From: Microbotryum violaceum
Lineage: Eukaryota
Length of the DNA: 64,000 bases
Reading direction: 5' to 3'
Assembly (NCBI GenBank): GCA_001244265.2
Contig: CDLV01000016.1
Span: 62,001-126,000 of the forward strand
Shown: one piece after another, positions 1-64,000 of the stretch
Numbering within the stretch: position 1 is the stretch's first letter
Layout: each line of letters begins with the position of its first letter
Notes under the pieces: generated by a model
Databases searched by the model: none
What the model was told of the DNA's origin: nothing
Seen by the model: only the letters and a program-made list of their open reading frames with translations
Made by a program: the position numbers and the translations under genes

Positions 1-389
1 GGTGTGGACGTTGTGTAGCTTCAATGCCTGTGAAGAGCTGTCATGGTTTTTGGGGGCTTAAGCTAGATCGCATATTAGTGGCTGTACCGTTCACCATTTT
101 CCGAATGGGGCCGATACCGTGGATCCGGGTCCCGTATTTTCCGAGGGAATCTCTCTTCGAGACTGATTCCATGGTCCTAAAGCGGAAGGCCTCGTTCGGC
201 ACAGCCAATCTGCGAGCCCGTCTGTGCAACGAGAGCCTTGCCCTTCTCATCTCGGCCGGATAGGATAGCGATGTCGATCACTTGGGTTCCGACCCCAAAT
301 TCCCCAAGCCTATTATGCGTGGCAGCTCGTTTCTCTTCTTCTTCATCATCTTCTTCACTTCGCATCCATCACTTCTCTCGCCACCCCTC

Positions 390-2379
390 ATGAAATTCCT
401 CATCCCCCTTTCCGTCCTCGCTTCGGCTCTTCAGCTCACCTCGGCAGCCCCTGCCGCAGGCGTCAAAGCCTTGAACGTCCGAGACCCTTTGGAAGGGCAG
501 GCTCGTGCTGCCTCCAAGTGCTCGAACAGTCAGTTTCTGAATCCCAAGAGTAAGTTCAAAATTTTGGCTGCTCTTCACACCAACTGCGCCAGCTTCCAGG
601 CTGACCCTCGCGTGCCGGACCCCCTTTCCAGCCAACAAGTGTCAAGATTGTTCAAAAACGTTCCCGCATGCTTCGGCCTGCAACAAGGACGGACCTTTGA
701 GGTGCAAACTCGGTAACCTAGAGGGCTGCAAATGCGAACTCGCAAAGTGCAAGATTGAGAGTGCGACCTACCTCTCGGACGATGGTAAGCTTTGAGCTCC
801 ATCTGAGTCGGTTCCTTCGTCGGCCTGCAGGCTTCAACCAGAGACTGAAGAGCCACTTTTCCTTTCTCCAGGCCGAAGGTGCTTGCGATGCAAGGACAAG
901 GGTGCGTCGGAATGCACTGCGACAAAATCGTTGGAGTGCAAGAAGGGTTACCTTCTTTCGGACAAGCGGGTCTGCGTCAAAGTTACCTGCACTCCTCCCA
1001 AAGTGTTGTCTCAAGACCGTAAGCACATTTAGTCACCCGGAGAACCACCTTCTTTTGAGCCCAAGTTGAGCTGAACTCTTCTCGCCTCTTCTTTACATTC
1101 TGGTAGAAAATGGATGCTGCTTGGATCCGAACGCTTCGGCTTGCTCCGACACCCAAGCTTCGACAGCGTGCAAGTCTGGCTACCAGCTCAAGAATAACTC
1201 CTGCAAGCTCATCGTGTGCAAGGCCCCGCTCGCAGTCGTGTCTGACGATAGTGAGTTCTCATGATCGGTTGCGAAAAGTACAACCTCCCCTGATTACACC
1301 ACGTAATGTGGGCCATGATGATCAGGTAACGGCTGCTGCTTCGACCCGCATGCGACAAAGTGCTCGGACCGAATCACCTCGACCTCGTGCGCAGTCGGGT
1401 ACAAGCTTGATCGTAACGAGTGCAAGATCGATGAGTCACGTACTTGCAAGCCTCCACTTGCTGTCTACTCTGACGATAGTAGGTCACAGGAATTTTTTCC
1501 GAGGAGACACTGTCTCGATATACCACTGACCAGTACGCCCTGGCTTAATATCTGCTATCACAGACAATGGCTGCTGCTTCGATCCCCACGCCACCAAATG
1601 CTCTGATCGCATCACGTCGACAGCATGCGCCGCTGGATACAAGCTCGACGTCAATGAATGCAAAGCCATTGTGTGCACATCCCCACAATCGGTCGTTTCC
1701 GATGACAGTGAGTGACTCTCCTACGCCCTATCGGCAGGTGTCGGTCAGGGCTGACCCAACAGGCTCAATTATCTCCATGATGATCTCGAAGACACGGGAT
1801 GCTGCTTCGATCCGCAAGCAACCAAATGTTCGACCCCATCAGTAGCAACAGCTTGCACCGATCTCTTTGACGTGGACGGAAACGTGTGCACCAAGAATGC
1901 CGTTTGCCCAGTGCCGACCTACAAGCCCAAACATGGTCAGTGTTTACAAGTGCCGTCCTCGAGGCTCCCACCCCACTTTTCAGCACAATTCAGTTTCATT
2001 TAAATATTTTCTTCCATATTCGTAGATACGGGGCCCAACTGCTGCATGGACCCTTACGCCACGTCCTGCTTCAACGACTTCAAGTCGACCGCGTGCGTGG
2101 AGGGCCGACGTTTGGGCAAAGGGGCTTGCGTGCCTCCCAAGTGTGAGGCGCCTTACGTCCAATCCCAAGACGGTACGTCAACTCTACTGGGTCAAACCCG
2201 GAGTTTTTCGAAATTGAGTTCATTCAACTGATTATGATATGTCTTCGCCGTCGGTTCGATTCTTGACAGACAGCGGATGCTGCACCGACCCGTACGCGAC
2301 CGCCTGTTCGTCTGCCTCGGTGTCGACCAAGTGCAAACGAGGCTACCGCACCTTGGGCACCAAGTGCGTCAAGAGTTGA
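390..2379 (+). CDS. Secreted cysteine-rich repeat protein (~433 aa, 9 exons), candidate effector or cell-surface protein
   Basis: Signal-peptide-like N-terminus MKFLIPLSVLASALQLTSA. Exons read by eye: 390-549, 632-784, 872-1018, 1107-1250, 1326-1478, 1564-1707, 1792-1935, 2026-2172, 2270-2379. All introns are GT-AG and phase 1. Repeated module e.g. NGCCFDPHATKCSDRITSTACAAGYKLDVNECKAIVC; ends TKCVKS*. Confidence 0.88.
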
Positions 2380-2990
2380 CGAATGGAATAGTCGCAAAGA
2401 GCAACAATGGTATAGTTGGACACCCTTGGTCATTTTGAGCGCCGACTCACTCGGAGTCGAAGCAATTCGAGCTTGATTTCGCAATTCGTGTAGCTTGATT
2501 TAATTGTAACAACCGGGCTCGCTCGCCACAAGTTTCAGAAGGGGAGAACAACCGAGAGAGAACAGCTCAGTCACAAAGTGCAACGAGATTTTCTTACGAG
2601 AGGATGCGTCTGTGATTTGAGAAAAAGGTCTCGATAGGAGCTGCGCCAAATATTTGAAGCTTAGTGACTGCCTGAAGTCTCACGCCTCCGAGTCCGAGCG
2701 CGGCGCCGCGGAGTAAGAATAGTCGGTGATGTACCCATACAGTATGCAGGGAGAGCAGAGTCTCCGGTCTTCCTGTAGGCAGACATTCTGAGTGCGGTCC
2801 ACCATCCTGGGTAAGCCCGTGGATCGCTGGAGTTTGCCCACCAGAAAGATCAGTCAGCGAATTGTAAAGGCCAATTTTGATCCGAATGGCAAATGGAATG
2901 CCGGGTCAAGCGCTCTGGTGACGCGTTGAGGGCGCTCCGCTTCCGCCCCATCGTTTGATCGTCCTCACCGCCGTCGTCTGCTGCGCTAGG

Positions 2991-4420
2991 ATGGCCTACT
3001 CTACAACATCGTGGCTCGTGCCGTATTCCGTCGTCGTGAGTAGGGAGGAGCGACGATGTGTACGCTGCAACCGCTCTGACGCCAGTGTGTTTGCCCATCG
3101 TCTTGCTCGTCTTGGTCGTCTCAGTCGATCGGACTCGTCGCTGGCCTGTACATCCTCTTTACAGGATCAGGTGAGCGGTGTACTGGGTGTCTCCCGTCTC
3201 GAGGTTCACCGACTGATCCAAGCTGTAAGCTGGCGGTGAACTGTAGGTGAACAGTTCAACCCGGGCGCGTTTCTCGAACAAACGTCGCCCTACGCCTGGG
3301 CCCTGCTCGGCATCGGATTGAACCTCGGTCTGTCGGTCGTGGGAGCAGGATGGTCAGTTTGACCCGATGCATCATATCGAGCAGTGCAACGCCGGCTGAA
3401 GCTCTTTTCCGATCGATATCGCTGGCTCCGGAATGCGCGCCACAGGGGAATCTGGATCACGGGCTCGACCATCATCGGTGCCGGAGTACGAGCACCCCGG
3501 ATCACCAGCAAGAACTTGATCTCGCAAGTGCTTTCACTCTCCGACTCGTAGCTATCGATCGCATGCTGTCGGGGGGCTGTGCAAGAGCACGACATGTCTG
3601 GATAGTCGTCATGTCCAAGCCGATGCCGACGCTCGAGCTGGCGGCGCAGATTAGTACACCAAAGCTGACACGAGGAACATTCCCCGTCCGACGATCACAA
3701 CAGAGTCATCTTCTGTGAAGTGGCAGGCGTCTATGGTAGGTCCCAGTTGCGCTCTTCTCTGTTCAGGCTCGTCGTCCAAACCGGCGGCGATTCCAAGTGT
3801 TGAACGCAGGATAGAATTTGGAACTGACTGAGCTCATTCTTTCATATAATATAGGCGTAATTGGATGCGAGTCATGCATTTCCCGCGAAACTAGCCTGCC
3901 TTCATGTTGCAAGGCGAAGCGCGTGCTGACCTCGCTCACATATCCTCCTCTTTAGCGATCGTCTTCTCCGCCAAGCTCGCTTCTTCCCCGACGCAAATAA
4001 CACTCTACACGGCTGGAAATTACTACACCGGATTTGCCTTGTTCTGGGGTGGTGTGACGATGGGCATGTGCAACCTGCTGTGTGGTATCGCCGTCGGGAT
4101 CTCGGGAAGTAACGCCGCGTTGGGTGATGCCGCCGATCCTTGTGCGTTCGCCTCGTGCACCTTTAAGAGTCAGGATGACAAGGGAGCTGAGGGTGCTAAT
4201 GAGATGATGTTTGATTGGCCTCGGTGTAGCTCTGTTCGTCAAGATCCTCGTCATCGAAGTCTTTTCGTCGATTCTGGGTTTGTTCGGTCTGATCGTCGGG
4301 CTGCTCGTCGTACGTGCATTCTCCTTGATCTTTCCCTTCATTGAACGGATTCGAACTGATGCATAGCCCATCCACACACTTGATTTTATTCAGAGCGGGA
4401 AAGCTGCCGAGTTCGTCTAA
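2991..4420 (+). CDS. VMA16: V-type ATPase proteolipid subunit c''
   Basis: Spliced translation contains [104 protein letters not shown]. It has the extra N-terminal TM helix typical of c''. Confidence 0.95.
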
Positions 4421-5314
4421 GCTCGTCGTGCTTCCGAGGAGCGAATGCTTGAGGCCGGAGGAAGATACTCAAGGGCCCATCATTGGAAATGTATGTGAAG
4501 GTGTTCTAGACGAAGGACGAAGAATGGTCTGAGCTGCTGTCTCTCGTGTAGAGAGACCGTCTTGATGGGTACCTTTCTGACGTTCTTGATTCTTGCGGTT
4601 TTTTCCTTTCTTGTGCGCCCCATGCGACGCTTCTTGTGTGATCAATATATCTCAGTCTTGTATCATCAGCAAAGCAATGAGCTCAAGGAGTGATGAGAGG
4701 GGAGGGAGAGAGCCAAAGGGCTAGCCTACCAGCATGAACAATCAAGGGGACTTGTGACGCTCCGGAACGATCTTCTCCCAAGTTCCGAACCTGAAGCGGA
4801 AATCTCTGAATTGAGCGTCCGACAGTCGGGGGCCAATGCCCTGACTCTCTCGAGATCAGCCAAAAAACACCCGAGTAAGATTTGATCGAAAAGTTGTGGA
4901 ATTTGAAACAAATGTGGGATGCTCGAGAGGAACGAGTAAAGCGGTCGGCGCCGGTCGTTTCGTTTTGCCATTTGCCGCGGCCCGGCAGGCAGAGAACCCG
5001 CACAAAAGGCAGGGGCGAGTGGAGCTCCGTGATCAACGCTCCTTTCCATCGGTTCCTGACGCGTTTGCAGCCTTGATTCTTGGCCCTGATCCTCCCACGA
5101 GACGAAATCACGAGTGTTCATACACATCCGCTCCAACTCAGAGACGGTACACACGTCCCTTGTACCCTCGAACGACTCGCGTCGCTCCTTGCTAGCACTG
5201 CGGAGTGTTCCCCCACACGGAATACGGGAATACGGAATACGGCGCTTGGCATCCCCATTGCTGCACTGCACTTGGACCTGATCCAACCCCAGTCACGCCC
5301 ACCCACCCATCATC

Positions 5315-8186
5315 ATGACGACGCCCATCATCCCCTCAAACATGACCAAGGAACCTGCGCCAGCTCTGTTCACGGCGTCGAACGTGCTGCTACAAACCTT
5401 GGTCGACGCCGGGATCACGCATTGCTTCGTCAATCTTGGCTCGTAAGTGTGCCCGTCTGCGCGGCGTCCGTCGGCCAATCGGAGCGAGCGCACGACGGAA
5501 ACCCCCGGCTGAGTCCGAGCCCATGGCACGCGCCAGGAGAATTTTGCGCGGAGGCCGACGAGTCATGTCCAGTTGTGTTTGCACCGTTAACTGACTCCGC
5601 ATTACCGCAGTGACCATCCAAGCCTGCTCGAAGCGTTCATCCAGCGTACCAAGGATGGCGTCAAGTCCGTCAAGATCGTCACGTGCCCGAACGAGGTGTG
5701 GCTACCTTGTTGTCGATCGGTTCATCGCCGGGGACAACATTCACTGAGAGCTCTTCATTTCAATTTTTTTTTACATTAACTATAGATGGTTGCACTGTCC
5801 TGCGCCCAAGGTTATGCCCAGGTCTGCGGCAAACCTGCCGCCGTGATTGTCCACGTCGTAAGTCCACGACGCTTCCTGCAAGGACACATTCGAGTGTCTC
5901 CCTATCCATGGTGCCAATCTATCGTTTTTTTATTAATTTTATTGTAGGACTGCGGCACCCAAGTCAGTGCAGCGCTAAGCTGGGGAGGGGGCTCGCCTTC
6001 AAGCCGGTGCTGAAAAATCTTCCTCGCTTCCCTCTAGGCTTTGGCGGGTGCAGTGCATAACGTCTGTGCATGCCGCACCCCTGTGTTGATCTATGCCGGA
6101 GTGAGTATTCGCGAGACTTCGCGAGAGAACTCCGAAATATTGACTTTGCGCTGACTATTGCCGGAACGTACCTTTAGGCTTCACCTTTCTCGCAAGAGGG
6201 CGAGCACGCCGGCTCGAGGAACGAGGTAAGAGCGAAGTGCGAAGCTTGAAATCACCGATGCAGGTTCAGCTCGTTCCAAACTGATGTTCGACTTTCCTTC
6301 TCATCTTTAGTTCATTCACTACCTTCAAAATTCCGTCGACCAGCCCCAAATCGTCCGCCAGTACATGCGCCACGTCGGGGAGATTCGTTCCGGCGCAACG
6401 GCGCAGCACGTAAGTCCGACACCCAGCCAGAAAGATCAAGAAGGGGGTCAGCCCTAACTTCAAGGTATCATTTCGGACGGTAATTCGTTCATTACAGACC
6501 ATTTTGCGAGGTCTTCAGTTCGCGATGAGTGAACCCAAGGGACCGGTTTACCTGTGGGCGATGAGGGAAGTCACCGAAGAACGACTGGACCCAAAGAGTT
6601 GAGTTGACCGAGGTGCTTGTGTGTCCAATCTTGCGATCCCTGGACTGACCAGCTGACCGATCCTGTACAGGTATCAAGGATGTCCGAGCGAGCGAAGTGT
6701 GGACCCCCATCGAGCCGTCTCCTTTGGGGCCCAATGGTAAATAGGTTCCATGAGGCCCAGGCCAACTTTGCCTCCAGGACAAGTGCTGAAAACGAGCTTT
6801 TCACGAACAGCCGTCAAGCGCATCGCAGAGTCGTTGGCCAAAGCCAAGAAGCCTCTGTTCATCTCGACCTACGCCGGCCGCAACCCTTCTTCCGTCGAAC
6901 CACTTACTCGCTTGGCCGAGTTGACAGCCTCACCCGTCTTTTCGAGCTGCCCCTCGACAGTCAACCTTGATTTCGACCATTACCTCCATGCGGGCGTCAG
7001 CTTTGGTCAACATAACCCTTTGGTCGAGGCGGCGGATTTCATCTTGATTTTAGATTGTGACGTGCCCTGGTGAGCTCCAAGTTGATTTCTCTAATCCCAT
7101 GAGGTGTCATTTCCTACCACTTAGGTTCACTACTCTGCTAGGTTGGCATTGCATACCAAGCCCTCGAGGTCTGCCGAGATCTTCCATATCGACTGCGACC
7201 CGCTCAAGGAGAAGATGCTCGCCTATTCGTACCCCGCTCTTCTGCGAGCCAAAGCCGACGTCGGTCTAGCATGCGAACAACTCATCGACTACCTTTCATC
7301 CCCGAACTCGGCGCTCGACTCGACCTTGATTGAAGAGCGTCGCTCCGAATGGAAGCAAAAGAAACAACAGCACGATGCCGAACTGCTTGGTTTGGAAGCC
7401 CCCGGCAAGGGAGACCTCTTGACTGCGCCTTTGATCGTCGCTAGTTTGAGGAAGAACTCGAACCCTGAAAAGACGTTGGTCTGTAACGAGGCGATCTCCA
7501 ACTACCCTCATGTTTGGAACCACTTCAAGCCTCGTGTAAGTTCTGATCTAGCCACTGTCGTCTTTAACCTGCGCCGCAGACTCTGACTCCCTCCCCGTCT
7601 ACCTTGAACTGCCGCCCCGACAGGTCCCCGGGTCGCTTCTCAGTTCTGGTGCCTCTTCACTCGGATGGTCTCTCGGAGCCGCGATCGGTGCCAAGTTTGC
7701 GGGTGATGCCGACTCTTCATTCGAAAAGGATTTGGTTGCAGTCGTTGTCGGTGATGGTAGCTTCGTCTTTGGTGTGCCCAGCGCGAGTTACTGGATTAGT
7801 AGGCGCTATGACGCTGTGAGTGCGCTTTTGATACCAGAAGAAGCCTACCTCGGTGGCTGAATTCGTCCTCCCTGCTGCTTCGATCATAGCCCTTCCTCAC
7901 CATCGTCCTCAACAACGGCGGCTGGAAATCCCCCACCCTGTCCATGATAGGTGTCCATCCCATCGGCCTCGGATCCCGCTCTACAGCCGGTGATCTCAAC
8001 GTCTCCTTCGGTCCCACGGACGACCTCAACCCCGATTACGGAGCGATCGCGCAAGCTTCAGGTGGGGCTTGGTGCGCCAAGGTCAAGTACGCGCACGAGT
8101 TGGAGGAAAAGATGAAGGAGGCCATTAGGGTCGTGAAGGAGGAGAAGAGGTCGGCGGTGTTGGATTGCTGGCTAGAGAGGTTCTGA
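5315..8186 (+). CDS. Thiamine pyrophosphate-dependent enzyme (acetolactate synthase-like / benzoylformate decarboxylase-like)
   Basis: N-terminal LVDAGITHCFVNLGSDHP, PNE-MVALSCAQGYAQ (catalytic Glu region), SEPKGPVYLW, and the C-terminal TPP-binding motif VVGDGSFVFG...FLTIVLNNGGW. Many short introns; stop at 8184-8186. Confidence 0.9.
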
Positions 8187-8339
8187 TTAAGGTTGTCGTG
8201 TTGGGACAAAGAGCTCTCGTGGGGTATGATCTGTCTCATTGACCAATTCATTGTATTGATGTTGACCATGAAAAGCAATTTTGCGGCGCATGGAACGTTC
8301 TGTCTCATATTATGCATGCCAACGGCGCGAGAAACCGTC

Positions 8340-10685
8340 CTACCACACCACCGCCAACCCATTCGTCTCCTCCTTCTCCAAAGCGCGATAACTCGTCCTC
8401 AGCAGCTCCTTCCTCCGCTCACTCCCTCCGCCTTCAACCAGTTCCTCCAAGCAAGCTCTGACTTCATTTTCTTCCTCCTGAATGCCTCGAAGATTTCGGA
8501 TGTACGGCACTATACTCGGATCCAAATTCGCTTCCTTGTCACTCGGTGATACGGGTGTCGTGCTATACACGCTCCAGTATTTCTGCTCGACCTTGTTGAC
8601 CCATTCGACCGAGCTCAAAACCTTACGATCTTCCTCTCCTCCATCCAAATCCATGCCACCTGTTTCCTCCTCCTTCATCTCCGTCAACGCAACATCCGGC
8701 ATCCCTTCCTGATCAACTTCCCACCTCCTCGCAGCAGCCGAGTTGGACGGCGTTGGGATCTGTCCACCGCCATTGACGCAACCACTCGGACAAGCCATGA
8801 CCTCGATGAACTCGAGATCCCTTTCCTTCTCCTTCCCTAACCCCACCTTAGTCTTACTCCCATACCCACTTGCACCTCTCATCGAAGGAGGAGCTCTCCC
8901 CGCCGCCCCTACACTAACCGAGATACCGAACTCTCGTCCCAATTTCTTGACGATCGTATGAAGGTTATGCAAACCGTAAGATTTGGCCACTTTGACGAGC
9001 ACTTGATCTTTGCGGTAGAGCGTCGATTGGACCGAGTTGTCGTTACGTAATCGTTTAAGGTCGACGTGGAGTTCGGGATAGATTTCTGGAGGAAGGTTCG
9101 ACAGGATGGCGAGAATGGCGTTTTGGAAATAACCACCCGAGGAGGTGGAGGTCGATGGATCGCTCGAGCGAGGCGACAAAAGGGTCGAAGGGAAGTACTC
9201 GGATTCTGATGCTCCCAAGTCATTCGATTCCTTCGCCAATCGACTCAAAGTCGTCCCAGAGGCGGTGATCATCGTGTTGACCTCTCCCGTCGTAAGTACA
9301 CAATCGACGTCACGAACGGGAGAAGTTGGGGCTTTGGCCGATGATGACGAAGGGTCGAGGACGAAAGGTGTCGCGAAGTCGGGTCGGGAGGCTTCGAGTT
9401 TTTTATCGTAGCAGGGCATGACGCTAACATGGTAGATCTCGTCCGGTCTGTGGTAAAAAAATAAACAATCAACATGGATTTCGACGCTCCTACCGGCAGC
9501 AGCAGAATAATCGCTCACTTAAGTCCCAATCTCTTCGCCACTCTCCCACCCTTAACCAAAGTCCCCATCATCGCCTGTGGACTCTTTACGTTGCTAACAA
9601 AAGGCAACAACTCTCCGTGCGTCTTTTCGGCATAGCAAATCCATCCAGGACATGCCGAACTGAGGATCGGTAATGGACCGGTCGAGGACGAGGTTGGCGA
9701 ATTTGTAGAAGTGGAGAGTACGGAGGGGGAGGGTTTGGCGGGGTTTTGTTCGGCGTGGGTTCGACGTTCGAGAAATTCTAGACGGTTCTCGAGGAGCGAG
9801 ATGGAACGGGCGAATGTGGTGTCGAAGACGAACCTTGCCCACGCAGTCAGACGGTATTTGGTCAGGGCGGCGATCGAGTGTAAGTACGCGTTCTGGTCAT
9901 AGACTCACCGGAAGCCGAGCTGTCGCTTAAAGTACAGACGTAAGCCTTTTACAGTATCTTCTAGCGACAAGTCATGCAAGGCCGCCAGACTGGCGATGCT
10001 TTGTGGCGAGATGGACATGATCGGGGTAAGATCCTGCATGGCACGGGGAGAATTCGCCTTTTGTCAGTTTCGGCCCAAAGAAGAAGGGGAGGGTGTGGTG
10101 ACTCACTGGTCTCTCTTTGATCATTCGCTCAACCTCTTGGTGAGATTGCATCTGGACGAGTACCGATTCGGCGGAGGTGATGCAGCCACTGTATGAGCAT
10201 CGAGTCATGACGTCAGCTCAGTGAAAAGCAAATTTTGCTCTCGTCTTGGCTCGACTCACGAGCACGCAAGACAATCATTGAGTGTGATTTCAGCCTTCTT
10301 GAGTTTCTTGACTTTGGTTCCGTTGCTCGCTTTCTCATAGTAGGCAAGCGTCGAAGGATCGATCATGATTTCCATCTTCGCACGATCGTCGGGATCGGTC
10401 AGCAAGCAGCTCATTCCGATCAGTCCGACGAAACGGTTTTGGCTCACATTGGCTTTAGAAGCAGGATCGTTCGCAAGCTTGCTGGCTTCTTCCTCGTCCG
10501 GATCGGTGTCCTCGACCATCTCGACGGGTTTGATGCACAGTTGCGAAGGCGCGAGGTAGTCGTTCAGATCGGTCAGCGTCTGAGAAGAGATGGGGTAAGC
10601 GAGGACAACGACTGTCAGGGGGGGGTTTCAGAGCAGGGGAGTGATGTGAGAGTATGCAACTCACCAGTCCAGCCGAGAGTGACAT
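8340..10685 (-). CDS. NAR1: Cytosolic Fe-S cluster assembly factor Nar1 (iron-only hydrogenase-like)
   Basis: [79 protein letters not shown] and a C-terminal Trp (LAVVW*). Confidence 0.96.
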
Positions 10686-10783
10686 GGCGAGTGAGCTTTA
10701 GGGGATAAGAAGGCCGTGATCGGAGCGCGTGGACAGCTGTTGCTGCTGTTTCTGCTGCTGGTGGCGACGACCACTGCACGTGA

Positions 10784-10818
10784 GCGATGAAGCGATGAAG
10801 CGATGAAGCGATGAAGCG
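10784..10818. repeat. (GCGATGAA)4 tandem repeat upstream of NAR1
   Basis: Four perfect 8-mer copies plus a partial copy, about 100 bp upstream of the NAR1 ATG. Confidence 0.9.
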
Positions 10819-11328
10819 TAACGCTGAGCTGCACGCGGTGCCGAGGTGTATGATACCGATCCGTACAGGTACAGGGAACGCTCGAATCCGACACACGGAG
10901 CCGGTGAAGGGTGGCAACGGACGTGCGATGTAGTGTGTACGAGCGCGGAAGGCGAAGAGGCCAAAGCCAGAGCGACTGATGATGATTCAGTCCCGTCGTC
11001 AAAATCGACCTCGGCCAATCCCGAATCGCCGAATTCTCCGAGGCTGACTCACCACATTTATGGCGTCGAGCGGTCTGTCTTCACACCCGATTACCCATTC
11101 CGCAAGATCGAATCTCCCCAGAACTCTATCACGATATCAGACTAGAATCAGTCTACCTGCTACACTACACCCTCGTCTTCACGAAAGAAACGTCGCTCGG
11201 AGTCAATGCTCGGTGATAAGCGGAATTCTTTTCATATTCACATTGCATCCACAAACTGTCAGAGTCATACAACAGAGCAAAAAACGCACTTGAAAGCGTA
11301 AACTGCTTCGGCAGCGCATCCCTGCACT

Positions 11329-13002
11329 TTACGACTTGTGCTTCTGCTCCTCCCCCAAGTAGATCACAATCTGTGCCGGGCGAGAAAGGCAAGAGTCAGC
11401 TCCATCGAGACGTCAACTTCCCCGCATGAAAACGGCCCATCTCACCTTTCCAAACTGTGAGCCCTTCTTCAAGATCTCAAAGCCCTTCTCCGCCTCCTCC
11501 AACCCGTCCAAAACATCCGCCACGACCGGTCGAATCCCATGACGATCCGTAAACTTGACGCTCTCAAAGAATTCCTCCCTCGAACCCATCGTCGAACCTT
11601 TGTATTCTTGGTTCTTCAGTACGAAGCCCATGTTGATGCCGACTTCTTGGCCCGTCGTTTGACCATAGCAGGAGACGATGCCGCCGTCTTTGAGGAGGCG
11701 ACTGACCTGAGTCGCGATCGGGCCTCCGCCTGAATCGACGACACTGTCGAGATAAGGGTGGTCCTTGGGGAGCAGAGCTTGGAGTTGTTTAGTCCAGGTA
11801 GCGTCCTTGTAGTTGATGCCACCTTTGGCTCCGAGTTCGACGGCACGTTGAATCTTTTGTTCAGAGCTCGAGGAGACCTGTCGTCGAGAGGCAGAGATCA
11901 AGTCAATCTCAGATGCGAGGACTGCAACGCACCGAAAGACACCACACACTCACCCAGACATTGGCACCTAAACACCAGAAAGATGGGACGAGCGTATCAG
12001 CTTCCAAACCTCGTCTCGTCGCGTCGAAGCGGTGCTGAACAGAGGTGAGTTACGTACCGGCGGCGACACAGAATTGCAATGCCGTGATGGCGACACCTCC
12101 ACCGATACCGGTGATCAAGACGTTGTGACCCTTTTCGACCTTGGCCTTGGTGAAGACCGCGCTGGTGGAGAAGGAAGAACATTTCGTTAGAGCGCTGCTT
12201 GGGTGATTGCCAACAAACCTTTCAAAAGTCCTGACTGACCGGTACGCGGTCAATCCACCCAACGGTACTGCCGCCGCTTCACACCACCCTTGCTTACCGC
12301 CCTTGGTCAGATGAGCGGGGCATTCGATCAAATCGTCCTTATCGACGACGACATACTCGGCGAACGTACCCCTTCCACCCGTCTGACGAACGTTGCCCAA
12401 GATACCGAAAGGTTGCTTCTGATCGGGTCCGAGGGGCGACGACAACCAGTTCACGGCTGGGGCGACTAAAACCGCTTTGTTGTGCAGAGGGTGGTTCGGC
12501 GATTTGACGATACCGACAGCGTCGGCCCCAAAAATAGAGGGCTGCTCGGCCGTCGAAAAGATCACACCGGGGTAGAGGCCTGGTCGGAGTGTGGAGTATC
12601 CACCGGAGGGCGAGTGTCAGTGTGCAATATCTCGATCGTGGCTCCTAGGCCAGACCGAACTTGTCTAGAGCGTTTGTAGCATTCCCAACACCTCGAAACG
12701 CAAAATCTGAATAGGTCGGACTCCGGGCCACGCGCAAGCGGTGGTGAGGAACGAGGACCCACTCTGACGAATGAACAAATCCCTGCGGTGTCGTAGGAAT
12801 TCAAGTCAGCCTCAGCCTCACCCAAGTCCCGCCGAGTAAAGTTCGCGGCTCACCTATGGTTGAAAGCAGCGGCGATGATCTTGACCAAGACTTGCCCTTG
12901 TTCGGCGATGGGCACCGGGAGGTGGGCGACCTTGGCCGGGTGGTAGCACTTTGGTCCGGGTTTAAAGTCGCCGGCGGTCTGTTCGAGGATCAGCGCTTTC
13001 AT
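11329..13002 (-). CDS. Medium-chain dehydrogenase/reductase (quinone oxidoreductase-like)
   Basis: MKALILEQ...VLVKIIAAAFNHR, GRGTFAEYVVV, AAAVPLGGLTAYR, NAD(P)-binding VLITGIGGGVA, KGSTMGSREEF, QFGKIVI; last exon ends EEQKHKS*. Confidence 0.92.
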
Positions 13003-15229
13003 CTCGTCTTGTGGTCGTTGTTGCACGTCTACGGCTGAAGAGGAGGGTGCTAGAGGATGAATAGCGCACTTATCTCCGTAGAAGTGGGAGAGAAGAAGGG
13101 TGTAGTAGGCGGAGGTGGGGACCGAATTGAAGACGATGATCCGCGCGGGAAAGCCAAAGAGCCGATGCCGGGACGATCACCAGCGCCGACCTCAATGGAT
13201 GATGACGAGCGGCCACCAGCGCCAAAGTGGGGCACACACAAGTGGGGACCCTCAGCCCGAGGGAAACTCACAATTGGCCGAGGAAATCGACCGAGCACTT
13301 CAAGGCGCAGGTAGATGAGGTGGGTATGTGTCGCAAAAAGTCAGCAATAGTTTGCAGTGAACAAGTTCTACTACAGTTGAGAGTACTCTGCTGCTTCTGA
13401 TCCTAATTATTAGGATCAAGATCAGATCAGATCAGATCCTATGAGAATCCTTGATGATGGCCATGACCTGCACATACCCAAGTAAGCTCAGATGATCCGG
13501 AGTAGTGCCAGGAAGGGAGGGATTTGGCCACGTGCGTAAGATGCAGGCCCCTAAACTCCGCTCTGAAACTTGCGAGGGTTGCATGGCCAAACCACCCCTC
13601 TGGACCAAGCTGAGCTCGACGGAGATCCAAGAGGTTGGGTCAAAGTATAGTGTGGTGTAAGAGTATAGTTGAAGGCTGATCTAGCTGAGATTGAACAGAA
13701 TGGGGAGGATGCCCGATGCGAGCTGAGGCAGGCGAAAAGGATTAGCTGACGATCGAGAGAGGGTTCAGCGGGCACTGCAGTCAGGAGAGGAGACGAGCAA
13801 CTCACCGAAGGAGATGGGAGCCTCGCACTGTCGGTGGGTCCTACATTTTGATTTCATGGTTGTGGATAGATGAAGCGAGAGTGTGTGTGTACCGTGTGTG
13901 TGTGGGAGTGGATGTGAGGGTGCGTGAGAGTGGCAGTGGATCTGAGATGTCGACTTTACGAAAGGACTCGAAGGTGAGGTGCGGCAGTGGGCAGCGACGG
14001 GTCAGGAGGGTCTCAACAAGTCAGACCAGAGCCGCGATGATGGAAATATTATCAGTGACCCCTCGAAGAGAGCGGGAGAGAGTGAGAGCCTAGGCCGAAG
14101 CCCCCCCACTGGCCCATAAGTTGGGCGTCATCGCGTCATCATTTCCGAATCGACCGAGTTCTCCTAGGCTTGCGGGTATCTTCAAGCAAAAGAGAAACAC
14201 GTGGTGCCGGGAACATGCGGTTCAAAGTTACGTGCGCTCTAAAGAGCAGAGAACACAACGAAAAGAAGCCAGAGGATGTCATATGCTGTAGCATCAGAGA
14301 GGCGGCGGGTGACTGGAGAAGTCTTTGAAGTTGGTCAGAGTTTTTCCAGTCGCTGGGTACTTCGTGAGAAGCGTAATAGCAGCTGCATGCAGTGAGAACT
14401 GGGCGAGTGATGGTTAGCGTCTTTATATCTGCGGAATGAAAGATTGTTGGCCGCAGGACATCTTGGGGGAACAAGCAGCCAGGCAAATCCGACACGTCCG
14501 CTGACCGTCTAGCCCCCTGTTCCCCCTGTTCCCCTTGTTAGTGAGCGCGGTAACGTTCAGCACCTCTCTCTGGTCGACCCAGGGGTAGCCACCGATCGGC
14601 CAATGTCGACTTGCCGTCGAATTGATCACATCACTTGCGCTTCCGTAGGGAATCAAGTCAGATGATCACCGAGTCAACCCCCAGAGCTTGTGGGCGTTTG
14701 ACGGAGGACCGAGCAAGGCCGGCCGGTGTGACGGCTGCTGCGAGATCCTTGACTCTCAAGTTTCCCCCCGCCATCACCCACACGCTACTTCTCGGGTTGA
14801 CACACGCACTCGCCTAGTACTCGAAAGCATTGTCGACGTGAGTACCTTCTCATCATGCATCCATATTCACGCGTCTCGCTCAGCTCCTCCCACTGTTCAA
14901 GGCTGTTCGTGAATCCAAGCGGCTGCCGCTACCGACCTCACCTCCTTTCCTCAGGTCGACTTGCACATTGGAGCATCCAGGCGTCACGCTCGCAAGCCGC
15001 CTCCGCCTCCGCCCCCGCCCGCGCATTCGCCACAGCTCAATCAGCAGACGCTACCCTCGCGACGGATACTGCCAGCAATCCTGAAGCGGCTGGGTCCGAA
15101 AGGTGATGAATTTCAAGCTGTCTAACATATCGGTGCGTAACGACGGTTTCTGCGTTGAACTCGCAATGCTTCACCGCTGGGTGACCCGCTAAAGCTTTCT
15201 TGGCCGTTTTGCCGCTGGACTGGCGCTGT

Positions 15230-16530
15230 AGACATTTCTTCGATCGCTGCGACTGCCCTAAACGAGTTTGTCTTCTGATGGTGCCACGACGATCTCCTGT
15301 ACCGCATACACCACGGTGTCCTCATGACGACTATCGGACTCACCTTGGTTGAGAGGTCCAACACTGAGGCGGAATTCGACAGTTTAAACAGCCAAAGCAA
15401 TTTGATGTGAGTGACTTTGCCGGCCCCAAGAGGAACACCTTGATGCGAATCTGAGGATTAGCTTTATTGGGGCCGGCAAAGTCACTTAGACCCACTGGTT
15501 GCTGGTCTGCTTGAAATCAGTGTCGAATTTTGCCCCAATGTCAAACCTTTCGACCATGGTGAATCCGGTGCCCGTCAGGAGGAGACCAAGGCCGGTGAGG
15601 TAGAGCAGGTCGTCATGGTACGCCCGTCGCCCAGAGAACAAAAGGCGGAGCAGGTGACAAGAAACCTGCCCAAAAGAGGAAAAACCCCACGAAGTCCACC
15701 GCCTTGACACCCCAACGTGACACTCACCAAGCAGCCGTATCCTCCTATCCTCGCAGGGACTATTCCAAGCTGAGGAACCAATGCCTCCGACCAGAGCTGC
15801 AGCATCACAAGCGTCTGCGCTCACTGTTGTCTGTGCCAATCGAGGGGAGGACGAGCCACGAGCAACGCACTAAGAACAGTGTGCGCAGACGCTCGTTTTG
15901 CTGAAGGTTTGGGAGGCATTGCGTCCTCGGCTTGGGACAGTCCCTGCGAGGATATGAGGATACGGCTGGTCGGTGAGTTTTCGGGTGTCAAGGCGGTGAG
16001 CTTCGTGGCGTTGCTCTTTTATGCGAGCCCGCTTTGTTCTGCTCCGTATGTTCTCTGGTGGTGCCTCGAGTCGTTCTTCTGTACCGCACATGCCACGGCG
16101 TCTTCGTGACGGCTGTCAGATCTACCTTGGTTGAGAGGTTCGACATTGGGGCGGAATTCGACGGTGATTTCAGACAGACAAGCAATCAGTGGGTGTTGTA
16201 GGATTGGTAGAGCACGATTGCGGTCGCCACAAGGAGAGTCAACTAGTTTCTTGCTGTGAGAATATGCGAGAAAGACACCAATGATCCGATGATTAGGTAT
16301 ATTGTGGCAAACTCACTCACATCTAAGGGATTGCCGGCGCGAAATATTTGTCGAACTTTCCAGTCCCAATGTCGAATCTCACAAGTAACGTGAACCCGGA
16401 AGCGGTCATACTGAGGCCAAGGCCTGTGCAATATGGCAGGTGTTCCTGGGTCGGCCAGAAGACGAACAGGATCGTCGAAGCGACCATAGAAGCTATCAAG
16501 GCTATTTCCGCTGCGGAGCCTCCTGCCCCT
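15230..16530. repeat. Four degenerate homologous segments in alternating orientation, including a long imperfect palindrome (arms ~15490-15828 and ~15875-16194)
   Basis: ACCCACTGGTTGCTGGTCTG at 15490 matches the reverse complement of 16175-16194; GCGTCTGCGCTCACTGTT at 15811 matches the reverse complement of 15875-15892. Further related copies lie at ~15270-15400 and ~16340-16520. Shared translated motif resembles Y.TGLGL..T..GFT.VERFDIG.KFD. Confidence 0.8.
15410..15486. repeat. Perfect 20-bp inverted repeat with 37-bp spacer
   Basis: AGTGACTTTGCCGGCCCCAA (15410-15429) and TTGGGGCCGGCAAAGTCACT (15467-15486). Confidence 0.95.
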
Positions 16531-17349
16531 CCTTCACCTCCTGCATCTCCATTCTCTCAACATTAACTCGAAACGAACACTTTGGCAAGCATCGCAAGGT
16601 TCCTCCGACCAGAAGCTTTGTGTATTGGTTCACCAAGTAACGCCGGGTCCACCAGCTCCGACTCAGTCGTCAGCTTCGTCGCTTCGTCTCCAACTCTGAA
16701 GTCCGAAGTCGCTCTCGATCTTGGGTCGAGATGGGATTTGACTTGGTGTGTTGGGAATGAGGGTTAGGAATGACGCGTTCGTTGGTAATCTGTTTAGAAG
16801 CGCTCGTCTGTTTAGTGAAGGCTGGCGATGCGCATCAACCGTTGTCTTCTCTCCGCGGTTGGATTACACGCTCGTCAGGGGCGCATGTTCAGCTTCACAG
16901 TCACTTTCGTTGCAATTAACTGACGGTTGGATTACACGCTCGTCAGTCTCTTATGTGGTAGCGTCTGTATTGCTGCAAGGTACAGATCCGCACGCAGAAC
17001 AGACGCGGCGCATATCCAAGATGGCTACGACCACGGTGGATTCTGGGTCTGCCACTCATCGCGGCCTTATGGGCGACCTGTATGGCAATGTCGATGCCAC
17101 GAATTGGGGAACGGTCAAGGATCGACTCCAACGGGTGTTGGACGGCGACGACCGGTTCAAGCACGTCACCACCGACGTCAGCGTTGGCCCAGAGCCCGAA
17201 CAGTCCGAGTTCACCCGTACGCTGGGTGGCTCCACAGTGCCCGACGTAGCCACGTTCCGTACACAACATCGGAACTACCGTCATGACGTCGACGACCTCG
17301 ATCAAGCCTTGGCGCAGGCCCGCAACATCTTATTCGTGTGCCTGGGGGA

Positions 17350-17787
17350 GGCCACGTTCGCGCGCATCGCAGACAAGTCAACGCACGAGCTGTGGGCGGC
17401 CCTCGATAAGGATCTCGGCGCCGCATCCCACGATTTCGCGCGGTCGGAGAAACTCGATGCGCTTTTTCAATACCATCAATACCAAGCTTACGTCGACGGA
17501 GACCTTCTCAATCCTTGGTTTATCGCACTTTAACCGGTTGTTCAACAATCTTGGCGCGCTGGTAGGCCTTGTCGCGGGAAACATGCGCGGCGTTGAGATC
17601 GATGAACAGCCGGTTGAAGCGCGACAACCAAGGGTCGAGAGGGTCTCCATCGACGTAAGCTTGGTATTGAAAAAGCGCATCGAGTTTCTCCGACCGCGCG
17701 AAGTCGTGGGATGCGGCGCCAAGATCCTTATCGAGGGCCGCCCACAGCTCGTGCGTTGGCTGGTCTGCGATGCGCGCGAACGTGGCC
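17350..17787. repeat. Fold-back inverted duplication of a gag segment (arms ~17350-17552 and ~17596-17787)
   Basis: The same peptide ATFARIAD..THELWAALDKDLGAASHDFARSEKLDALFQY is encoded on + (ORF 16748-17533) and on - (ORF 17520-17789). Confidence 0.95.
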
Positions 17788-18030
17788 ATGTCGTACGCTG
17801 GTCATGAGGGGATCTGGTTGCGTTGGTTGCTGGTCGATCTTGGTTTTGAGCAGACATCGTCGACTCGTCTGAGGGGTGACAACCAATCGGCTATTACTCT
17901 GGCCAAACACCCGGCTTTCTATGCTCGCACCAAACACATCGGGATCCATTTCCACTTCATCCGAGATCACATTGCGGAGGGCACAATCGCGGACGTCCTT
18001 ACTAAAGGGCTCGGGACTCCGAAGCATTAT

Positions 18031-18248
18031 TGTAACGCGTCGCTTCGCCTACGCCTCACGACGACGTCAAGCCAACAGTTACAGAAGCCAACCTCAGCGG
18101 CCTCACGCTTGCCCTCGCGCGCAGCGCCACAGCGTCTCTTGACCTTGGTCCTTTTAGTAGTCTTTCTTCGCCTGCGAATTACACCGTTTGATCCTTTCAG
18201 TTTGGACTAGGAACCAGTGAGGCTCGAGAGCGATCTCGTGCCTTTCAC
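18031..18248 (+). mobile_element. Truncated LTR of a second family inserted at the end of the copia remnant
   Basis: Starts TGTAAC and aligns over ~200 bp with the reverse complement of 56463-56663. Contains CCAGTGAGGCTCGAGAGCGATCTCGTGCCTTTCAC, also present at ~21525-21560. Confidence 0.8.
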
Positions 18249-18933
18249 AACCGTCGGCTTCTCTCCATGGTTGGATTACACGCTCGTCAGGCATGCATGT
18301 TTAGCTTCACAGTCACTTTCGTTGCAATTGACTGAAGATTGGATTACACGCTCGTCAGTCTCTCATTAATTAACTGACGGGGTTGGATTACACGCTCGTC
18401 AGTAGTCTCTTATTGTTTGAACCGCCCATGCGAAAGAGTGGAAATCACAGGAGACCTATGAGACAAAGTGAATACAACCGAACAACTGGATGTTGTTTTG
18501 GATTGGGCCAACTCGAACTTGAGTTTGAAAGAACATTTGATGCAATGATGTAGCCATTGAAGGGTCACGCTAGCTGAGATGGATGTGTCTGGCCTGTTGC
18601 AGCCTGTGTGCAATCGAATTGAACAGCCAGAACTGACTGTCAACTGAGTTGACTGAAATTCGCAAGATAGCTGGGTACATCGAAACTACTGACAACTTGT
18701 GCCTCATAGCCGCGTAAGAGATTGAGACGGAGCCTTAGCTGCACTGCACTGGTGCATTCAACCCACCACCGGCGAGGCGGCTCCATTGTCTGGCGGCTCA
18801 TCCCTCCGGCGGAAGCCGAGGCGCATTACACGTGACCGCGGAGGTTGGCAAAACGTCCCTCGCACGAGCGCGAACACTGTGCGCTCTCGAGGCTACCTAC
18901 CCTTTGCGTCAAGTGCACGCCACAGGGTACTTC

Positions 18934-20998
18934 ATGTCCATCAACCATGGACTGTCTTCAACTCTCCGGATAGTAGGTCGGTCCCTCACGATCCCTTCAG
19001 GCCTCTACGTCAACAACCAGTTTGTGAAGGGCTCAGGTACGCCCCTGTCAGTTCATTCCACTTGCACTGCCATTGAGCGATCAGGCTCCAAGAAAGCTCT
19101 CAACTAACGCTTTAATTTGCGCATGCTAGAACAACCATCGACCCATCCAACGGCCAGCCCTTGCTACCGCCATCATCGACCATCTCGACCGCCTCCTCCT
19201 CCGACGTCGACACCGCCGTCCAAGCAGCCCGTCAAGCGTTCACCAGAACATGGGGACTCAAATCCAACGGATTCCAACGATCCAACCTCCTCCGCAATCT
19301 TGCTCAACTTATCGAGCAAAAGCAAGAAGATCTCGCGCTCGTGGAGAGCTGCGATTCGGGGAAACCGATCCGATGGGCTCGTGGCGATGTGCAAGATTCA
19401 GTCGCTTGCCTGAGGTACTATGCTGGACATGCGGACAAGATCGTAGGCCAGTCGCTGGAACTGAACTATGGGACCAAGCAGTTCAGTCGCGCCCGTTTGG
19501 GAGGTATGACTCCTTCGCGGGTGTTCAGCTAAAGCTGATGTATGAAAACCCTGCTCGTCATTTTTTTTTTGTCCCATAATAACAGTTGCTTCACCAAACA
19601 TGAACCGGTCGGAGTTGTGGCCCAAATCGTACCGTGGAATTGTAAGCTCGATACTGATTTGGGTTGCAACATCCTGAGTGACCCACTTTATGCCCCTATC
19701 AACAGACCCGATTTTGATGTCAGTTCTCCGCCAAGCACTGTCCGAGATTAGAGTTCCACCCGTCCGAGTAGGGGGAGTTAATTGAATGAGGTGATGTTTC
19801 GACAGGTGGGCATGGAAAGTAGCGCCTGCCTTGGCCGCAGGATGTACGATCGTGTTCAAGCCGGCCGAAAACACACCACTTTCAACACTCTTGCTTGCGG
19901 ACCTATTCCGGCAAGCGGGTTATCCTGAGGGTGTCTTTAATGTGGTTAATGGTTCGTCCGGCAAAGCATCATCGAAAGCTTCAGCCCTTTTCTGAAGTTG
20001 CGATTTGTGGGATGCAGGGCACGGCGAAGAAACGGGCGCCGCTTTGGTGTCTCACCCGGACATCGATAAAATCGCCTTCACCGGTTCGACGGCAACAGGT
20101 CGGTTGATCGCCCTCACCGCCGCTCAATACAACCGCAAAGTCAGTCTAGAGCTCGGTGGAAAGTCACCGAATATCATCTTCCCTTCAGCCGATCTCGAAC
20201 AGGCGTCCAAGTGGGCTGCATTGGGTGGGTTCGAGAACAGTGGACAGGCTTGTTCGGCGGGGAGTAGGGTTTTGGTGCATAGGAACATCAAGGAGGAGGT
20301 CGAGAAGAGGTTGGTCAAATGTGCCAAGCAGATCAAGGTGAGCTGTGGGACCTCTTGTTCGAGGCGGTCCGTAGTTTAGGTGATTCGAGCAACTTTCTTC
20401 CAAGATCAGATTGGCCACCCACTCGACCCCGAAACATGGCAAGGCCCTCAAGTCTCCCAAGCCCAATTCGACAGCGTCATGTCCTACATACAAATCGGGA
20501 AAAACGATGGATCCAAACTCCTCTATGGTGGGGAACGTCACGGTTCCGAAGGGTACTACATCCAACCCGCCATATTCACCGACGTCTCTCCGAACTCGGT
20601 CATCGCCCGAGACGAGATTTTCGGTCCCGTCATCGCCGTGATCCCATTCGATACCGAAGAGGAGGCGATCCGTTTGGCGAATGACACCCCTTATGGACTT
20701 GCAGCGGGCGTGCATTCCAAAGATGCGGATCAGATCGCGAGGGTTTCGAATCAGTTACAGGCGGGGACAGTGTGGATCAATCAGTACTCGTATACGTCCA
20801 AGTAAGTCTCAAGCGCGTTACGAGACCGTCGCTGCTGGTTATTGACCTGGGTGAATTTGATGATCACACAGCAACGCCCCTTTTGGTGGCTTCAAAGGTT
20901 CGGGTATTGGGAGGGAACTTGGATCGTACGGGCTCGACGCGTACCTCCAAGTAAAGGCCGTACATTGGAACTATGGCGAACGGATAGATTTCCCCTGA
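18934..20998 (+). CDS. Aldehyde dehydrogenase (ALDH1/2-like)
   Basis: [47 protein letters not shown], catalytic LELGGKSP and [35 protein letters not shown]; stop at 20996-20998. Confidence 0.96.
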
Positions 20999-21468
20999 CA
21001 CGCACGGGATCCATGCATCAACACAATGTTGTATTTCAATCCAAAAGAAGCTCGTCACCGGTCTTCATCCTACCACTTCGCGGCCAGCCCTGCTTTCTCC
21101 ACGTAAGCCTCGGCAACGCAGGGAAGCTGTTTGAGCTCTTGGAGCCACTCGAAGACTCGGGGAATTCAGCCTCAAGACAGATGTGAGCAACGATGATAAT
21201 GGTCTCGTTCCTGTTGAGAGAAATGGGTTTGGCTTGGTGTGAGATGGAGATTAAGTGTGCAGAATGTGCCCCAGCAAGGGTGAAAACGGACCAAGTAGTA
21301 AAGGACAGACTCGCAATCGGAGCCAGATCAGCTGTGCAGGCTTCATCAAGACGATAGAGGGCATCCCATTCATCGATGGCTCGATTAACCCAGACATCCA
21401 TTGGGTCCGCGAGCATGCGATCAGAGGTCAAAGCGGGCTGTCATAGATGCACAGATTCAGGCAATGGG

Positions 21469-21759
21469 TGTTGAACGAGAAGAGACAAAGACGATAGAGG
21501 ATAGAGATCTACTGGACGGACGCCAGTGAAAGGCACGAGATCGCTCTCGAGCCTCACTGGCGACCTAGCTGACAGGTGCAAGTTATATGGATTGCAACTA
21601 GCTTCTGGTGTTAGCCCGATGGAGAGGGAACTGAGATATGGAACACCAGTACTCACCTAGCTTCTGGTGTCAGCCCGATGGAGAGGGAACTGAAGAAGCT
21701 AGGTGCGCGCGATCTCTATTTCTAATCCCTGTGGCCCGTAGTAAGGCGCGCGCCTTACA
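21469..21759 (-). mobile_element. Putative solo LTR with an internal ~37-bp direct repeat
   Basis: Minus strand reads TGTAAGGCGC...TTCAACA. Shares a 35-bp motif with the LTRs at 18.2 and 56.5 kb. CTAGCTTCTGGTGT(T/C)AGCCCGATGGAGAGGGAACTGA occurs twice (~21598 and ~21657). No clear TSD. Confidence 0.65.
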
Positions 21760-21959
21760 GCCAGCCTTCGGCTGAACCGAACCCTGCCGGACCGATAGGT
21801 CCATCGGTCGATCTTTTGTCGAGACTTGAAAGCAGCTGTCGAGCTACCTAGCTAACAGGCTTCGTCGGGTGCAACTTTGGATAGATAGAGCTTATAGTTT
21901 TTCGGTACACGAGCTAAAAAAAAATGCCAACAGAAAGAAACGACTGGTCATCCCGAGAC

Positions 21960-24880
<2,921 letters not shown>

Positions 24881-25952
24881 CTTGGATGGGAAGTCAAGCT
24901 CGGAGAAGGCTAATCACGCTAAGCTCGGGTCGAAGCGAGCGTAAATGCGGAGGGTAGTAGGTACAGTATGGGGAAGGTACCGGGCAGCTTTGAGCTCGGT
25001 GATGACTCGATGAGGATGGAGGTGGCAGAGGAGGAAGAGGAAGAAGGAGAAGGAACAGCGACGGTGTAGAGCTGCTGACCGCCCGGGTCCGCGTGGTCCG
25101 CGGCATCAGTCGCGGCCAGTTCGCGGCCGGTCGGGACAACCTTGTGCCGCGCCCACCCTGAGTATGCCGGCAGCGCAGATCCGACTCCGTTCCGAATTCG
25201 ATCTACACTATGACTGCTGTAAAGCTAATCGGTACGCCGCCATCGGATCTTGGTAGCTACGACTCGGTGGACCAAGACCCTGGTTCGGGGTCATAATCAT
25301 CCTCCCCGACTTGACGCTGGGCAGGCAAACGGCGCACACAGGCCAGCGGCGCCCGGACCCCAAGCTTTCGACAGCCTCTGAGTACCTGAGTCCCTCCCAC
25401 TCGGCACCATGCCATGATCATTCCGAGTTAACGAGCGTTCTGAGCGTGCCGTCAGGTGAAGCCCTGTAATGCGGTACAGGTACAGCAGGTTTTACGTTTT
25501 ACCAAGTGATAGACAAGGCCAGCTTTACCGGGTACTAGTAGTAGTATGTGCCACACTGCACCGCTTCGCGGAGTAGCTTGCAGTGCGTGCGTCGTCGACC
25601 GACCGGTCACGTGATGAGCTCGGTCACGCAGGGACTCGCGACGCGTGCCTCTGCCGTTAGAGGCTTCTTCTCCTGTCCTCTCCTGCGGCCGTCGTCCTGA
25701 GCAGACAGCATGCCCGACGCTGGGAGTCCCACCTCGTCCAGGGGTACCACTGCTGCCGACCTGCTTCCGCAACTGCCGACCCACGATGGTCACCATCACT
25801 CATCATCGCACGTGCGAATAACGCTGGCTCCCACGACCCTAATACCCAGCGCCAAAGCGTCGAGCTCTTCGTCCTCGTCGTCGCTGGCGGGTCAACCTCG
25901 CTGCGCATCGGTACCTATCGCGTCGACATCCAAGACTAACACGCTTCCATCG

Positions 25953-28475
25953 ATGACGGGACCCGTCTCGCCTCACAAGCGTCCTTCACCACTTCCACCT
26001 GCGCGAGCTCAGTCGATGGCACCCGAAAGGGAGGTCGCGTCCCCGGCATCTATACGCGCTATCGAGGTCGTAGCACTGAATCCTGACCCCAAAGGCAAAG
26101 GCAAAAACAAGGCATTGGATCAGAACGAACCCTCGGTATCCCTCATGCGTCGACTTGCCGGTCCGAGCGATCAAAAGGCGGGCTTGTTACGCGACAAGGA
26201 CGAGGTCCGTGCTTCGAATGTCAAAACCACTCGACTTGCTTCGCAACTGCGCGCTGACCAATGCATGATCGGTGCTGTTATGCTTTCCAGGTTAAACAGA
26301 TCATCTACGAGGCTTCGAAAGGATCGGCGTACTTTAAGCAGCAAGAGAAGCGTGACGCCGAGCTGACGCTCAAGGTCGACGTCATGGTCTCCCGCCTCGA
26401 ACGAGAAATCAAGTCGCGACGAGGCAACCTCAGCGCCGAGGAAGCCTTGGCGGATGCCATGATCGCCGAGATGGAGAAAACGAGGGTCTTATCCGAAACG
26501 ATCGTCGTCGTCGATGCGGATGCGTTCTATGCGTCGTGTCATCAGAGGGAGGACCCTTCGTTAGCCGGCAAAGCCTTTGGTGTGGGCGGCGGTAGTGGAG
26601 GTGGGGTCCTGACGACGGCGTCATACGAGGCCAGACGGTATGGGTGTTCATCGGCGATGGCGGGTTTCGTAGCCAAGAAACTGTGCCCCCACATTCTCTT
26701 TGTCAAACCCGACTTTTCGCTCTACACCAAATGCTCGAAGGAGATTTTCTGCATCCTCGCCAAGTACGGTCAAATCTCGCCAGCCTCGCTCGACGAAGCT
26801 TGTACGTCACTACACAGGTGCGATCCGATATTCATTTTTAGGATTCATTCATCTTTATTTCGTTTCGCAGACTGCTCTTTGACGGACTATTGCGAACGCG
26901 AAAAGTGTTCGCCAGCCGAAGCAGCCGAACGAATGCGCGCCGAGATTCTCCAAGAAACGGGTCTTTCAGTCTCGGCCGGCGTCTCACCGAACGCGATGCT
27001 GTCCAAAGTCGCCGCCGACCGTAACAAGCCGAATGGTCAATGCGTTATCGCCCCTACGGCCGAAGCTTGCCGTGAATTCGCATCTTCGTTGATGATTCGT
27101 CAAGTTCCGGGCATTGGGAGGGTTTCCGAACGGGTGCTCCATGCGGTCGGGGTCCACACCGTGGCCGATGTCTACAGGGAACGAGGCAAACTGTTTCTGA
27201 TCCGGGAAAAGATTGGGCTAAACTTCCTCCTGAACGCCTACCTCGGCTTGGGTCGTACGGAAATCACGCACGCGAATCGCGAGGACCGTAAAGGGATCAG
27301 CGTCGAACGAACCTTTTCGGCCAGTGCCGACCTACCCAGTTTCTACGCCCGGTTGAAGAATATCGCCGATGCGTTGGCTGAAGATTGTCAAGAAGCCGAG
27401 TTTGCGGGGAGGACGATCACGCTCAAACTCAAGTATGATAATTACGATTTGATTTCCAGAGCGACGACGTTGGGACCTTCGATCTACACCGACGATGCGA
27501 GGACGTTGTATCGCGAGGGCAAGAGGTTGTTGGAGAAAGAGTTCGAAGGGTGGAAGAAAGAACGGGCTAAGGGGAACAAGACGAAAGGTGGGAACCGATT
27601 TGCTTTAAGGTTGATTGGGTTGAGGGTGTCAAATTTGAGGGATATGAGGGCGCTCAAGGAGGGGAAGGGGAAGATTGAGGATTGGGTTAGGCAGGGAAAG
27701 AGGAAGAGGCCTGAGGAGGGAGGGAAGCAAGCGGGTGGGAAGAGCCAAAAGACGAGCAAGTTATCGAACTATAGAGAAATTATTGGGATCGACCAAGAGA
27801 GCAAAATGGAAGACGACGAGGGCCATCAGGAGGATGTCCTGAAGATGGAGGAGGCGGAACCGGCCTCGTCGGACCCGCTGTGGGCGTCTTTTGACCACGA
27901 CTTGGACGAAAACGAAAGCGAAGGAGAAGAAGCGTTCCTCTCTGAGATTGACGCCTTGGCTTCGGAGTACGGCCCGGTCGATACGACATACAAGCCCTTT
28001 TACACGGCGGGGGAGAGTCTGAACTCGAAGAAGGAAGCCAAGAGGGAAGGCCCGGCGCCGGAGAAGGATCAGCTGCGTTTCGCCGAGAGGGAGGTCTTGG
28101 TTCTCAGTGATAGCGATGGTGAGGGCGAGGGTGGTGTGGACAGGTTGGAGGGAGAGGGGAAGAGGGGGAAGAAGCAGTTGAGCTGCCCGGTGTGCTTCAA
28201 GAGTTTTGCTGGGTCCGAGGTGGCGCTGTCGGCGCATGTCGCGAAGCACTTTGATGAGCGCCAACCGCCTAGTGGTGAGTTTGCTTGCGCCTTACGTTTC
28301 TCCTCTTCCGGGAAGCTGAAGATCATCCCCTCGAACGACGGACACAGGCAAGAAGCGAAAAGTGCGGAACGGAGCACAACAACAGGTAACCGCATCGAAG
28401 GTGGTCATACCGAGTAAAAAACCGACTGCTGCCGGTGGGGTCGCGGTGGCTGGCAAGCTTTTCAAGCGCAAGTAG
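25953..28475 (+). CDS. POLK: Y-family DNA polymerase kappa (DinB homolog)
   Basis: N-clasp LAGPSDQKAGL/VKQIIYEASKGSAYF, VVVDADAFYAS, LTTASYEARRYG, ASLDEA, KVAADRNKPNGQ, VPGIGRV, and a C-terminal UBZ-like CPVC...HVAKH. An in-frame upstream ATG at 25710 is an alternative start. Confidence 0.95.
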
Positions 28476-29072
28476 AATGAGGAAGCTGAAAATACCAGGC
28501 ACTGGCCTAGCGTACGGTCGTTTCAATCTTAGATGCTTCACTCTTGGATAAGGAACGAAATACTCGATGTTGTTACTCGAGCGGTAGTTTATTGGATGAA
28601 TAGTCGGTGGGTTCTTGACCCGGCCCGGCACGGCCTTCATATAGTCCTTTTCGCGCAATGCCCCAGCTGCCGCCGGTCTTTGCAGCGCTGCTTGTCCCTC
28701 CACCTCCCAGGTCGCGCCCCAACTCTCGGACCGAGCCGCACGGCCGCGCCAGGAACAAGTCTCTACCTCCAAGACGGGTCGATCCCAGGAGACCACGCGT
28801 AGGACTCGCTGGTGGTCACTGCTGTCGTCGGTCGACGCGATTGGACGCGGTTGTGAGGGCGTGACTGCACTCGTCGCTCGGAGCCTCGCCCTGCACCGCT
28901 GCAGCTCTCGCACTCACGCGACCCAGCCAGCACACGACTGCCGACTCGACCCCAGCGCACGATGCAACGTTAGCGAGCAGGCTGGAACGACCGTTTCGTT
29001 GCCCCCGACGCCACGTCAACGTCGGTGTGGCGCACTAATCGGCACGCTCTCGAACCTGACAGCTCGTTCGGA

Positions 29073-32000
29073 ATGGATCCTCCTGCTGCTGCTTCGTCGG
29101 CGTCGTACGCGGACAACGACCGGGAGCGCCATTCGGAGCTCGACGGCAAAGCAGCAGCGGCAGCGGCAGCGGCAGCGGCAGCTCAGTCGAGCCCGGCCAG
29201 CAGCAGCACACCGAAGATCACTACAGCCTTCCTTCCCCACCCACCAATGCAACCGCAACTGACGTGGGAGAGTCCACACAGTCAACCTAGAGCCAGTCCT
29301 TTGATGGGATCACAGCCGTTCGCCTCCTTCCGCACGCTCGTGAACAAGGACGGCTCATTACCCCGGAACGACTGGGCATCAATGAACCCGGGCAACCCAG
29401 CCGCCTCCCTGGCTTCGATACCGGCCCGGCTGCTCCAAGTCGAAGGATTGCACGAGGGCAAACTCGCGTTCGAAGGCGTCTTTCTCAATGCCATGTGCTC
29501 CCTCAAGCGATTGACCTTGCGCAACATTAGTGGGGGCGCTCTCATCGTTCGTCTCGGCTCAACCGTCGGCGATCAGCTACGGTGGCAATTACGCAACGAC
29601 AATCTCAAATCTTTGCGTGCGTAATCTAGAGCAATCCAGAAAAAAAAAAGACTGCAACTCCGAGTTGACACAAGTCCCCTTTTTGCAGCCGTGGAGCAGC
29701 AACGTTTGCCGACCAACACCGTCGCGGCTTTGTCGTGCTCGAACGAGATTCCCGAGTTCAATGCCATGTTCGACGCCGTAGGACTCATCTCGGAAATCAC
29801 GATGCTGCCTAACGAGACCAAGAACATCATCGCCGTCTTCCGACCCGACTCGACTCATTTCCAACCTTCGGTTGTCAACTTTGAGCCGCCGCCCCAATCC
29901 AAGCTGACCAACGACTCGTACTCGGAGCAAGGGCTTTCATCTATCTCGATCGCCGAGTCCAGTCTATCTTCGACAAGCGCACTTGTCGACCACTCCACTG
30001 CGTCGACCTTCAACCTCGCTGTCATTGACGGGTACGTCAACTTTGATGCGTCCTTGCTGCCCAAGGAGCAAAAAGACGACAGAGCCGACTCGTCGAACGC
30101 GGCCGCCGTCTCGGCTGTCGCGGTGCAGCAAGTTTCGATCAAGTTCCATGCGACCTGTTGCCGCTCGCGCTTTCGCGTCGCCACCAAAGACGTCGGTGGT
30201 GGCTCTCATCTTTCTGACGATGAGGTGTACGTCGACTTTGGCGCCTGTCGGGTCGGTGAGCTGCAGACGCGCGAATGCGAGCTGTCGAATCGCTCAGCCG
30301 TCGAGCTATTTTGGCGCATTGAGAACAGCACGCAAAACTTCCAAGTCGAAGACATCGAGATGGGCCAATGGATCGGACAGGATGACATCGCCAAGGTCCC
30401 ACCATTTTCTAACAAGCGTCTGCGCATCCACTTGCGACCCCACGAACCGCACGAGATCGACGCCGAAATGACGTTCGAGAACATTGCCGACCCTGACAAC
30501 ACGGTGGTGTGCCATTTCCATGGCACCGTCACCTCTGCGCCGCTCGATAATTCTTTGCGACTCGTTTCAGGGACATCCCTGGACTTTGGGGATTTGTGCG
30601 CCGGGACGTGGTCGCAGCAGACGTTTGCGTTTACCAATACGTCTGATGCACCCCTCGAGGTCACCTTCAGCGCGGACAAAGGGTATGAAGTCACCTTCCG
30701 ACTCGAAGGCGCCGCTGCGTGTGAAGACACGAGCACGCCCTTGCTCCTCGACCATTCGGCAATCGGTGCCAATGCCGTCGAACCCGTCTCAGCCGCCAAC
30801 TCTGCGGAGCTCGCCTCTTCCGGTCATGCGGGTCCTGCTGTGTCGCGTACGATCATCCACGAGTTGGCGCGAAGCACGACGTCTTCCGCTTCGCTGTCCA
30901 AGTCCCCGCCTCCGGTCGCCACAGCGAAGCACTCATCCCTTAACGCCTTGTTCGGAAATCGGTCAACGCGATCGAATCGGTCGGATCACACTTTTGCCTC
31001 TTCGGGACCGTCGTCGGACGTCTTCGCCGATTCCCAAGTTTCTAGCTCGGAAGGGTCGGTCGCTCGTGCATTTTCGCCACAACCATTGCGAGAGTTTCAC
31101 TCCCCGCTGAGGCTCAACACGAGCTTGTTCTCGAACATGGCGTCGGGGAGCTTGGACAGTGCCCTGCCACCTCACAGCAACCTAGACTCGGCCCTCGAGG
31201 ATCCACCCAGACCCACGACCGTTCGAGCCGATCTAGCCGAAAGAGGCGTCTTCCGCGTGCAAGACCGCCTCAAGGTGCTCGAGCAAAGGCTCAAAGCCAG
31301 CGTTGACCAAATGCACGCTAAACCGGGTGTCGTCCATCGCATCGTCGTCTCGTTCCGGCCCACACGCGCGACGTCATTCGACGATGACGGAGGTCGCTTG
31401 CACAAAACTACGTTCCGAGTCCATGTCGGGTGGAGACCCTGGGGTGCTCGTGGCGCCGCAGCTTCAGTACCGAAGGAGAGGCTTTCAATCAATTGCAAGG
31501 CCAGGGTGTGCTCGTCGTTCATTGCAATCCGACCGGCGACGATCGACCTTGGCGATGTCGAGTTGGGCTCGAGTGCTCAGGGGACGTTAACGATCACAAA
31601 TCTGTCCGAGATCCCGGCAAGGGTTGATTTGCGATTCATCTCAAAGGTACGTGAGCGAGATCTCTACTGGCCCTTATGCACGCGCTGACGGCTTTCTCCT
31701 CCTTGCTCTCTTGTGTTCAGGTTTTGAGTGCCTACCGTGACGAAATCGAGATAGGTGTCGGCAAATCGGTTGACCTCAAACTCGACATGGTCCCACGGCG
31801 CACGAATGCGTCGTACCAAAAGCAGGTATCGGTTCACAACCTGCTCAACCCCGAAAATTCCCAGGTCTGCCTTGTCAAAGCTTCAAACGTCGATACCCGG
31901 GGTGTCGCATTCCACTCGTTGTTCTACCGTTTGCTCACTTCCACGGGCGGGAACTTTATCGAGTTTGGGAACGCGCCTATCAATTCGTCCTCTTTGCGAG

Positions 32001-34368
32001 CATTCACCATTCAGAACACTTCGGACTCAACTTTGGCGCTCGGACTTGCGGCTTCGTATCCTGACGATTACTCTTTGTACGTTCGGCGAGGCGAGGGGAT
32101 GCCGAAGGAGCCCGCCTCAGAGTCATCGCTTGCTTCCGTTCCGTCGTCGCCTACCAATTCTGCTCAAAATCCGACAATCCTGAATGGGTCCCCCAACTGC
32201 GAAGCAACTTCCAAAGGGCCGTCGACGACGACCGTCGGCCCACGTGCACCTTCGTCCAACTCATCTAGCGGTGCGTCCAAGAAAGCCGAGATCGACTCGC
32301 ACATCGTCCAGCTCAAAGAAGGCGACAAGGGCAAAGCGACACAACAGTATGGGCAAAGTGTCGGCTTCAAGGATCGCTCTCTTCTCGCCGATGCGGAGTA
32401 TCTCGATCTTGCGGCTGGACCCCCTTCGATCCGGAAGGGGTCACCGAGGACGAAGCGCAAAGTGCATGAAGGGCCCAAGGATCGCTCGCAGTCCAAAAGC
32501 CGATTGACGAGACTTGTCTTCCCACCTCGCGCCGCGGCGACGAGCAAGACCCCTCAGTCCGTCGCTGAGGAAGGATCGACGAGGGGTGGCTTATCGTTGG
32601 CGAACTCGCCAAATTTAGCTGCCTTTGAAGCTTTCGAAGCGACCACCCCGGGTAGGAGGAAAAGCGGTCAGAGATCGGATGCTTCGACCGCATTAGGATC
32701 GACGAATTCGCCCGCATTGACGGGGAGAAGAAGAACGCGCAAGATCGTGCCCCTCTTGACCGACCCGAACCAGTTGTCTCTCGACGAAGCGTTGAGTGCA
32801 TTGGAACATCATTCGGGTCATCCTGACTCGGCCGAGTTGAGTACATGGGAGTTGGAGGACGCCTATGTCAGACGGTATGTCGCGCTCAAGAAGGTGTTGA
32901 AGAATGCAATTGCCTCGGGCGACTTGATCAAGGTCTCGGCGTTGGAAGTGGCTAAAGGGAGCGAAAAGACCGTTTATGTAAGTCTGGGTCGATTCGCATG
33001 CGCTCATCTGGTGACGCAGAGTCTGATGATGGACTGTGCCCGTCACAACAGATCGTTCTTCATCCGACTGGTGGTCGCTCAAACATCCAAGGGTCTTCGC
33101 GCAAGCAAGACGGAAAGATCACCATCAACCTCGTCAAGGTCGCGACGAGCGACGTCGATGCGAACCTGCTCCCTTCCCGTCTCCCCTTGACCGAAGTTCC
33201 CGTGCGCGAGGTCGTTCTCCGATGGACAACATGTCGCTCCACGATGGATCTCGCCATGTCGCACATCAACTTTGGTCAACTCGAACGCTCGGCATCAAAG
33301 ACCAAGAAGGTGATCATCGCCAACAACTCTGCACAACCTCTGCTGTACGCCGTGCGCAAATCGGGATCGATTGCGTCGGGGGATCTGCGAGTCAGTGAGG
33401 GACGACATGGTGTGATTTCCGGGTACGGCAAGCGGGACGTCTCGATCGTTTTTGAGCCGCATTTCGCTGGCGCTTTCGAGGAAACGATTCACGTCGACAA
33501 CGTCGAGGACGAGACGGACAGTCAAACCATCCGCGTCAAGGCCTTCATTCTCCGCCCTCCGACGTTCGCCGTTTCGACGACGACGTTGGACTTTGGTAAA
33601 TGCGCGTTGCACTCGATCTCGGATCCTCTCAAGATCTCCATCACCAACGTCAGTAAGAATCAAAGGACCTTCACCGTCTCGTTGGACTCGAACGATTTTT
33701 ACTTTCGCAAAGCCGCGCTAGATGTCGTTCTCGACGTCTCGCAGACGACTTCGAAAGTAAGGGGACCGTTGACGGTCGAAGAGGAGGAAGAGGTCGAAGG
33801 GGTGTTGCAGAAGCTGAAGATCAGTCGAAGGAAGGGGCAACCGGAGAAGGAGCAAAAGTACATCGAGCGATTGAAGCTGCTCGGTGTGGGGATCCCACCG
33901 AACGAAGCTGGTGCGACCGCGGCGCCAACGACGACATCGACTGGGCCCTCTACCGCGACCACACCTGGTGAGGAAGTGACCGAGGGAGCTCTCGTTCGTA
34001 TGGCGTCTGTCGTTGGCGCGCCCGACGAGACCCGAACCCAGCCTTCAGTCACTGCAACCGCTTTGGACTCGGCTATCGTTGCCGTCGCCAACACCCCCGC
34101 AACGAACGGCAAAATTACCGATGTACCCGCCTCTTCCTTTGGCAAGAACAAAAAGGTCCTCTCCGAATCCCACTCGTCTTCTTCATCCGTTTCCTTCACG
34201 CTCGAACCTTCGTCACAGAGGGAGCTCGCAATCGTCATCATACCCCGACCGGTCCTACCGACGCTCGAAGACGGTCAACAGTTTGAAGAGATCTCGGCGC
34301 CGATCAGAGTGGCCGAGAATGCCGATTCCAGTACGATCGTACACCTTCTCGCCAAAATCGTTCTTTGA
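29073..34368 (+). CDS. Large uncharacterised protein with ~7 ASH/PapD-like Ig-fold repeats
   Basis: Four long exons (ORFs 29025, 29691, 31676, 32998) joined by GT-AG introns. Recurrent motif hDFG-x13-15-h-x-N-x-S, e.g. VDFGACRVGELQTRECELSNRS, LDFGDLCAGTWSQQTFAFTNTS, IDLGDVELGSSAQGTLTITNLS, INFGQLERSASKTKKVIIANNS. Confidence 0.8.
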
Positions 34369-34677
34369 TCCCTTCCGAAATTTCTCCTTCCATTCTCTGA
34401 TACCCATCACTCCGTTTCGCAACGCAGCGTGTAATTTTATGTGTGTGGTAGATGTCGCTCTAGCAGTCCAACCTTCGCTCCCCACTCTTTCGTCCAGAAA
34501 CACCGGCCCATTCTCTCACTCCTGTTTCGTACTACTACCTGCAAGTCAAAAATTTCAGATAACCACTTGCACGCCAACGATTTCAGAAGCATGAGAGCAC
34601 GCTCCGAGATCCGGGAACAGCTTTGGTGATGCGAGTTTTTTGGGGTATTGCATAAAGGGCCACGATGCCTCCTCGCT

Positions 34678-36143
34678 CTAAAAAAGGCCGTATTTGGCGG
34701 GGCGGCCAGCATATGTATCGATCTTGGGAGGTCGGGCAAATCGTGGTGGCTCGGCACCTGACCAAGGGAGGGAAAAAAGAAAAAGGAGCCCGAGTCAGTT
34801 CCACTCATCAAGCTCACCCGACCACATCTCACCGTCAACCGACCCAGAATCTCCCTGTAGATCGCCGAAACGTCCTCGTCCCATTTCTGCCTGAAGAAGC
34901 TCATCCCACTCGCAGTCAAGTCGTTCTGTCGCATGAAGTCGCGCACAGAGAAATCGGTCCGTTCGACGGCTTCGGGTGCGAGACCAAATTCTTGCTTTTG
35001 CTCGAGGAGGACAAGTGTGTATCGATGGTAGGGTGTGCCTTGTTGGGGGTGGGGCGGGAGGTAAGGGATGAGAGCGGGGGAGGAGGAGAGGTCGGATTTG
35101 CTGGAGGATAAGGGGATGTTGGGGCTGAAAAGGGAGTCGGGAGAAGAGATCAGGTCCGAGGCAAGTCCCTGGCCTGTGCGCGAGCTCTAGACTTACACGA
35201 GCCAGTGGAGAGTGGTGGTAAATGTTTTGTGCAGTTGATCGGGGACATCTGTTGGGGGCGGTAAAAGACTTTCCGTCACTCGCTGAAGCGATTGCCGAAG
35301 AAGGTTGCCGGCACAACTAACCAGGATCGACCATCAAAAGTGTGTAAAGTCGCTCGTCGGGGTGGAAGACCTGTGCCGAGACTTTGAAAGGTTCTCGTGT
35401 CTGTAGGAAGCTGGCGTCAATGAACGTGGTCTGCAGACTAATCCTCGAGCGTCCTCCCCGTCGACTGACCTGACGCGGGAGGGTGAATACGCCCGGTTGC
35501 AATGGCTCTTGGCTGTGCTGTGCGACGCTAATCTGCACGTCGAGCACGGGATCAAACTCGGGCAGTACGTCGGGTACGAGTGACATCTGGGTGACGCGTT
35601 GCATCTAGGGTATCCGCGTCCGGCGGGAAAGAGAAGGCGAGTGTGAGCTTGAGATTGCGAAGTGGTGCGAGCGGGCAATCCAACTGACGAGTATCGCCAA
35701 TGCGCCTTCTCTCCTCCACTTGATTTCAGCGAGATGCCTGTACACGGCCTTGGTGGGATCGCCTGTGGCCATAGGAATGCTATGGTCAGTAACGTGGGTG
35801 CAGTGTGTGAGCATAGACCCACAGAACAGATGAATAACTGACCGTGGCCGTGCTTGGCCCTCCACCTCGTCTCGGGATCGTTGACCCATGCCTCGACCTC
35901 AAGCTTGTCCAGCACGCTCTGCTCGACATCGCCCTGCGTTCTGAGCTTGGCCAGTCGCTGCAGCTTGTCGTCGCGGTCAGCCTGCAGCAGTTTGAGCGCT
36001 TCGTCGTACGCGGGCAGCCGACCGGCCGCGATCGGCGCCTTGTACGATGCCCCATCCGGGCCTGGGGAGCGGCATGAGCAGCACGAGGAGAAAGTCCTCC
36101 AGCTCAGGTTGGCCGTGTGTCGGGTGGCGCGCAGCAACGTCAT
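34678..36143 (-). CDS. MRPL35: Mitochondrial large ribosomal subunit protein mL38 (PEBP-like)
   Basis: Arg/Ser-rich presequence, LPAYDEALKLL, VNDPETRW, AVYRHLA, MQRVTQMSLVPDVLP, LYTLLMVDPDVPD, YLPPHPQQGTPYHRY, FFRQKWDEDVS. Confidence 0.9.
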
Positions 36144-36431
36144 ATTTGGTGGTCGGGTCGGGTATGGCAGGAAGCGAGGAGCGAGGAGAGCTCGGCGCGC
36201 GAAGGGGAAAAAGGGGCGCCGTGGACTTGTTTACTAATGTGTGATTCGGACCAACCTAATAGCTTATTGATCAATATTGCCGTGTGGTACTTCCCAAGCC
36301 AAGACTCGCAGACTAAAGGTACGCATTGAAAAACGAGTGGGGACACATAAAACATATATAGCCTCTGCGCCTCTCTGCCGGCGCAAAACACCCTCCTCAG
36401 GGGCTCGACCCCCGCCGGGCCTCAATCCGTA

Positions 36432-38574
36432 CTACGCACTCGTCACTCCCTTAGCGTTCCACTGATCGATCCAATAGCCCACAAACTTGATTTCTTCGGC
36501 ATGGATCTCACGAATGATCTTGGGTTCCCCCTTGGGTCTTCCATTCTCATCCCAGTGGTGGACCTGGCCAAGAGAAAGCTCAGCGCGAGTCAGTAATTCA
36601 CGCCGGTCGCACCAATTTTTCTTTAGAAGCCTCAAGCGGTATCACTGACCCCACCCTCGATCAGCTTGTAGGGACCCGAAAGCGTATCCGGGCGCTTCTT
36701 GGCATGAGGTGAGTGTCGCGTCGCGTAGAGCCAAGCTGAACACGGAACGAGCCCGAAAATTAGCTTGGGCCGCCTCCGTTCACCAGAAAGAAAAACCCCT
36801 CAACGCATCCACTCACGATCCTCGGACCCATCAATGATCGCCAACCTCGAGCCTTGCATAGCGAACCCTCCATACTCTTCGATACGTTTGATCTGCGGCG
36901 TCTTGGGCATCGACACCAGTTTGCCAGGAGGGAACGCCAGGTGGCAGACCTCGCTCACAAACTTGAGGTTGATGCGCTTCGAAACCAAGCGACGGTTCGC
37001 GTTCGGTGAGGACTAGGGTGGGAGATACGCAAGATTCAGGAAATGAACTGCAACTCTTTCCTTCTGAACGCGAGAGAAAGCAACGTCACGCACCGTGACG
37101 AAGAGTCCATACTCGGTGCAATACTGCCAGGCCCATGACCTCCACGAAGCTTGGTCCAAGCCGGTCGCGTTCCAACCACTGCTTCGCGAGAAGCAATCGT
37201 TCTGACTCACGCCTACAGGGCAACTGCTTGCCACCTGAGTGCGAATGTAGCGTGCATACTTGGCCAGGTCGTCAAGCTCGGTCGCACTGGCCCACGTGAT
37301 CTTCTTGATCTGGGGTTGTAACACCGCCGCTTGCCCAGGCAAGATCGGCTCGTATTCCGAACTCGTCAAGGCGTTACAGAAAATATCGAAATCGTTGATC
37401 CCCACGGCAGGGTCCCAGTTACGTTCCTGCCAACTCCCGAGAGGGAGCGCGAGCGTGCTGACGAAGTCGTCCGAGCGCGTTACATTAGGCAGACCGAATA
37501 GGCCCTTGAGTGTCGAGGTGACGGTGTAATCGTTGAGGTCAAGCAGTTGGTCAATGATGTTTGTGTGGGTGATCAAAAGCTTCATGCACTCTTGCGGAGC
37601 CGACTTGCGAATCGGCTCGTAGTACTCGTGGAAGTTGATGATGGGTTGAATGACCTGTCTCGTAAGGCAAGATTCAGAAGAGTAGAAGCAGAGGATCGGA
37701 TAAGTAGTGAGGACTCACGCCGGATGAGGCGATTCCGCCCCAGAACGTGCTGGGTACTTCCTCCTCGCGAACGCCGCTTTAGCACCGGCATAAGATCCGC
37801 CGTAGTAGATCCAGGGCGAGAGGTTGTATGAAAATTCCGCGACGCCGGGAAGCTTGACGTTAAGCTTAAATTTTTTCGCATCGAGCAGCGACTGCTCGGT
37901 CGAAAGGAAACGCATCGAGTCCGTGGTCAGATTCTGAACGGGGAAGGATTCGCCATAGTAGCGATGTTCGAGGATGATTCTGTGAGAAAAGATCAGATGA
38001 TTAGATGTAATGATTTGGACTTCTTGTTCGAGAAGCGCAACGGCTCACCCGATACCGTTGTGCGCCTTGCTCAGGATCTCGAGAATCCCCTGTCGCCAGA
38101 AGGGGAAACGTTCCTTGCCGTTGGTTTCACCGGCATCGAGCAAAAAAACGGGTCCCCCACGCTTGTCTATACCCAAGTTACTTTCATTAATGCGATCAGA
38201 AAAGTGTTGTATTTAAAATCTAGTCAAGAGTCGCCGGCAAACTTACAGTGCTTGGCGTTCATCCAGTAGCGCTGCTTGAACGTCTGGCCTTTGACCGGCG
38301 CAGGCACGCTGTCGAGGTGCGAGACAAGTTGATCGAACGTGTACGCTTGGTATTCGGGCTCGTCCCTCGGGGCCAAGCGTACGGCCACATCACGCGAGAC
38401 GATAAAAGGGGACTGGTGTGTCGTGATCTGGGCTTGTTCAGCCCGTCGAACGTGTTGGAAGAGTTGCACGGGCACGCGCGGCGCGCGGAGCAGCGTGCGG
38501 CTCGTCAAACCGGCAAACGCGCTCGACGCGTACAATGCGACCAAGACGAGGAGCGAAAAGAGCGTCTGATGCAT
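36432..38574 (-). pseudogene. Secreted serine peptidase family S28, copy 1 (apparent 1-nt frameshift)
   Basis: Signal peptide MHQTLFSLLVLVALYASSAFA, TFKQRYW, ILEHRYYGESFP, MRFLSTEQSLLD, YYGGSYAG, RSWAWQYCTEYG, VHHWD. The frame breaks between KYP and FWGGIASSG near 37750. Confidence 0.8.
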
Positions 38575-39828
38575 CCGAGGACCTTGAAATCGGGATACCA
38601 TGGTTGGGACCAAGAAATATGGTAGGAACATAAGAAGAGATGGTCAAGAAGAGAAAGCTCATCTGAAACCCAGCTAGTCGCGTTGTTCGAGGAGTGGTGA
38701 CTCAGTGGTCACTTTTTTAGGTCTTTTTGCCGGGAAGCCCGACGACTCGTATCCCACATGGGGCCATTTCTGCTGTCGGTCGCGGCACCGTTCCCGCCGG
38801 ACCTATTGGGGTCAGTTGAGACCCGCTAGAGACTTATAAATCGCTCGGTGGTAGTCGGTATCGACTTGGTAGTCAATGGTTTCGTGGTGTGTGGTGCGGT
38901 GTGTCGTGAGAACAGATGATTGTGGGTGACTCAACGGAGACGACTCACTCGGACGCGGTCTGGGCGATCTGAGCTTGTTTAGCATGACTTGCATGATTCA
39001 GGCCGAGCAGGCTTGGCACGTGCTACGACTCGCTCTAGCGCAGCTTCAGTAGTAACTGATAGCAAAAACCTTTTGCACTTTGCAGGAAACAAATACATAA
39101 CGAAGAAAGTCGTTTGCACGAAAGGCGTTGCAAGAACTTAAGCCGTTTGCATAAAGTGAGGTATTGTGATACGCGGGCCCCCGTTGTATTCGTCGTTCCA
39201 AATTGTCAAGGCCAACAGTAATTGTAGTGGCAGCAACGAGTCACTTCCGCTGATCGACGAGGTTAGCGGCAGCAGCAGCATCAATTGGATTAGCGCCTCG
39301 ACGATGACTCACCTCGGGCGATCGCAAAGCCAACGACAATGCACGTGGCAGAAATACCCAGGAAAGACCGGGCCGGATGGGAGGAAGGAAGCTAGTATTT
39401 GGGCTCTCGGGAGGGAGGATTCGCTAAGGACTGCCGGACTGCCCACGGGCTCTTACGGGAGCAAGGAACTAGCAAGGAGGCTAAAGAGGACTCCTCACGG
39501 GAGGAAAAAGAGGCGATTATGAACGGGCCTTCCCTTTTGCACCGCGAAGACGAAATCGACGAGCAAGGGTGGGAAAAGACTCGGACGGAAGACCGGGACG
39601 GACGACGGAGCAGCGGGAAGGCCGGGAGAGAAGCGGATGAGGCGGCGAAGACGAATGAAGGGAGCGCAGCGGTCTGCAGCGGTTTGAACGACCAGGACGG
39701 TTCGTGTAAGGTTTGCGCCTCTGATGTGCATAAAATACAATCTGTCGTTCTTGACCACTAGACTAAAAGCAAGTCGTAACTAGAACTCGGCAGTTCTAGC
39801 TACTCAGAGGCTACTTATAGGGCTGTTC

Positions 39829-40128
39829 TGTAAGGCATCCCCTTACAGTTCGGGGGGGAGGTGGGGGTTGCTTCCTGTTCACCACTTTATCTCTCACGTA
39901 CACCACTTCTAGGATCCAATACAGCATCTTACCTGGCTCTCACTTTCCGCGTGTCTCAAGTCTCGTTCGGCATCATTCTCCAGTCTCCGATCTCAGCGTC
40001 TTAGTCTCGTTTTTCGGCTCTCGTAACCCTGTCCCTCGGCTCTACCCCCCTCTCGTCCCTCTCACCTCGGGTCTCCTACGAGCAGACGGTCATACGTATC
40101 CCTTATCTTATCATATCATCTCGATTCA
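39829..40128 (+). mobile_element. Possible degenerate solo LTR between the S28 paralogs
   Basis: Begins TGTAAGGCATCCCCTTACAG, a hairpin like the TGTAAGGCGCGCGCCTTAC start of the 21.7-kb LTR. Pyrimidine-rich body; the 3' end and TSD are unclear. Confidence 0.3.
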
Positions 40129-40171
40129 CCGCTTTGCTATAGCATAGTATCAGAACTCTTGCGTGGCCCGA

Positions 40172-42433
40172 CTACTCGGGCCTCCACCTCCCTCTCTCCT
40201 CCCACTCGCGAAGCCAATGCGCCACAAACTCAATCTCCTGGGAGTGGATAGCGCGGATGGGGCCGGGCTCGCTTCTCGGTCTTCCATTTTGATCCCAATG
40301 ATGAACCTGCCGGTGGAAGCTGACACGCCTAAGAATCAGTGCGGAGCGCTGAAGTTCTACCGACGCAAATTACGCTATCCTTGGAGCAAGAGACTTGAGG
40401 ACTGACCCCGCCTTCAATCATCTTGAAAGGCTCCTCTAGTGTGTCTTTGCGATCTTTTGCGTGGGGGGAATGAGGTGTGGCATACAGCCACGCTGTAAAA
40501 GGTTCGCACAAGCCAAGACGGAGGTTAGACAGTTCGGTTGACGAAATCGATCAGACGAAGCGGGACTCACGGTCCCTCGACCCATCCACGAATGCCAACC
40601 TCGGAGCACGGATCTTGTACCCGCCCCATTTGTTAATCTTCTCGACATTCGGCCGGTTCGGCATCCGCACCACCTTGCCGTCAGGGAAGGCTTTTTGGCA
40701 GATTGCTCTCGTGTACTTGACATCGATGCGGCGCGATACCAAGCGTTCACTTGCATCGGGTGACGACTGTGAAGGAGCACGGAGGAGTGAATGAGCTTAG
40801 AAGACATCACAGCAAGGATTGCAAACCAACAGTGGCCTCCGCGGGCGCGAACTCACGGTGATGAAGTATCCGAACTCGGTGCAATATTGCCACGTCCACG
40901 ACCGCCAGGAGGATTGATCCAATCCGGTCAGGTCCACACCCTCGTTACCAAAACACTCGTCTTGTCTCATCTCGACGGGACAGAGGCTCGCGACATTGGT
41001 GCGGATGTACTGAGCGTACTTGGCCAACTCGGCAAAAGCTTTCGGGTTCGGCCAGCTCCAGCCAAAATGATTGATGCCATCCTCCAGACCGGTATGCGCA
41101 CCTCGAACCTCCGAGGAAACCTCATTTTTTTCATTCGTGAGAGCATCACAGAACTCGTCGAACTTTCGGCTCCCCACAGCCGGGTCCCAATTCTGTCCTT
41201 GCCAGCTTCCCAAGGGGGTGGCCAAAGTATTGACAAAATCGTCCGCCATCGTCACGTTGGGCAGGCCGAACAAGGACTTGAGCGAAGATGTCACGGCATA
41301 GTTCTTGAGGTCGAGAAGCTGGTCGATCAGGTTCGTGTGGTTGATCAGGAGGTTTACGCACTGCCGAGGTGCGGACTTGCGAATCGGCTCGTAGTACTCC
41401 GAAAACTCGGCGATGGCCTTGGTCACCTATTTTTAGAGCCCAAGCACAGCACAGGGGTCAGCTTCCCTCTCCGAATATCGCCGTAGGCCAACTTCTCGCG
41501 CAGGAGGATGACTCTGAGACTTGCCGCGGACGAGGCAATCGCGCCCCAAAACACATCCGGATAGAGTTTCCTTGCGAAGGCCGCCTTGGCTCCGGCGTAC
41601 GATCCACCGCAGTAGATCCAGGGAGCGAGGCTGTTGTTGAAGTGATCAACTCCAGGGAGCTTGACGTTTTGTGCAAAATATTTCGAATCGAGCAATGACA
41701 TCTCGGTCGATAAGAAACGCATCGAGTCCGTGGTCAGGTTTTCAACGGGGAAGGATTCTCCATAGTAGCGATGTTCGAGAATGATCCTGAAAAGTTAAAA
41801 AAGCTATGAGTAGAATGACCGAGATCACATTATCCTGCCGCTCTCACGGAGTCGTAGCTCACCCAATACCGTTGTGAGCCTTGCTCAGGATCTCGAGGAC
41901 TCCCTGGCGCAAGAAGGGAAAGCGGTCTTCGCCATTGGTTTCCCCACCGTCGAGCAAAAAGACCGGACCTCCAGGTTTATCTAATATCCGTTTCGGAGGA
42001 TAAAGGGTTGTTAATGGGCCGAGAAGGCGCCTGCAGTGGAATGGAAAAGTTGATTGAAAAGCTACGCAAGCCTTTGCGATGACCTACAGTGCTCGGCATT
42101 GAACCAATAGCGCTGCTTGAATGTCTCCTTCTCGACCGGCGCGGGGACATCGTCGAGGTGTGACACGCGTTGGTCGAACGTATAAGCCGGGTACTCTGGA
42201 GCAACCGGGGTGGAGAAGCGCAACGTCGAGTGGTCACCAGCGGTAGAGTAGAGCTGGGCCGTTTCAATCTGGGCCTGCTCCTCTCTTCGAAGGTGTCGAT
42301 AGAGCTGCACGGGGACGCGTGGTGCACATAGCAGGTCCGTGCTCTTGTAGGCGGCTCTCCCTCCGTGTATGAACGTGAGGCACAAGAGAATAGACAGCAG
42401 ATGTTTCGTATGGCCCTTCTGCTGGCTCCACAT
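40172..42433 (-). CDS. Secreted serine peptidase family S28, copy 2
   Basis: TFKQRYWFNAEH, GGPVFLLDGGET, ILEHRYYGESFP, YCGGSYAG, YPDVFWGAIASSA, RSWTWQYCTEFGYF, VHHWDQNG. Intron positions match copy 1, with one GC donor. Confidence 0.92.
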
Positions 42434-44150
42434 CGTTTGAAAGAGCTTGGACCTGAATCTGAGTTCAGAGGCAAGTGTTGTAGCGGGCAAAGACGCGACC
42501 GTGCCACGGTCGGCGCCCGCGTAGTCGCTTGACGTTCGACCGCGATGCCGAAATGACGCCGAAATGATCGGTTGAACTTGGCGAGCCTCTGAAGCTCTGA
42601 CTCACTGGACAGTGGCAGCGGAACAGCTGAGGCTCAGGTTGCTGAACCACAGGTAGAAGACCGTCGGGGAGAAACCTGCGCCTTAAAATTGCTATGGAGT
42701 TTTCTGTGAGCTGTTATGTCTGATTGCGACTGCGAAGGGTGCACTAAAGGGGTCATGGTAGTAGGTGTGCACAGAGCCTGGCCGTGCTCCGGGGCCGAGG
42801 GGCCGGTCCGGGCCATAAAGCGATACGGACCCAAATTCGGTGCGAGCATCACGTGACTTTCTCCGCCGTCAACGGCGAGTAAATGCCCTCGCAATCGGCC
42901 CGTTCAGACACTATATCGAGAACAAGGACTGAACGCTTAACCAAAGACTACGGTAGTCGTTGCCCTTGTCAAGGCGCACGTCGAGCGCTTGGCAGTGCAG
43001 GATCACTTAGGCTGAGCGCTCGACATTCAATGTTAACGTTCCAGGTCAGCTGGTCCCAGCCAGTTTGGCAGGCAGGTCGCCCGTGGCGGCACTGGAACGG
43101 AATTTTCTGACGAGGTACTAAAGCAGGTTTGGGCGCGGATCTGCGGGCCGCCCGACTTCCTATTTGGGACGAAGTCCTCGCAGACGAAAGATGCTTGCAA
43201 TCGACGCAAAGCGGCATTGAACAAATGCAGATACACTGAGAGTCGAATTATGCAACTGCCCATTTAGGTGAGAGCTTGCCATGTTTCGTCATGTCTTCTT
43301 GCCTGGCTTCATGTCCCGGCAGACCGAGTCCTCGTCGGCTCTGTCTCAGACCCAGCGCGAGCTGGTCCCTGGCAAGCCGCCGCTCGCAAGCCGTGAACCT
43401 GAGTCGGAAGCATCTCGAAAAATCTTTGTCAGGATCGCCGCTCGTTGGTCATCGTTGAACAACCAGCCCAAGTGAGCAGTGTTGGATATCCTCACTCCCG
43501 TCACTGCTAAGGTCAAGTCGTCAAGGCTACCATCAGCAAGGGGTGCCACTTACTACCAGCCGCCCGTCTAGCACCCCACCACCTTCATCAATCAACTTCT
43601 CCCCGCGCAGTGGTCCCTTCGTGCCCGTCTCGAACGACTTTCCAGCAGCCGCAACGCCAGCCAGCACCGTGACCGTCGGCAGGCACCTGGAGCGCACATA
43701 TAAGCAGCCTGCCACAAATCAACGAAGGCAGCAGCCTCGAGTCCCAACTTAAATAGAGATGATGAGCGCTCTACGATCACGCAGCCCTTTGCCAGCGACA
43801 CCTCACGAAATCAAGACCTATTTCTTGCCATGCACTACCACGACCTCTAGCAATACATGGACATGCTGTGAGTAGCGGTGCCGCGACTTGAAGCAATTGC
43901 AATGTACTTGAGAGAGCAGCCCCAGACCGCCTGCCGACCGCGCATCAGGCTGACTCAGGCCGCCTGCGACGCTGGTTGGCCGGCCGCCGGAGCGGGGCCG
44001 TTTCGGCCACTCGGCCGGAAGGCTTCGGCGCCGCACCCGTGTTCCACGGCGTCTCCTCTCTTTTGAGTCGACTTCGCTGCAGTCCGAACCTGGCGCACAC
44101 ATTCTCTCTGTAAAGCATCGACTCAATTACTGACCCCCAATAACGCTCAG

Positions 44151-45929
44151 ATCTGAACCGGCTGGACCAACTCTTCCTCAGCGAACCAGCCCACGGTTTC
44201 AAAACGCGGCTCATTGTCCTCCTCGGGTGCTTCTCTCTCATCGTCGCGCTTATGGCGACCCAACTGGTGCTGATCGAGGTGGAGCGGCGGCGCAACAAAC
44301 AACCGTACTGGCTCTGGCGATGGATACGAATAGAGAGAGAGCCCTTCCTCGTCACGCACCAGATCCTCATCACGGCCTACAGCGCCCTCGTCGCCGCGGT
44401 CATCAACATCTATGTCGTCTTTGAGTGGCGCATGGTCCTCGACCACGACTCGCAAAAGACGCGCATCGCGCGCAGGTCAACGATATATTTCCCAATGGTG
44501 CTCGGTGGTCTGCTGTGTAGCTTCTCGCTACTTCAGGCGTTCGTCGTCGTGCTGAGCCGCAAGGGCCGGACGTGGTCAAAGTGGACGCTGCGCAGCTGCG
44601 TCGTCGCCTACTTTCTCTGCATCATCCTCTTCACAACCGGGGTTGTCGTCATCGCTGTGATTGGAAGCAAATCGTGAGTTTTCGGATTCTTCTCTCTTTG
44701 TTTTGCATTAGAACACCCTCTTGGCCCCCTCCCTACAATCTGGTGCCGCCCCGCGTGTGTTGGCCGCTGACGGGTCGCTGACTCTGCTTTGCACGACTCG
44801 CAGGTGGACCAATATCTGGTTGCTTTACCAAGGAATTCGGGAGGACATCGTGAAATTGGTCGCCGCTTGGGTGCCGGGCACAACTCCACCAATAACACCC
44901 GCGCTTTACAGCGAGTTCAGACAGCTCCGTGCCACCGCCGCCTCGTCGTTCCGTCAACAATTCATAGCCAAATGGCTCTACACTGCCGTGGCTTTCCTAA
45001 ACCTCGTGGTAAGCTTGTCTTCTTTGGCAATAAGAAGCTGGATATCTTCCCTCGACGTGCTAAATGATCTGACTCCCTGCCTTTATCACTGGATGGGATC
45101 ACAGCTCGCATCGTTGTGCATGGCTCTATGGGCGATGATGCGGCGACAGCTTTCGAGACACTCCGAGAACATGGGCCGCGTCACGAGTGACGGCGAGATT
45201 TTCATCTCGAGCATCCAGGTGGAAATGAACCAGCTCGATGGCGCACAAGAAGAGATAGCCACCAATATGCATACGTTATCTCGCCTCACTTTCGCTCACA
45301 TCTCCAGCCCGATATCCGAGGACGGGCAGGACTACATGGGAGAAAAGGGGGCAGTGCCCGATCAGCAAAGCTCACCTCGGAGCGCGTTCCAAGCATCGAC
45401 AGCCCAACCATGGAAGGACAACCGGGAGCTACGACAAGCGAAGGATTGGGTTCTGATGATGGGAGGCGTGGTTATGATCACCTCGGCTCTGCTGGCGGCT
45501 GTTCTGACGTGGAGTTCAACGTTGATCGTCGTTCCCTTCGCGGCGATTCCCACGAATGACCGCTTTGCCGCGATTACGGAGATGGTCAATTTTCTCTATC
45601 TCTGGGTCTGGGCGATCGTCACACTTCCCTTCGCCGCCACAAACGCGTATCACGCTTGGTGCAAGCTTTCGCACACCATTGCGACTGCTGCACTCGACGA
45701 GTCAGAATCGAATCTGGCGACAGACGCTGGGACCAGAGGTATGCTGCCCTGGAAACCAGCCCGCGCAATCAGGGCGCAGGCTCGTTTCAGCGGCGCTGAG
45801 GAATCGGTGGACGCGTTTTTGCGAAGTTTGGAACCGCAATCCAACCAGATTCGAGCCGAAATGCCGCCGTCTTTGCATATCGGAGTGACCAGGATTGAGG
45901 CGCCAGAGTCGCCCTACTTCTCTGACTGA
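44151..45929 (+). CDS. Orphan seven-transmembrane (GPCR-like) protein, copy A; start codon/first exon not resolved
   Basis: Seven hydrophobic segments with a long loop between TM5 and TM6; highly similar to 51719-53488. An in-frame stop just upstream plus ACTGAC...CTCAG at 44128-44150 imply an upstream exon. Confidence 0.8.
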
Positions 45930-46499
45930 TCGAAATGACCCTCGCGTACACGGATGCGTAGAAGTCGACCTTTCGTCAGTCTTTGACAAGTACAACTCGC
46001 AACATCGGATGTGGGCAAGTTTTAGGGCGTAGCCTGCGGTTCAGGGACTTGCTTTTGATGCAGTATGATGTGACTTTCAGTGTGCTTTTAGTGATTTGCA
46101 GTTTTCAGTGCTTACGATCTAAACCAATGTAGACTATCTAGAAGTAAGACGCGGTACCGATCTTGTGTAACACATGAGCTCAGAGGATAAAACATTGCTT
46201 TTGGAATTTTTGTGTTTGATTTCAAAGGAGCACTGCTGCATGCACCGCGCCATGTCTGGTAGTCTGTCGCCAAGATAAAGGAGTTTGAACTCCACTTGTC
46301 CCACGGCAGCTCGAACCGTTGTCCTGTCGGGAAGGCAGTACCCGGAAGATTACTACTGTTTCTACCGAGCGCAGTATTGAATATCCCGGTCCAGATTGGC
46401 CGATCTTTGCTGAGGAAATAGGTGACACTCCGCCGTCGGCGCCGGAGATAGTGAAGAGCGATGCATCTGGTCCAGTCAAAAAAAAAAAAAATCAGGAAA

Positions 46500-46800
46500 A
46501 TGGCCGAAGCAGAACAGCGACAAGCCTTGACGATTCTTGGTGACTGGCGCTGCCAGATCAATTGCGGAGAGCCCAGTGTCAATCGCAAAGTGGCTGCGCG
46601 CGGGGTAGAACACAAAGGTGGCATTGCTTGGGACGTTGCCACGCGCCTTCTTGGACCGGCGCTAGCATGGGTGACAACAACCGTCAAGTCTTATTAAGAG
46701 GCTGGCTCATGAATGGCACTGGGCACGATTCCAAGAATATTCAATCAGATATGCGAGGAAAACTCAGATCAGGTTTAAGAATGGCATCGAAACTGTTGCT
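46500..46800 (+). mobile_element. Possible degraded retrotransposon gag fragment
   Basis: AT-richer intergenic block. The peptide VATRLLGPALAWVTT resembles the Ty3/gypsy gag L.G.A..W motif and is followed by stops. Confidence 0.25.
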
Positions 46801-47406
46801 TACCTCGGCAGTTAAGAATTCAGGGGCTCCTACAGGGGATCGCCCAGTAGTGCATTTATGACTTGAAACTTAAAACTGAGGGACGAACTTAAGCCTGCCA
46901 ACCCAGTGGCTTGAGCCGGCTTCACTCGATGATCGCAAAGTAAGATTGTCTTTGGTGACCAAACATTTCTCATGGTTGGGGTGTCTACAGGGTTGCTCTT
47001 TCCTTTCCTGATACCAGTGATAACCCGTTAAATTAACGGGATGCATATGATGACATGGGAGGAGGATAATCGAATCGGCTAAATCCCAATGTGAACAAAA
47101 GGACATTTTCTTACAAAACGTCAATATTCGCCGTTGTACTCTTCGAGAGGAGCGTGTAATGTGCTGTAGATTTTACCCAACTCCAAGTCGGCCTCTGCAG
47201 CTCTGCCCCTCCGCCGGCGGGTGGCCTAGCGTGATTTGTAATGAGGGCATGCGGTGAACGAGGCGGGCTTGCTCTCCTCACTCTCTGCGCACGCAAGCCC
47301 CAACTCGCAACTCGCAAACACCAAGCCGTCGACGCTCTCATCCCAAACAACCCACCTCGACGATTGAAACCTTCGTCACAGCCTCCGGACCGCTCCTCCT
47401 TGCACG

Positions 47407-48526
47407 ATGGCGCCTTCCAACTACCACGTGGTGACGTCGCCGGAACACCTGCAGCAAGTGCTGTCGACGGACCTGACGCTCGTGTCGGTGCTCTACTTCC
47501 GTGCCGACTGGGCCGAGCCGTGCCAGCAGATGGACCAGGTCGTGCAGCAGCTCGTGCAGCGATGGGACAAGGTCTTGTTCCTCTCTGTAAGTTGCAACTC
47601 GCGAGTCGGTTCGTCGAGGCGGGCGTGCTTTGTGCTGCTGGCCTACACGCGCGCGCCATCCATTTGCTCGATCGCTAATTGGTCGATGCGATGGCGCTGA
47701 CGGTGATCGCTGGCTGGCTTGACACAGATCGAGGCCGAGTCATTACCCGAGATTTCAGAATCGTTCGAAGTCGATGCCGTACCTTACTTTATCCTACTAC
47801 GAGTTGAGTCCCTGTGCATGTCCCCCGAGCAAGAGTCGTGGTCGATCGTGTCTGACTCTCTTGTCATCCTCCCTACTCTCCTCCACGACTTTGCAAACGC
47901 ACATCAGGGCCACACCTTGTTGACAAGACTGAGTGGTGCTCAACCTTCGGTGCTCGCATCGGCCATCAACCTGCACGTCAACAACAAGGCCGCGCTCGCA
48001 GGGCAATCGACCACCTCGGCACGACCGACCCAACCCCAAACACGCTACGACCCCAGCTCTTCCTCTTCCTCCCCTCCCAGAACAACGCCACATCCCGATG
48101 GGCACATCACAGCTACACGCGATTCGGACGAGTCGGACGAAGATCTGACGACAAGGTGTCATGAGTTGATGAAGCAATCCGACGTCGTGCTCTTCATGAA
48201 AGGGGACCGAAAGACCCCGAGGTGTGGCTTCTCGAGCAAGATCGTCAACATCCTCAATGAGCAGGATGTCGAGTTTACGACGTTTGATATCTTGTCTGAT
48301 GATGGGGTGCGACAAAGTAGGTGTGCTCCTTTGCCGAGACCCGTTCCGAGCTTCGGCTGCTGATTACCCTCCTTCTTTCGTATTCCACCCACTCCTCATA
48401 GAGCTGAAGAACCTCAACGACTGGCCCACGTTCCCCCAACTCATCATCAAGGGCGAGTTCGTCGGTGGCTTGGACGTCGTCAAGGAGATGGTCGAGAATG
48501 GCGAACTCAAGGAGATGCTCGCTTGA
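47407..48526 (+). CDS. GRX4: Monothiol glutaredoxin Grx3/4 (thioredoxin-like + CGFS Grx domain)
   Basis: [67 protein letters not shown]. Confidence 0.96.
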
Positions 48527-48663
48527 TCCCATCGGCTCCAAGCGCTGTTCCAGATCAATGTCGATATCCTTTTTTGTGCAATTTCACCTTGAGGGAAAAC
48601 ATCGTTCCACTGTGTGTGTACAAATATCTTGGAAAAGTACGCTCAGATCGTCTACGGAGTGCT

Positions 48664-50031
48664 TTAAGGCCAATACTCCTCTAAGCACTTGCCCAATTCA
48701 CCTCGCACAATCATACGCTCCATCTCCACCGTATCCCATCCACCTTCTTTCAAACAGCTCTCAACGCCCCATCGCTCCCCCTCTGAGATCCTAACCAATC
48801 CAGCGATCATCTTCTCCAACCCTTTCAACCGATCTCTCCGCTCCTCCCCCACCTCATCAAAGAAAGTACATCTTTTCCTCACCCACTCTGAATCGACCGG
48901 ATGTGACTGAAAGATGAAATAACCGAAATTAGGCAAAGCTCTCGCTTCCGGCCAAGTTTGTAAAGTTGGGGTTCCCAAGGTGGAAAAAATGGAAGCCAGG
49001 AGGGAGAAATCGGTGGGGTTTCGCGAAGGGAGTGTGAAGAGTCTTTGACGGTTCGGTCGTTGAGGAGGTGCGGGATTTTGGGTAGGACGAGAGGAATGGG
49101 TTAAAGGGGGTTCGGACCAATATCCATCTTGGGGGTCCGAATTAGAATTAGAATCCGAGTCGTCAGAGTCGGGGTCCCGAGTAGAGTTTTCGAATGGGGT
49201 CCAGAATTCAGCCAAGGTGCAGCCCAACATCCAGTGATCCAATCCTTTCGGATCGTAAGCGTTGGAGCCAAAGATCAACTCGGGTGCTCGATAGGGGAGA
49301 GTACCGAAATCGTGTTCTAGACCTTTGGGACCATCGACGAAGGGGAAATCGGACGCGGAGGAAGAAGTCCCGGGGGTGGGTAGGCAGCACCCAAAGTCGA
49401 TCAGTTTGAGACGGCCGTTGGAGGCGATGACGATGTTGGATGGGTTGAGATCGCGATGGGCTAGGTTGAGGGTGTGGTGGAGATGGTCGAGCGCTTGGAC
49501 GAGTTGGTGGGAGAGAGCGAGGACGAGGAAAAGGAACGAGGGTGAGGAGGGTACAAAGGAAGAATTGTCGAGCAAGGCTCGTAAGCTGTAAGGGTAGAAT
49601 GGGGTCAGGATCGAGTAGTGGGTCGAGGAAGCGTACGCATTCAACAGCGTGAGCACCTGCGTATATAAAACTCTCGAGGCGTTCAGAATGGACTACGGGC
49701 AGACCGTAACGAGTGGTTTGCGATGGCCTACATTGGCGTGCGGCGGGGACGAAGCGAGTGCGCTGATCTCCCTGCCAATGTGGTGTGGTCTCCGCTGGTG
49801 CGCCTCGAGGTGGGTGACCACTTTGATGACGATACGATCCTGAGCTCCGTCTTGGGCGATGTGAGCGGTGAGCGGTTGTGACAGGGAAGCGACAAAGTGA
49901 CGTGAAGCTGGTCCCGAGGCAAGTGGGGCCACGCTCGAGCCGATCACGTGCACGCCCGAGCCTTGCAGCGTTCCACCGGTGTGTAGGGTGGGGGAGTGCT
50001 CGAGGTTGTAGTGCTCGACTTGGAGTGTCAT
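48664..50031 (-). CDS. Divergent CMGC protein kinase, Csk1/Cak1-like CDK-activating kinase candidate
   Basis: IVIK, RPHHIGREISAL, HANVLTLL, AHRDLNPSNIVI, LIDFG, GTLPYRAPELIFG, IFSTLGTPTLQTWPEA. No canonical GxGxxG loop; one intron ~49657-49730. Confidence 0.8.
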
Positions 50032-50156
50032 CGTGCCATGGTCGGAGCGGGCGGTGTTGGTGGGAAAGAGCGTGACACTGCGCAGAACTTGAAGCCGAGC
50101 CCGACAGCCGGCGGCGTGTCAAGTGGGGGCAAGTTGCGCGGTCGAAAATGGTGATT

Positions 50157-50238
50157 AGAGCCGAGGCGGTGATACTAATTCAAATTGAAACCCCCACGCT
50201 GTTGATCAGAGCCGAAGCGGTAATATACTAATTCAATT
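50157..50238. promoter_or_regulatory. Duplicated ~28-bp motif in the short divergent promoter between the kinase and Med27
   Basis: AGAGCCGAGGCGGTGATACTAATTCAA and AGAGCCGAAGCGGTAATATACTAATTCAA; the two ATGs are ~320 bp apart, head to head. Confidence 0.5.
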
Positions 50239-50348
50239 TCCCCTAGGCCGTGCTAATCAGGAGTTGCTTCTGGTCTCTCTCCGCTCGTCGTGCTCGTGTG
50301 CTGTCAAGAGCAAGAGGGGCGGGGGAGCGACAACAACTCGACTCCACT

Positions 50349-51438
50349 ATGGCCACCACAGCAGGACTTCCCTCGCAATCTCCCGCACCTCCACCAGGCT
50401 CCTCGAACACGATCCCGTCCGAGATCAGCTCGCTCGAGTGCCTGTTGACGACCCTCGATCGAGTGCGCCAAGCGTTGCCCACGATCCTGCGTTCGTTCAG
50501 CTCCAACACCAGCTCGAACTCGATCGATGCCCTTTCCCGAGCCTACCACAGCTCGTCCGTGGAAGCAGTCGCTGCCCTTCGGACGCTAGGCGATCAACTG
50601 ACCGTGCTGGACCCGATCCTCGTCCGGGCGCACAAGAGCCAAGCGGACGATCCAACGGGCATACTCGTCAAGGCCAGGGTGGACCACACTCAGCAACTAC
50701 ACGCGCCCGATGACACGTTGTGGATCCAGCTGAACGCGCTTGCACAACACAAGCGACAGAAGCGCCTGCAGCAGCAACAGCAGATCGGCAAACGGTTCGG
50801 CACTCTTTCCCACTCGCGATCGTCTCGACGAACCTACCCGCACGAACCAGCGACGTTTGCCCCACCCCAGAATCGACACCAGTTACACGCCATACTACAG
50901 GAGTGGAAGGTGCGCCATGCCGACAACGTACTGCAATGCGAAATCGACCAAAGTGGCATCGACTTTGCTCCCGAAACGACCGAGATCAAATTCGTCCTCC
51001 GATCCGTCATGAAGGCCTACATCTCGATCCATTGGCAGACCCCGACCAAGAGCGATGATCAAGGTGACCCTATAGCAATACCTCAAGTCGAACGAGTCGC
51101 TTGTTTTGGATTGAATGAAACGGTCAGTACCGAAGAACCGACTCGTCTGTCCAGCCCCGTGTGCTCACTTCCGTCCCACCTCCACCGAATCACAGAAATC
51201 GAGCTATCTCGCATCGCAATACGTTCTGTTCCAGAACCTGACCCGAACAGCGATGGGCCTGATCGAAGGGACAAGATCAACCTTTGGCGAGCCGGTCTCA
51301 GGGACTCAAACTGATTTGGAGCAAGTCCTGGTGCGTAAACTCTTTTGCTTCGTCTTCAAAAAATAATGGCGGATGTTGACCAAAGGGGATCTCTTCGCAA
51401 TGCAGACGTTTTTAACCAACCCGCCACTGCCGTTTTGA
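50349..51438 (+). CDS. MED27: Mediator subunit Med27-like protein
   Basis: N-terminal helical LTTLDRVRQALPTIL. C-terminal FVLRSVMKAYISI...VERVACFGLNE/KSSYLASQYVLFQNLTRTA matches my recollection of the Med27 motif (v.gfnE...S.y.vFqk.T). Confidence 0.7.
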
Positions 51439-51718
51439 CATAGCGAGAAGAAAGAGAGAGAACAACAAATCTCAACCTGTTGTATCACCCTTTAGCGCTG
51501 GTCGCTGTCGAGACATCGCTCGCGAGAGAGGACAAAGAGAGCTCGGGATCAACTTCTTCGAGCTAAAGCTACACACTTGGTGATTGATTGACAACATGAG
51601 GAGGGGGCTTCAAACGCCAGACTAAGCAAAGATAGATATGCATACATACAACAGTGATTTCCGCAACGCTTCCGAAAAACAAGAATCCAACCACGTCCGT
51701 CGCTAAAAAAGGTGGACA

Positions 51719-53488
51719 TTACTTCGACATCTGCAGCATCACACGCTGCGTTCGTCGATCGCCCGCTACACTCTCCTCGTCCTTCGCCTCTTTTCGCACC
51801 CCCTCATTCCGAGGTTCCAAACTCCTCAAGAAAGCTTCCAATGAATCATCCGCGCCATCCGAGGAATGCGTCACCGATCTTGCCATCGCCGACGATTCGG
51901 CTACGTTCGTCCCGCCCAACGTTCTTGCTCCCTCCATCACCCTCACGACGTTGGGACCCAGGGCTTGGTCATTGCGAACAGTTCGGATCTTCTTCTTGGA
52001 CGCAACTAGTCGCCACGCTTGGTAGGTATTTGTAAGTGCGAAGGGTATACTAAGCAAAACCCAGACCCAGAGGAACAAAAAGTTGATCACCTCGGCTTCG
52101 GTCGAGAAGCGTCCGCTTCTGGGGATGACGATGAACGGGAGGATGACGACGGTCGAACTCCACGTGAGCACACCGGCGAATAAAATCGAAGCAATCATCG
52201 TGAAACCACCCATGAGGAGGACCCACGATCCTGCTCGTCGGAGATCTTGCGCGCTCTGCCATTTGACGGGTTGCGAAAAGGGGCAAGAATAGGTCAATAG
52301 CGTGGGTGAAGTCGTCTGATCGGCCGACGATGGAGGGGACATGGGTTTCCCATCCTCCGAACAAGGTGTAGACGACCACAAAAATTTCGTCCGGGATGTC
52401 GTATGGATCGCCGAACGTGTGAGGTTGCGCGAGTCGTCGAGATCAAAGACGTCGTTCGTCGTGTCGGTGGGTATGGCGCTCGGGTCGCGGTGCGCAGGGA
52501 CGCCTCTGATCGATTCGTCATGCCGTGACAGCTGATGTCGAATCATCACCCACAGACCCATACATAGCGAAGCGAGCTGATTCGTAAGGAGAGTAGCAGA
52601 ATGGGCGATATCAGTTCCGAACTTGCTGGAGCCGAATGCAAAGCTCGATCCAGGGTCTTGTGGCTCACCGTCAAATTGATGAAGGCGACAGTCGTATAAA
52701 GAGCTTTACTCGCCGTCTGGGTGCGATACGGCAGTCCTGCGCTGTGTCGAAGTTGGCCAAACCTGACGTACATAGACGCCGGCATTACCGGCCTTGTCCC
52801 TGGTTCCCAAGTTGGCGAAAATTCGTCGATGTCTCTCCGCAACGTTTGATAGAGCGACCAGAATCTTCCCCACCTGGTGCAAGGATCACGGATCGGTCGA
52901 GCATGGTCAGTACAGGGCCAGGAATGATTGGGATTAGACTTTGATTCAGTCTTACCCAATGTTCCCGATAACAGCGGTGATGGTAATCCCCGACGTAAAG
53001 AGAATGATGCAGAGGAAGTAGGCCACGACACAACTGCGCAGCGTCCATTTTGACCATGTCCGGCCCTTGCGGCTCAACACGACCACATACGCCTGCAGCA
53101 GCGAAAAGCTGCACAACATGCCACCGAGTACCATCGGAAAGTAGATTGTCGATCTGCGCGCAATGCGATCTCGCTGCGAGCGATGACCGAACACCATCCG
53201 CCATTCAAAGACGATGTAGGCAACGTTGACAATACCAGCGACGAGTGCCGTGTAGACCGTGATGAGGATCTGATGTGTGACGAGGAAGGGCATTCCCTCT
53301 ATTCGTACCCATCGCCACAGCCAATATGGTTGCTTGTTGCGCCGCCGCTCCGTCTCGACCAGCACGAGCTGAGTTACTGTGAGAGCCAGGATGAAGCCGA
53401 AGCAGACGAGGAGGACGATGAGCCGCGCCTTGTACCCGTCGGGCGGGGCCGGATAAAACATCCTATCCAAGCGGTCCAAATCTGCCAT
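51719..53488 (-). CDS. Orphan seven-transmembrane (GPCR-like) protein, copy B
   Basis: MADLDRLDRMF...RLIVLLVCFGFILALTVTQLVLVETERRRNKQPYWLWRW...; two introns at the same positions as copy A; TM6-7 WVLLMGGFTMIASILFAGVLTWSST...VINFLFLWVW. Confidence 0.85.
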
Positions 53489-54879
53489 AACGCCAAGAAA
53501 AATAGGTATTAGTGCAGTGCTGCCACAAGTTCAAAATCATGATATCCGGCGATAGACGGGCTGTAGGGCGCCGGCGCCAAATCATCTCAGCCCAAGATGC
53601 CCATTGCCCGACATGAGCGGCCGCCGCCGCGCAGGTCGTCGGACTCCGACGATCGCGGCCACTCACAGCATTGCCACGTGTTGGTCGACACCAAGGTACA
53701 GACGCTGAAGTAGGCCTTCAGTTCTTGCGTAGAAGCCGAGCGAAACGTGCGCCCCGCCATGGCCTCGTGGCTAGTGGCGCTCAGCACGACAACTTGAACC
53801 GCAGGCTAGCGATTCAGTACGAAACTTGGCGTCGCCCGCTCGAAATTTCCGGCCAAGCGATGCACCGCGTCCAACCCGACCCGTGCGACGTTCGCTACGT
53901 TGGGGCAGCAGCGCGCTATTCTGTGGACGTCCACACTGATACCAGGCTGGGCCAGCGACGTCTTCACCAAAGTTGTTAATGATGGTAAGCTGGAGCTGGG
54001 GGCCCAGCAGCAGCGTCGACTGAAAGTCGTCAAGCTCAAAAGGAGGAAGTCTTCTACTATGATTTGTCGACGACCCGCGCCCATCGAGTGGCCTCATTAG
54101 AACCGCCGAGCCTAAAACCTAAAACCGCTTCGGGCTCGGGACCTGAGAGTGACGTCCTCGTCCCTGGCCCGGGGCATTCAAGTTGGTGCTCCGAGGAGCC
54201 CGGTTAAAGCCCGGGGGTCGGCACACAAAACAACGCAGGGCTCGAGGGTCGTATCACCTAGATTCGTAGGTGTCTTCCCGATTCTTGGGGGCGCCTCTTC
54301 AGCCGCAAACCGGGTAATTCCCTGAGGATCAGCCACTCATATCTCACAGACCATGGAGGACGGATCCGGGCGGGCCCCGGCAGTCAATTGATCCCTTGTT
54401 TTTGCCCAAAGCGCTAATAGCAATAATGATGATTATTATACCCTGGAGTATCAAGGATAAAATAAAATAAAATCTGCACTCTGGAGTGGGACAAGTCGAC
54501 TGTTAATTTTGTCTGTCCACCCGCTGAGTTAGCACGGGGCGAGGTTTTATCTTTGCGTGCCACCCGGCCGCCGGGTTCTCGGGGTGCTTGGCACCGATTC
54601 CAGCCGACGAATACTCCAAATCTTCCGACTTGCTATTACCCGTGATGCGGCGGGTGGCACGATGAATCTCTCATCATCTCTTGACTATGAGATCCAATAC
54701 ATCAGACTGGTCGCCTTAGTGAAAGTCATTAGTCTTCAAGCACCTGGCTCGTAAGGTACATGCTAGGTAGGCAACTGATATCTGAAACCCCGCCGATCGT
54801 TCCTGAACTTACTTCAGCTCCAGCAGTCAGTTTGTTTAATTTGTTGACCCCAGGAATACCCTGGAGTTCCTGTTTTCAG

Positions 54880-55100
54880 CTAGGCACCAGACCAATGCTG
54901 CAAGTTCTTACTGTTGCACCATCAGAGGAGTAAGGGCTAGGCCTTTCATAGAGCAAAAAGGAGACCATGATTTGGAGATCAGCTTCGAGAGCATCCGTGA
55001 ACGCACGCGGCGAGGGTGTCGTTCGTGATGAAGGGGACGGGGTGGGTGACAGGGGTCAATTTATCTTGAAATGCCTTTGGAATCGGCGGAGCGATTTGAT
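54880..55100 (-). mobile_element. Degraded Ty3/gypsy pol (RT connection / RNase H) remnant
   Basis: Frameshifted fragments in the expected order on the minus strand: KAFQDKLTPV, FTDA, GAT.-ELAALVWCL (compare AF..lK..L, TDAS, Y..TE.ELLAIVWAL). Confidence 0.4.
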
Positions 55101-56366
55101 ATTTGACATCAAAAATCGGGGCCCGATCCCGGGATCGTCCCATTTCAGGGGTGCTTTTTGCTACGTCTCCCTTTTCGGTGGCGACACGCCCTGCCCCCAG
55201 AAAGGTGAACATCTGGTCATTCCCTGATTAATTGTCCTGAGACATATACTCTGAAACTTATCCTAACGCGGGAGAAGCGCACATCTGAAAAGTTTGGACC
55301 GAAAGGGGTCCAGGCCCCACTGCTTGCCGTTCCCACGTGATCGGCGACCATCGGCGTTAAGCAAGCCTGGGTGCCCGTGAGGTGCAGCAGCTTCTGGGAC
55401 AACTCGAAAATGATCCTAGTAGTCAAATTGGCCCTTGTTTTTTTATGAGGAATACAAGATACTTTGTGGTTCATTCCCCAAGCGTCCTTCATCATCAGCA
55501 GGGGAGGTCGCTCCGCAGGAACTCACGGCTGTCCTCGGGGTCTAAAAGTGTTCGAACACTGCAATGGATGTTCGGGCTTAGGCGCGATCGCATAGACTGA
55601 GCTCAAAGTATATACAGGACTAACGTTGGATACTTCAGGATATGTCACCAATCACCAAGACGCCGTACAAGATGTACGCAAGGGTCGACTAGGACAAACA
55701 TTCAATGCAGCCACCGTCGGAGTGATTGTCAACCGCGCCGGTGCTCTTCATGCGCCGTTCGCATCATGACTTATGACCTTCAGGATCTTGCGGTCCCGGC
55801 GAAAGTTGACCGTTTGGCCGAGTTTCCAAGCTTCTTAAGAAAGCCGGCAGTGACTCCTTGTTGCCAGAAGACTGCGTCACCGTTCTCGCCACTCCAACTT
55901 CTCTGAGAAGATGGGCAACTCAGACTTGGTCATGGCCGGCAGCCCGAACTTCTTTGCCGTCTGCCGTCCTCGGAAGATCGATAATTTTTTCTTAAGGCCG
56001 ACGCAAACCAAGCTTGGTTCACTTTGGTGATTCCTAAGGGAAGGCTCGACGCCAGCCCAGACCCAAAGGAACAAGTGTTGATCATGGACCTGTAGGTTTT
56101 GTGCTGCCGGGGATGGCGCTCGAAGGCAATACTCACGTGGTCCTCAATCTCAACAACATGACGCCCGCGAGTAGAGTTGATGCGATCATTGTGAAAAATT
56201 CCATGACCAAACACCACGATTCGACGTCTGTTCCACCCGTGTTGCAGCGGTCAAGGAGTGTCAATCACCAAGCAAAACAAGATTCGTAACAGCTAGTGTA
56301 AATCACTGCCATGAATCGTAGCTTACTCGCTCTAATAACGACAACACCGGTTGTGAAGAGAAAAAG

Positions 56367-56774
56367 TGTCAGAGATTATAATGCTGCTTCATCCCACTTC
56401 GAGTACCGATTATGATCAGTTACTAGTTGTAGATATCAGCGGCCTCTCGCGCCTCGAGCCTAGTGAAAGGTACGAGATTGCTCTCGAGCCTCACTGATTC
56501 CGAATCCAAACAGAAAGTATTAAACGGTGTATTCGCAGGCGAAGAAAAACTACTAAAAGGACTAAGATCAAGAGACGCGGCGGCGCCGTGCGCGAGGGCA
56601 AGCGTGAGGCCGCAGAGGTTGGCTCGAGGTCGTCGTGAGGCGTAAGCGGAGCGGCGCCTTACACCTAGCTCGCGCGCGCTTCCATAGCCTTTCTTCTTTC
56701 TCTTCAACTATCTTATCTATCATCTTCGGCTCTCATACTTACGTGTCTCGTGCTTGGGCCTCAGAGTTCTAACA
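56367..56774. mobile_element. Solo LTR inserted in the 7-TM pseudogene
   Basis: Termini TGTCAGA...TCTAACA (near-perfect inverted ends), flanked by AAAAG/GAAAG (4/5 TSD). Host gene sequence resumes on both sides. Confidence 0.75.
56428..56663 (-). mobile_element. Second solo LTR nested inside the first
   Basis: Minus strand TGTAAGGCGC...ATCTACA; homologous to 18031-18248. Confidence 0.8.
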
Positions 56775-57699
56775 GAAAGTTGGCGACGACGTAGCTGCGC
56801 AGCGTTTGCGGCTCAGTACGACGACGAACGCCTGCAGAAACGAGAAGCTACACGGCAGACCACCGGAACACCATTGGGAAATAAATTGTCGACCTGCGCG
56901 TGATGCACGTCCTTTGCGAGTCGTGATTGAGGACCATGCGCCACTCAAAGACGACATAGAAGATGTTAATGAGCGCGGCGACGAGGGCGCTGTAAGCTAT
57001 CACAATAAAATGCGAGCGCGGAAGATAGACATACGATAGGAGAGAGCTAGCGACGCCGAAGTCAGGACCACAGTGTAGAGCGAGTGATGAGAAAGCTACC
57101 AAGAGTAAACAGCTGCGTGGGAGGAAAGTGCCTGCGGGAAGAAAGCCCCGCGCGCTCCCTAACTTAAACATAGCAAACCCCAATACCAAAGTGATGAGGA
57201 TCTGGTTCGTGACGAGGAAGGGCTCTCTCTCTGACCATATCCACGCCGAAGCCAGTACGGTCGCTTGTTGCGCCGCCGCTCCACCTCGATCAGCACCAGT
57301 TGGGTCGCCGTGAGCGCGAAGGTGAAGCCGGTGTTTCAATCTGAACCATGGCTGCCAACACAATTACAAGCAAGATCTATCATGGGAACCGGCAAGAGGT
57401 TCGAAAAATGGACTAACAATCGCGTCACCAGTGAACGGAGCGCTTAGGCAAGACCTCATCAGGCATTTTGCACAGTCTTGCCTATCTATTGCGACAAGAC
57501 TGTGCAAGACTATGAGACTATGGCCGACTAGGGACAACTGGGCATACCGAGATCTCGCCGAACTGATAGCGCATTAGCGACTGATGGCAAGAGAAGAGTC
57601 TGCGTTTGAACGGATCTTCAACGCCGATCAAGAGGCTGAGTACCCCTGGGTCACCGAGAAAAGGAACAGCTGAAGGAACCTCACTCATATGTACAACAC

Positions 57700-58723
57700 A
57701 CGTCTGGCAGATTCGTATGACTATAAGCGGGAGAGAGCACGCGCATGGTGTCGGCCACTCTTGGAGAGGTCATCCTCGGCCTTGGCCGTTTCTGCCAGCT
57801 TCGAGTCGGGCAGCAGCTCGGACGGCCCTAGAACCTCCGTGCTGGCCTCGGCTCTCGTGTTGACGACCTTTTCGAAGCCGACCACGGGGTCGATACCAAA
57901 GTGCATTCCTTTTCCTGCAAACCCTCACGATCGGTCACCGCAAGCATTTCGTAGACGCGGCAGCGAGGTCACCCAGGAGTTAGTGAATCGCAGGCCAAGG
58001 CGAGCAACGAACGATGACGGTGAGCGCAAAGGCAAAAACTCACTTCGCAAATGCCTGATCTCGTAGTTGGAGAGGTGACCAGAGTGATATATATTCGCGA
58101 TTGAAGAGCCAATCCCCTCAAACCATGCTCTGCGGCGTTCCGCCCAGGAACGCAGACCTCCATAGCGAACAAGCTCAACCGAGAGGTTGTCCGACAAGTA
58201 GAGGGGGGGGTCTGACATCACGATACTGCTTGTTGTACCATTTGATGTAGCGCTTCCGACCCTGATGTATACCTATTGTGGCAAGGAATCCAAATGATTG
58301 GACCATGAGATTGCGATCAGCTTGTGTAGCACGCGAGGGGATCGGTGGCGGGGCTTCGCGAGACCGGCGGCACCTACAGAAGCCGGTCCATTCCTCGATC
58401 TGAAACACCACAGGATCTTCGTCGAGCTGTGATCGCCAGAGCGTTTTCCAGTCGTCGCGCACCTCGGCGGAGAAGATGTTGTAGCTCCAGTTGCGTCGAA
58501 TCTCGTCGCACCTTTGCTTGCGACGCTCCTCAAACGTGTCGAGATAGGCCTCCAGTTCGGCCCAGGTCGCTTCCGAGACGGCGTGCCAGATCACCTCGCT
58601 TTCGTGGTAGTGGACAGGGATGCGTCCGCGGTGTCGGTCTTCGAGAAATCGGTGTTACTCCGAAATGGTCGCGGGCATGAAGCGGTCGTGCTTGTCGAGA
58701 AGCACCCGCAAGGGGATGCCCAT
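57700..58723 (-). pseudogene. Disrupted hypothetical protein gene, possibly TE cargo
   Basis: MGIPLRVLLDKHDRFMPATISE* continues in frame into ORF 58175-58594, then frameshifts at a G/C run (~58203-58210) into ORF 57925-58221. Protein-like composition; no family recognised. Confidence 0.5.
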
Positions 58724-58930
58724 CGGTGCCGCCCCGCACTGGCTTAATGCGGATGCGGAGAGGTCGACGTCTCAAGTAGGGAGCTTGGCTCCGAGGTTCT
58801 GGACGATTGATTGAGAATGACAGGTTGGTGTGTTTTCTCGCGTCGATGACTCAAGAGTCGAACGCTTGGGAGGGAGGGGACCTAGCTTCGGTATCTGCGG
58901 ACGCGGGCCAGCGCTGAGGCGCTGAGGCCT

Positions 58931-60318
58931 GCCAGGACCCATGAAAGCCCAGCCTGAGGCGCGTAGGTAAAATCCGGGAAAATCGCCGATTTTGGACCTC
59001 ATTTGTCCACCATTTTTTGGAATTTTCGCCCAAAAATGTCCCCAAAAATATCCAGTCCATCTACGCGCCTCAAAAAATAGCTCTAGATTCGCTTCAAATG
59101 CTCTAAAACATCTCCAAAAATCGCGAAAACGCCGTCCGGACGTTTTTCGCTCGGGCCGAATCGGCGGAGCCCGCGCGCGCGTCAGTCGTTTCGGTTCTGC
59201 TTCGCCGAGGGCTCCTCACCTGCACTTACTGCCTGCCTCTTTGCCTATGATCTAGCATGGCCATAGTATATATGTAACGTACCACGAGAGGTAAGAGCGA
59301 TTGCAGTCACTCTGTAAAGCAGTAAGCTAGCTACAGAGAGATCTACGAACCCCAGGTTCATTGAGGGGGTAATTGCTCCTCAACGAGCAGTGACGGCATC
59401 ACCTCCAGAGCTCTAACGAAGGGACGTTGATCTTCGATTCCGACACGCGGATAACTTCACCAACTCTTGGCTACTGAGAACAACCGAACGCATGCGCTCA
59501 GCGTGATCCATATGCCGCCAGATTCGACGTCGAAAGGCAGCCAATAATGATAGACGGGTGGCCTTGCCTACGTGCCGCAAGGATTTGCTCCACGATCTTC
59601 AACTTGTCCCTCAAAGTATCGAGCGGCCTAGCAAGGGATTCAAAACTCGAGAGGCTCGTCTGTCGACCATGAAAGCTGTTTAAGCTGAATCCGGGTGCAT
59701 TGGCTGGTTTGTCAAAGCTGGAGGCGAAAAGCTCAGATACCCTCACGTCCAAGAGGGGTGCCATTCGCTCAAAATCATCGTCAAAGAGATCGATATCCGG
59801 ACCTCTACGTTTCGTCAAAGCAAGCCGTGCCGAGAATGTAGGATATTGGCGATGATGGCACAGACGACGTTGACGCGACGTGGCGGGGAAGGCCAGAGAT
59901 GCGCGCACTCAAACGTTCAGATTTTCAAACACTTCGTTTAACTAGCCAAGAGGTTATAATTCATGAAACCCGAATGTTAAAAGCAAGTCGATCAAATTAA
60001 TTGTAGATTTGTAAGAATAAATGTTGGAAGTGCAAAATAACCATCAATTAGAGCCGCTGTTGTGAATTCGGTACAGCCCGGAATGTTTCGCGCGCGCTCC
60101 CGCTGCTTTTGAGGGTCGGCAAATTTTGGCTTTCCAAGCCGAACGTGGCCGAAATGGGTCCCGATTTGTCAACCTACGAGCCTAGGACCCACCCACACCG
60201 GCGCACCATGATTTGTCCACCCCCGACTACGCGCCTTGGCGATTTTGGCCCATCTGAGGCCCCAAATTTGTCCAGTCGGGCGCTACGCGCCTCAGGCCGG
60301 GCTTTCGGGGGTCCTGGC
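58931..60318. repeat. 36-bp inverted repeat pair (33/36 identical) bracketing ~1.3 kb, with clustered short motifs
   Basis: GCCAGGACCCATGAAAGCCCAGCCTGAGGCGCGTAG (58931-58966) versus the reverse complement of 60283-60318. ATTTGTC(C/A)A and CTACG(C/A)GCCT motifs repeat at 60164-60292. Confidence 0.8.
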
Positions 60319-61011
60319 CTGCCTGGGCCGCCATGCCGGCCCAGGCGGTGCTCAGGCAGGCCCACCTCGGGCAGACAAAAGAAGGGACGATCTTAATCGC
60401 GCCGCGCAGTGGCGAAATAAACCGATCGGATCGGCATCCTGGGCCGGTAGAAACGTTGTTCTCGGCGGGAGCAACGTTGCCCCGGGTCAGGCCTGCAACT
60501 AAGTCATAGTCACTACATTTGATGCCGAAACGGTGTATAGGGCAGAAAGTGACGAAAAGTGCTTTCATAGAATTTCTGCGGAAGCAATCACAAGTCCAAG
60601 TACTTCAGGTAACCCATTGAGAGCAGTCGCGCTGGGTGTAGTAATTCCGACGTCTCCGCGGGGGGGGGGGGGGCGAGCTCGTCGGGGACTATTCAAGGCT
60701 GCACGACGCGAACGCGTCGCGCGGGCCCTGCCTGTTGACTGCTCTTGTTCTCAGCCCAACTTGGCTTGTACAACACACTCCATTAACCTTGCGACAGATC
60801 ATCAGCTCGTGTGCGTTCGCTGTTCAAGATCACTCTTCTACTCATCGTTCTTCCTCGTTACACATGACTCAATCATATCAAGCTTTCGACGCGTCGTCCC
60901 TCCAACCATTCGGAGCCTCGACACCTCGCATGCGTATGTCCGCCGCCCGGCATCAAAGCCTTTCGTCGTTAGCTCATTTGCCAGAGGACGAGCTGCTGAC
61001 TTCCGCATCAT

Positions 61012-63182
61012 ATGAATAGATTCGCCTTTTGCTCACAACCCGCTTGGGTCCCCCTCGCTTCCTGGACAGGCTTTGAACCCTCCTTTCCGTGAGTGCTATT
61101 TGGCGGTCTCGCTGTGTTCGAGTCGTTGTCTGTTGTCGCGTGCAGCATCGCGCAAATCTGACCCCTTTTCCTCCACACCCCGTATAGTCTCCACCTCCAA
61201 CGCCCCAATCGCCTTTCCGAACGCCCCATTTTATAGCAATCAATCCTACCCGCACCGTCGGGACTCTGCCCCGCTAGCTCAACCACACTTCACTCCCGCG
61301 TACACCGCAAACATTGGACGCGACGAATCCCACTATCCGGCGGCCTCGCCAGCGGACCACGCGTACCCTCTGGCTGCCTTTTCCGACCAAGGACCCCACA
61401 ATTCCGTTATGGGCATCACAGAAGATCCATCAATTCAATTCACAGTCCCACTCCTCCCGCCAATGATCACCACTCATTCGCACTCGGTGGCCAAGCTTCT
61501 CAGAGCAAAGCCGGAGGCAGCGCCTCGCGGGACGCCCATCGAACCTCCGCGCCATCCCTGTCTGCGGACCACGCTGCACGCCTTTCAACGATCTCTTCGC
61601 CAGTCTTCTCCGCGGTACCTCGATACCTTGCTGCCGTCGGACCTCCCCCTGCCCGTATAATCAAGCAAATTCCGGCTTTGACGCCTGCGGAGAAGGCGCG
61701 GTCGGCGAGCCTGGGCGTACAAGTTCAGGCTATCCCGACGCGCAGATGTAACAAACCCGAGCGGACTATGCACCAGCAATGGGCCCAGAAAAGGAACGAC
61801 AAAGAGCTCGCATATTGTATCAAACATCGAATTCGACTAGACAACTTGAGGAGCATCATCGCGCCCATCACGCGGCAGGCCACCCACAATTTCTTGGAAC
61901 GAGTTCGTGCACAGCAAGTATTTCGAAGACATGCTCGTTCGAGACCATGTGGAAGGAAAGCCCAACTTTTGGTCTACCAGCAGCCAGTATACTTCATGTT
62001 GTACTAACCCCTTCGCGTGATGTTGTTTTCTTTAGTGCCCACCAATTTGATCCATAGGCAGAACCTTGCAAAGCCATATTGGAAAGCAATAGGCCAAGAC
62101 GAGGAGGCGAAAATAGCCTGCGACGCCGCGCTTGCCTCGGAGCGCGAGGAACCAATTGACGACCCGCCTCCCAACAAGAGCACTCGGATCAAGCCGCTCG
62201 GTTACAAGACCATCAAGAGAGGAAGACAATGCCTAGAGGATGCATTGAACACCATAGTTAGTCATAGCTCGATTAGGTTTTTCATGGCCCAGCCTCAAGT
62301 TCAGGCAGCTAAAAGGTTGCCCCCACCTCTGGTTCACAGAGTGTCACATATGCGGAAAAGTACGGCCTACAAATGCTCGCTATGGTCTCTTCCAATCTTC
62401 CAGAACTCAACAAATAACGTTTCCTGATCACTTCCCCCGGTGGATTGGCGTTTGCCCACCGAAAAGGTTGGGGCGACGATTCGGGCTCAAAAAAGCTGCT
62501 GTCTGAATTTGCCGATTGCGTTACCGAGAGGGCCTTTTTAGAGCAGAAGAAGGCCGAGCTGGACGCCGCAGGTCAGCACGCACACAGGGAAAGCACGCGA
62601 GCGAGCGAGCGTCGATTACTGATTTTCCGCTCCTCATACTACCGTGCAGTTTGGGATGATCCACCTGAAGCCGAGAACACGGATACCAAATGCAACTGGT
62701 ACAGCGCAATCTTGAAAAACCTTTTTGGTGAGTGGAAGAAACTTGCTACTCTCCTTCGATGAACTGCTGACGACGAGTGATTCTTCCATGATGCAGATGA
62801 CGCCTTAATGTGACGTGCCAAGCTCGAAGGGCGTAGCAAGCTTCAAGGACGCAACTTCAAAACTCCCAGACTTGTTTATGACCAAGACGCCCTTGTGAAC
62901 AAGGCCAGGATCGTCGTCGAATGCGGCTCACGCCTCAATCTGGCCACGGATTTTGTTAGCCCTTCGGGCAAGCAAAAAATGTCGGGAACGGACTTGGATC
63001 GAATCATTCCACTGCTTCGTGCGGGGGAGCTGCGGTTCCGGTTGTTAGAAGAGGTAGTAGCGGAAGCAGATGCCGGAGCGGCGGCTACCGCTGCGACCGG
63101 CGTTGACGACAGCGCATCGGAGCTCTCTCGGAGCTCAGGGCGGCAGCAAACGCCAGAAGAGCAAGACGGCGGCATGCTCTAA
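61012..63182 (+). pseudogene. Disrupted hypothetical gene with an HMG-box-like segment
   Basis: Chain of same-strand ORFs (61073, 61678, 62017, 62445, 62895) broken by stops, frameshifts and intron-like gaps. SWNEFVHSKYF...LAKPYWKAIGQDEEAK loosely fits HMG-box helices. Confidence 0.4.
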
Positions 63183-64000
63183 GAACAGGATTGATTTCTA
63201 GGGCTGAGTCAGAGGGTAACGACTCGGACGTCGCAGAACGAAGCAAGCTGACTGCCCAACTGGTCCGCCAAGGTCCGTGCTGAATCTGGAGGCATGGCGA
63301 TCAGTGACTGGAGGGGCGCAATTCCCCTTGGCATCTTTGACCCAGCGAGGAGGGTGTAGTGTTTCACTTTTTGTGACTAAAACTTTTTTCGTCACATCAT
63401 GCTTAACTTACTTTAAGGTCATGATTAGTTACCGCTATCTTTGAAAAATCGTAGATCGATCATTCGGCATTTGATGTTTCGTAAGCGATGCTCACCGGCG
63501 CCAAACTCCTCAGGTGCTTCTTCTTTCTCTGGGCCCGGGAACCGAACGCGAGGGACCCGGAGTATGGTCGGACTATGCTCGAGTGCTTTACCGGCTTGAA
63601 GAATATTTGAACACATGTATCTCGGTATGTTGTGGGTAATGTTTCTTCAGAAGTGAGCGCGTGAGCTATCCCCTTGTGCCTCTCGAGCTCTGCAGAGGAC
63701 GCTGTACTAGCTCTGCCTTCACGTAACTCACTTTGTGGACAAGCAACCACACTTGCAAAGCGACCCAATCAGGTTCAAGTCGAGAAGGTCGGACTCTTAA
63801 CACTAAAGCAACAAGTACTTGGTTCTATGAGCAAAGTAAACATCACAGAAGGAAGGCTCGCTTTGCTGTCTTGTCGCATCCATCGGTCACTCGGCGTTAT
63901 GTCGAATTGCCTCTTATGCTATATCAACGGCTTGAGTAGCCCAGGCCGGCTTCGGGACTCGCGACTTCAAGAATTCCTGGCGGACGATTGACCTTCCGAT

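Follow-up and report, generated by a model that had tools for sequence, protein, structure and literature searches.

The window (the whole stretch of DNA that was analysed, 64,000 nucleotides) carries close to its start the gene MVLG_04379, the coding sequence of which lies at positions 390–2379 on the plus strand and consists of nine exons that form a single open frame of 433 amino acids with 49 cysteine residues. All eight introns are of the GT-AG type, 75–97 nt long and in phase 1, and the seven internal exons measure, in order, 153, 147, 144, 153, 144, 144, and 147 nt; the eight phase-1 introns and the internal exons of 144, 147, or 153 nt given in the initial annotation are thus borne out by the frame and by spliced contigs, and its assignment of the internal exons to the symmetric class 1-1 holds for all seven of them. 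Annotated MVLG_04379 from Microbotryum lychnidis-dioicae has 458 residues, of which the C-terminal 433 match the predicted translation without a difference. The corresponding NCBI record starts at an in-frame ATG at position 315, which adds a 25-codon extension (315–389, plus strand) and falls within the transcript, given a contig start at 296; in M. saponariae and M. intermedium, the records begin with the ATG that corresponds to position 390. No second copy of the gene was found in its own genome. The adjoining gene (window positions 2990–4410) reads as a V-ATPase proteolipid subunit, MVLG_04378 being annotated with ATP-synt_C, and a further gene begins near 5314; neither neighbour shows a link to the repeat gene.

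Splicing was assessed from contigs of three spliced runs belonging to three studies; contigs lose rare forms, and their ends are not transcript ends. In run X13, a single spliced contig of 1546 nt (296–2529) joins all eight introns at the predicted sites. Five of the eight introns are spliced at the predicted sites in run X1, the contig of which reaches 2537, so that the transcribed span covers at minimum 296–2537 (plus strand). In run X4, from a relative 90–95 % alike, six of the eight are spliced at these sites. None of the runs found to hold the gene is on record as RNA. Run X2 was considered as a case of intron retention and rejected; it is unspliced across introns and was taken as DNA-like. 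In-frame insertions of 10–17 residues at introns 5, 6, and 8 in the records of M. saponariae and M. silenes-dioicae were likewise rejected as isoforms, being upstream-acceptor predictions that are absent from all contigs. MVLG_04379 and its splice sites are real.

All features described in the following lie on the plus strand, and every intron was placed in phase 1 by the frame together with the spliced contigs. Exon 1 (390–549) encodes a signal peptide, a short linker, and a lone cysteine that resembles the tail of a repeat; SignalP4 is positive for the 458-residue record. It is followed by intron 1 (550–631, 82 nt) and by exon 2 (632–784), a repeat of the CxxC type with one extra, non-conserved cysteine, which comparison with the orthologue identifies as a hybrid of modules 1 and 2 of M. 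intermedium. Beyond intron 2 (785–871, 87 nt), exon 3 (872–1018) holds a second CxxC-type repeat, assigned from sequence and module tree. Intron 3 (1019–1106, 88 nt) separates it from the CC-type repeats, which comprise exon 4 (1107–1250), exon 5 (1326–1478), exon 6 (1564–1707), exon 7 (1792–1935), and exon 8 (2026–2172). These were recognised from the sequence and, for exon 5 (sister to exon 6) and exon 6, also from the module tree; between them lie intron 4 (1251–1325, 75 nt), intron 5 (1479–1563, 85 nt), intron 6 (1708–1791, 84 nt, with an AAG acceptor), and intron 7 (1936–2025, 90 nt). After intron 8 (2173–2269, 97 nt), the coding part of exon 9 (2270–2379) supplies the terminal CC-type repeat with five cysteines and the stop codon. 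No membrane segment or anchor-like tail was found, the top 19-residue hydropathy past residue 30 being 0.94, and the mature protein is basic (pI 8.4). Secretion, as proposed in the initial annotation, agrees with the positive SignalP4 call in the available supplement of PMC4469406.

Exons 2–9 thus encode eight homologous six-cysteine repeats, C-x-x-C replacing CC in exons 2 and 3; the earlier description of one module per exon was right, although its count of six has to be raised to eight. The cysteine spacing in exons 4–8 is 0,7,8,10,4–7,12–14. Since exon 1 contributes one cysteine and exon 9 five, the six-cysteine set is not closed inside an exon. Of all pairs, exons 5 and 6 come closest (77 % protein identity; 74 % over 103 ungapped nucleotides), and their identity over whole exons (63 %) is no higher than that of exons 4 and 6 (64 %) or 6 and 7 (65 %), so that their designation as near-duplicates at the DNA level was too strong. 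Identity between introns (42–57 %) is at the level of shuffled sequence (47±3.5 %). The eight phase-1 introns all occupy the same position of the repeat and are therefore not independent events. They amount to one copied position, which tandem exon duplication demands, and thus give no separate evidence for shuffling or skipping; the initial annotation had read the symmetric exons as a signature of shuffling, but tandem exon duplication alone yields this symmetry.

The number of modules is eight in three species and nine in M. intermedium. MVLG_04379 protein is 92–98 % identical across three host-specific species. A tree was built from 45 modules over 50 columns, from which the unsplit first row of M. 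intermedium and two long rows of M. saponariae had been dropped. Exons 3, 5, 7, and 8 pair in it with their M. intermedium counterparts at starred support and exons 6 and 9 at weaker support, and exons 5 and 6 together form a starred clade, which dates the duplication of exons 5 and 6 to before the split from M. intermedium. The first half of exon 2 shares 14 of 23 residues with module 1 of M. intermedium (6 of 23 with module 2), and its second half 18 of 27 with module 2 (6 of 27 with module 1); as judged by this protein comparison, the loss of a module therefore broke within the coding repeat and not at a phase-1 intron. A labile module number was accordingly not encountered across the four species (8, 8, 8, and 9): the modules pair one-to-one with those of M. 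intermedium, the sole difference being this mid-exon deletion, and the repeat array is old and nearly fixed. The 85-residue protein P0007 (M. intermedium BQ2448_7288), numbered beside the orthologue, repeats the last two modules of the latter; it is a partial tandem duplicate that is absent from the genome studied here.

A growth mechanism can be proposed in which the ancestral repeat already had a phase-1 intron within the loop of its last hairpin. Copying of the stretch between two such introns would add one repeat-length unit in frame, and the array may have been built in this manner. Exon modules of class 1-1 are known from the extracellular mosaic proteins of animals (EGF, sushi, kringle). 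MVLG_04379 resembles these in having symmetric phase-1 exons, each one repeat length long, in a secreted disulfide-rich protein, but differs from them in that a single kind of module is repeated and, apparently, in that exon and folding unit are offset by half a hairpin.

Eleven paralogous loci were modelled from searches of the same genome and 15 fetched stretches. Four models are residue-identical to annotated proteins, namely MVLG_05514 (in the modelled part), 05533, 05534, and 05538; the others were built here, two of them with GC donors. Among the paralogue introns, 43 of 49 are in phase 1; the remaining six are in phase 2 and share a single position within the first repeat. Excluded from this count were phase-0 introns that some genes have in their N-terminal, non-repeat part, the frameshifted junction of L024, and the loci L026, L029, L031–L033, and L035. 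Class 1-1 accounts for 25 of the 37 internal exons. Some boundary introns are absent, as in L023 (exons of 209–218 nt) and L027. With A for CxxC and B for CC repeats, the orders AABBBBBB, AABAB, and AAAB occur. The module profile recovers 05538 and the clusters of 05514, 05533, and 05534.

A nine-member family of cysteine-rich secreted proteins that includes MVLG_05513–05515, 05533, 05534, and 05538 was described by Perlin et al. in 2015 (PMC4469406); in the part of that paper available here, the family is treated without domain, repeat, or exon analysis, and MVLG_04379 is not named with it. Four of the six named members (05514, 05533, 05534, and 05538) lie at loci with the repeat and intron layout of MVLG_04379. 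These members end in a C-terminal domain with four cysteines and have fewer CC repeats, whereas MVLG_04379 is without that domain. The domain spans about 100 residues (L021:1396–1686; last exons of L022–L025 and L030), is attached through a phase-1 intron, gave no match in Pfam or the PDB, and is a candidate for a ligand-binding head on a repeat stalk.

Several further observations were made on the family. An unnamed N-terminal domain of about 110 residues is present in L023–L025, and three repeats in L027 (2150–2540) are followed by a Thr/Pro-rich, mucin-like end. In MVLG_05533 (L021:4002–5870; G000:C3 about 1973500–1975370, minus strand), an in-frame stop in the last exon truncates the C-terminal domain; the gene shows the strongest induction by starvation of all members seen (222 on water agar), and its orthologues in other species are full length. 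Frameshifts or stops also occur in the same assembly in L026 (2300–3700), gene a of L023, L024, and L029, L026 being a decayed array of CC repeats that resembles M. saponariae P0005; such lesions would reflect either birth-and-death turnover or assembly errors. The two halves of M. intermedium P0062 map 13 kb apart on opposite strands of C4, to L028 (about 374 kb, plus) and L030 (about 387 kb, minus), and the counterpart gene seems to have been split by an inversion.

Among the alternatives to growth by duplication within the gene, the exchange of repeats and end domains between paralogues by way of phase-1 introns, on the pattern of the mosaic proteins of animals, fares best, and we regard it as possible but doubtful. 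It would account for the differing repeat orders, for N- and C-terminal domains that are present in some members and absent from others, for the phase-1 junction of the C-terminal domain, and for the terminal CC repeats of six paralogues, which form a starred clade nested among CC repeats of the MVLG_04379 type. Against it, many forks of the 50-column tree are open, orders such as AABAB fit block duplication inside a gene, and the one datable change is a deletion in mid-repeat; moreover, the first repeat is interrupted by the six phase-2 introns, and not every boundary has its intron. All named matches with the layout of MVLG_04379 belong to one Microbotryum family, for which the module tree is poorly resolved.

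The fold of the repeat was approached by Pfam, profile searches, PDB sequence searches, Foldseek, fold comparison, and ESM Atlas models. Pfam returned nothing above cut-off for single exons, the whole protein, the orthologue, the paralogues, or the relatives P0062, P0074, P0075, and P0076. Furin-like, Furin-like_2, GF_recep_IV, and VSP gave no hit at E 0.1 on P0001 or P0002 and none on any of eight further family proteins, and the TNFR family none at E 0.1 (protein) or E 1 (single exons); the UniRef label TNFR-Cys of the record was therefore set aside as not reproduced by Pfam. CFEM was not listed by Pfam, cEGF reached 16 bits against a cut-off of 26.6, and granulin and metallothionein gave E 0.5 and 0.47, respectively. 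The module profile, a search suggested by the initial annotation, was run against 1.84 billion representatives and retrieved 70 proteins at E 0.001, many of them loose cysteine-rich matches. Within this set, the motif CC-x-D-P-x-A is found in Microbotryum records and in one unnamed protein of 1754 residues. Named relatives that bear the C-x-x-C form are present in Rhodosporidiobolus and another Microbotryomycete. P0050 (1754 residues) begins with a long stretch rich in Ala and Ser and has no fewer than 11 repeats of the CC type, which places the CC form outside the named Microbotryum records as well.

The link to furin-like repeats runs through the spacing of the cysteines and through bridging proteins. 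Profile match P0048, which has the six-cysteine form, matches R-spondin-2 at E 3e-8 and has Ala at both missing cysteines; with those two cysteines left out, the gaps of R-spondin-2 are 2,7,8,10,3,12, as compared with 0,7,8,10,4–7,12–14 in MVLG_04379. In this register, Ala is conserved at one lost cysteine position and Ser/Thr (also Leu) at the other. P0048 and P0063 match both the module profile and R-spondin, and relatives retrieved with this profile have scores for VSP and Furin-like_2 that mostly stay under the cut-off. With a full-length model (pLDDT 50), the top four of 48,161 fold matches were R-spondin chains (Z 3.4–4.1, rmsd 4–8), although a Z of 4.1 with an rmsd of 6 falls in the range of chance fold matches and the structure models are weak (pLDDT 50 and 69). 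The Atlas model of the orthologue aligned to PCSK5/6 and VSP clusters with TM values of 0.34–0.51 (0.42–0.51 for the PCSK clusters), one row reaching the bar for GF_recep_IV. Full-length Foldseek ranked EGF-type chains first, none of them significant (none at E 0.001), and the fold comparison of a single module, as proposed in the initial annotation, was run on a single-exon model and matched nothing. PDB sequence searches returned no R-spondin with the broader profiles A3, A4, and A5 and one with A1 only at E about 4; ESM feature searches all stayed under 0.9 and were treated as leads only.

The repeat register was set by the cysteine spacing of R-spondin, and the disulfide pairing of R-spondin structures would carry over to the present repeat. 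Read in this way, the unit is most likely a reduced furin-like repeat with three disulfides, one of four having been lost. Each intron would cut the repeat inside its last hairpin, so that exon and folding unit are offset; the first cysteine of each exon would close the last hairpin of the preceding repeat, and one disulfide per repeat would span an intron. This offset is supported by the single cysteine of exon 1, the five of exon 9, and the five in the last repeat exon of the paralogues, as found in all eight models that have this repeat on an exon of its own. With the same register in every exon, adding or removing one of them would still leave complete cysteine pairs; the cysteine totals are 48 in M. 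silenes-dioicae and 54 in M. intermedium. The furin-like domain has been described as three hairpins with four disulfides, the limits in R-spondin-1 being 39–94 and 97–142 (PMC3905715, as available). With the furin-like proteins (R-spondin, PCSK5/6, and the EGF-receptor family; Pfam Furin-like_2 and GF_recep_IV), the repeat shares the cysteine spacing and the G-Y/F-x-L hairpin, and it would share the arrangement as a tandem ladder, with which the weak top fold matches agree, but it has six cysteines instead of eight, the C-x-x-C between repeats is shortened to CC in six of eight, and no Pfam hit is obtained. It thus reads as a unit that works like a furin-like repeat without being filed as a member. 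Giardia VSPs and the CxxC-repeat surface proteins of ciliates (Pfam VSP) resemble it in that Atlas neighbours carry VSP; in contrast to these, the present family has no membrane anchor, no sign of antigenic switching, and about a dozen loci.

We consider it unlikely that the six-cysteine unit is a new fold in its own right, or an EGF-like or a metal-binding one, closed within each exon and unrelated to furin-like repeats. Such a unit would fit the absence of any significant sequence or fold match for the MVLG_04379 protein and the adjacent CC, which is unlike R-spondin, but it is at odds with the match in spacing, with the bridge that P0048 and P0063 form to R-spondin, and with the odd cysteine counts of the first and last exons, and the signal peptide favours disulfides over metal. 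The module called possibly unnamed in the initial annotation carries no Pfam name above cut-off, as claimed, but is most likely a reduced form of a known repeat.

Expression values were taken from the available supplements of two studies. Supplement 15 of PMC4469406 lists MVLG_04379 at 63.6 on water agar, at 30.5 on rich medium, and at 0.29 in flowers late in infection, and the log2 fold values of the gene for late infection against the in vitro conditions are 7.7 and 6.5 lower. The level in starved yeast cells thus exceeds that in late-infected flowers about 200-fold. Supplement 2 of PMC5919739 gives 13.7–16.7 in mated cells and 0–6.7 in 12 in-planta samples, and in five of five floral conditions the gene is 2.2–5.4 (log2 fold) lower than in mated cells. 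The paralogues 05513, 05533, and 05534 are also highest on water agar, and 05514 and 05515 are absent from that table (PMC4469406).

The proposed role as an infection effector acting on the host plant is quite improbable on these data. The protein is secreted and cysteine-rich and belongs to a lineage-restricted family in a biotroph, and the in-planta data are confined to late and floral infection; against such a role stand the strong decrease in all five in-planta conditions sampled and in late infection, the 92–98 % identity across three host-specific species, and the peak of the three paralogues on water agar. Expression in the haploid and mating yeast phase, with the gene switched off in flowers, would rather place the product on yeast cells. 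It may well form, on haploid and mating yeast cells, an elongated ladder of hairpins that is stiffened by disulfides and belongs to the cell coat or the extracellular matrix, acting in adhesion, scaffolding, or multivalent binding and being off in flowers; this function is read from expression and anatomy, and we hold it at slightly less than even confidence.

The combinatorial isoforms envisaged in the initial annotation, that is, regulated in-frame skipping of class 1-1 exons to give proteins that differ in the number and order of repeats, are very unlikely. The internal exons are indeed removable in frame, as had been stated, all 128 of 128 exon combinations being open, and the shared register would presumably keep cysteine pairing intact across new junctions. 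However, none of the 12 listed joints in the three spliced runs skips an exon, as judged from contigs, which omit rare forms. Skipping of one exon would need an intron of 307–334 nt, as compared with the actual 75–97 nt; skipped exons make up 3 % of alternative splicing events in fungi, for which intron definition has been proposed (PMC3925392, as available). Symmetry, moreover, is needed for exon duplication anyway. That a basidiomycete family independently evolved animal-style class 1-1 modules, with a permuted furin-like exon exchanged between paralogues and regulated skipping in MVLG_04379, to give secreted yeast-phase coat proteins of varying length and binding order, is equally improbable.

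The reading preferred here, which we consider probable, is that MVLG_04379 is spliced constitutively, encodes a soluble secreted protein made up of eight reduced furin-like repeats in tandem, and has grown by exon duplication; it is not read as a combinatorial effector. MVLG_04379 was not found by name in published full text, nor in the supplements of PMC5967549 (one file) and PMC6831777 (six files); a literature search that misses most subscription journals brought up no publication that treats this repeat or this arrangement of exons in fungi, and the available part of PMC4172882 added nothing on the repeat. The repeat type and exon layout are thus apparently undescribed, and they combine known elements, namely furin-like repeats in reduced form and arrays that lengthen as symmetric exons are duplicated. 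A new mechanism of splicing or diversification is not shown on present evidence. The gene offers a clean example, from a fungus, of a family of secreted proteins whose repeats multiplied through duplication of symmetric exons, and in which the intron seemingly cuts the folding unit and yet preserves the disulfide register. It also supplies a fold hypothesis for a family that was published without a known domain, and its expression directs attention to the yeast and mating phase of the fungus, which has been little studied, and away from the infection of flowers.

What the first reader, a model, noticed from the sequence alone, without database searches (positions are those of the whole stretch)
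44151..57345. Orphan 7-TM GPCR-like family in local birth-and-death evolution
Seen: three paralogs in 13 kb, A (+) and B (-) intact and C dead. Seven hydrophobic helices, a basic RRQLSRH/RHQLSRH after TM5, a long divergent third loop and a cytoplasmic tail with conserved AFLRSLEP. The loop after TM1 (ERRRNKQPYWLWRW) and the TM3-TM4 loop (LSRKGRTWSKWTLRSC) are almost invariant, while the TM4-TM5 loop diverges. I recognise no STE3, Git3, PTH11, opsin or PAQR motif. Inference: an undescribed lineage-specific receptor family with a conserved intracellular coupling face and variable ligand face, possibly for host sensing.
Basis: partly seen in the sequence, partly recalled or inferred. Interest (0 to 1): 0.78.

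Follow-up and report, generated by a model that had tools for sequence, protein, structure and literature searches.

The report
Unnamed fungal seven-helix receptor family
Two intact genes and one broken copy in an anther-smut fungus belong to an unnamed family of membrane proteins shaped like G-protein-coupled receptors, shared with free-living yeasts, which probably sense chemicals outside the cell rather than the host plant in particular.

Summary
The three copies are real. C is a broken A/B mosaic with two insertions. AlphaFold gives seven helices with confidence, and all 50 top structural matches are GPCR-fold chains (Z 14-17). No Pfam family fits. Co-folding with a Gi-like G-alpha gave weak support only (0.48 against 0.00). 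The family is wider than these copies: 62 relatives were found, all 27 named ones in Microbotryomycetes and 23 of them outside Microbotryum, and this genome has at least 13 more loci, several in tandem clusters. A and B split before four Microbotryum species did. The 'invariant' loops are specific to A/B and partly reflect old gene conversion; the family's real signature is a beta-hairpin in the first inner loop. Host sensing is not supported: B falls 11- to 15-fold in infected buds. Verdict: an apparently undescribed, class-wide GPCR-fold family, ligand unknown.

The parts
43759..45929 (+). Gene A, 553 aa, exons 43759-43867, 44151-44673, 44804-45008, 45105-45929; corresponds to MVLG_04365 (whose model lacks the first 70 residues)
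   Evidence: Gene model with GT-AG introns; exon 1 agrees with the M. saponariae orthologue P0007; introns 2 and 3 spliced in a contig of run X7; intron 1 not covered by a spliced contig
43759..43867 (+).
51719..53760 (-). Gene B, 560 aa, exons 53760-53667, 53481-52956, 52873-52669, 52576-51719; corresponds to MVLG_04361
   Evidence: cluster look-up; gene order; all three introns joined in run X7, intron 3 also in X2
53667..53760 (-).
55810..57335 (-). Pseudogene C: 5' part (end of TM1 to TM4) A-like, remains of TM6, TM7 and tail more decayed and leaning to B; frameshifts, stops, no exon 1, TM5 region not found
   Evidence: 89.7% to A against 78.7% to B at 57191-57335; 57.8% to A against 68.8% to B in the tail
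56464..56663 (.). 200-bp high-copy repeat inside C, TG...CA ends, 5-bp direct flanks (CCTAG): solo-LTR-like
   Evidence: about 40 scored copies elsewhere in the genome at 91-95% identity, 335 candidates; ends and flanks
56998..57190 (.). 193-bp insertion that splits the TM2 coding part of C
   Evidence: part of it matches G000:C9:1523019-1523218 at 80-84%
44261..44640 (+). Approximate tract in exon 2 (first inner loop to TM4) with lowered synonymous divergence between A and B; probable old gene conversion plus strong purifying selection
   Evidence: fourfold-site differences 18 of 52 inside against 62 of 93 outside, Fisher p=0.0002; against other TM regions 28 of 46, p=0.015
47409..51440 (.). 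Three unrelated genes between A and B: glutaredoxin (+), protein kinase (-), and a hypothetical gene (+); ends approximate
   Evidence: Pfam Glutaredoxin and Pkinase; MVLG_04364, 04363, 04362

Best explanation
A and B are plasma-membrane receptors of an unnamed GPCR-fold family spread through the class Microbotryomycetes. Shown (by prediction and comparison): seven helices in GPCR order, N-terminus out, long first outer helix extensions, a beta-hairpin in the first inner loop, a disordered third inner loop and tail. Inferred: a small molecule or peptide binds at the outer mouth of the bundle, where family-wide residues sit (Arg at the start of TM1 in 52 of 57, Arg at the start of TM3 in 48 of 57, Glu at the start of TM7 in 46 of 57), which would suit an anionic ligand such as an organic or fatty acid or a peptide end; the signal passes through the conserved inner face (hairpin, LQA at the end of TM3, RxQ[IL] after TM5) to a heterotrimeric G protein. 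They act mainly in the yeast and mated stages outside the plant, as general environmental or nutrient sensors. The family turns over by tandem duplication, ectopic gene conversion and loss; C is one such loss.
For: AlphaFold model of the B orthologue, pLDDT 77.8, pTM 0.76, helices above 90; 50 of 50 listed matches among 48,161 chains are GPCRs or a designed GPCR fold, best Z 16.6, rmsd 3.7, 225 aligned; a distant member gives the same fold and hairpin. Family-wide K+R content 22.5% and 19.3% in inner loops 1 and 2 against 4.7% in the N-terminus and 8-11% in outer loops. Column conservation. Co-fold with the Gi-like G-alpha of the same species: weak support, 0.48 against best control 0.00, runs agree in at least 44% of contacts, partner pLDDT at least 69; the mark was reached by 51 of 78 solved and 2 of 108 mismatched pairs, at 0.60 or under by only 5 of 78 solved and all 4 passing mismatches; GPCR-G-alpha complexes are solved, so it may reflect likeness. 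Six G-alpha loci in the genome. B mated 227/196 against 13-20 in infected buds, and higher on water and rich medium than in late infection. Tandem clusters on C5, C6, C7, C16 each form a clade.
Against: No class A DRY motif or conserved cysteine column in the family consensus. Foldseek gave no match at E<=0.001; structural rmsd values are high (3.6-7) and identities 5-12%. The top match of the second model is LYCHOS/GPR155 (Z 17.8, tied with true GPCRs), a GPCR-fold domain recalled to signal without G proteins. A and B have lost several family-conserved core residues (W153, N183, N277 in B numbering). No ligand, location or phenotype is known. About 24% of all genes are down in infected male plants, so the expression trend is not rare.
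Confidence: 0.68

Rival explanations
1. GPCR-fold sensor or trafficking protein that signals without G proteins (as recalled for LYCHOS/GPR155 and reported for TM184), the conserved inner beta-hairpin binding an arrestin-like or other adaptor.
For: LYCHOS heads the match list of the second model, three chains in the top ten; no DRY-like motif; the most conserved loop family-wide is the first inner loop (0.42), not the second (0.30); PMC13581589 (abstract and passages seen) shows GPCR-fold proteins acting on vesicles.
Against: LYCHOS is tied within about 1 Z of true GPCRs and is not among the 50 rows for the B model; no Pfam match to any transporter-like family above cut-off; many-copy expansion with variable outer loops is typical of sensory receptors (own knowledge); weak G-alpha co-fold support.
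Confidence: 0.2
2. A, B or a paralogue is the receptor for plant-surface lipids (phytol, alpha-tocopherol, oils) that switch mated cells to infectious hyphae: host sensing before entry.
For: Mated cells form filaments in response to these lipids (PMC4469406 passages); B and MVLG_04066 are high in mated cells and fall after entry; several top structural matches are lipid receptors, though all rows are near-tied.
Against: 23 of 27 named relatives are outside Microbotryum, mostly free-living yeasts; B is as high in haploid cells on rich medium as on water (126 against 136), and haploid cells show no visible response to the lipids; the paper itself points to secreted lipases.
Confidence: 0.1
3. 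Seven-helix transporter, channel or membrane enzyme whose likeness to GPCRs is only a common helical arrangement.
For: Sub-threshold Pfam hits to TMEM164 and TctB on the first half; helical bundles can reach Z about 13 by chance (note).
Against: Z 14-18 over 225-290 residues covering all seven helices, and no transporter or enzyme among 50 rows in either wide search apart from the GPCR-fold part of LYCHOS; Pfam hits far below cut-off.
Confidence: 0.04

Closest known systems
Gpe1 (Pit1, UMAG_01374) of Ustilago maydis and its DUF6533 structural relatives (PMC13652807; abstract and two Results sections read)
   Same: Basidiomycete 7-TM protein of a smut fungus recognised as a GPCR by structure, short N-terminus with outer extension, disordered tail.
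   Different: Gpe1 itself was not aligned.
DUF6534 putative GPCRs of Agaricomycetes (PMC12842992; abstract and passages seen)
   Same: Large, lineage-restricted, uncharacterised 7-TM expansion supported by G-alpha co-folding.
   Different: Different class of fungi; no DUF6534 hit; that paper's main text names neither Microbotryum, Rhodotorula nor Pucciniomycotina.
STE3 pheromone receptors (fungal class II, PF02076)
   Same: Nearest named family by language-model features, 0.76-0.83, lead level only.
   Different: No Pfam STE3 hit; the family profile scores at most 2.6 bits on the coding frames of the genome's two STE3 loci.
Animal GPCRs (EP1, CB2, TAS2R14, NTSR1, GABA-B, Smoothened) and the GPCR-fold domain of LYCHOS/GPR155
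   Same: Same seven-helix fold, Z 14-18.
   Different: 5-12% identity, no class stands out, no sequence match in PDB (best E 0.36); beta-hairpin in the first inner loop is a feature of this family's models.

Membership tests
GPCR fold (7-TM receptors) | Seven TM helices in GPCR order | tested here: met
   (predicted models)
GPCR fold (7-TM receptors) | N-terminus outside, C-terminus inside | tested here: met
   K+R bias across 57 members and colinear superposition on GPCRs; no dedicated topology predictor or experiment
GPCR (functional sense) | Couples to a heterotrimeric G protein | tested here: inconclusive
   weak support, 0.48 against 0.00, one of six G-alpha loci tried
GPCR (functional sense) | Ligand-dependent activation at the plasma membrane | not testable with these tools
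   needs reporter assay and localisation
Class A (rhodopsin-like) | DRY at end of TM3, NPxxY in TM7, TM3-ECL2 disulfide | tested here: not met
   consensus has LQA at the end of TM3, no such motif and no conserved Cys column
STE3 (class II) | Pfam PF02076 above cut-off or profile match to STE3 proteins | tested here: not met
   0 of 9 at E<=1, 0 of 61 at E<=0.01; profile against own STE3 loci 2.6 bits
Git3, PTH11/CFEM, microbial opsin, PAQR, cAMP-receptor-like, 7tm_2 | Pfam domain of the class | tested here: not met
   no such family among hits of 61 relatives at E<=0.01 or of A/B pieces and orthologues at E<=1
DUF6533 / DUF6534 basidiomycete GPCRs | Pfam DUF6533 or DUF6534 domain | tested here: not met
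   25 of 56 weak families shown do not include them
Gpe1-like receptors | Structural closeness to the Gpe1 model (TM-score about 0.8) and its three conserved patches | not testable with these tools
LYCHOS/TM184-type GPCR-fold proteins | Closer structural match to this group than to GPCRs | tested here: inconclusive
   top row for one model, tied within about 1 Z; not listed for the other

The most novel reading that the evidence does not exclude
An undescribed class of fungal GPCRs, the main receptor repertoire of Microbotryomycetes (15-20 genes in this genome), that couples to G proteins through a beta-hairpin in the first inner loop instead of a DRY-type switch, and one of whose Microbotryum members is the long-sought sensor for the plant lipids that trigger infectious hyphae.
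Probability: 0.1. Interest if true: 0.85.

Novelty: new variant of a known kind. Interest (0 to 1): 0.5.

Why it matters
Fungal GPCR catalogues rest on Pfam and HMM classes, and this family falls outside all of them while giving at least 15 genes in one anther-smut genome and many in red yeasts and their kin. If it couples to G proteins it is a missing receptor class for a group that holds a model pathogen and industrial yeasts, and it supplies a short, defined candidate list for how these fungi sense nutrients or plant-surface cues. The gene-conversion result is a warning that near-identity between paralogues is not by itself evidence of a conserved coupling face.

Tried and rejected
Pfam: no family above cut-off for A/B pieces and orthologues or for 61 relatives; weak TMEM164, TctB, Fig1 hits rejected as hydrophobic noise. 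PDB sequence search with the profile: best E 0.36. Foldseek PDB: none at E<=0.001, best 5-HT2A at E 0.21. Word-indexed search with the 57-sequence alignment returned only 7 Microbotryum proteins, so it did not extend the range. DUF6533 search of the genome rang nowhere, controls included: uninformative. Ste2, Ste3 and other fungal receptors are not listed in the wide fold searches, which does not exclude them. Candidate locus C7:1068 kb was rejected (no profile hit); C7:1355 kb and C5:150 kb were left out of the tree as too partial. 'Recent local burst' rejected for A/B. 'Invariant motifs define the family' rejected. Recurrent neighbour or ligand gene: 84 flanking frames of at least 135 aa scanned, no shared neighbour across loci; small ORFs were not examined. 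No RNA holder was listed on record as RNA; the laid runs are guessed RNA contigs. MVLG_04365 (A) is absent from the differential-expression tables searched, which does not tell its level. Literature: no paper holds MVLG_04365; searches showed no description of the family; supplements of PMC12842992 and PMC13652807 (cluster and Foldseek hit lists) were not read and could list members.
Full report
Observation. The window is G000:C14:62001-126000 of a 33.2-Mb, 20-contig genome. The best protein hits are Microbotryum genes: A matches MVLG_04365 and B falls in the cluster of MVLG_04361, and the published gene order agrees. With it, A is 553 aa and B 560 aa, each with three GT-AG introns at the same positions and seven hydrophobic segments. 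Guessed-RNA contigs join A introns 2 and 3 and all three B introns (run X7; B intron 3 also X2; 4 runs laid); A intron 1 rests on the model and on the M. saponariae orthologue.

Copy C. It runs from 57335 to about 55810 with frameshifts and stops. Its 5' part is A-like (89.7% and 81.7% to A against 78.7% and 65.8% to B), its remnants of TM7 and tail lean to B (tail 68.8% against 57.8%; TM6 undecided). It carries a 193-bp insertion and a 200-bp repeat with TG...CA ends and 5-bp direct flanks, present in about 40 scored copies elsewhere. Annotated fragments that match C exist in M. silenes-dioicae (P0013) and M. saponariae (P0072), so C is not a fresh event.

Fold. No Pfam family reaches its cut-off for the A/B pieces and orthologues (9 scanned) or for 61 relatives (one carries an unrelated, sub-threshold F-box-like piece). 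AlphaFold2 on a 57-sequence alignment gives pLDDT 77.8, pTM 0.76, seven helices above 90, a two-strand hairpin at 87-100 in the first inner loop, and disorder in the third inner loop and tail. Foldseek finds nothing at E<=0.001, but the exhaustive alignment to 48,161 chains lists only GPCRs and one designed GPCR fold in its 50 rows, Z 14.1-16.6; no class stands out. A distant member from Meredithblackwellia gives the same architecture and hairpin (pLDDT 82.9) and the same kind of list, headed by LYCHOS/GPR155 at Z 17.8, tied with EP1 at 16.8. Basic residues are enriched in inner loops 1 and 2 across the family, in line with N-out topology.

Range and copy number. A profile of six Microbotryum proteins found 62 representatives at E<=0.001. 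I looked up 30 of the 62: 27 are named, 4 from Microbotryum and 23 from Leucosporidium, Meredithblackwellia, Pseudohyphozyma, Rhodosporidiobolus, Rhodotorula, Sporobolomyces and unclassified Microbotryomycetes (their class and free-living habit are from my own knowledge). The ESM Atlas gave 26 of 30 hits in Pfam-less clusters, the top three basidiomycete at 0.96-0.97, with STE3 and 7tm_2 at 0.83 as leads only. The search was not iterated, so a wider range is not excluded. In this genome, searches with four distant members and profile scoring of the fetched loci give 13 further loci at 128-304 bits and five weak ones at 26-50 bits; this is a lower bound and their reading frames were not fully modelled. 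In a tree of 76 sequences (short fragments and two partial loci left out) the A and B clades each hold M. intermedium, M. saponariae, M. silenes-dioicae and the window copy, with a single Leucosporidium protein as sister (0.99); the tandem clusters on C5, C6, C7 and C16 are each monophyletic. So duplication and loss do shape the family, genome-wide and over a long time, but A and B are a stable old pair.

Which face is conserved. Family-wide conservation is highest in TM3 (0.47) and the first inner loop (0.42, WLxRxVxRxxGxxxVxN); the second inner loop is middling (0.30); outer loops score 0.33, 0.25 and 0.16. Near-invariant residues also sit on the outer side: R51, R141, E437. Between A and B, fourfold-degenerate sites differ at 18 of 52 in the tract from the first inner loop to TM4 against 62 of 93 outside (p=0.0002) and 28 of 46 in the other TM regions (p=0.015); within residues 139-194 dN is 0.02 at dS 1.3. 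Old gene conversion plus strong purifying selection explains both, and the mosaic C points the same way; higher GC3 in this tract of A (0.82) may contribute.

Function. The genome has six G-alpha loci. One co-fold, B orthologue with the Gi-like subunit of the same species (P0077), scored 0.48 in three runs against 0.00 for the best of three controls; contacts agree at least 44%, partner pLDDT at least 69. The tool calls this weak: the mark was reached by 51 of 78 solved and 2 of 108 mismatched pairs, at 0.60 or under by 5 of 78 solved and all 4 passing mismatches, and likeness to solved GPCR complexes may drive it. Published expression rows: MVLG_04361 is 227/196 in mated cells and 13-20 in stage 8-10 infected buds, log2 fold -3.4 to -3.9 (PMC5919739 supplement 2), and 136 on water, 126 on rich medium, 32 in late infection (PMC4469406 supplement 15); the paralogue MVLG_04066 falls likewise. 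A is not in these tables. About 24% of genes are down in infected male plants. This argues against sensing inside the host; sensing of plant-surface lipids before entry, which makes mated cells form hyphae, stays possible but unsupported.

Comparison and novelty. It works like a fungal GPCR expansion of the Gpe1/DUF6533 or DUF6534 kind, but fails the Pfam tests for those and for STE3, Git3, PTH11, opsin and PAQR. Five searches and term look-ups in PMC12842992 and PMC13308352 (passages only) found no description; their supplements and subscription papers were not seen. Papers seen: PMC13652807 abstract and two sections; PMC12842992 abstract and passages; PMC4469406 and PMC5919739 passages and supplement rows; PMC13308352 and PMC13581589 passages. 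Verdict: a real, apparently undescribed, class-wide GPCR-fold family; G-protein coupling likely (about 0.7) but not shown; ligand unknown; interest 0.5.

Noticed in passing
window 43240-43759: A lies head to head, about 500 bp apart, with an S28 serine carboxypeptidase gene (MVLG_04366; a second copy MVLG_04367 follows), which is also down in infected buds. Could hint at peptide ligands or be chance.
   Followed up: partly
L084:858-1418 and L086:1010-4591 (G000:C5:150-176 kb): The C5 cluster of four weak family members is interleaved with and flanked by insulinase (M16) peptidase sequences, as if receptor and peptidase were duplicated together.
   Followed up: no
window 56464-56663: High-copy 200-bp solo-LTR-like repeat, covered by contigs in all four laid runs.
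   Followed up: partly
G000:C14:216-221 kb (L054, L058): Two divergent G-alpha genes in tandem about 100 kb from A/B on the same contig; six G-alpha loci in all.
   Followed up: no
window 43759-43867 and 53667-53760: The two N-terminal cysteines of A and B are not part of the family consensus, which has LPxxPxGxNP there; a subfamily-specific disulfide is possible.
   Followed up: no
A and B, TM3, TM4, TM5 and start of TM7: The A/B clade has replaced family-conserved core residues (W153, N183, N277, W433 in B numbering), suggesting changed activation or ligand.
   Followed up: no
protein P0012 (M. saponariae Chr11-1g03239): A further A-like exon-2 fragment some 40 gene numbers from A in M. saponariae: this segment seems to be copied repeatedly.
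   Followed up: no
window 54100-55300: Stretch downstream of C with degenerate reading frames and multi-copy read cover at about 54844-55324; probably a mobile-element remnant.
   Followed up: no
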